Assembly: GCF_000981785.2 (NCBI RefSeq) | Contig: NZ_CP011304.1 | Coordinates: forward strand, 1,950,001 to 1,982,000 | Length of the DNA stretch: 32,000 bases | DNA from: Microcystis aeruginosa NIES-2549 | Lineage (GTDB): Bacteria > Cyanobacteriota > Cyanobacteriia > Cyanobacteriales > Microcystaceae | Direction of reading: 5' to 3' | Shown: in pieces, positions 1 to 32,000 of the stretch | Numbering within the stretch: the stretch's first letter is position 1 | Layout: each line of letters opens with the position of its first letter | The notes under the pieces: model-generated | What the model was told of the DNA's origin: nothing | What the model saw: only the letters and a program-made list of their open reading frames with translations | Database searches by the model: none | Made by a program: the position numbers and the translations under genes

Positions 1-30
1 GTAGCAGCCTTATGCTGTCTTTTCACTGTT

Positions 31-71
31 TACTGATCACTGATTACTGATCACTGATTACCGATCACTGA
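31..71. repeat. Heptanucleotide tandem array (TACTGAT/CACTGAT/TACCGAT, about 6 units), STRR-like
   Basis: Direct reading: tactgat cactgat tactgat cactgat taccgat cactga. It lies directly downstream of the stop of the minus-strand ORF 78..374. Confidence 0.85.
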
Positions 72-77
72 AAATTG

Positions 78-374
78 TTAAGAAACTTGACTGCGTAACA
101 CCTTTAGGGGATTGAGGAGCTTGCTTTCTTCTTTTTCCTCAAAAATAGTTAAATCTTTCGGTTGACAACGTTTTATATCTAATTTAATCCCCTGCGCTCC
201 TTCTGTTTTCAAATCTTCTTCGTAACCGGCTTGAGCGACTTCAGCCTCGTCTTTAGCGAGAAAAGGACCGAAATAATAAGTACATCTGGGATAGTCGGTT
301 TTAATCTCGACCCAGTAGGCTAATCCGAACCTTTCGAGTAAGCTAATCAAAAATTCTTTCATTTCGTTCCCCAT
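78..374 (-). CDS. DUF1816-like small cyanobacterial protein (hypothetical)
   Basis: 98-aa ORF with an ATG start. The segment YWVEIKTDYPRCTYYFGPF matches my memory of the DUF1816 family. No other frame competes. Confidence 0.6.
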   Translation of the reverse strand: MGNEMKEFLISLLERFGLAYWVEIKTDYPRCTYYFGPFLAKDEAEVAQAGYEEDLKTEGAQGIKLDIKRCQPKDLTIFEEKEESKLLNPLKVLRSQVS

Positions 375-486
375 CTAAATCTACTCTGGTGGTTTTGTTA
401 CGTTTGTTTACATTTCGCAAACTTCCTTCCTATTTTATTTATACTTTCTCCTTTTGGCTATTGGGAGTGTCGAAAAATACAGATTT

Positions 487-1353
487 TCAGTCGGGGGAAT
501 TTTGCCAGCGTTGACGGTAAACCTCGTAAAGAGCCATAGCTGCCGCCACCGAAGCATTGAGACTGGCGGTTTTGCCTGCCAAGGGGATAGATACCAACTC
601 ATCGCAGGACTTTTGGGTCAACAGACTCAACCCCTCACCCTCCGAACCTATTACCAATCCTATCGCACCCGTTAAATTGATTGTGTGTAAAGATTTACCA
701 GTTTTTGCCGCCGTGCCGTAGAGCCAAAAACCAGCCGCTTTTAATTCCTCTAAAGCACGATTGAGATTGACCACCCTGGCCACAGGTAAATATTCCAAGG
801 CCCCCGCCGCCACTTTCATCACCGTCGATGTCACCCCGGCGGCGCGACGTTGGGGAATAACCACCCCCTGACAACCCATGGCCTCGGCGGTGCGAATAAT
901 TGCCCCCAGGTTATGGGGATCCGTAATACCTTCAGCGATAACAATCACGGGGTGGCGACTTTTGCCCTTAGCTTTCTCGATCAGATCGGCTAATTCGATA
1001 TACTCATAGGGGGACATCTGGGCCGCAATCCCCTGATGATTGGCCTTACTGGTAATCTGATCGAGACGCAGATCGTCCACCTCATCAATCACCGTGCCGT
1101 TGGCTTTGGCCTTTTCCAAGAGGGTATGATAACGGGGATCGTAACGGAGTCGATTAACCACCCAAATCCGATTCAGTTGGCGCTCCTCCTCCATGGCCGT
1201 TAAAACCACCCGGCGACCGTAGAGCAGATCATCAGCTTCTTGGTTTTCTGGAGTTACTGCCAGGGATTTAGTCAGAATTGGCCCAGTTTTTGGCCGCGAG
1301 GGCCGGCGAGAATTACGATTATCGGACTTATCACGAAATGGTCGATCGCTCAT
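487..1353 (-). CDS. rlmB: 23S rRNA (guanosine-2'-O)-methyltransferase, RlmB/TrmH (SpoU) family
   Basis: SpoU-type motifs are present: [34 protein letters not shown] and [22 protein letters not shown]. It has a basic N-terminal extension and lies next to mrnC. Confidence 0.8.
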
Positions 1354-1399
1354 GGTTGCATGGATTAATAAAAGGGGGGTCGGGAATAATACCTGAGGG

Positions 1400-1816
1400 C
1401 TATAATTCTAGTTTTTCTAATAGTTGATGTAATCTTGAGGGGTCTTGCAGATAAAGATAGCCGAACAGGGTTTCTAAACTGCTGGCCTGCTGATAGACTT
1501 GGGCTGTCAGACGACGGCGTTTTCCCGTGACCGCATTGCGTCCCCGGCGCAGAATTTCTTTTTCTTGGTCTGTCAGATAGGGCTGCAGTTGTGCTAAATC
1601 TAAAGCCTGTTGTTCGGCCCTGACTTTGCCCACCACCTGAGCGTGATAGTCCCCGAGACGCTGGGGCGGCAGTAAATAATAGGTGCGGATGTATAATTCA
1701 TAAACAGCATCCCCCAGATAGGCCAGAGAAGCGGGCGATAATCGGTCAAGACCCTCTAGGAGTGGTGAACCCTCGCCATTGACCTGTAAGCGAATTTTTT
1801 CGAGAGGAGATTCCAC
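1400..1816 (-). CDS. mrnC: Mini-ribonuclease 3 (Mini-III)
   Basis: 138 aa with the RNase III-like signature [14 protein letters not shown]. The first codon is GTG. It sits 3 nt after the stop of the upstream STAS gene. Confidence 0.8.
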
Positions 1817-1819
1817 GAT

Positions 1820-2170
1820 TTACGCTTTTTCTAGATGTTTTATCGCTTCTTCTAGGGTGGGTTGCAGGGAAAAAAACTTCTCCAATCGCACCAGTTTTAC
1901 GGTTTGAGTTACCCGGGGATTGGTAACAATTTGTAAACTGCCCCCTTCGGTTTTGGCCTTTTTCACCAATTTTACCAAAGCCCCTAAACCGGAGCTATCG
2001 ATAAAATCAATCTGAGCCAGGCTAATAATCACATCCTTGGGACCTTCCTCCACATAGCCTTCGATCACCTTACAAAAAGTCGGTTCGGAAAAGGCATCTA
2101 AAAGACCCGTCAAACGGAAAATTTGGTACTTATCTCTGACCTCACGCGTGCCTCGCAAGCTGACAGTCAA
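1820..2170 (-). CDS. STAS-domain protein (anti-sigma factor antagonist family)
   Basis: 116 aa with a SpoIIAA-like pattern: FRLTGLLDAFSEP and IDFIDSSGLGALVKL. The first codon of the ORF is TTG and no in-frame ATG lies nearby, so the start is uncertain. Confidence 0.7.
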   Translation of the reverse strand: MTVSLRGTREVRDKYQIFRLTGLLDAFSEPTFCKVIEGYVEEGPKDVIISLAQIDFIDSSGLGALVKLVKKAKTEGGSLQIVTNPRVTQTVKLVRLEKFFSLQPTLEEAIKHLEKA

Positions 2171-2244
2171 GTTAATTGCTTCTGGAATAATCGCCTCCTA
2201 GCTCGAGAGCCGTAAAAATCAAAACCCTAGTATATCCTAAAAAT

Positions 2245-3393
2245 TTACGACCGATCCTTTTTTGCTTGCCGCATTAAATCAACAAATTGGCCAAACAGAT
2301 AATCAGCATCGTGGGGGCCGGGACTGGCCTCGGGGTGGTATTGTACCGAGAAAAAGGGCAAAGACTTGTGTTTTAACCCCGCTACGGTGCGATCATTGAG
2401 GTTGAGATGGGTAATCTCCACTTCCTGGTTTAAAGAGGCTTCCTGCACCGCAAAACCGTGATTCTGACTGGTAATTTCCACCTGTTGCTGCAGTCCACAG
2501 GGTTGATTTAACCCGCGATGACCAAATTTCAGTTTAAAGGTTTCTGCTCCTAGGGATAGCCCTAAAATTTGATGACCCATACAGATGCCAAAAGTGGGTT
2601 TTTCCCCTTGTAAAAGTTGCTTGGCTAGGGCAATACCTTCGGTAACAGCCGCTGGATCTCCCGGTCCGTTGGAAAAGAAAATACCATCGGGATTATATTC
2701 GGCGATTTTTTCCGGGGGAGTGTCGGCGGGAACCACGATTACCCGACAACCGTAGCTGGCTAAACGCCGGAGAATATTGCGTTTGATGCCAAAATCGATC
2801 GCCACCACCGTTAATGCCTCTTGATCACTATCAATTGGCGCAAATTCCCAAGCGGAGGGGGTGGGAGTCGTCCATTCGTACACTTCCTTGGTGGTTACTT
2901 CTTTGACGAGATTTAACCCGGCCATACTGGGGGCTGCTTGCACCAGCCGCAGTAAATCATGATAATCGAGTATTTCCGTAGAAATTGCCCCATTCATCGC
3001 CCCAAACGAGCGAATTTTGCGGGTCAGGGAGCGGGTATCGATGCCGTAGATGCCAATAACATGATGAGCGGCCAGATAATCCGGTAGGGATTGGCTAGAA
3101 CGCCAATTACTGGGCCGGTGGCAGATATTTTTGGCGATCGCTCCTTTCACCTGGGGACGAATTGACTCCTCATCCTCGGGGTTAACCCCCGTATTTCCCA
3201 ATTCCGGATAGGTAAAAGTGACGATTTGACCGGCATAACTGGGATCGGTGAGAACTTCCTGATAACCGGTCATCCCCGTGTTAAAGACAACTTCGCCGAC
3301 AGTGGTTCCCTTGGCTCCGAAGGAATAACCCTCGTAAACCGTACCATCGGCCAGAACTAATAAGGCTTTTTGACTAGCAGCACTTGATATCAT
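2245..3393 (-). CDS. carA: Carbamoyl-phosphate synthase small (glutaminase) subunit
   Basis: N-terminal CPSase small-chain domain ([16 protein letters not shown]). Class I glutamine amidotransferase domain with GICMGHQ and VQYHPE. The track start at 3399 is TTG, and I prefer the ATG at 3393. Confidence 0.9.
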
Positions 3394-3590
3394 CGTCAAT
3401 TTTTTAATCTTGAGTAGTGGTGAGAAACAGAAGTCAAGGATAGACTAGAACAGGGACTAGAAAACGAATTGCTTAGTTTTAATTGGCTAGAGCGTTTTAT
3501 GATTAAGAGTACATCCGCTTAAAGACAACAGCTTCCCCTGACTAGCCATCGGCAAGATCCTATCGCTTAAAAAATAACTATATAAGTAAT

Positions 3591-4484
3591 ATGAGTCCAA
3601 GAAAACTGACTGATGCCACGAAAAAAGAAATTCTTAAGCTTTATCGGGAAACGGAGTCCACCACTTCCACCTTAGCCGAGCGTTATGGCGTGAGTAGCTC
3701 TACGGTCAGTCGTTTTCTCAAAAATTCTTTTTCTAGCGAGGAATACGAGCAGTTAATCCAGAAAAAACGCTTGGCCCGCAATCCTCGTGGCCTCGAGGAG
3801 GAGGGAGCAGCAGCGGATTTACCAGAAAAAGCGATCGAGGTGATTAGTTTTCGGGCAGCGCGCATCGAAGCTAAGGATGAGCAGGCTTTTGAGCAACCGA
3901 TCGCTTCTGTGGAACAATTAACCCTGTTAATGGATACCTCTTACCCGTCAGAAGCAGATAATTCGGAAGATACAGAAATTAATGGCGATAAACCCCTAGA
4001 AAACTCTAATTTAACCGAGTTTTTCGTCGAAGCTATCGAGGAAGAGGAGGAAGATGAGCTTGACGAGGATTGGGATGAAGAGGAGGATGAGGAGGATGAA
4101 GATGAAGATGAAGATGAGGAGGATGAGGAACTAGCGGGGAGCTATTTAGGCCCGACTATCGTTAAAACAGCCCAATTACAGATATTACCCCTATCGGCGG
4201 CGGCTTTTCCCAAAACCTGTTACTTGGTGATTGATCGCGCTGCCGAATTAATCACCCGTCCCCTCAAGGATTTTGCCGAATTGGGTAAGGTTCCCCCTCA
4301 GGAAATCCAGCAGCGCACTCTCCCCATCTTTGAAAGTCATCGCATCGCTCGTCGTTTCTCCAAGCGCAAGGAAAAAGTGATTAAAGTTCCCGACGGTCGC
4401 CTGATCGAAAAAGCTCACGCTCAACTGGAAGCGAAAGGGATCACCCGTCTGCTCATGGATGGTCGTATCTACGCTTTAGAGTAG
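3591..4484 (+). CDS. HTH-containing protein with a long acidic low-complexity linker (hypothetical)
   Basis: 297 aa. HTH-like N-terminus (STLAERYGVSSSTVSRFLK), a D/E run encoded at about 4038..4130, and a basic C-terminal domain. ATG start. Confidence 0.6.
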   Translation: MSPRKLTDATKKEILKLYRETESTTSTLAERYGVSSSTVSRFLKNSFSSEEYEQLIQKKRLARNPRGLEEEGAAADLPEKAIEVISFRAARIEAKDEQAFEQPIASVEQLTLLMDTSYPSEADNSEDTEINGDKPLENSNLTEFFVEAIEEEEEDELDEDWDEEEDEEDEDEDEDEEDEELAGSYLGPTIVKTAQLQILPLSAAAFPKTCYLVIDRAAELITRPLKDFAELGKVPPQEIQQRTLPIFESHRIARRFSKRKEKVIKVPDGRLIEKAHAQLEAKGITRLLMDGRIYALE

Positions 4485-4522
4485 GGAATTAGCGGGTTAG
4501 CAGGGGTTAGGAGATGGAGGAA

Positions 4523-4573
4523 GTGGGGTGTGGGGTGTGGGGTGTAGGGTGTGGGGTGTGGGGTGTGGGGTGT
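4523..4573. repeat. Heptanucleotide tandem array (GTGGGGT, about 7 units)
   Basis: Direct reading: gtggggt repeated, with one gtagggt variant. It lies 3' of the CDS 3591..4484. Confidence 0.9.
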
Positions 4574-4605
4574 CGGAAGAATAAATAGAAATAATCTCCT
4601 GTCTC

Positions 4606-4682
<77 letters not shown>

Positions 4683-5010
4683 AAGGCTGACGGCTAAAAA
4701 GCTGAATAATCGAGTTTAAACAATAGATAAGTTTTTTAACAAGAGTAGTGTTAGATACTAATTACCCGATGGACTGGGGTAGAATTGGAAAAACCAGTCA
4801 AACTGTTTTAGCCAAGCTATTTAACTATGATGAAAATTAACTTGCTGTTCGGGTTATCTTCTCTTAAAAAATCGACAAAAAACTTTACATAAACTCAAAA
4901 GAGAGCCTGATAAATTTCTTATCTAAAAGCTGAGTTAGTTATCGGACGAGGTTTTTAGGTGTTTTTGTTGATTACTTCTTAACCACCATCTTATAAGTAG
5001 AAGAAGGGAG

Positions 5011-5790
5011 ATGAAAGTTAATCAGTTACTAAGACTCTACGAACAAGGAGAGCGGGATTTTTTAGCCATTGACTTGATGAGTCTAGATCTACAACAAGTG
5101 ACTCTAATCGCTGTCAATTTTGCTGCGGCCAATTTGCGCGGAACTAATTTGAGCCGCTCTTTTCTGACTAAATCAAATCTGCGGGGAGCGAGTTTGAATT
5201 GGGCGAATTTAACCTATGCCAAATTAAGTCAAGCGCAATTAGTGGAAGCGGACTTAACCAAAGCCAATCTCACCGGGGCCTTTATGGTACAGGCTAACCT
5301 GCGTAACTCGCGATTAAGTGGTGCGGATCTTTCCCATGCTAATCTCCGGGGGGCGAATTTATGCGGGGCAAATTTATGCGGGGCGAATTTATACTTAGTT
5401 AATCTCTTGGAGGCAAACCTAGATAAAGTCAATCTCAATTGGGCTAATTTGCAGGAAGCGCGGTTAAGTGGGGCTAAATGTCGTCAGATTTCCGCAAGGG
5501 AAGCCAATTTTAGCGGCTCTTTTGTTAAAGAGGTGGACTTTCAGGGGGCCAATTTAGAAAGGGCTAATTTTAGCGAGGCACGTCTGACGGGTAGTGATTT
5601 ACGCGGGGCCAATTTAGCGGGTGCTAATCTAGCGGGAGCGCGTTTACAAGAGGTAAATCTACAGGGAGCGGACTTGAGGGGTGCTAACTTGACGGGGACT
5701 TGTTTTGAGAGTGTCACTGGTTGGACAGAAATCGTCCAAGAAGATGATATTTTTCCCCTAGACTGGTTTCAGCCTCGTTTTGCCACTTAA
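5011..5790 (+). CDS. Pentapeptide-repeat protein
   Basis: 259 aa dominated by A(N/D)LxG-type pentapeptides (ANLRGTNLSRS, ANLRGANLCGANLCGANL). AAGGGAG lies 1 nt upstream of the ATG. Confidence 0.9.
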   Translation: MKVNQLLRLYEQGERDFLAIDLMSLDLQQVTLIAVNFAAANLRGTNLSRSFLTKSNLRGASLNWANLTYAKLSQAQLVEADLTKANLTGAFMVQANLRNSRLSGADLSHANLRGANLCGANLCGANLYLVNLLEANLDKVNLNWANLQEARLSGAKCRQISAREANFSGSFVKEVDFQGANLERANFSEARLTGSDLRGANLAGANLAGARLQEVNLQGADLRGANLTGTCFESVTGWTEIVQEDDIFPLDWFQPRFAT

Positions 5791-5831
5791 AAGTCAATAT
5801 ATCTGCCGAAAGCCCCTCCTTTTTCTATCAA

Positions 5832-6359
5832 TTAACGATTAGCTGGACTGGTTAATCTTTGCTTAGGAATGGGGATTTGGGGAGCATTATTCGGCTCGTC
5901 CTCGAAGGGTAAAGCAGGGGGAGGAGGAGGAGTGGTAGCACTGGGAGATGGTGCTGGAGATGGACTGGGATTAGCCACAGCGGGGGGACTTTTCGGGGTG
6001 AGGACGGGTGCGGGAGAGCTAAAACCGAGGAGAGCTTTGCCAAAGGGAAAAACATTTCTCCAGCGTTGAATATTGGGATGGCCAAACCAATCTTGACGGG
6101 ATACCTTCACCGAGAGGATAGGTGCGATCGCACCTGATTTTTCGGCCGTTATTAATAAATCAATTTTATTAAGACCCTGTTGTTGATTAAAACGACTGAT
6201 GATAGTTTTCTCCGCTAATTGCGATGCTCTAGTCAATAATCCTTCGTAGGATTCTCCTCGTTTAACTGTGATGGGAAGATTAACAGTGGATTGAGCAAAA
6301 ACCACATCAACGGCAATAATTCCCGTCAGCAGCGTTAAAACAGTAATAGACTTGTACAT
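5832..6359 (-). CDS. Secreted or membrane-anchored hypothetical protein with a Pro/Ser-rich C-terminus
   Basis: Signal-peptide-like N-terminus (MYKSITVLTLLTGIIAVDVVFAQS). Low-complexity tail (PSPSPAPSPSATTPPPPPALP). It is the longest frame at this locus. Confidence 0.55.
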   Translation of the reverse strand: MYKSITVLTLLTGIIAVDVVFAQSTVNLPITVKRGESYEGLLTRASQLAEKTIISRFNQQQGLNKIDLLITAEKSGAIAPILSVKVSRQDWFGHPNIQRWRNVFPFGKALLGFSSPAPVLTPKSPPAVANPSPSPAPSPSATTPPPPPALPFEDEPNNAPQIPIPKQRLTSPANR

Positions 6360-6522
6360 AGGACAGACGGTTAAACAGGCACTGCCTGTCTAGGGTCGGG
6401 AGTTTCCCTCTTAGAGTTCCCCAATCGCCTTCTTAAATTACCATGATCGATCTGTGGCCACAATTGAAAATTTTCCGGTAGCAAAATCGTCCTTGGCTCC
6501 TAGCAATAGGCAATAGGGGAAT

Positions 6523-6695
6523 AATTAGGGTTGGCTGAATAAATCTAAAAACTTTGTTGGATAATATCCTTAGGCTTTTTTGAAATCAAAAAGTGCCAGC
6601 CATTGGAGTAATCGGGGGGAAAATTCGGGTACTTCTTTCCTGAAAATTGGGTAAAACCCCACACCCACGAAAAACTTTTTCAGCATAACCTAATT
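6523..6695. mobile_element. MITE-like element, copy A (~173 bp) with terminal inverted repeats
   Basis: Left end AATTAGGGTTGGCTGAA. The right end reads AATTAGGTTATGCTGAA on the opposite strand. The interior aligns by eye with 26556..26763. Confidence 0.75.
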
Positions 6696-6728
6696 ATATT
6701 TGGCTATATCGATCCGAGGGTTTTAATT

Positions 6729-7184
6729 ATGAATCAAACTAGCGAAACCGTTACCTATTCTCTCGAATCTGTCCTGACAAGGATCGAGAGTAAAATCGAC
6801 AATCTCCAAAGAGATGTTAATCAAAAATTTGACAGTCTCCAAAGAGATGTGGATCAGAAAATCGACAATCTCCAAAGAGATATGGATCAAAAATTTGACA
6901 GTCTCCAAAAAGATGTTAATAAAAAATTTGACAGTCTCCAAAAAGATGTTAATGATTTAAAGGTGGAAGTCACAGAAATCAAAGGAGATATTAAAATTCT
7001 TGATCAGAAAGTCGAAACAATGGATAAACGACTGGAAAAAGTCGAAGATAGTTATGCAATCCTAGTTAAAGATATTGCGGACTTGAAAGGGTTTAAATCT
7101 CTGATTATCCCCATGCTTGTGGCTTTTTTAAGTGCCGTGGTCACTTTGGGATTGCGCGGCTTTTTTCTTGGCAATAAACCTTAA
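6729..7184 (+). CDS. Tail-anchored coiled-coil protein built from 11-residue repeats (hypothetical)
   Basis: 151 aa. Five hendecad units (KIDNLQRDVNQ / KFDSLQRDVDQ ...), further coiled-coil sequence, then a hydrophobic C-terminus (LIIPMLVAFLSAVVTLGL). Confidence 0.7.
   Translation: MNQTSETVTYSLESVLTRIESKIDNLQRDVNQKFDSLQRDVDQKIDNLQRDMDQKFDSLQKDVNKKFDSLQKDVNDLKVEVTEIKGDIKILDQKVETMDKRLEKVEDSYAILVKDIADLKGFKSLIIPMLVAFLSAVVTLGLRGFFLGNKP
6792..6956 (+). repeat. Five tandem 33-bp repeats inside CDS 6729..7184
   Basis: Direct reading: aaaatcgacaatctccaaagagatgttaatcaa / aaatttgacagtctccaaagagatgtggatcag, and so on. Two unit types alternate for the first four units, then the fifth repeats the second type. 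Confidence 0.9.
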
Positions 7185-7241
7185 ATATATCAGTGGATAT
7201 TTTAATCATCAAGTTTATTTTGTACTCTACCAATAAAATCC

Positions 7242-8783
7242 ATGAGTTTTTGTATTAATCCTCATTGTCCTAAACCGAAAAGTATCACGGAGAGTCGTTA
7301 CTGTCAATCCTGTGGTTCCGACTTGCTTTTAAACGGTAAATATCGAGTCACAAATTTATTGAGTGCCAAAGGTGGATTTGGTAATACCTATGAAGTGATA
7401 GATGAACATAAAATGCCCAAAGTATTAAAAGTTCTTACCTACGATTCCAGCAAAGCTATTGATTTATTTCAACAGGAAGCCAATCTTTTAAAACAATTAA
7501 ATCACCCTGGTATTCCCAAAGGAGAAAACTATTTTATTTATCATCCCCGGGAAAGTCAAACTGCTTTACACTGTTTAGTTATGGAGAAAATTGCTGGTAT
7601 TGACTTAGAAGAATATCAAAAACAAAGAGGATTTAAACCGATTGATTATCATCTCGCTTTGGATTGGTTAACTCAGTTAGCTAATATTCTCCACGAAGTT
7701 CATAAACATAAATTCTATCATCGTGATATCAAACCCTCTAATATTATCTTAAAACCCGATGGTCAATTAGTTTTAATTGATTTTGGAGCAGCGCGACAAG
7801 TGACTAAAACCGTCCTAGCAGGAGGCAAAAATACAGGAATTTATACCCCCGGATATGCTCCTCCCGAACAATCTCGCGGTCACTCTGTCCCCCAATCAGA
7901 CTTTTATGCTTTGGGCAAAACTTTCGTCTTTTTGTTAACTGGTAAAGAACCCAGTGATCCGAAAATTTATAATATTAATACAAATGAATTTAACTGGCGT
8001 AAATATGCCTCAAATATCCCTTCTCGATTAGCAGATTTTATCGATAATTTAATGGCAGAAAAACCTATTGATCGTCCAAAAGATACCAAAACTTTGCTAA
8101 AAATAATTATCGATATTAAAACTAATCTCCATCAAACTAAAAAAACTAAAAATTCTCCTCCCGAAAAAACTCAAGTTATTCTTATTCGGAATTCTGCATC
8201 TATTCCTGATTTACTTTCTTCCAGTTATGCTGGGTTTTGGCTCCGTTTCAAAGCCTCTTTAATTGATTCTTTTATCGTTCTTATTATCGCAGCTTTATTA
8301 GGTGGTTATATCTGTTTTCGCTTACAACAATGGTCAACTTTTCAAGATTTAAATCTTAATTTTGATATTCCCAAAGAAATCTGGGTTTACTATGCAGCAG
8401 GATTAAGTGCAGCTGGAACAACAATTTTTGGTTTTGCTTTATTTATAGCGGCAATTATCTATAATATTCAAGCCAAAATTAACTTTACTCACGAACATAT
8501 TGCCATTCTGACTGCTCTTGGTTTAGGAATAGTGATTAAATGGTTATATTATGTTTTCTTAGAATATCTTTTTAAAGCCACTATCGGTAAAATGTTTTTT
8601 GATTTATCCGTCACCGATAGCCAAGGCCGACGCATATCTTTTGCGAGAGCCAATCGCCGCTACTTACTAAAATTTCTCTCCACTGCTCCCTTATATTTAG
8701 GCTTTTTACTGGCAGCATGGACAAAGAAAAAGCGCACCATTCATGACATGATTGCAGGTACACAAATCCGCAAGAAAAAGTAA
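7242..8783 (+). CDS. Ser/Thr protein kinase with N-terminal 4-Cys zinc ribbon and C-terminal RDD-family membrane domain
   Basis: Zinc ribbon: CINPHCPKP..CQSCGSDL. Hanks kinase motifs: GGFGNTY, VLKVL, HRDIKPSNI, DFG and YAPPE. The C-terminus has several hydrophobic segments plus R..A.LID and RRYLLKF..IHDMIAGTQI, which are typical of RDD. Confidence 0.85.
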   Translation: MSFCINPHCPKPKSITESRYCQSCGSDLLLNGKYRVTNLLSAKGGFGNTYEVIDEHKMPKVLKVLTYDSSKAIDLFQQEANLLKQLNHPGIPKGENYFIYHPRESQTALHCLVMEKIAGIDLEEYQKQRGFKPIDYHLALDWLTQLANILHEVHKHKFYHRDIKPSNIILKPDGQLVLIDFGAARQVTKTVLAGGKNTGIYTPGYAPPEQSRGHSVPQSDFYALGKTFVFLLTGKEPSDPKIYNINTNEFNWRKYASNIPSRLADFIDNLMAEKPIDRPKDTKTLLKIIIDIKTNLHQTKKTKNSPPEKTQVILIRNSASIPDLLSSSYAGFWLRFKASLIDSFIVLIIAALLGGYICFRLQQWSTFQDLNLNFDIPKEIWVYYAAGLSAAGTTIFGFALFIAAIIYNIQAKINFTHEHIAILTALGLGIVIKWLYYVFLEYLFKATIGKMFFDLSVTDSQGRRISFARANRRYLLKFLSTAPLYLGFLLAAWTKKKRTIHDMIAGTQIRKKK

Positions 8784-8831
8784 CCATATATTAGAAAAGT
8801 AGGGAGAGGGGAGCGGGACGATAGGATAAAA

Positions 8832-9644
8832 TTAACTACAATAGGGACAAGATATTCCTGCTTGGTAATTGGGGTATTGTTTATCTTTTTCATCGATGGG
8901 ATGACCGCAAGCGGGACACATTTCATAATGTCCCACCTCTAAATTAGCTGTTAGGGCCACTCTTTGATCGAAAACAAAACATTCTCCTTGCCAAAGACTC
9001 TGATCGGGACTAACTTCTTCTAGGTATTTCAAAATACCTCCCTCTAGCTGATAAACTTGAGAAAAGCCTTGATTTAATAAAAAAGCTGCCGCCTTTTCAC
9101 AGCGAATTCCCCCCGTACAAAAAAGAGCTATTTTTTTATCGTTAATACTATCAAAATTGTCGTGAATATACTCAGGAAATTGGCGAAAATGCTGGATTTC
9201 TGGGTTAAGCGCTCCCGCAAAAGTACCGATCGCCACTTCATAATTATTACGAGTATCGATCACTACCACGTCCGGCTCTTTCAGCAATTGGTTCCACTGT
9301 TCAGCTTTGAGATGAATTCCTGTTTTTTCGAGAGGATTAGCCTTGGCTTGACCGAAAGTCACAATTTCCCTTTTTAAGCGAATTTTTAAGCGTTGAAAGG
9401 GCAAATAATCGCAAACAGACTCTTTCACCTCTAGATTAGCCAAACGAGTATCGGTTTTTAACCAACTAATCACCTCAGCGATCGCTTGACGGTTCCCGGC
9501 GATCGTTGCGTTAATCCCCTCGGCTGCCAGAAGAATAGTTCCTTTAATTCCTCTTTCTTGGCAGTATTTTTGTATTTCTGGCTGTTTTTGACGATAATCT
9601 GACAAAGCCACAAACTGGTAAAAAGTGGCGACTAGATAAGACAT
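8832..9644 (-). CDS. trhO: Rhodanese-domain tRNA uridine(34) hydroxylase (UPF0176/YceA family)
   Basis: N-terminus MSYLVATFYQF, rhodanese loop CTGGIRCEKA, and a C-terminal Cys cluster (CPACGHP..CPYCS). The track start at 9653 is TTG, so I use the ATG at 9644. Confidence 0.8.
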   Translation of the reverse strand: MSYLVATFYQFVALSDYRQKQPEIQKYCQERGIKGTILLAAEGINATIAGNRQAIAEVISWLKTDTRLANLEVKESVCDYLPFQRLKIRLKREIVTFGQAKANPLEKTGIHLKAEQWNQLLKEPDVVVIDTRNNYEVAIGTFAGALNPEIQHFRQFPEYIHDNFDSINDKKIALFCTGGIRCEKAAAFLLNQGFSQVYQLEGGILKYLEEVSPDQSLWQGECFVFDQRVALTANLEVGHYEMCPACGHPIDEKDKQYPNYQAGISCPYCS

Positions 9645-9721
9645 GGCAGGCAAGGGAAAAATTAACTTGTAATATTTTTCACTATAGGTTATAATAACAA
9701 AAGTGTCCTAAAAACCAGATC

Positions 9722-9794
9722 GGGGGTTTAGCTCAGTTGGTAGAGCGCCTGCTTTGCAAGCAGGATGTCAGCGGTTCGAGTCCGCTAACCTCCA
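9722..9794 (+). tRNA. tRNA-Ala (anticodon UGC)
   Basis: Cloverleaf read by eye. Acceptor GGGGGTT/AACCTCC, D arm GCTC-AGTTGGTA-GAGC, anticodon arm CCTGC-TTTGCAA-GCAGG, T arm GCGGTTCGAGTCCGC. No CCA is encoded. Confidence 0.95.
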
Positions 9795-10135
9795 TAGCAT
9801 CTCTAGCCTTAGTGTTGGCCAATTCTCAGAACTACCATCCTGCTTGCAAAGCACCATCTCTCCGATTTTTCTCCCGTTTACTTCACTATCATAGGATGGT
9901 CAACCTGAAAAAAGTTAGAAATGGGTGTTACTCCTAATGTCTCCTACCCCCAGCGGTTGTTAGTTTCCACTACCCCACCACTGTGAGTTCTAATGTTATA
10001 GAGACATCATAAGTGCAAGTTATAATTAATATAACCAAGAGTTATCTAAAGGTAGTAGTGAAATGATTACCTAAAATGTCGGATGAATACCCCCGCTACA
10101 TTTTTCGACAAGATACTTAGCAAAATTAGCGGGGG

Positions 10136-10399
10136 ATGAAATCCGACCAGAATATCAACGTCTCGACTCTTCGGCGTAGTTCAGAGGCCACTTCGCTCGA
10201 CGTTGAGTATAAACTAACAGGCTACAAACTATCTGATGAGCGACGTAAAATCAGATTTACTGACGGTTTTAACGCAGGAGAATTTGATTTATGGTGTAGT
10301 CAAAAGACATTAGTTTATTATTCAGAGCAACAGATTAAACGGGTAAGAATTGTTAGACGTGCTGACGGCTATTATCTAAAACTCCTGAGTCGAAAATAA
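10136..10399 (+). pseudogene. tnpB: tnpB (IS200/IS605-family OrfB) internal fragment
   Basis: The 87-aa ORF resembles the N-proximal part of TnpB (GYKLSDERRKIRFTDGF..IKRVRIVRRADGYYL) and stops before any RuvC motif. Upstream frames look degenerate (DEYPRY followed by stops). Confidence 0.6.
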
Positions 10400-10401
10400 A
10401 C

Positions 10402-11397
10402 TTAATTAAGTTTTCGATTGAACGAGAATGAATTAGTTGATGCTTGCTCAACATCTAACCAAGACTCGATTACAGAATTAACCACAGCAGCTACGCAGGA
10501 AATCGCTACACTATTACCCGTTAATTTTCGCATAGTTTGATAACTGCCGACAATTTGATAATCATCAGGAAAACCTTGTAAACGTAGCATTTCTCTTTCT
10601 GTTAAGCGTCTTTTCCCATCCACTAACAAATAATTATAGGATGCTCCTGCTCGCAAGGCACAGGAATAGGGATAAGCACTGACATTACCTCCTTTATTTT
10701 CGTGCCAGATAGTCGGTTCACTATAAGGTTTTTTTCCCTCTCTTTTCAGCAGGCGACTTTTTTGAATTTTTTCGGAAGCATAATAAAAATCCGAAACATT
10801 TTCCTCTAAGATTTCTGTTAAACTTGTTCTAGATAAAGCTGGTTTTGGCCAGATAAAATCTCTCGCTTCTCGGAAACCAACGATAAAAATCCGTTCCCGT
10901 TTTTGCGGTAAACCAAAATTAAGAGCATTTAAAACCCGATAATCGGTATAGTAATCTAAATCTTGCAGAGTATCGAGAATAACTTCTAAGGTTTTTCCCT
11001 GTTGATGTCCCTGCAATTGCTTGACATTTTCCAGAATAAATGCTGCGGGTTGTTTGGCTTTTAAAATGCGAGCAATCTCAAAAAATAGCGTGCCTCTGGT
11101 ATCGTCAAATCCCTTTAAATCACCACAAATACTAAAGGGTTGACAGGGAAATCCCGCCATTAAAATATCGTGATTGGGAATATCTAGGGCAGCAATTTCG
11201 GTAATATCTCCCCGGGGGTGGTCGTTAAAATTAGCCTGATAAATTGACCGAGCATCTTTATCTATATCACAGGAAAAAACACAATCAGATTCTAAGTTTT
11301 TTTGGCGACAAACTTGTTCAATTGCCAATCGAAACCCTCCCAAACCACAAAAGAGGTCAATAAAACGGATTTTTTTACTATCTTTCAGGAGATTCAT
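10402..11397 (-). CDS. dcm: DNA (cytosine-5)-methyltransferase, apparently solitary
   Basis: m5C MTase motifs: I FIDLFCGLGGF, IV GFPCQPFS, VI ENV, VIII QKRERIFIVG, X GNSVAI. The track start at 11451 is TTG, so I use the ATG at 11397 (MNLLKDSKKIRFIDLF). Confidence 0.9.
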   Translation of the reverse strand: MNLLKDSKKIRFIDLFCGLGGFRLAIEQVCRQKNLESDCVFSCDIDKDARSIYQANFNDHPRGDITEIAALDIPNHDILMAGFPCQPFSICGDLKGFDDTRGTLFFEIARILKAKQPAAFILENVKQLQGHQQGKTLEVILDTLQDLDYYTDYRVLNALNFGLPQKRERIFIVGFREARDFIWPKPALSRTSLTEILEENVSDFYYASEKIQKSRLLKREGKKPYSEPTIWHENKGGNVSAYPYSCALRAGASYNYLLVDGKRRLTEREMLRLQGFPDDYQIVGSYQTMRKLTGNSVAISCVAAVVNSVIESWLDVEQASTNSFSFNRKLN

Positions 11398-11443
11398 CGA
11401 TAGTTGAGATTGTGGTGATAGGGATATTCTCTTTGATTTTAAC

Positions 11444-11608
11444 TTATTCAACTTTCACCAAAGAGCGGACGGTAAATATTTCATTGGCTTGTAGGGGTTT
11501 AATCGCCGAAATTGGCACAGTAACTACTGAAATTGACTCACCGAGAGCGTTAAAAACCTCTAAAATTGCTCCCATTTCGCCATTGCTAGGATGGGGGATT
11601 AAATCCAC
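11444..11608 (-). pseudogene. Truncated DUF4926 paralogue (C-terminal half only)
   Basis: My own translation gives VDLIPHPSNGEMGAILEVFNALGESISVVTVPISAIKPLQ. This aligns with RPEGHEDGYVLEVLNNQGKAYTVIAVEVSKIESIQ of the adjacent gene. Only GTG (11608) or an internal ATG (11575) is available as a start. Confidence 0.45.
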
Positions 11609-11622
11609 TAAGAATAACAGAA

Positions 11623-11859
11623 TTATATAATTTGCAATTCATCCTGTTTAAGATTTTGAATCGATTCAATCTTGGAAACTTCTACAGCGATAACTGTATA
11701 GGCTTTTCCCTGATTATTTAACACTTCTAAAACATAGCCATCCTCGTGGCCTTCGGGTCTAGGACAATAATCCACGATAATCGCGTGAGTGCCACGAGAC
11801 AAATTAGATTCTGGCAAATCTTCAGTTAATTGAACTTCGGAAAACATATCAAATTTCAT
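11623..11859 (-). CDS. DUF4926-like small protein
   Basis: 78 aa. The pattern VQLTEDLPE..L.RGTHAIIVD....YVLEV.N..G.TY.V..V matches my memory of DUF4926. It lies 12 nt downstream of the DUF6883-like gene. Confidence 0.6.
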   Translation of the reverse strand: MKFDMFSEVQLTEDLPESNLSRGTHAIIVDYCPRPEGHEDGYVLEVLNNQGKAYTVIAVEVSKIESIQNLKQDELQII

Positions 11860-11871
11860 AGTCTAACTCTT

Positions 11872-12192
11872 TTAATCTGGTAATAAAGTCACAAATCTTG
11901 TTTCTTTCGTAAGTGAGTCGATAATCCAATAGGTAGAGACTCGTAAGTTTATCCCGTTCACCCCTTGTAAAAGTCCTTTAATTTCATAAATATCACCGAA
12001 CTTTGTTGGTTTATTTAAGGTGGCCTCGTTGAGAAGAATACGTCTTAAATCTTGTTCCAATACCTGCCAGTTGTCTAAATTATATCCCGCTTGTGCCAGA
12101 AAGCCTGATTTATCATCTTTGGGTTGTAAAACTAGCAAATACTGGGTTAATTTAGCTGGTGGGATTGTCGCATTGGGATTTAAATAAGGCAT
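11872..12192 (-). CDS. DUF6883-like protein (usual partner of DUF4926)
   Basis: 106 aa. The N-terminal KLTQYLLV.....DKSGFLAQAGY pattern matches my memory of DUF6883. Operonic with 11623..11859. Confidence 0.55.
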   Translation of the reverse strand: MPYLNPNATIPPAKLTQYLLVLQPKDDKSGFLAQAGYNLDNWQVLEQDLRRILLNEATLNKPTKFGDIYEIKGLLQGVNGINLRVSTYWIIDSLTKETRFVTLLPD

Positions 12193-12241
12193 TTATATTG
12201 TAATTTAGCCAATTTCTTTATAGACTTCTATAAAATAGATT

Positions 12242-12436
12242 TTACAGTATATACGGGCAGTATTGCCAGGCTTTTTCTTTGTCTAGGATTTGATCATTTT
12301 CAACTTCTTCGATGAGTTTTCCTAGTCCGTAATCCTCTAGGATTTCTTCGATTTTTTCAAATTCAGCAATGGGAATCTGAACAGCAATCGGCTTTTGATC
12401 TTTGTCTAATACATAGCTTTTGTTAATTTCTAGCAT
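12242..12436 (-). CDS. Small acidic antitoxin-like protein (hypothetical)
   Basis: 64 aa. A beta-strand-like N-terminus (YVLDKDQKPIAVQIPIAEFEKI) is followed by an acidic helix. Its ATG overlaps the stop of the upstream ORF (ATGCTAG). Confidence 0.45.
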   Translation of the reverse strand: MLEINKSYVLDKDQKPIAVQIPIAEFEKIEEILEDYGLGKLIEEVENDQILDKEKAWQYCPYIL

Positions 12437-12630
12437 TTGTTTCTCTCAATAGTATCATTTTCGCTATTTTTTGTCATGTTTTGGGCGGTATTTAACCGAA
12501 CTAATTTTCTACCACTTTTCCCTTGTCTCTCCCTCCAATCGGCGCAAATCGCTTTTATATCGTAGTTGAAAGACTTGGCGTGTTCTTCTCTAATCTTATG
12601 AATTTCTTCGAGTATTTCATCTTCCCACAT
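12430..12630 (-). CDS. Small conserved hypothetical protein (TA-associated type)
   Basis: 66 aa. WEDEILEEIHKIREEHAKSFNYDIKAI resembles a recurrent small cyanobacterial family. It lies between a PIN-like remnant and the 64-aa ORF with near-zero spacing. Confidence 0.45.
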   Translation of the reverse strand: MWEDEILEEIHKIREEHAKSFNYDIKAICADWRERQGKSGRKLVRLNTAQNMTKNSENDTIERNKC

Positions 12631-12633
12631 AGC

Positions 12634-12807
12634 TCATTCTCCCATTAACTCGTAAGGTGTACAGATTAGCGGTAATTTGTAGCCGAAATCCGCGCATATA
12701 TTGAGAAGTTTTTTCTGAATTTGAGCATTAGTAATATGTTTACAGTTCCATGTTAACAGATAAAAGTTGCGGACAGGATAAAGATAGCGGTATCTTTCTG
12801 TTAGGTG
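12634..12807 (-). pseudogene. C-terminal remnant of a PIN-like toxin gene (no start codon)
   Basis: My own translation gives ..YLLTWNCKHITNAQIQKKLLNICADFGYKLPLICTPYELMGE*. The frame is open only from 12807, has no usable Met, and abuts the Y1 transposase gene. Confidence 0.35.
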
Positions 12808-12845
12808 TTATATTCTACAAGTCCTCGCGGGGAAAAATACGCAAA

Positions 12846-13637
12846 ATGTCACGAGCAAAACGAGAACTAATCCCAGGCTATTCCTATCATATAACCATTC
12901 GCTGTAATAACCGAGAATTTCGCCTGACCCGTCTAGAATGCCGACAGGTATTACTCTACGCTATCAAAAAAGCGATCGAAAAGTACGGATTCAAACTCTA
13001 CGCGCTCTGTGTGATGAGTAACCATATTCACTATCTCATCGAACCGAAAGACGCGGAAGACTTACCCAAAATTATGCACTGGTTGAACTGGTACACCGCC
13101 ATGTGTTTTAACCGAATGCTGAATCGAACTGGTCACTTCTGGGAAAAACGCTATCACAGTAGCGGTTTTCCCACCACGGATACTAAGCGAGCGCTGAATA
13201 CCCTACGCTATATTCACGCCAATCCGAAGGCTGCGGGAGTCCAAGTCGGATTCTTCTACGATTTTAGCGATTACGGGGTCTATGACCGACTCGGAGACGA
13301 TGGCTTAACCACTTGGCATCCTGCGTTTTTGAGTCTGGGAGAAACCCTAGAGGAATGGGCGGCCAAATATCGCGGATTCTGCAAGAAATACCGGCCGCGA
13401 CCGAAACCGGAAACCCGCAACCACTGGGGAAGTAAGCTACTCGCGGGGATAAAGCCGAAGAAAAGGTCTAAAAAATCCTCTCCGGGCCAATTGTCTCTCT
13501 GGTGGGAGGAGTGGGAGGAAGTCACCCCAGAAATTCTCGCGGTGGCGGATCAGTTCGTTTTTGCCAACGCCTACAACCCCCGCGTCGCCGGAGACATACT
13601 ACAATCATGTCGCGGATCGGACCCGGGGCCTGGGTGA
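12846..13637 (+). CDS. IS200-like / REP-associated tyrosine (Y1, HUH) transposase
   Basis: YHITIRCNNREF, the HUH motif in MSNHIHYLIE, and the catalytic Tyr region LRYIHANPKAAG. I use the ATG at 12846 (MSRAKRELIPGYSYH). The 3' end overlaps the convergent ORF 13571..15175. Confidence 0.8.
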   Translation: MSRAKRELIPGYSYHITIRCNNREFRLTRLECRQVLLYAIKKAIEKYGFKLYALCVMSNHIHYLIEPKDAEDLPKIMHWLNWYTAMCFNRMLNRTGHFWEKRYHSSGFPTTDTKRALNTLRYIHANPKAAGVQVGFFYDFSDYGVYDRLGDDGLTTWHPAFLSLGETLEEWAAKYRGFCKKYRPRPKPETRNHWGSKLLAGIKPKKRSKKSSPGQLSLWWEEWEEVTPEILAVADQFVFANAYNPRVAGDILQSCRGSDPGPG

Positions 13638-15175
13638 GGTACATCGAAAACCCAGAAGAAATACAAAAACCCCCGACCCAAAAACCCATACCAAAACCCA
13701 AACAAAACACCCGAACCCCGACGTACACCCAAAAAACCAAAAACAGAACCCCGACGTACACCCAAAAAACCAGAGGGTCCAGGGAGGTGTCCTAGGGGTG
13801 CTTTTAGGTCAAAAGTAACATCCCTGTAGTATATCCAGCTATTATTCACTCGCCAGCCTACCCTATCTCCGAAAGCGTTCCAAACTCTTTCATTATACTC
13901 CCCCGTCCCACCGAGTTCGCAGTAGATTTTCGCCTGCACGGAAAAACCAAAGCGACCGCCACTATATTTAACCCATAATTGGTCAATGGTTCGCAAATCC
14001 TCGTAGGGGAAATTATCCATATCCTCTACCTGTAGCCATCCTTCTTTTGTGCGATTTACCTGTAGCATCACGACTCTTGTTTCCTCGTCCGCTTCCCTCC
14101 ATTGCTGCCGTTTTAATAAATCTTCTAAGTTCCGATAATCGATTCCTTTGGCGCTTTTAAGTTCGATTTCTGGCGGTGGTGCGGGTTTCGGGGTTTCTGT
14201 TATCGTTTTCGCCGACTCACCATTTATCGGTTCCGTTTTAGGGGACGGTGGGACGGGTTGTTGTGCTAGTTTCAGGGTAATCCGGTCATAAACTTTTAAA
14301 ACCTTCGGATTCGTGGGGTCTAAGGCTAATACTCGCCTCATTAACTGTTTTGCTTCTTCTAGTCTCCCGTCACCTTCTAAATCTAACGCTTCCTCTCGCA
14401 GTAACGCGATATCGGTGATAGTTGCTTGTTTCGGTAACAGAATCAGATGATTCTTGTAGTTTGGTTCGACGGTGGAGTGGGGAGTCTGCGGGGGTTTGTT
14501 GTATTGTCGGTTGATTTCCGGAACTCGATGGAATAGATGATTACAAAGTCTCTCCACCGTCGCGCAATTCCTTTCCCCCTCAATTCGCAAAGCCTCCAGA
14601 AGCGCGTAGGTAAACGAACTCATTCCCAAAGCGGGAATTTGATAGGATTCTTCCCCCGGACTACAGGAAGCGATGGTAATCACTCCCTGTTGGGGTTTTC
14701 CTCCCGCGGATTTATTGCCGAATCGCGTCTCGTTCCGGCAAGAGTCCAACAACAGAATGATATTATCCGCGCCGCATTTGCGTAAGCGTTGGGTGAGATA
14801 GGTGAGAGAAATGGTGGTATCTGGGAGCAATTGGGAGTGTCCATCGTGGGGAACGAGGTAATCCTGTTCCTGATGTCGTAATCCGTGGCCGCTGAAGAAA
14901 AACCAGAAGTTATCCCCCGTCTCCAACTGCGGGGACTCGAAAAATTCATGGAGGAAGATTTTTAAATTTGTGGCGGTGGGTTTCGTTTCTAGAAAAGTAC
15001 CGCTAGGCGTTTTAATGGAGTCAGAATCATCGGTAAAGAGGAAAACTTCGTCAAACTTGGCTTCTTCTTTACAATAGCGAAACATAGCCTTCGCGTCTTC
15101 GATGGCGCAATCTAGCTTGTTAAAGTGTCCCTGTTTATAGGCTGTAATGCCGATGATAAATGCCCAGTTCGCCAT
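13571..15175 (-). CDS. Orthocaspase (peptidase C14-like) - TPR - GUN4-domain fusion protein
   Basis: Caspase dyad contexts FFFSGHG and LLLDSCRN. A TPR-like helix pair (LEEAKQLMRRVLALDPTNPKV) and a Pro-rich linker. GUN4-like IDQLWVKYSGGRFGFSVQAKIY..VGWR..APLGHLP. The last ~70 codons are encoded by repeat DNA and overlap the transposase, so the 3' end is uncertain. Confidence 0.8.
   Translation of the reverse strand: MANWAFIIGITAYKQGHFNKLDCAIEDAKAMFRYCKEEAKFDEVFLFTDDSDSIKTPSGTFLETKPTATNLKIFLHEFFESPQLETGDNFWFFFSGHGLRHQEQDYLVPHDGHSQLLPDTTISLTYLTQRLRKCGADNIILLLDSCRNETRFGNKSAGGKPQQGVITIASCSPGEESYQIPALGMSSFTYALLEALRIEGERNCATVERLCNHLFHRVPEINRQYNKPPQTPHSTVEPNYKNHLILLPKQATITDIALLREEALDLEGDGRLEEAKQLMRRVLALDPTNPKVLKVYDRITLKLAQQPVPPSPKTEPINGESAKTITETPKPAPPPEIELKSAKGIDYRNLEDLLKRQQWREADEETRVVMLQVNRTKEGWLQVEDMDNFPYEDLRTIDQLWVKYSGGRFGFSVQAKIYCELGGTGEYNERVWNAFGDRVGWRVNNSWIYYRDVTFDLKAPLGHLPGPSGFLGVRRGSVFGFLGVRRGSGVLFGFWYGFLGRGFLYFFWVFDVPHPGPGSDPRHDCSMSPATRGL
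13713..13778. repeat. Two tandem 33-bp units inside an A/C-rich low-complexity tract
   Basis: gaaccccgacgtacacccaaaaaacca occurs at 13713 and again at 13746. The surrounding 13640..13780 is built from aaaaccc-like motifs. Confidence 0.85.
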
Positions 15176-15582
15176 TAGTCCGCAGTCGGTGTGTTTTTCT
15201 CGTCTCGCTTGAATTTTAGGGTTAATCCGCCTTTGGTGCCGGTCTTAATCCCCGTCCCTAACAATTTTACTTCACCCTCCCCGGTAATCTCTACGCAAAG
15301 CTCTACTTCATCGAGTTTAAAACCGGTTTGTTGGTTGACCTGTTTCTGTGCTTGATTGAAGACTTTGCCGATAAGCTGGAGAAAATGGGAAAGTTCTGTC
15401 TCTAGCTTCTCTATGCTCACTTTTACGCCACGAGTCGCAGCTTCGGTGATAGTTTTCCTCGTGTCCCAGGGATTGCGATAGGTGTCGTTTCCTTTCGCAT
15501 CTTCATCGACGGTGACGGGGGTATCTTCTGCGGTGATAATCCAAATGGTTTCTTCTGGCATAGCGCTCTCGTTTTTCGGCAA
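15175..15582 (-). CDS. Trypco2-like (trypsin-co-occurring domain 2 / CU044_2847-like) small protein
   Basis: 135 aa. N-terminal beta segment (IWIITAEDTPVTVDED), a central helix, and a C-terminal FKLDEVELCVEITGEGEVKLLGTGIKTGTKGGLTLKFKR pattern. TTG start with AAGGAG 5 nt upstream (alternative ATG at 15561). Its stop overlaps the caspase ATG (TAATG). Confidence 0.6.
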   Translation of the reverse strand: MPKNESAMPEETIWIITAEDTPVTVDEDAKGNDTYRNPWDTRKTITEAATRGVKVSIEKLETELSHFLQLIGKVFNQAQKQVNQQTGFKLDEVELCVEITGEGEVKLLGTGIKTGTKGGLTLKFKRDEKNTPTAD

Positions 15583-15649
15583 TGGTTCTCCTTTATTATT
15601 CTAGTTACCCATTGCTAACTCACCTATAGAGATAGGGGTTAATAGTCCC

Positions 15650-15673
15650 AAAAAAGGGGGTTTAAATACCCCC
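15650..15673 (-). terminator. Rho-independent terminator downstream of argZ
   Basis: On the minus strand: GGGGGT-atttaa-ACCCCC hairpin followed by TTTTTT, about 36 nt after the argZ stop. Confidence 0.65.
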
Positions 15674-15708
15674 AAAGCTCATAAGTTTTATGTTTTAGAG
15701 TATTGGTT

Positions 15709-17820
15709 TTAAACCGTTTCTACCAAGGGACGGGTTAACTTATCCAACTGTTGGGTTAACAGACTCAGGAATAAACCCACATCGGTGACGATACCCACGG
15801 ATTCTACGGAACCTCGATCGCTTAATTTTGTCACCACGGCCGGGTTAATATCAACACAGACCATTTTCACCCCCGCCGGTGTCATATTGCCCACACCGAT
15901 GGAATGGAGCATACTAGAGAGCATGAGAATCATGTCTGCACCTTGAATTAAGCGGGAATATTCTTCCTGTGCTTTAATTAAATCCATCTCCGTATCCGGA
16001 AGCGGACCATCATCGCGAATTGAACCGGCCAAACTGAAGGGGACATTATTCTTGACGCATTCATACATTACGCCTTTTGTCAATACCCCGGCCGATACAG
16101 CTTTGGCGATGCTGCCGTGGCGACGGATGAGGTTGATAATCTTGAGGTGGTGACGATGGCCACCGCGCACGGGGATGCCTTTCTGCATATCCACCCCTAA
16201 AGAAGTACCCATGATCGCCTGTTCCATGTCGTGAACTGCGATCGCATTTCCCCCCAGTAAAGCGTGAACGTAACCATCGCGGATTAAACGGGAGAGATGT
16301 TGCGCTCCTCCAGTGTGAATGACCACGGGACCTGCCGTTACTACCACTTTACCGCCCTGGTCGCGAATTTGGCGCATTTCCCAGGCAATCTGCTCGACGG
16401 TTAACTCGACTCGGCGCTCGCTGGAAACCCCCGCACCCATAAAGGTAAATTCCTGGGTGCTGTTGCGTTGTTCCCTGGATTCCGCCTGTCGGATAGTACG
16501 GATGCCCTCAACTCCCACCATAACGCGATCGCCAGCTTTTAAATCCCGCAGCAGAGTACATTTCGCGGTTTTGCCTTCTGGACTTTCAGTGACGACGATG
16601 GCTGCATCCATGCGTTGATTTTCCACCCGCACCCATTCACAGTTAACCCGCACTTCCGTGGGATAGATGGTGCTGACATAAAAATCATCGGGAGCGACCC
16701 CATCTTGAGCGACAATGGCGGTATTGACATCACAGATTTCTTGGGGACGAGCGGCCGCACCGAGGTCGATCAATTGTACCATGATCTCCTCCATTACCTC
16801 GTGAGAGGGTGCAGAAACGCGCACTTCGGCCGAGGAGGTACTTTGGCGCTCAATCCCTAAAGTGAAGTTTAAAACCTTGAAGCTGCCCCCATTTCCCACC
16901 ACAACATCGAGAGCTTTATTCATAATTCCCGCGTCGAGCAGATGACCTTCTAACTGGAGAATGCGACTTTCAATGGTGACATTTGCGTGATGGTCTGGAA
17001 TTAGGGGTTCGGTGGTACGCAGGGTTAAACATTTAGCGGCTCCTCCTGCTTTTAAGAACTCCGTCAGGGGAGTTTGTACCACTTCAAATCCTTTTGCGGC
17101 TAAGTTATGTTGTAAATCGTCACTAATTTTATTCATGACGATTACTTGACCGATATTCACTGCATTACAAGCAAAGTTAACCGCATCGGCTTCTTCAACG
17201 ATAATGCGTTTTTCTTCGGGAATTTTTAACTCAATTAATCGATTAGAATAGGCATCAAAAGCATCAGGATAGTAGAGGAGATAACCGCCACTAAGGGGAC
17301 AAAAACAGGTATCAAGGTGATAGAAACGTTCATCGATTAAACGTAGGGATAAAACCTCGATATCGAGCCATTTAGCGATTAAAGGGTGGGAATCTAACTC
17401 GGTTCTGAAGCCATATCCTGCCCATAACCAACGTCCTTCCCGATCTAATAATGCGTCTCCTGCACCTTCAAAGGGTAAATCTTTTGGCAGTTCGTGAACT
17501 GTAAAACCGTTATCTTCAAACCACTGTTTAAAATAGGGTTCTTCTCCCTGTCTTTCTTTGTGTAAAAAGCGACTGAGAACGACAGTTTTTTCCAGAACTA
17601 AACCTGCATTAGCGGTAAAAACCATGTCGGGCCAGCCTTTTTCTGGTGGGACTAAATCCACAATCGCCCGATCTTTGAGAACATGATAAAGCTGCTGCCA
17701 TTGTTGCCTAGCTTTTTCCTGGGAAGATTTGTGAATGTTGCCCTCCATCCAAGGATTAATCACATAATCCACATCGTAATGATCGGGAGAACACATCAAA
17801 AAGCGAATGGTTTCAGTCAT
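15709..17820 (-). CDS. argZ: Bifunctional arginine dihydrolase / ornithine cyclodeaminase-like enzyme (ArgZ/AgrE type)
   Basis: About 703 aa. The N-terminal guanidino-group-modifying fold (MCSPDHYDVDYVINPWMEGN, final Cys in GGAAKCLT) is fused to a LOR/SDH-like C-terminal domain. That architecture is known for Synechocystis ArgZ and Anabaena AgrE. I use the ATG at 17820, because the track start is TTG. Confidence 0.8.
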   Translation of the reverse strand: MTETIRFLMCSPDHYDVDYVINPWMEGNIHKSSQEKARQQWQQLYHVLKDRAIVDLVPPEKGWPDMVFTANAGLVLEKTVVLSRFLHKERQGEEPYFKQWFEDNGFTVHELPKDLPFEGAGDALLDREGRWLWAGYGFRTELDSHPLIAKWLDIEVLSLRLIDERFYHLDTCFCPLSGGYLLYYPDAFDAYSNRLIELKIPEEKRIIVEEADAVNFACNAVNIGQVIVMNKISDDLQHNLAAKGFEVVQTPLTEFLKAGGAAKCLTLRTTEPLIPDHHANVTIESRILQLEGHLLDAGIMNKALDVVVGNGGSFKVLNFTLGIERQSTSSAEVRVSAPSHEVMEEIMVQLIDLGAAARPQEICDVNTAIVAQDGVAPDDFYVSTIYPTEVRVNCEWVRVENQRMDAAIVVTESPEGKTAKCTLLRDLKAGDRVMVGVEGIRTIRQAESREQRNSTQEFTFMGAGVSSERRVELTVEQIAWEMRQIRDQGGKVVVTAGPVVIHTGGAQHLSRLIRDGYVHALLGGNAIAVHDMEQAIMGTSLGVDMQKGIPVRGGHRHHLKIINLIRRHGSIAKAVSAGVLTKGVMYECVKNNVPFSLAGSIRDDGPLPDTEMDLIKAQEEYSRLIQGADMILMLSSMLHSIGVGNMTPAGVKMVCVDINPAVVTKLSDRGSVESVGIVTDVGLFLSLLTQQLDKLTRPLVETV

Positions 17821-17993
17821 ATTTTTTGACAATGAATATTCAGTATAAGTAGTCTGGAGATAAGTTTAGACCAATCTTCCATTATACTCCACTTTGCCCC
17901 GAAATGTCACTAGGTCTAAGATTAGGACAATTACCGCTCTACAAGCTAAAAACAGCCCAGTTTTAGCCGATAACTGACGGCTAGAAGCTTAAA

Positions 17994-19757
17994 TCATTGT
18001 AAATCCTGATGTTTAAATAACCCCATAAATTTCGATTTGCGTCCGTGTTCCTTAATTAAATTTTCCCGATAAGTTTGCCATTCTTCCCGTCTTCCTGACA
18101 TATAAAAGGCATTACGAGCTTTTTTTAGCCATTTAATCGCTTCTTCGTAGCGATCAGCCTTTTTTTCGTCGAGTATCTTTTCCGCAGGAGGACACGCGCG
18201 ATCGATCACCCAGTTAGGATCGACGGTAGCAGCCGCATCCATTATCCGCCAAATTAGGTGAGACTGCACATAGGAATTATCAGAAACGACTTTAATTGCA
18301 TCTCTAACTAAATTTTCGTGGAGAAATATATCGATTTTAGCCTCTGTGGAACGTCCACCGCTAAACTCGCGCAAGTAATCTAACAAGTCTAATTTTAAAT
18401 CGGGCCAATCTTCCCCCGCTAAAGACTCAATTTTTTGGTAATGGGAAAAGGAAGGTTGGTCTTGAAATGCCTTAATTCTAGCAGCCAAAGCTGTATCTAT
18501 ATCCCCTAAAGACTGCGCTAGTTCACTTGTCCAGAGAGCTAATTGATAATAATAATTCCCAGGGAAATTTAGACCACCCCTGGCAATTATTAGGGCGGAT
18601 TCTGGTGCGGATTCATCGCGTAAAGCTTTGGCAAAAAAGAAAGCTTCATCGTTTTTAGTTATCATATTTTTTGCCGCTGCCATCGCTTCGTCAATGCGAT
18701 CAAGATAGACTAACTTAGTTAGGTATTCTACCACTTGTCCTGAAGCTAAAGCTAGATTCAAATATTCCTGATCTTTTTCCTGCTGCTCGAAAATTTCTAA
18801 GCGAATAGAAGTTAATTTTTGGGCATAATGGGGGATATTCCCTGACCACATTTCTGAAAAATTAGCCGATTCTCCTCGTAAAATCTTCTCTAAAACAGGA
18901 TCGTCCCACCCCTGTTGTAAGGCTGCTAAACTCATCTCAAAATCGGCACTCCATTCATCTTGCCATTGCTCGATCTTTTCCATTAAATCTTGCTTTTTTT
19001 GGGGATTAAATTCTTTACTTAAAATTGCCTCAGTTAGAACTCGATCGATTCTAGCACTTAAATCATCATTGACAGCACCGTAATTTTCTAAATCATCCCA
19101 TTCCTCGATACAGGCGCTAATAATTGCTTCTAAAATAGCGATCGCATTATCTGGTTCTCCCTTTTGATAATAATCTTGGGCCTCATCCACCAGGGCATAA
19201 ATTTCATCAGAAATTGGATCTTCTTCGCAGTAATCTTCTTCGATCGCTCGTAGGGATTGCCGCAGTTCATTAAGGACAGTATTACGATAAGCTTTGACAT
19301 TAATAGTTATCTTTCCTACCGCTTTATTAACTGGGATAGCTGGAAATAAAAACTTATCAATTGTCTCGATAATTTCTGGGTGTTTAGCCACTAAATGATT
19401 AAGCAATTTTCTTAATTTACTTTCATCAATCGGTGTCAATAACTCCTCTAGGGAGGCTTTTTTAATAATTAATTCTGGTTGGCGAGAACAGGTTAATAAA
19501 ACCGCCACAATATGCTTACACCAACCCTCGTAATCGTAGGGACAGGAACAGGAGACATTCTCAAGATTTTCTTGGTTAAAATCGATAGCAACTCGATAGG
19601 GTTTAACCTCACTACCACTCACTAAAGCTTGCAGATTTTGCCCCCGTTGCCAAAGAGAAATAACTGCACCGCTATCGTAATAATATTGACCGCGCTGATA
19701 GGAAGCATTGGTGCTATTTTGCCGGATAATTTTTTCACTGATAGGAGGAATAGTCAT
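17994..19757 (-). CDS. SWIM zinc-finger protein with long helical C-terminal region
   Basis: SWIM signature CSCPYDYEGWCKHIVAVLL near the N-terminus. The remainder is helical-repeat-like. I use the ATG at 19757, because the track start at 19766 is TTG. Confidence 0.75.
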   Translation of the reverse strand: MTIPPISEKIIRQNSTNASYQRGQYYYDSGAVISLWQRGQNLQALVSGSEVKPYRVAIDFNQENLENVSCSCPYDYEGWCKHIVAVLLTCSRQPELIIKKASLEELLTPIDESKLRKLLNHLVAKHPEIIETIDKFLFPAIPVNKAVGKITINVKAYRNTVLNELRQSLRAIEEDYCEEDPISDEIYALVDEAQDYYQKGEPDNAIAILEAIISACIEEWDDLENYGAVNDDLSARIDRVLTEAILSKEFNPQKKQDLMEKIEQWQDEWSADFEMSLAALQQGWDDPVLEKILRGESANFSEMWSGNIPHYAQKLTSIRLEIFEQQEKDQEYLNLALASGQVVEYLTKLVYLDRIDEAMAAAKNMITKNDEAFFFAKALRDESAPESALIIARGGLNFPGNYYYQLALWTSELAQSLGDIDTALAARIKAFQDQPSFSHYQKIESLAGEDWPDLKLDLLDYLREFSGGRSTEAKIDIFLHENLVRDAIKVVSDNSYVQSHLIWRIMDAAATVDPNWVIDRACPPAEKILDEKKADRYEEAIKWLKKARNAFYMSGRREEWQTYRENLIKEHGRKSKFMGLFKHQDLQ

Positions 19758-19893
19758 AGTCAGCAAAGGAGAGGATTGGGTGATAAAATCTTGTCTGTGG
19801 CCAGAAAACTACCGGCAGCGAGGCGGACCACTGCATCAGCAACCGAGTCCACTTATCTTCAGTTTAGCCTAAATGTGCTATAGTAAAAACACT

Positions 19894-20154
19894 ATGGAAA
19901 TTAAAAACATTCCTCTGTCCCAAATTCGTCGTCCTTTACCGCGACAAACCGATCCCGAAAAAGTTAATCAGTTGATGCAATCGATCGCTGAGGAGGGATT
20001 ACGCGAACCGATCGATGTTTTGGAGGTGGATGGTAACTACTACGGTTTTTCCGGTTGCCATCGCTTTGCAGCACATCAGCGTCTCGGTAAAGCAACAATT
20101 CTCTGTCGAGTTCGTCGCGCTCCTAAATCCGTTTTAGCTAAACACATCGCTTAA
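19894..20154 (+). CDS. srxA: Sulfiredoxin (ParB/Srx fold)
   Basis: IPLSQIRRP...EPIDVLEVDGNYYGFSGCHRF carries the FxGCHR catalytic motif. I prefer the ATG at 19894 (MEIKNIPL) over 19873. Confidence 0.75.
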   Translation: MEIKNIPLSQIRRPLPRQTDPEKVNQLMQSIAEEGLREPIDVLEVDGNYYGFSGCHRFAAHQRLGKATILCRVRRAPKSVLAKHIA

Positions 20155-20167
20155 GCTGAGAAGTCCC

Positions 20168-20860
20168 ATGAATGAGTCCTTATATAAATATCATCGGCAA
20201 AAATTAGAGCAGTTAATGGCAGAAATTGGCTGTAAAAACCTAGAAGAATTGAGTCGGTTATCGGGTCTATCTTCTTGGCAATTGCAGAGAGTTCGCCATG
20301 GTTTAATCGCCAAATTATCCTCTGAATCTTTGGTGAAATTAGCTAATGCGCTGCAGCTGCCAGTTAGCGATCTCCTCGCTCATTTTCAAATCCCGACGAT
20401 GGGGACAGAGGATCGTTCAGGGGAATTAAAAATTCTCGAACAAGAGTATCAAAATTTACAGCAACAATTAGACCAGCAAAAAGAAGAATTAGCCGCAGAA
20501 TTTCAACGTCAAAGCATCGAAGCGCTCGAATCTTGGTTAGTTCAATGGCCCACGGCCGAGGCCGTTGCCCGCAAAAATCCCGACCTAGCAGCCGTCAAAA
20601 TCCTCTCCCTAGTTAAACCGATTATGCAGTTACTGGAGCGCTGGGGAGTGCAACCAATTCACAGTGTCGGTGATCATGTCGGTTATGATCCGCAAATCCA
20701 TCAATTGATCGATGGTCAAGCGGAAATAGGTACACAAGTTCTAGTGCGTTATCGGGGCTATCGTCATGGGGAAAAACTACTTTATCGTGCTAGAGTGAGT
20801 TTAATTAAAGTAGAAATGCCGGAAATTCAACCAGTAGAAACAGAAAATGTCACCGCTTAA
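20168..20860 (+). CDS. HTH - coiled-coil - GrpE-like C-terminal domain protein
   Basis: N-terminal HTH-like segment (LEELSRLSGLSSWQLQRVRHG) and a coiled coil (LEQEYQNLQQQLDQQKEEL). The C-terminus GDHVGYDPQIHQL...VLVRYRGYRHGEKLLYRARVSL resembles the GrpE beta domain. Confidence 0.6.
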   Translation: MNESLYKYHRQKLEQLMAEIGCKNLEELSRLSGLSSWQLQRVRHGLIAKLSSESLVKLANALQLPVSDLLAHFQIPTMGTEDRSGELKILEQEYQNLQQQLDQQKEELAAEFQRQSIEALESWLVQWPTAEAVARKNPDLAAVKILSLVKPIMQLLERWGVQPIHSVGDHVGYDPQIHQLIDGQAEIGTQVLVRYRGYRHGEKLLYRARVSLIKVEMPEIQPVETENVTA

Positions 20861-20915
20861 AGTGATAATTCTTCCAGAGCCTTGGTGCTGTGAAAAATTC
20901 CCCCGTAGTCTGCTT

Positions 20916-21764
20916 TTATCTTATCGGTAAAGATTGCAATCCAAAACAAAGACCTTGACACACTCGCGTTAGGAAATTTAAGTCTAAAGTAGCGATTGTA
21001 TCCCGAGAACTATGATAATAGGGATTACGCATATTAGCAGTATCTGTCACCATAATTGCCGAATAACCGCGACTCCAAAAGGGAGAATGATCGCTGCGTC
21101 GAGTATCGGGGACGATATAACCTCCAAAAATTACCGGCAACCACTCGCAGGGAGTCTGATTTTCTCTCATGACTCGACTGAGAAAATTTAAATCCTTGCG
21201 GGTTTTGAGATTGCCAATCAAAGCGATAAAATCCCCGGTGTTGGGGTAAAAATATTCTAGAAAAGCCGGATATTTTTGAGAATGGGGATTTTTATCACAG
21301 TAACCGAGCATTTCTAAGGATAACATTAACCTTAAATCCTGCTTAGTTTGTTTTAATTTTTCTGCGTAGGCAATGCTCCCCAGTAATCCGTATTCTTCTA
21401 GATCGAAGGCAATTAAACGAATTGGATAATTAGCCTGATTCTCCCCAAAAAACCTCGCTAATTCTAATAATACCGCTAATCCCGTGGCGTTATCGTCGGC
21501 CCCCGGCGACCCCGGCACCGTGTCATAATGAGCGCCAATTAAAATCGGAGGTTTTTGACTATTATTAGGCAAATCCAAGATTAAATTTTCGTAATTTTTT
21601 CCCTGAAAATGGAAAAAATGTGATTCAACCTTTCCCCAATTGCCTAACTCTTGCCGCAGGTATTCTCGCACATAAAAATGTCCTTGACTAGAGAAAAAAG
21701 GGTTTCTTTCTCGGACAATTTGTTCTAGGTGTTGGCTTAAGCGATCGCTAAGAAGATCAAACAT
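20916..21764 (-). CDS. M28-family zinc aminopeptidase
   Basis: GAHYDTVPGSPGADDNATGLAVLLELAR and FDLEEYGLLGS metal-ligand contexts. Confidence 0.8.
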   Translation of the reverse strand: MFDLLSDRLSQHLEQIVRERNPFFSSQGHFYVREYLRQELGNWGKVESHFFHFQGKNYENLILDLPNNSQKPPILIGAHYDTVPGSPGADDNATGLAVLLELARFFGENQANYPIRLIAFDLEEYGLLGSIAYAEKLKQTKQDLRLMLSLEMLGYCDKNPHSQKYPAFLEYFYPNTGDFIALIGNLKTRKDLNFLSRVMRENQTPCEWLPVIFGGYIVPDTRRSDHSPFWSRGYSAIMVTDTANMRNPYYHSSRDTIATLDLNFLTRVCQGLCFGLQSLPIR

Positions 21765-21873
21765 TGATGGTAGCAGATAATTTAATTAAAAGAGCCAATA
21801 GATAGAGAAACTGAGGTAAAAATCGGGGAGAATAATAATTGTTAATTATCAGGTATTCTGTGGGGCTAAAATC

Positions 21874-23250
21874 ATGACCAATCTCCAGTGGACTAGCTAT
21901 GATTGTATCGTTGTCGGGGCGGGATTAGCAGGATTAATCGCCGCGCGTAATCTCCAGAGGCGAGGTCATCAAGTTCTGGTGATCGAAGCGCGAAATCGTT
22001 ACGGTGGCAGAATGTCTGGACAATATCTCCCCTCCGGACAGTGGATCGATCGAGGTGGTCAGTGGGTGGGCCCAACCCAAGAGCGTTTTTTAGCCCTCCT
22101 CGACGAGTATAAAATACGTCGTTTTCCCTCTCCCAATCAGGGAAAAACCGTCCTAGTGTTCAACAACAAACGCTATGAATTCAATGGTTTTTTTCAAGGT
22201 TTCCACGAGGGAGAAGTACCCGATATCGGCGCGGCAGAATGGCAAGATGCGATGTCAGCATGGGCGCGTTTTCAAGAACTAGCCAAAACCCTACCTTCAG
22301 GTTATCCCCAAAGCAACGATCACACCAAAAAACTAGACAGTAAAACTTTTGCCCAGTGGATTGAAGAAAACACCAGCACAGATTTTGGTCAATGGTATTT
22401 TGCTTATATGGCCCGTGCCGTCGGGTTTCTCGGACCGGCCGAACCCCAACAAGTCTCACTGCTGCACGTTCTTTGGGGACAAAATTGCGCCCCTCAGGCC
22501 GAACATCCAGAAGCCGAACTGATCCATGGCGGAGCGGGACAAATTCCCGACAAGATCGCGGCGGAGTTAGGAGAGCGAATTCGACTGGGGGAACCGGTTT
22601 TTCGCCTTAATTATGACTCGGCCGGCGTGACCGTAAAAACCAGCCAGAACACTTTTACCGCCAAATTTGCCATCATTGCCATGCCGCCCCATCTTGCCGG
22701 CCGCATTATTTATCATCCCCCGCTGCCACCCCAGCGAGAACAACTAACCCAACGAGTACCGATGGGATGCTGCGCTAAAGTCCTGATTTCCTACGAGCGA
22801 CCTTTCTGGCGAAAACAGGGACTAGCGGGAGTTGCTCAGGGGAATTGTCAATGGTTGGAACTCTGTGCTGATAGTTCCGATCCCGAAACCGGCGTCGGGG
22901 TAATCGCCACCTTCCTAGTTGGCGATCGCTATAACCGTTGGCGCTCCATGAGTAGTCCGGCGCGTCGTGCCGCCGTCCTCTCGGATTTAGCTATTTATTT
23001 CGGTCAAGAGGCACTTTTCCCGATCAGTTACGATGAGGTGGATTGGCCCGGGGATCCCTGGACTGGTGGCGCATATTCCGCTTTTATGCCCCCCGGAGTC
23101 TGGACAAGTTTCGGCGAGGCTCTTTTTACTCCCGTCGGACCGATTCACTGGGCCGGCACAGAAATGGCCGATCGCTGGCCGGGATTTTTTGAGGGAGCGA
23201 TCCGCACCGGTGAGGCGGCGGCCGATCGAATCGCCTTCCTTTTGCGGTAA
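21874..23250 (+). CDS. Flavin-containing amine oxidase family protein
   Basis: N-terminal dinucleotide fold DCIVVGAGLAGLIAARNL..VLVIEARNRYGGR. C-terminal WAGTE...GAIRTGEAAA, typical of FAD amine oxidases. Confidence 0.8.
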   Translation: MTNLQWTSYDCIVVGAGLAGLIAARNLQRRGHQVLVIEARNRYGGRMSGQYLPSGQWIDRGGQWVGPTQERFLALLDEYKIRRFPSPNQGKTVLVFNNKRYEFNGFFQGFHEGEVPDIGAAEWQDAMSAWARFQELAKTLPSGYPQSNDHTKKLDSKTFAQWIEENTSTDFGQWYFAYMARAVGFLGPAEPQQVSLLHVLWGQNCAPQAEHPEAELIHGGAGQIPDKIAAELGERIRLGEPVFRLNYDSAGVTVKTSQNTFTAKFAIIAMPPHLAGRIIYHPPLPPQREQLTQRVPMGCCAKVLISYERPFWRKQGLAGVAQGNCQWLELCADSSDPETGVGVIATFLVGDRYNRWRSMSSPARRAAVLSDLAIYFGQEALFPISYDEVDWPGDPWTGGAYSAFMPPGVWTSFGEALFTPVGPIHWAGTEMADRWPGFFEGAIRTGEAAADRIAFLLR

Positions 23251-23335
23251 AAATGAGCATTTACAGGGCTACGCCACCTTTTAGGTCAAAAAAGTCATCA
23301 TAGTCAAGTTTCGGGGCTAATAGGGCAGAAAACTC

Positions 23336-25861
23336 TTAAATCATCACTATTTCGCCCTGGTAATGTTCGACGAAATACTGCACACGGTGACGATATTCTT
23401 TAATTGTCCGATCGACCCATTCCCGCTGCTCACTGTTAGCGTAGATATGCACTAAAGGTTCTCCGGCATCGGGTAAAATCAATACCCAGTCATCATTAAG
23501 GGGATTAATCACCTTGACTCCATCGATTAACTCTAGATTATCGGTAGCGTGAGTCTCCACCAGATAGCGCATCAAGGATCCCTTTACTTTCCAAGGACAA
23601 CGCACCGCCGTATTCTTATTGTAAATGCGCGGTAACTCGGCCCGCACCTGAGCTAGAGAACGTTCCTGAATGGTTAACATCTCCAAAAGTTTCGCCACGC
23701 TGAACATGGCATCGAAACCGGGATGTAATTGCGGAAAAATAAACCCAGTTTGCCCAGAGCCTCCCAAAACCACGTTAGGATTGGTTTGACATCCTTCCAT
23801 TAAAGCGCTAGGACTGGCTTTTGTCCGCACCACCCGGCCATCGTGACGACGCGCGATCTGTTCCACGGCACTAGAAGCATGAACCGGCACTACCACTGTA
23901 CCGCGAGGATGGGCGGTCAGAATTGTATTCACCATTAGAGCAGTTAATTGTTCCCCGCGAATCGATAAACCACTCTCATCGACGAGGACTAATTGTTCCC
24001 CGTTGGCCGAAACTTGTACCCCTAAGTTCGCTTTCAGGGCCTCCACCACATGGCCCAATTGATGGATCAGTAACTCTCTTTCCTGCATGGAAAGGGCATT
24101 CTGACGTAAACTGGCATTGAGAACCACGGCATCACAGCCAAATTTAGCCAGTAATTCTGGTAAAATCGCGCCAGAGACTCCGTAGGCGTAATCAATGACG
24201 ATTTTGGAGCTACTATTGCGAATAGCCTCCACATTTAGCTGAGTTTCAAAGGTTTTGCGGTAATTATCGAGAATATCAGCCGGATAGGACATACTGCCGA
24301 TTTCCTGCATTCCCACCCGTCGCAGATCTTCTTTAAAATAGGCCCCTTCGATTTTCTTTTCCTTGGCTTTGGAAACATTAATCCCTTTTTCGTCTAAAAA
24401 CTCGATTAAGAGAAAATCTGGGCGATCGGGATGGATACGGACGTGAATGCCACCGACTACGTTTAATTTAGCCACCAAAGTCCGCGAAATCGGTAAAGCA
24501 TTCGCTTGTAGGTTTTGGATATTAACTCCCACGGACATTAAACCGGCAATCAGCGATCGACTGACCATGCGCGAGACACTACGTTGATCCCGGGAGACGA
24601 TTACCGTTGACCCCGGTTTCAGGATGGAACCGTAGGCTGCCCCCAGTTTAACGGCGAATTCGGGCGTGATATCGATGTTAGCGAGTCCCGATACTCCTCG
24701 TTGACCAAAGAGGTTTTTATGGGCAGTATTTCCCCAAATCAGGTTAATATTGAGGATGGCTCCCGATTCGATCTGTTTACTCGGCCAGACTCTGACCCCG
24801 GAATTGATCTGCGCTTCTTCCCCCACGATCGATAATTGTCCGATCACCGCACCTTCGTGTACCTGGGCCCGTCGATCGATTCTGGTTCCCCTAGCGATCG
24901 TACAAGCGGCTAAATTGACCTCATCCCCGATCACCACACCATTCCAGAGAATGGGACGTTTCAGATCGGAACCGGCACCGATGGTGACATTATCGCCGAT
25001 AACCGAACCCCTCTCGATCAGAACATTTGCACCAATGCGGCAATGATTGCCGATCATGGCCGGGGCCTCGATCTGGGCGCTAGGATCGATATAAGTATTA
25101 GTGCCGACCCATACCCCGGGGGATGTTTCTCGATAGGGAAATTCCAGGTTAACTTTGCCGGATAAAGCGTCGTATTGCGCTTCTCGGTAGGCCTCCAGAT
25201 GACCGACATCGCACCAATAACCATCGGCCACATAACCATACATAGGTTCGCCCCTTTGCAGCAGCAGCGGAAACAAATCTTTAGAAAAGTCGGCTTCTTC
25301 TTTGTAGGGGAGATAATCGAGGACTTCTGGTTCAAGAATATAGGTTCCGGTGTTGACGGTATCGGAAAAAATCTCGCTGGTGGATGGTTTTTCGATAAAA
25401 CGGCGAATTCTGCCTTCTTTGTCGGTAATCACTACCCCAAATTCGATCGGATTGGCAACCCGCGTCAGGACTAGAGTTGCTTTCGAGTTTTTGCTTTTAT
25501 GGAATGCGATCGCTTTTTGCAGGTCAAAATCGGTGATACTATCGCCACTAATCACCAGAAAGGTATCATCTAACCATTCGGCGATATTTTTCACACATCC
25601 TGCGGTGCCTAGGGGTTGATCCTCCTCGACAGCGTAGGTGATTTTTACCCCAAAGTCGCTGCCGTCTTGAAAGTAGTCGCGCATGACATCGGGGAGATAG
25701 TGCAGGGTGGTGATAATTTCGGTAATGTCATGCTTTCGCAGTAAATTAATAATATGTTCGGCGATCGGACGGTTGAGAATCGGGACCATCGGTTTGGGAA
25801 GATCACAAGTAAGCGGACGTAATCTTGTCCCCGAACCACCTGCCATTAGTACCGCTCGCAT
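23336..25861 (-). CDS. Sugar-1-phosphate nucleotidyltransferase fused to phosphohexomutase-like domains (mannose-1-phosphate guanylyltransferase family)
   Basis: 841 aa. MAGGSGTRLRPLT nucleotidyltransferase signature, central left-handed beta-helix hexapeptide repeats, and a PGM/PMM-like C-terminal half. Confidence 0.8.
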   Translation of the reverse strand: MRAVLMAGGSGTRLRPLTCDLPKPMVPILNRPIAEHIINLLRKHDITEIITTLHYLPDVMRDYFQDGSDFGVKITYAVEEDQPLGTAGCVKNIAEWLDDTFLVISGDSITDFDLQKAIAFHKSKNSKATLVLTRVANPIEFGVVITDKEGRIRRFIEKPSTSEIFSDTVNTGTYILEPEVLDYLPYKEEADFSKDLFPLLLQRGEPMYGYVADGYWCDVGHLEAYREAQYDALSGKVNLEFPYRETSPGVWVGTNTYIDPSAQIEAPAMIGNHCRIGANVLIERGSVIGDNVTIGAGSDLKRPILWNGVVIGDEVNLAACTIARGTRIDRRAQVHEGAVIGQLSIVGEEAQINSGVRVWPSKQIESGAILNINLIWGNTAHKNLFGQRGVSGLANIDITPEFAVKLGAAYGSILKPGSTVIVSRDQRSVSRMVSRSLIAGLMSVGVNIQNLQANALPISRTLVAKLNVVGGIHVRIHPDRPDFLLIEFLDEKGINVSKAKEKKIEGAYFKEDLRRVGMQEIGSMSYPADILDNYRKTFETQLNVEAIRNSSSKIVIDYAYGVSGAILPELLAKFGCDAVVLNASLRQNALSMQERELLIHQLGHVVEALKANLGVQVSANGEQLVLVDESGLSIRGEQLTALMVNTILTAHPRGTVVVPVHASSAVEQIARRHDGRVVRTKASPSALMEGCQTNPNVVLGGSGQTGFIFPQLHPGFDAMFSVAKLLEMLTIQERSLAQVRAELPRIYNKNTAVRCPWKVKGSLMRYLVETHATDNLELIDGVKVINPLNDDWVLILPDAGEPLVHIYANSEQREWVDRTIKEYRHRVQYFVEHYQGEIVMI

Positions 25862-26067
25862 AACTTCCTCCCAAGGCTATCTTTTCGCCGTTTTTAAATA
25901 TTTTTTGCAAATTATGGCTTTAGTTTTCCTATCTCGATCGAGCTAGTTCCTAACCGGCATTCTAACACCGTCTCCCGGATTCAGGACAATATTTTCTTTT
26001 CCCAAGCCGGCAAAACCCAAGCTTACAATGGGAGATGTGAATTGTCTAAATCCAAGGATGAGATGGC

Positions 26068-26259
26068 ATGAGACTGGTTATTTTTATCTTAATAATTTTT
26101 TACGGTGTCGGTGGTTGGAAATTCTGGAATGGATACAGAAGCACTAATTTTAGTTCCAGTTTACCCAATCGTTTAGCTCTAACACTGTTCTGGCCGCTTC
26201 TGTTGGCTGTTAATCCCGCCTACCGCAAGAATTTTCAAAAAGCCCTCAAGGGCAAATAA
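26068..26259 (+). CDS. Small membrane protein (hypothetical)
   Basis: 63 aa with two hydrophobic segments (LVIFILIIFYGVGGW and LALTLFWPLLLAV). It is the only ORF in this intergenic space. Confidence 0.4.
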   Translation: MRLVIFILIIFYGVGGWKFWNGYRSTNFSSSLPNRLALTLFWPLLLAVNPAYRKNFQKALKGK

Positions 26260-26426
26260 AATTAACATACTGCCAAGGTTGCGGCCATAAAAAAGAAAGG
26301 GGGTGGGTATCGAAGCGTTTTCTGCTGGATTAGTCGAGATTACCCCCCCCCAAAAAAAACCCTTAAATAATCCATGGTGATCAGCAATTTAGCTGTGGAT
26401 GGCTTATCATGGTTAGGGAAAAAATT

Positions 26427-26500
26427 GGGGTCGTAGCTCAGTTGGATAGAGCGAGTGCCTCCTAAGCACTAGGCCGCCGGTTCGATCCCGGCCGATCCCG
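26427..26500 (+). tRNA. tRNA-Arg (anticodon CCU)
   Basis: Acceptor GGGGTCG/CGATCCC, D arm GCTC-AGTTGGATA-GAGC, anticodon arm AGTGC-CTCCTAA-GCACT, T arm GCCGG-TTCGATC-CCGGC. Followed by TTTTT. Confidence 0.9.
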
Positions 26501-26507
26501 CCTTTTT

Positions 26508-26531
26508 CAGTGATCAGTGATCAGTAAACAG
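26508..26531. repeat. Short heptamer array (CAGTGAT CAGTGAT CAGTAAA CAG)
   Basis: Direct reading. It is the reverse complement of the array type at 31..71 and 27353..27415. Confidence 0.75.
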
Positions 26532-26555
26532 CGAAAAGATGCTGGGAAACTGCTA

Positions 26556-26763
26556 TTTAGGGCTGGCTGAATAATGATAAAAACCTTGTTGGGTAAGACT
26601 TTTAGACTTTTTGTCAATCAAAAAGTACCAGGCATGGGAGTGATGAGGGGGAAAATTGAGGCACTTTTTCCCTGAAAATGAGGTAATTGGCCACCTCAAA
26701 ACCGCTAAAACCCCACACCCCACACCCTGTCCCCACGAAAAACTTTTTCAGCAGACCCTAATT
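26556..26763. mobile_element. MITE-like element, copy B (~208 bp) with terminal inverted repeats
   Basis: Left end TTTAGGGCTGGCTGAA. The right end reads AATTAGGGTCTGCTGAA on the opposite strand. It aligns with copy A with indels. Confidence 0.75.
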
Positions 26764-26799
26764 AAGCCCGTAGGCACGGCTACGGGCAACTTCTAGAGG

Positions 26800-27075
26800 T
26801 TAGGCTTGATCGCTTCTGTTTTCGTTAATCTGTCGGATGATTTCAATCATTTGAGCGTGTCGATCATCCATTCTCTCTAGATGCCGGTAAAAATCGGCTT
26901 GAGTCTCATAAAAATCTGATTGTGCGCTTGCTATTCGAGCTAGGTAATCGTAAAGCCCTTTTTTCTCCTGTTTCCGTTCCTCGCGGTCACTAGCGACGGC
27001 ATCGGCTAGGGCTTGAATAGCGCGAGCGTTCGATTCCACTATTTTCTCGATCCGCTCTAATCTGTCTTCTGACAT
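26800..27075 (-). CDS. Coiled-coil hypothetical protein
   Basis: 91 aa, charged and helical (RLERIEKIVESNARAIQALADAV). ATG start. No competing frame. Confidence 0.55.
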   Translation of the reverse strand: MSEDRLERIEKIVESNARAIQALADAVASDREERKQEKKGLYDYLARIASAQSDFYETQADFYRHLERMDDRHAQMIEIIRQINENRSDQA

Positions 27076-27352
27076 TTTGGTAAACTCCTAATATACTAAT
27101 TCTTCTCCCCCACCGATGCCCGTCGGATGGGGGAATAACTTTAATTATGGGCTTTTCGATGCCAACGCTGATCCGATTCCCTAAATTCCCCCTGTAATGC
27201 GATCTCATCAGGAGTCTTAATCTTTACTGACTATTACCAAGTCATACTAAATCCGTTGAGTATAGGCTATATATCAGGACGGGAAAAAGGCACTCATGCA
27301 AGAGGCAAAAGGGGGAATAAATAATCAGTTTTTAATAACTGGATTTAGTATC

Positions 27353-27415
27353 ACTCAAAACTCAAAACTTAAAACTGATAACTGATAACTGATCACTGAT
27401 CACTGATAACTGACA
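27353..27415. repeat. Heptanucleotide tandem array, 9 units (ACTCAAA x2, ACTTAAA, ACTGATA/ACTGATC x5, ACTGACA)
   Basis: Direct reading. It ends 1 nt from the stop codon of the minus-strand RDD gene. Confidence 0.9.
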
Positions 27416-27416
27416 T

Positions 27417-27965
27417 TTATCTTCTCATTCTGCCCTTAACTTGATACCAAAGCCTTCTTAAACGTAGATCGAGAGAAAAACCTCGACGGGTGGGAATAAC
27501 AATCGTGCCACCGATGCGATCGTGGAAAGCTTGGTTAAATCGATCATCACCGATCGCCATACCACAATCGGCGAAAAGGGGCGAAGATAATAAAATCAAA
27601 CTTAAAGGATTGCCAAAAAAAGTATTTAACCCTAGCATCATTAAAGCTGCCCCGCCACCAGCGATCGCCTCTCGTTTGCTTAACTCCAAAATTCCGGGTA
27701 AACGCTGAAGTCGTAGATCGATGATCTTCATATCCAAGGCCCAACGTCCTAAACTCTGACCCTGATTCTGCGCCACCAATAACACCCGCAAACACCACCA
27801 AATCAGGAGAAAAAGGAAAAATTGCAGTACAGGCGCACTATTAGCAAAGGAGCTTAAAAACCAGATCGAGGCAAAGTCGATCAGGAAAGCATAGGCCCGA
27901 CGATCTAAGGGAATTTTCGGAAATTTTTGCGGTAGATTATCTTCAGGCGGGATGGGGTAAACCAT
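27417..27965 (-). CDS. RDD-family membrane protein
   Basis: 182 aa. DRRAYAFLIDFASIWFL, hydrophobic segments, and a C-terminal FHDRIGGTIVI. Confidence 0.7.
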   Translation of the reverse strand: MVYPIPPEDNLPQKFPKIPLDRRAYAFLIDFASIWFLSSFANSAPVLQFFLFLLIWWCLRVLLVAQNQGQSLGRWALDMKIIDLRLQRLPGILELSKREAIAGGGAALMMLGLNTFFGNPLSLILLSSPLFADCGMAIGDDRFNQAFHDRIGGTIVIPTRRGFSLDLRLRRLWYQVKGRMRR

Positions 27966-28196
27966 AAACTAAATTCTCGGAAAAATCCTGCGGTTTATCT
28001 TCTACTCTAATCGGGAAATTGGCAATTCTAGGGTAGTTGTCCCTTGTCTTTTTTCTCCCCCTGTCTCGGAGTCTTCTGTCTGGGAGTCTGCTTACCTAAC
28101 CGAAGATTTTTGATTTTTGCAGGAGATATAATTATTAATCGACTCGGAGATCTAGGCTACCATTGAGCAAAGGTAGCCCAGAATACAGGGATAATC

Positions 28197-28556
28197 ATGG
28201 AGCAAGATTCATTAACAACGGAGGTTATTCTAACCCATCCACGGCAAAGTTTGGGAGAGATCCAACTGGATTGGATGCCACAACCGGGTAATTATTTGGC
28301 CTTAAAAGGACAAACCTATGCGGTTTTGGAACGTCACCACCAGTATCAATACAAGATTGGTGGCTATTGTTTACGCAAAATTTCCCTTTATGTACAAACT
28401 GCTCCCACCCCTAACGAAAAAAGTTTGATTGAAGGACGTTGGGTGATGGGGGATGCTAGTTGTCGTTTTAACGCCAGATCCGAACTGTTACGCTGTGCGA
28501 TTAACCCCCCAGGTCCCTGTCAAGATTGTCGTTTTTACGAAACTATTAAGCCTTAA
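28197..28556 (+). CDS. Cys-rich conserved cyanobacterial protein (DUF6464-like)
   Basis: 119 aa. The C-terminal [31 protein letters not shown] matches my memory of DUF6464. Confidence 0.55.
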
Positions 28557-28623
28557 AAGAGCCTTTTTCGGCAACAATCTGGCTATTTTTCCCCTAGCTG
28601 ACTGCTATATTGACAAATCGCCT

Positions 28624-29781
28624 ATGAATCATCCTTATTCTTGGATCGAGGACAGCTTAAAAACCCTCCATCGGGCCAATTGGTATCGAAGGGTTAAAAC
28701 CATTCAAGGCCGGGGCGGAGCCGTTATAGAATTAGAGGGTCGATCGCTGATTAATTTTGCCAGTAATGATTATCTGGGATTAGCAGCCGATGAAAGAATG
28801 ATCGCGGCAGCCATAGCAGCAACACAACGCTATGGAACTGGAAGCACCGGCTCGCGTCTATTAAGTGGACACCGAGATCTTCATCGAGACTTAGAATTAG
28901 CGATCGCATCCTTTAAAAATAGCGAAGACGCGATCGTTTTTAGTTCGGGATATTTAGCCAATTTGGGGACAATTACCTGTTTAGTGGGGCAGAAAGACCT
29001 GATTTTAGGCGATCAATACAATCACTCTAGCCTCAAAAATGGAGCCAAGTTAAGCGGTGCCACGGTGAAAGAATACCGGCACAATAGTCTCGAAGACTTA
29101 GAAAATCAGTTATTAGCCCACCGTCATCACTATCGTCATTGTTTACTGCTCACTGATACAGTGTTTAGTATGGATGGGGATATCTGTCCCCTAGCGGGAA
29201 TTCTCGCTCTAGCCGAGATTTATAATTGCATGGTTTTGGTGGATGAGGCCCACGCTACCGGGGTTATGGGGGAAAATGGCACAGGTTGCGTGGAATATTG
29301 TGGTTGTCAAGGACGGGAATTAATTCAGATGGGGACCCTGAGTAAAGCTTTGGGCAGTTTAGGGGGATATGTGACCGGAAACGCCAAAATTATCGATTTT
29401 ATCCGCAATCGCGCCGCCACCTGGATTTATACTACCGGTTTATCCCCCGCCGACACCGCCGCCGCTAGAATGGCTTTAGAGATTATTCGTCTGGAACCGG
29501 AACGTCGCCAACGCCTACACCAAAATATTAATTTTGTCAAGAGTAAATTAAATAATCTTAATATATTGCCTTCGGAAGCGGCGATTTTATGTTTACCGGT
29601 AGCCAATCCGGGTCAAGCCCTAGAATTATCACAAAAACTGCTAGAAAAAGGGATTTTTGCCCCCGCAATTCGTCCTCCTACCGTTCCCACCAGTCGTCTG
29701 CGGTTTACTGCCATGGCCACCCATAGCCGCGCCCATCTAGAGGTTCTTGTCCAGTCTATTGGCGAATCTTTGCCCATATAG
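28624..29781 (+). CDS. bioF: 8-amino-7-oxononanoate synthase
   Basis: PLP-dependent alpha-oxoamine synthase pattern: [17 protein letters not shown], and the PLP Lys in [12 protein letters not shown]. Starting at the ATG at 28624 ([12 protein letters not shown]) removes the overlap with the upstream gene. Confidence 0.85.
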
Positions 29782-29782
29782 G

Positions 29783-29813
29783 GAAAAAGTTTTTGGTGGG
29801 AGCAGGGTATGGG
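29783..29813. repeat. Fragment of the MITE family (inner part of one end, inverted)
   Basis: gaaaaagtttttggtgggagcagggtatggg matches the reverse complement of 26727..26758 (gaaaaagtttttcgtggggacagggtgtgggg) at most positions. The TIR itself is missing. Confidence 0.55.
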
Positions 29814-29835
29814 AACGGCTTATGCTGCGGCAGGT

Positions 29836-29883
29836 TTAGGGACTCTTGAAAGGATTGACAATTTTCAGCCCATCAATGTCTGA
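29836..29883 (-). pseudogene. vapC: Possible C-terminal remnant of the interrupted vapC/PIN gene
   Basis: My own translation gives ..SDIDGLKIVNPFKSP*, a typical VapC C-terminal ending. It lies immediately outside the tnpB stop. Confidence 0.3.
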
Positions 29884-29890
29884 ATAGTTA

Positions 29891-31132
29891 CTAATTCTGT
29901 ACGCAAATATTGCATCTAGAATTAGCTTTGTACGCTTTGACCCGTACTGGGTTAACTACGAACCTCTCTATCGGATTCCCGCTAAAGGCGGCCTCTCCGA
30001 CTACCTTTCTTCCAATATTTAAGGAACCATTAATATCTGCTCCATAGAAATAACCCGACGAGCTTCTGAATAGTCCTCTTTTAATTCTCTTGCCTAAATA
30101 GCTTTTTTGCTTTTGAATAGACTCTAAGTCTAAGAAACTACATTTAGAGGTATAGCTTTCATTAGTTGTTTTGACCTCTATTCCTACTAAATTTGCTTTA
30201 TAGGTAAGTTGTTCGATAAACCTTGAATGAGGAATATTTACGAATGACTGGTTATTTCTATCTCCAATATTAATGTTTTGTTTCCAGCCTTGATTATGAC
30301 CAATAACTAAAAGGTTAATTTGATGAGCTAGTAATTTATCAATAATATATTTACTAGCGGTGTGGAGGTAATAATCCACCTGGCAATTACGCTTTAAAGT
30401 TAAACCTTGTATTCTTTTACTGGTCTTCTGTAGACTGGGTAATTCCGATTTGAGTTTAGCTAGTGTCTTGTTGTACTTTTGATTGCAGGATTTTAAGGCT
30501 TTTCCACATACTAAAGTTGGCTGAAATTCGGGAATATTAGAGGTAACAGCAGCTAGGTTATTTAAGCCTAAATCGATAAAAGCATATCTTTCTCCCTCTT
30601 GACTTGATGAGGATGGTTGTTCATAGACAATCTCTAAACAATAAGCACCCAATTTAGGAATAATCCTGACCTCTAAGACTTCCTTTAAATTAGTTTTAAA
30701 TTCTAAATTAGTCCCTGATAGCTTGATTAAACCTTGCTTCAACGCTTTTTTAGAAATGGCTTGATAGTTATAAGTTAAAACGTTTCTACCTTTTTCCTTG
30801 TCTTTGTATCTTGGCAACTTAGGCTCTCCTGTAAATTTATCTGGCGATTTTTTGTATTGTTCTTTCGCTTTTTGGTAGGATTTAAAGGTTTTTTCTACTT
30901 GCTTTAATACTAACTGACTTACTTTGGCGGGTAAGGCTTGATAATCTGGACTCATTTTTAAGGCATGATGTAACTCAGTCATTGTTAAAAATGGTTGATG
31001 TGAAAAGAAAACTTGACGGTTTAAATAAACAGCACAATTATACAGATTCTTCGATAAAAATCCTAATTTATCAATTACTGAATAATTTTTGTGATTAAAT
31101 TTAATTAGATGTTTTTGAACTAATTTCATCAT
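29891..31132 (-). CDS. tnpB: TnpB (OrfB) RNA-guided nuclease-family protein
   Basis: RuvC-like residues sit in FIDLGLNNLAA, TNESYTSKCS and GADINGSLNI. I use the ATG at 31132, because the track start at 31141 is TTG. It overlaps tnpA by about 30 nt. Confidence 0.9.
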   Translation of the reverse strand: MMKLVQKHLIKFNHKNYSVIDKLGFLSKNLYNCAVYLNRQVFFSHQPFLTMTELHHALKMSPDYQALPAKVSQLVLKQVEKTFKSYQKAKEQYKKSPDKFTGEPKLPRYKDKEKGRNVLTYNYQAISKKALKQGLIKLSGTNLEFKTNLKEVLEVRIIPKLGAYCLEIVYEQPSSSSQEGERYAFIDLGLNNLAAVTSNIPEFQPTLVCGKALKSCNQKYNKTLAKLKSELPSLQKTSKRIQGLTLKRNCQVDYYLHTASKYIIDKLLAHQINLLVIGHNQGWKQNINIGDRNNQSFVNIPHSRFIEQLTYKANLVGIEVKTTNESYTSKCSFLDLESIQKQKSYLGKRIKRGLFRSSSGYFYGADINGSLNIGRKVVGEAAFSGNPIERFVVNPVRVKAYKANSRCNICVQN

Positions 31133-31637
31133 TCTCCTCAAGGCATTTAATTAAACATTCTGTCTTTCTATTTCGTTGTCTTAATGAGTATAATCGAGCG
31201 CAAAATGAGGTAATTATGCTCACGAAGTCTTGCCTTAAATCGTCTTTTCTTTCTTCTGCTAGATTAACGACCTCTATATCTCTATTTGTTTGACTTAAAA
31301 GAACTTTCAGATAATTAAACCCTACTCTGCTTAAACGATCTTTATGTTCTACGACAATCAAATTATCATCAGTTTGTTCTAGAAGTTTTAATAATAGCTT
31401 TCGATGATCATTGACTCCACTTCCTACTTCTTTAACTACTCGAACAATTTGATAGCCTTTCGCAATACAATAAGCTTCCAATCTTTTTGCCTGAGTCTCT
31501 AAGTTAGATTGATTTTCTGAACTAGAAACTCGCGCATAAATAGCTACTTTATTTTCACCGCAAGAACGGTCATCTTCAAAAATAATAATTGTTCCTGTAG
31601 GAAGACGTTCTCCTTGTAACTGCCCTCGATTCCACAT
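31101..31637 (-). CDS. tnpA: IS607-family serine recombinase TnpA
   Basis: Catalytic motif VAIYARVSSSENQ. An in-frame MerR-like HTH segment (IKLSDYAKKKGISYDTAWR) continues upstream to 31694 but has ATA where an ATG is expected. Confidence 0.85.
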   Translation of the reverse strand: MWNRGQLQGERLPTGTIIIFEDDRSCGENKVAIYARVSSSENQSNLETQAKRLEAYCIAKGYQIVRVVKEVGSGVNDHRKLLLKLLEQTDDNLIVVEHKDRLSRVGFNYLKVLLSQTNRDIEVVNLAEERKDDLRQDFVSIITSFCARLYSLRQRNRKTECLIKCLEENDEISSKTSN

Positions 31638-31760
31638 TCTCCAAGCAGTGTCATAACTGATCCCTTTTTTCTTAGCATAATCTGATAGTTTTATATGAAC
31701 TGCAATGTAAACTTGTACTAACCATATTAGCAGTTGTTTGCAGTTATTTGCATATATTTT

Positions 31761-31943
31761 TTATAAAACTTTACAATACCCAAATGGCTCAAGTTTGCGG
31801 CTTGCCGCTAAATATTCGCAGGCAACCTGCCAAATTAAAACTCCCTCTGTCAGATTAGCTACTAGAGAAGCTGCGATTGCCTGCTTACTAGGATAACGCG
31901 AATCATTGACGTAAATTAAAACATTTGTGTCAACGGCGTTCAT
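31761..31943 (-). pseudogene. vapC: vapC (PIN-domain toxin) N-terminal fragment interrupted by IS607
   Basis: MNAVDTNVLIYVND is a PIN N-terminal signature. The frame ends after about 60 codons exactly where the AT-rich IS begins. Confidence 0.6.
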
Positions 31944-32000
31944 GCAACATATCTCTAGTAAACTGGGGAGCATCAGAGGGAATGGGGTTTTGTTGCATTC

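Follow-up and report, generated by a model that had tools for sequence, protein, structure and literature searches.

Few protease-effector pairs in bacteria are as abundant as Pepco-protease modules, and the studied version of the class is the serine-protease form of Streptomyces only (PMC12642450). In this system, SsPepco-SsAvs4 of Streptomyces subrutilus, the neighbouring protease activates Pepco by removing its C-terminal tail (Evans et al. 2025, bioRxiv, PMC12642450). Pepco is handled there as one group with Trypco1 and Trypco2, which are likewise small proteins encoded beside peptidases in conflict systems, but form separate Pfam families and were defined beside trypsin-like peptidases, not caspases (Kaur et al. 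2020, PMC7159879). A related logic is found in bacterial gasdermins, where an adjacent caspase-like protease trims off a short inhibitory peptide at the C-terminus and thereby releases a membrane pore (Johnson et al. 2022, as summarised in PMC12642450); gasdermins have, however, no sequence or fold relationship to Pepco and, according to that summary, oligomerise once they have been cut, while Pepco reportedly assembles beforehand. On the protease side, the closest described proteins are the orthocaspases MaOC3 and MaOC5 of Microcystis aeruginosa PCC 7806, which come from the same species group as the locus treated here and have the same p20 plus GUN4 architecture, and FGE-sulfatase/GUN4 domain swapping has been noted among Microcystis orthocaspases (PMC5756287; Jiang et al. 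2010, PMC2853523); mosaic alleles were also observed in the present comparison. The available portions of both papers treat the protease alone and make no mention of an upstream Pepco gene.

The DNA under study is a window of 32,000 nucleotides from M. aeruginosa NIES-2549 (contig NZ_CP011304.1, positions 1,950,001 to 1,982,000), which contains a pair of overlapping genes.

15175..15582, minus strand: Pepco gene, 135 aa from a TTG start at 15582..15580
15593..15588, minus strand: Shine-Dalgarno sequence AAGGAG with a 5-nt spacer to the TTG start, read from the sequence
15177..15173, minus strand: TAATG stop/start overlap, base 15175 being common to the Pepco TAA and the caspase ATG (translational coupling)
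13571..15175, minus strand: caspase-GUN4 ORF, 534 aa, with caspase domain, TPR-like unit, Pro-rich linker and GUN4-like domain

This pair is a further example of the recently described Pepco-protease suicide/anti-virus module class; its unusual features are the putative sensor, a GUN4-like domain, and the fact that the end of this domain is lost in the present strain. The start signals and the TAATG overlap reported in a first-pass annotation of the DNA were confirmed, with the addition of an alternative Pepco start, an in-frame ATG at codon 8 (15561..15559) giving 128 aa. Many Pepco homologs (MSEETIWI...) begin at the position of this ATG, so that TTG and ATG are both candidates for the real start.

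The first-pass annotation had assigned the small protein to the trypco2 family. In a Pfam profile search, the protein was identified as Pepco (PF24393; 111.2 bits, E 4.7e-32, curated cut-off 27 bits), the match being full-length (residues 13-126 to profile positions 1-112 of 112) and no other Pfam family lying above its cut-off at E<=1. PF24393 was present in all 80 Pepco homologs and also in the 28 aligned ones, 19 of which showed weak similarity to Trypco1, while none matched Trypco2 in an HMM search. An NCBIfam scan at E<=1 yielded a single match, a chance fumarate hydratase, and no Trypco2/CU044_2847-type family. The trypco2 assignment thus had to be given up; the wider placement of the protein among the peptidase-co-occurring small proteins of the Aravind group was borne out.

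The AF2 monomer model of Pepco, of moderate confidence (pLDDT 65), reproduces the layout described at first reading, comprising a strand (12-17), a disordered segment (20-49), a second strand (51-56), a helix (57-85) and a subsequent Gly-rich strand set (92-125); a structure search with this model returned no significant match. The helix is amphipathic, its moment being reached by 0 of 2000 shuffles. The protein shares with SsPepco this order of an amphipathic helix and subsequent beta strands, the short, charged, Pro-containing C-terminal tail past the conserved domain and the position of its gene immediately upstream of a protease-sensor fusion. By analogy with SsPepco-SsAvs4, the protein is predicted to be a latent beta-barrel pore-forming effector, and the two systems would share a protease-activated pore logic.

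The pairing is conserved. A caspase gene lies directly downstream of Pepco in 64 of 80 genomic Pepco loci, across cyanobacteria, and in 57 of these 64 the caspase ATG lies -1 to +10 nt from the Pepco stop. Likewise, Pepco was found directly upstream of all three caspase-GUN4 genes checked (Okeania, Microcoleus, Gloeothece PCC 7424). The C-terminal domain is swappable in sister loci (FGE-sulfatase, WD40, COP23, EAD1-CHAT or GUN4), which matches the picture of proteases fused to diverse sensors drawn for Pepco systems (PMC12642450). The proposal of a conserved, translationally coupled conflict or cell-death-type module built on a caspase-family protease stands.

Within the protein encoded by the second gene, the following elements were located.

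14426..15175, minus strand: orthocaspase domain (Peptidase C14, p20-type), residues 1-250, Pfam match
14885-14887, minus strand: codon of His97, within FFFSGHG
14738-14740, minus strand: codon of Cys146, within LLLDSCRN
14261..14419, minus strand: helical TPR-like unit, residues 253-305, sub-threshold TPR_2 match
14165..14260, minus strand: Pro-rich linker, residues 306-337, from the sequence; disordered in a homolog model
13778..14164, minus strand: GUN4-like paralog-type domain up to LGHLP, residues 338-466, Pfam GUN4 match

The Peptidase_C14 match covers residues 3-228 (E 9e-21, 75 bits, cut-off 21.4). Both caspase contexts singled out at first reading hold, His97 and Cys146 being invariant in homolog alignments and the dyad intact in the window. 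The Pro-rich linker and the GUN4-like domain of the proposed architecture stand; the TPR-like unit is seen below threshold, as a single TPR_2 unit at residues 258-289 (Pfam, E 4e-4, 20.7 bits, cut-off 27); in the homolog P0087 as modelled with AF2, the whole TPR-like region consists of three helices. The linker is predicted to be disordered, with pLDDT <50 at 309-333 in a close homolog modelled with AF2.

In the public annotation, the identical protein (M. aeruginosa NIES-2549, P0082) begins at Met31 and carries the name 'serine/threonine kinase', a fact that had escaped the first-pass annotation. The full-length start (MANW...) is backed by homologs, a Pfam search found no kinase domain in the protein, and the gene is mis-annotated in the public record. 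The PADLOC system PD-T4-6 (Ser/Thr kinase) was rejected as a candidate, the PDLC04062 match covering only model positions 300-437, that is, the GUN4 part; overall, the PADLOC scan of the module gave generic matches only, and PADLOC has no Pepco model.

A homolog with 94% identity, modelled with AF2, matched MALT1 paracaspase and metacaspases in a Foldseek search (E 5e-12). MALT1 and metacaspases are Arg/Lys-specific. As a measure of an acidic S1 pocket, the combination of two Asp, one Ser and one Cys of TbMC2 and AtMC9 was used. Asp27, which aligns with the pocket Asp of AtMC9, is conserved, and so are Ser95 and Asp144, which precede the catalytic His and Cys, respectively, by two residues, at sites that we take to be equivalent to those of Ser156 and Asp211 in TbMC2. 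The pocket Cys (Cys29 in AtMC9) is Ala24 throughout this family, whereas the characterised MaOC1, which has no extra domain, possesses a complete specificity pocket; mutation of the pocket Cys lowers AtMC9 activity by ~90% (PMC5756287).

The end of Pepco provides a putative target for such a protease.

15178..15207, minus strand: codon of Arg126 (end of LKFKR, predicted P1) and 9-aa tail DEKNTPTAD; residue 126 is the last one covered by the Pfam Pepco model

In an unbiased HMMER scan, R or K occupied the position equivalent to Arg126 in 125 of 135 Pepco family representatives (93%), and the tails beyond this basic residue were mostly 1-8 aa long. The window tail is 44% charged, contains one Pro and, with its 9 aa, compares with just 3-4 aa in most relatives. 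Cleavage after a basic P1 residue is the preference of orthocaspases and metacaspases and is expected for MaOC1, MaOC3 and MaOC5 (Klemencic & Funk 2017, PMC5756287); the conserved LKFKR with its short tail fits this specificity, and we infer that the caspase cuts Pepco at this site.

Our preferred reading, to which we assign a probability of roughly 0.65, is that the pair constitutes a cyanobacterial Pepco-orthocaspase module, i.e., a proteolysis-gated cell-death or defence system. The analysis establishes the family membership of all domains, the intact dyad, the conserved tight coupling, the exchange of C-terminal domains and the conserved basic residue at the end of Pepco. Owing to translational coupling, Pepco would be made alongside the protease and would pre-assemble as an inert oligomeric beta-barrel, while the orthocaspase would be held inactive until the GUN4-like domain, via the TPR-like unit and the flexible linker, meets a signal. 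The activated protease, with Arg or Lys expected at P1, would then cut Pepco after residue 126 and free the charged tail, and the cut barrel would turn into a membrane-permeabilising pore by which the cell is killed or arrested. That Pepco forms a barrel, that its tail is cleaved and that the truncated protein is toxic has been described only for Streptomyces Pepco with the trypsin-type Avs4, where Pepco is the death effector and protease substrate (PMC12642450), contrary to the initial suggestion that the small partner gates proteolysis. The statement that functional work was lacking no longer holds for the Pepco-protease class as a whole, and still does for the caspase-GUN4 variant.

The two systems also differ in that a trypsin-like Ser protease is replaced here by a caspase-family Cys protease, no STAND NTPase is present and the sensor is GUN4-like, and a cut at Ile97 with a tail of ~20 aa contrasts with the predicted Arg P1 and the 9-aa tail. 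The cleavage of SsPepco after Ile by a serine protease with loss of such a long tail counts against a Pepco-orthocaspase module, as do the Ala in place of the S1-pocket Cys, the moderate Pepco model, the generic PADLOC matches, and the missing terminal GUN4-like helix and Cys391Tyr exchange of the window allele. Nor do we know of a phage-related trigger.

The GUN4-like domain presumably serves as the sensor. The GUN4 family (PF05419) matches residues 341-474 (E 9e-43, 146 bits, cut-off 29.2, profile positions 2-132 of 141), the PDB GUN4 structures 1z3x and 1y6i match at E ~1e-21, and a homolog model does so in Foldseek at E ~1e-8. This true homology to porphyrin-binding GUN4 is what makes gating by tetrapyrroles conceivable: the domain would bind porphyrin, Mg-porphyrin or bilin, switch the protease allosterically and tie pigment metabolism or photo-oxidative stress to death, differing from our preferred reading solely in the named trigger. 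Fusions of GUN4 with caspases, kinases, trypsin and TIR have been proposed as sensors of tetrapyrrole concentration (Kaur et al. 2020, PMC7159879). The homology to the GUN4 Mg-chelatase cofactor (Synechocystis sll0558; 1y6i, 4xkb) concerns, however, the core helices up to GHLP; the N-terminal helical domain is missing here, and the profile-to-PDB alignment ends at GHLP+3, short of the ligand site. Following GHLP, the window protein reads GPSGFL against LLNQLR in SynGUN4, and the LxNxLR motif is also missing from the intact homologs examined, which have a hypervariable Gly-rich loop (10-45 aa) there instead. With it, Arg214, 'absolutely essential' to porphyrin binding by SynGUN4 (PMC1084334), and Asn211, essential to bilin binding (PMC10156173), are missing, and GUN4 paralogs without the ligand motif have been proposed as non-binders of bilin (PMC10156173). 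To judge from its sequence, the domain is of the paralog type fused to effectors. Since these residues are missing and unrelated domains occur at the same position in sister modules, the 'porphyrin-linked' label given at first reading is unsupported; a porphyrin link of the protein is unproven, and we consider tetrapyrrole gating unlikely.

Past the variable loop, the paralog units end in a conserved C-terminal helix motif of the SRxxxC kind (LFSRVETC / SLASRLVKC / LSRRDL), which was found after 86 GHLP sites among the homologs examined and is kept in distant homologs and kinase-GUN4 proteins. In intact P0087, it forms a confident helix in the AF2 model (residues 486-503, pLDDT ~80). The terminal motif of intact homologs contains a near-invariant Arg, which might be the counterpart of SynGUN4 Arg214 and would then speak for a tetrapyrrole ligand after all.

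The Gly/Trp/Val-rich loop itself differs even between closely related strains. The domain may have been rebuilt as a diversified receptor whose loop detects an infection-specific tetrapyrrole-like or protein signal and fires the caspase and, in turn, the Pepco pore, a scenario we hold to be quite improbable. Cyanophages encode bilin-synthesis enzymes, and the resulting bilins would be a candidate signal; phage interference with pigment synthesis would be another. Stand-alone Pepco-GUN4 fusions exist (P0207, P0221) and would in that case represent a single-chain form, the toxin being capped by GUN4 itself, with the whole amounting to a pigment-pathway-linked abortive-infection or bloom-collapse switch in Microcystis.

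At its 3' end, the caspase-GUN4 ORF runs into a RAYT-like transposase gene.

13571..13777, minus strand: non-native C-terminal extension, residues 467-534; Gly/Phe-rich stretch, then antisense read-through into the RAYT 3' end
13706..13771, no strand: 33-nt tandem duplication in the Gly/Phe-rich stretch after LGHLP, by repeat detection
12780..13650, plus strand: RAYT-like Y1 transposase cassette, by Pfam Y1_Tnp and synteny break
12750..13637, plus strand: RAYT-like ORF, likely start Met33 (12846), convergent with the caspase-GUN4 gene

The first-pass annotation had not recognised that these ~68 residues are not the native C-terminus. The transposase is identified by Y1_Tnp (Pfam, E 3.5e-20), with NCBIfam REP_Tyr_transpos below its cut-off (E 1e-19), and the duplication by two exact 26-mers against 0 expected by chance. 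The cassette stands in place of the native caspase-GUN4 3' end and two small downstream genes of Microcystis sp. BLCC-F210; synteny with the loci L001, L002 and L004 is broken at it, and its right-hand junction lies somewhere within 13638-13776. The terminal motif ...LFSRVETCKM, with which four other Microcystis alleles end, is missing from the window ORF. The domain has lost its terminal helix via a rearrangement beside the RAYT-like gene, so that the module in this strain may be inactive or wrongly regulated. On this basis, the allele could be decaying or disarmed, the system having been inactivated or uncoupled by the helix loss and being kept by inertia. The modelled helix and its conservation in distant homologs and kinase-GUN4 proteins point in this direction, together with a unique change to Tyr of Cys391 in the near-invariant FPC motif. 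Both ORFs are nevertheless otherwise intact, with only 3 of 153 conserved columns deviating uniquely, the catalytic residues and coupling signals are preserved, Pepco shares 97% identity with a cluster that is widely sampled (367 member sequences), and the same allele was found in 89 collected sequences. Decay is a possibility to be taken seriously, even if we would not bet on it.

The immediate upstream neighbour of the pair is the housekeeping gene argZ, and the gap between them contains a further element.

15656..15673, minus strand: terminator-like hairpin in the argZ/Pepco gap, by consensus scan only

The adjacency might indicate that caspase-GUN4 is a regulatory or housekeeping protease, e.g., of pigment or arginine metabolism, with Pepco as a non-toxic cofactor, chaperone or inhibitor. 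Gun4 has been linked to arginine-metabolism enzymes in Synechocystis (PMC10783636), and possible non-death roles are stressed in the orthocaspase literature (PMC7517822). The hairpin, however, suggests that the pair is transcribed separately from argZ, as a unit of its own; in M. ichthyoblabe, Okeania, Microcoleus and Gloeothece the pair is not next to argZ, and it travels as one unit amid toxin-antitoxin genes and variable DNA. In the studied system, moreover, toxicity depends on Pepco, and E. coli is killed by the truncated protein (PMC12642450). A role outside cell death is accordingly very improbable. Of the 'tRNA-linked island' proposed at first reading, what remains is a small patch downstream of the pair (C5 methylase, DUF6883, RelB-like antitoxin, RAYT) that varies between Microcystis strains; the tRNA link is weak, with tRNA-Ala 3.8 kb away, no integrase seen and argZ upstream.

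To our knowledge, no substrates are known for the cyanobacterial orthocaspases, which have been debated as cell-death proteases for 15 years. Under the preferred reading of a Pepco-orthocaspase module, the position of GUN4-, FGE- and WD40-bearing orthocaspases directly behind Pepco supplies them with a candidate substrate and a candidate death mechanism, namely cleavage at LKFKR followed by pore formation. Pepco as an orthocaspase substrate would bear on both bloom collapse and phage defence in Microcystis.

The locus is a GUN4-like-sensor variant of the Pepco-protease class, i.e., of predicted proteolysis-activated pore toxins. The first-pass annotation had read it as a Trypco2-like protein coupled to an orthocaspase-TPR-GUN4 fusion, with proteolysis possibly gated by tetrapyrrole status or by the small partner; the class of the module and the coupling stand, but not the naming as Trypco2, the supposed direction of control or the porphyrin link. 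The two coupled ORFs with their domains are confirmed, and the TTG start, the Shine-Dalgarno sequence and the TAATG overlap, in which base 15175 is common to the TAA of the small ORF and the ATG of the large ORF, are as that annotation described them:

13571-15175, minus strand, large ORF, 534 aa
15175-15582, minus strand, small ORF (Pepco), 135 aa, TTG start
15593-15588, minus strand, Shine-Dalgarno sequence AAGGAG, 5 nt 5' of the TTG
15673-15656, terminator-like hairpin between argZ and the small ORF

Codon 8 of the small ORF is an in-frame ATG at the same place as the start of many homologs, so that either the TTG or the ATG may serve as start. The public NIES-2549 entry for the identical large protein begins at Met31, so that the first strand of the caspase domain is lost, and carries the name "serine/threonine kinase"; a kinase domain is absent from the protein. 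Comparison with homologs supports the longer MANW... form as the probable start.

The small protein matches the Pfam family Pepco (PF24393) with 111 bits over the full model. Among 28 homologs, Pfam recognizes Pepco in all, Trypco1 weakly in 19 (best E 1e-5) and Trypco2 in none; together with the lack of a Pfam or NCBIfam match of the Trypco2 type for the small protein itself, this rules out the Trypco2 assignment. The anticipated layout of a strand, a helix and Gly-rich strands is borne out by the AlphaFold2 monomer (pLDDT 65), in which strand 12-17 and a stretch of disorder precede strand 51-56; a long helix covers residues 57-85, and Gly-rich strands continue as far as residue 125. Amphipathicity of this helix is strong, its moment being reached by 0 of 2000 shuffles; at the lengths of the beta-strands, their amphipathicity is not significant. 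A profile search of PDB sequences for a Pepco structure returned chance filamin matches only, and the best Foldseek match of the monomer to solved structures had E 0.66. Matches to the hairpins of staphylococcal beta-pore toxins were short and non-significant and give no evidence of relationship. Pepco also occurs as the C-terminal part of a 263-aa PIN_3-Pepco fusion (P0268).

In the large protein, Pfam places Peptidase_C14 at residues 3-228 (E 9e-21) and GUN4 at residues 341-474 (E 9e-43), with a sub-threshold TPR_2 unit at 258-289. Both catalytic contexts recognized earlier hold, as His97 (FFFSGHG) and Cys146 (LLLDSCRN) are invariant across three independent homolog alignments. The AlphaFold2 model of P0087, an intact homolog with 94% identity (mean pLDDT 79.5), comprises a caspase fold, three TPR-like helices, a disordered Pro-rich linker and a helical GUN4 domain, ending in a disordered stretch (470-489) and a confident terminal helix (486-503). 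By Foldseek, its N-terminal domain is closest to the MALT1 paracaspase and metacaspases (E 5e-12) and its C-terminal domain to GUN4 structures (E ~1e-8). In a profile alignment of the caspase family to AtMC9, the pocket Asp is kept as Asp27, and the pocket Cys is replaced by Ala24 throughout the family. Ser95 and Asp144 lie two residues N-terminal of the catalytic His and Cys, respectively, at positions which we take to be equivalent to those of the pocket Ser and the second Asp of TbMC2. Substitution of the pocket Cys is flagged as lowering activity in an orthocaspase study (PMC5756287), which also lists the caspase-GUN4 architecture for MaOC3 and MaOC5 of M. aeruginosa PCC 7806; caspase-GUN4 proteins were already catalogued in 2010 (PMC2853523).

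When one genome was scanned for each species, 237 places encoded Pepco; the 80 retained all lie in cyanobacterial records except one in a metagenome bin labelled "uncultured bacterium". The expected conservation of the gene pair is evident from a caspase gene downstream on the same strand in 64 of the 80 loci; 57 of these 64 have -1 to +10 nt between the Pepco stop and the ATG of the caspase gene, and 41 have 1 nt. At its C-terminus, the caspase protein carries an FGE-sulfatase domain in most Nostoc loci and a GUN4 domain in Microcystis, Oscillatoria, Iningainema (two copies), Waterburya and one uncultured genome; WD40, COP23 or EAD1 plus CHAT are found elsewhere. At one locus, the partner of Pepco is a CHAT-GUN4 protein. 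Viewed from the caspase-GUN4 side, Pepco is immediately upstream in Okeania, Microcoleus and Gloeothece PCC 7424 (3/3), where toxin-antitoxin genes are commonly nearby. The C-terminal modules are thus exchangeable on a constant Pepco-caspase core. Within Microcystis, the domains are mosaic among alleles: identity of the window protein is 99% in the caspase and 89% in the GUN4 domain to Microcystis sp. BLCC-F210, and 70% and 89%, respectively, to M. ichthyoblabe. Single-chain Pepco-GUN4 fusions are encoded at two further loci (P0207, 302 aa, L085 3418-4326; P0221, 280 aa, L087 531-1373), with GUN4 starting a few residues past the Pepco motif LKFKR and no adjacent protease gene; they could be caspase-deletion derivatives or could represent a separate design with GUN4 as a removable C-terminal part.

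Evans et al. (bioRxiv, November 2025, PMC12642450), who cite Nicastro et al. 2023 among their Pepco sources, give Trypco1 and Trypco2 as other names of Pepco; GUN4 goes unmentioned there. In Streptomyces subrutilus, Pepco forms denaturation-resistant 9-10-mer beta-barrels, requires an amphipathic helix, and is cut after Ile97 by the adjacent trypsin-like Avs4 with loss of a charged, Pro-rich C-terminal tail of ~2 kDa, and Pepco cut back exactly to this site kills E. coli (PMC12642450). The Streptomyces tail is much longer than those found here, which have mostly 1-8 residues among 135 HMMER-scan representatives. In the window protein, the Pfam model ends at Arg126, the final residue of LKFKR, and the tail beyond it (DEKNTPTAD) has nine residues, four of them charged and one Pro. 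The motif is present in 80/80 genome-scan loci, a partly circular count because the scan pattern itself contained it; in an independent set from a word-index search, its terminus agrees in 27 of 28 homologs. An exhaustive HMMER scan, likewise independent, yielded 1135 Pepco representatives at E<=1e-3; R or K occupies the position of Arg126 in 125 of 135 HMMER-scan representatives, with Lys just before it in 115. Since this basic residue is conserved and orthocaspases and metacaspases cut after Arg or Lys (PMC5756287), we infer that the caspase would cut Pepco after LKFKR.

Concerning the putative sensor, Kaur et al. 2020 described cyanobacterial fusions of GUN4 with caspases, kinases, trypsin and TIR and proposed fused GUN4 as a tetrapyrrole sensor (PMC7159879). 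In true GUN4, the residues past GHLP are LxNxLR, with Arg214 "absolutely essential" for porphyrin binding (PMC1084334) and Asn211 essential for bilin binding, and this motif is missing from GUN4 paralogs (PMC10156173). The domain in the window is paralog-type. At the LxNxLR position, the window protein and its intact relatives carry a Gly-rich loop of 10-45 residues (median 18), rich in Gly, Val and Trp (homologs P0081-P0200), of which 86 units of caspase- and kinase-fused GUN4-like domains show 70 different sequences; in the relatives, a conserved terminal motif (LFSRVETC, SLASRLVKC or LSRRDL) comes after the loop. Even from one Microcystis strain to another, the loop cannot be aligned (L001 7800-7900, L002, L003 and L004; alignment A4); in DNA, four other Microcystis alleles align through the GHLP codons, cannot be aligned for the next 60-80 nt and are identical in the last 33 nt. 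Origin from a DGR is unlikely, given that allele lengths differ and the coding strand is G/T-rich; no reverse transcriptase was found among the window ORFs scanned. The profile-to-PDB alignment ends at GHLP+3, short of the terminal motif, whose near-invariant Arg might correspond to Arg214 of Synechocystis GUN4; hence, the proposed porphyrin link, or bilin sensing, is possible but unsupported, with LxNxLR absent from the domain. A tblastn search for the GUN4 domain gave no phage match and hit cyanobacterial plasmids only. Membership of the large protein in PD-T4-6 was rejected, the PADLOC match being confined to the GUN4 part of the model. Positions 300-437 of the 450 of PDLC04062 ("PD-T4-6") are GUN4-like and matched by window residues 337-479; the model therefore flags any GUN4-domain protein and is likely to produce false PD-T4-6 calls among cyanobacteria.

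In the window strain, the terminus of the putative sensor is truncated: the ORF lacks the terminal motif and reads on in antisense over the 3' end of a RAYT-like (REP-associated tyrosine transposase) gene that converges on it.

12750-13637, plus strand, RAYT-like Y1 transposase gene, converging on the caspase-GUN4 gene with a 67-nt overlap
13706-13771, 33-nt tandem duplication within a Gly/Phe-rich stretch

This stretch of 47 residues resembles the post-GHLP loop in composition. Compared with BLCC-F210, ~1 kb with the RAYT-like gene replaces ~0.8 kb in which the gene has its native end, followed by two small genes, one apparently HicB-like. A BLAST break at 13777 was dismissed as the rearrangement junction; since nucleotides 13650-13776 are composed like the native hypervariable loop, a junction near 13640-13650 is probable. 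Searches of the window and the compared loci found neither inverted repeats nor REP-like copies at the cassette, and plasmids gave no near match. Unique deviations affect 3 of 153 conserved columns of the large protein, i.e., Cys391Tyr and two in the tail.

The window is largely housekeeping (carA, a SpoU methylase, argZ, an amine oxidase, a nucleotidyl transferase/phosphomutase fusion), with two tRNAs and nothing else by Rfam. A small variable patch lies between tRNA-Ala and the pair; besides the RAYT gene, it contains genes for a C5 DNA methylase, a DUF6883 protein and a RelB-like antitoxin. Coordinates of features in this patch and beyond it are:

9722-9794, tRNA-Ala
10402-11451, minus strand, C5 cytosine DNA methylase, apparently solitary
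11872-12192, minus strand, DUF6883 protein
12242-12436, minus strand, RelB-like antitoxin
12430-12630, minus strand, 66-aa ORF overlapping the RelB-like gene, no family match
15709-17832, minus strand, ArgZ-type arginine dihydrolase gene, directly upstream of the module
17994-19766, minus strand, SWIM zinc-finger protein, 590 aa
19873-20154, plus strand, small ParB_N-domain protein
20168-20860, plus strand, HTH_26 protein

For the genes at 10402-12630, neither a partner restriction enzyme nor a partner toxin was found. As the patch is small and its surroundings are mostly housekeeping, the suggested tRNA-linked island is only weakly supported; the pair is clearly at a recombination-prone spot. 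A 2023 paper links Gun4 to arginine-metabolism enzymes in Synechocystis (PMC10783636); the adjacency of argZ and the module is not conserved in other genera and is, thus, probably coincidence. Farther along, an IS605 OrfB/TnpB-like gene (Cas12f1-like TNB domain) overlaps a serine resolvase-type gene (29891-31637, minus strand), which is an IS607-like arrangement.

Several features go beyond the published accounts in their accessible parts: cyanobacterial orthocaspases are systematically linked to a Pepco gene upstream, LKFKR at the conserved end of Pepco is a candidate caspase site, the GUN4 ligand motif is replaced by a hypervariable loop, and stand-alone Pepco-GUN4 fusions exist.
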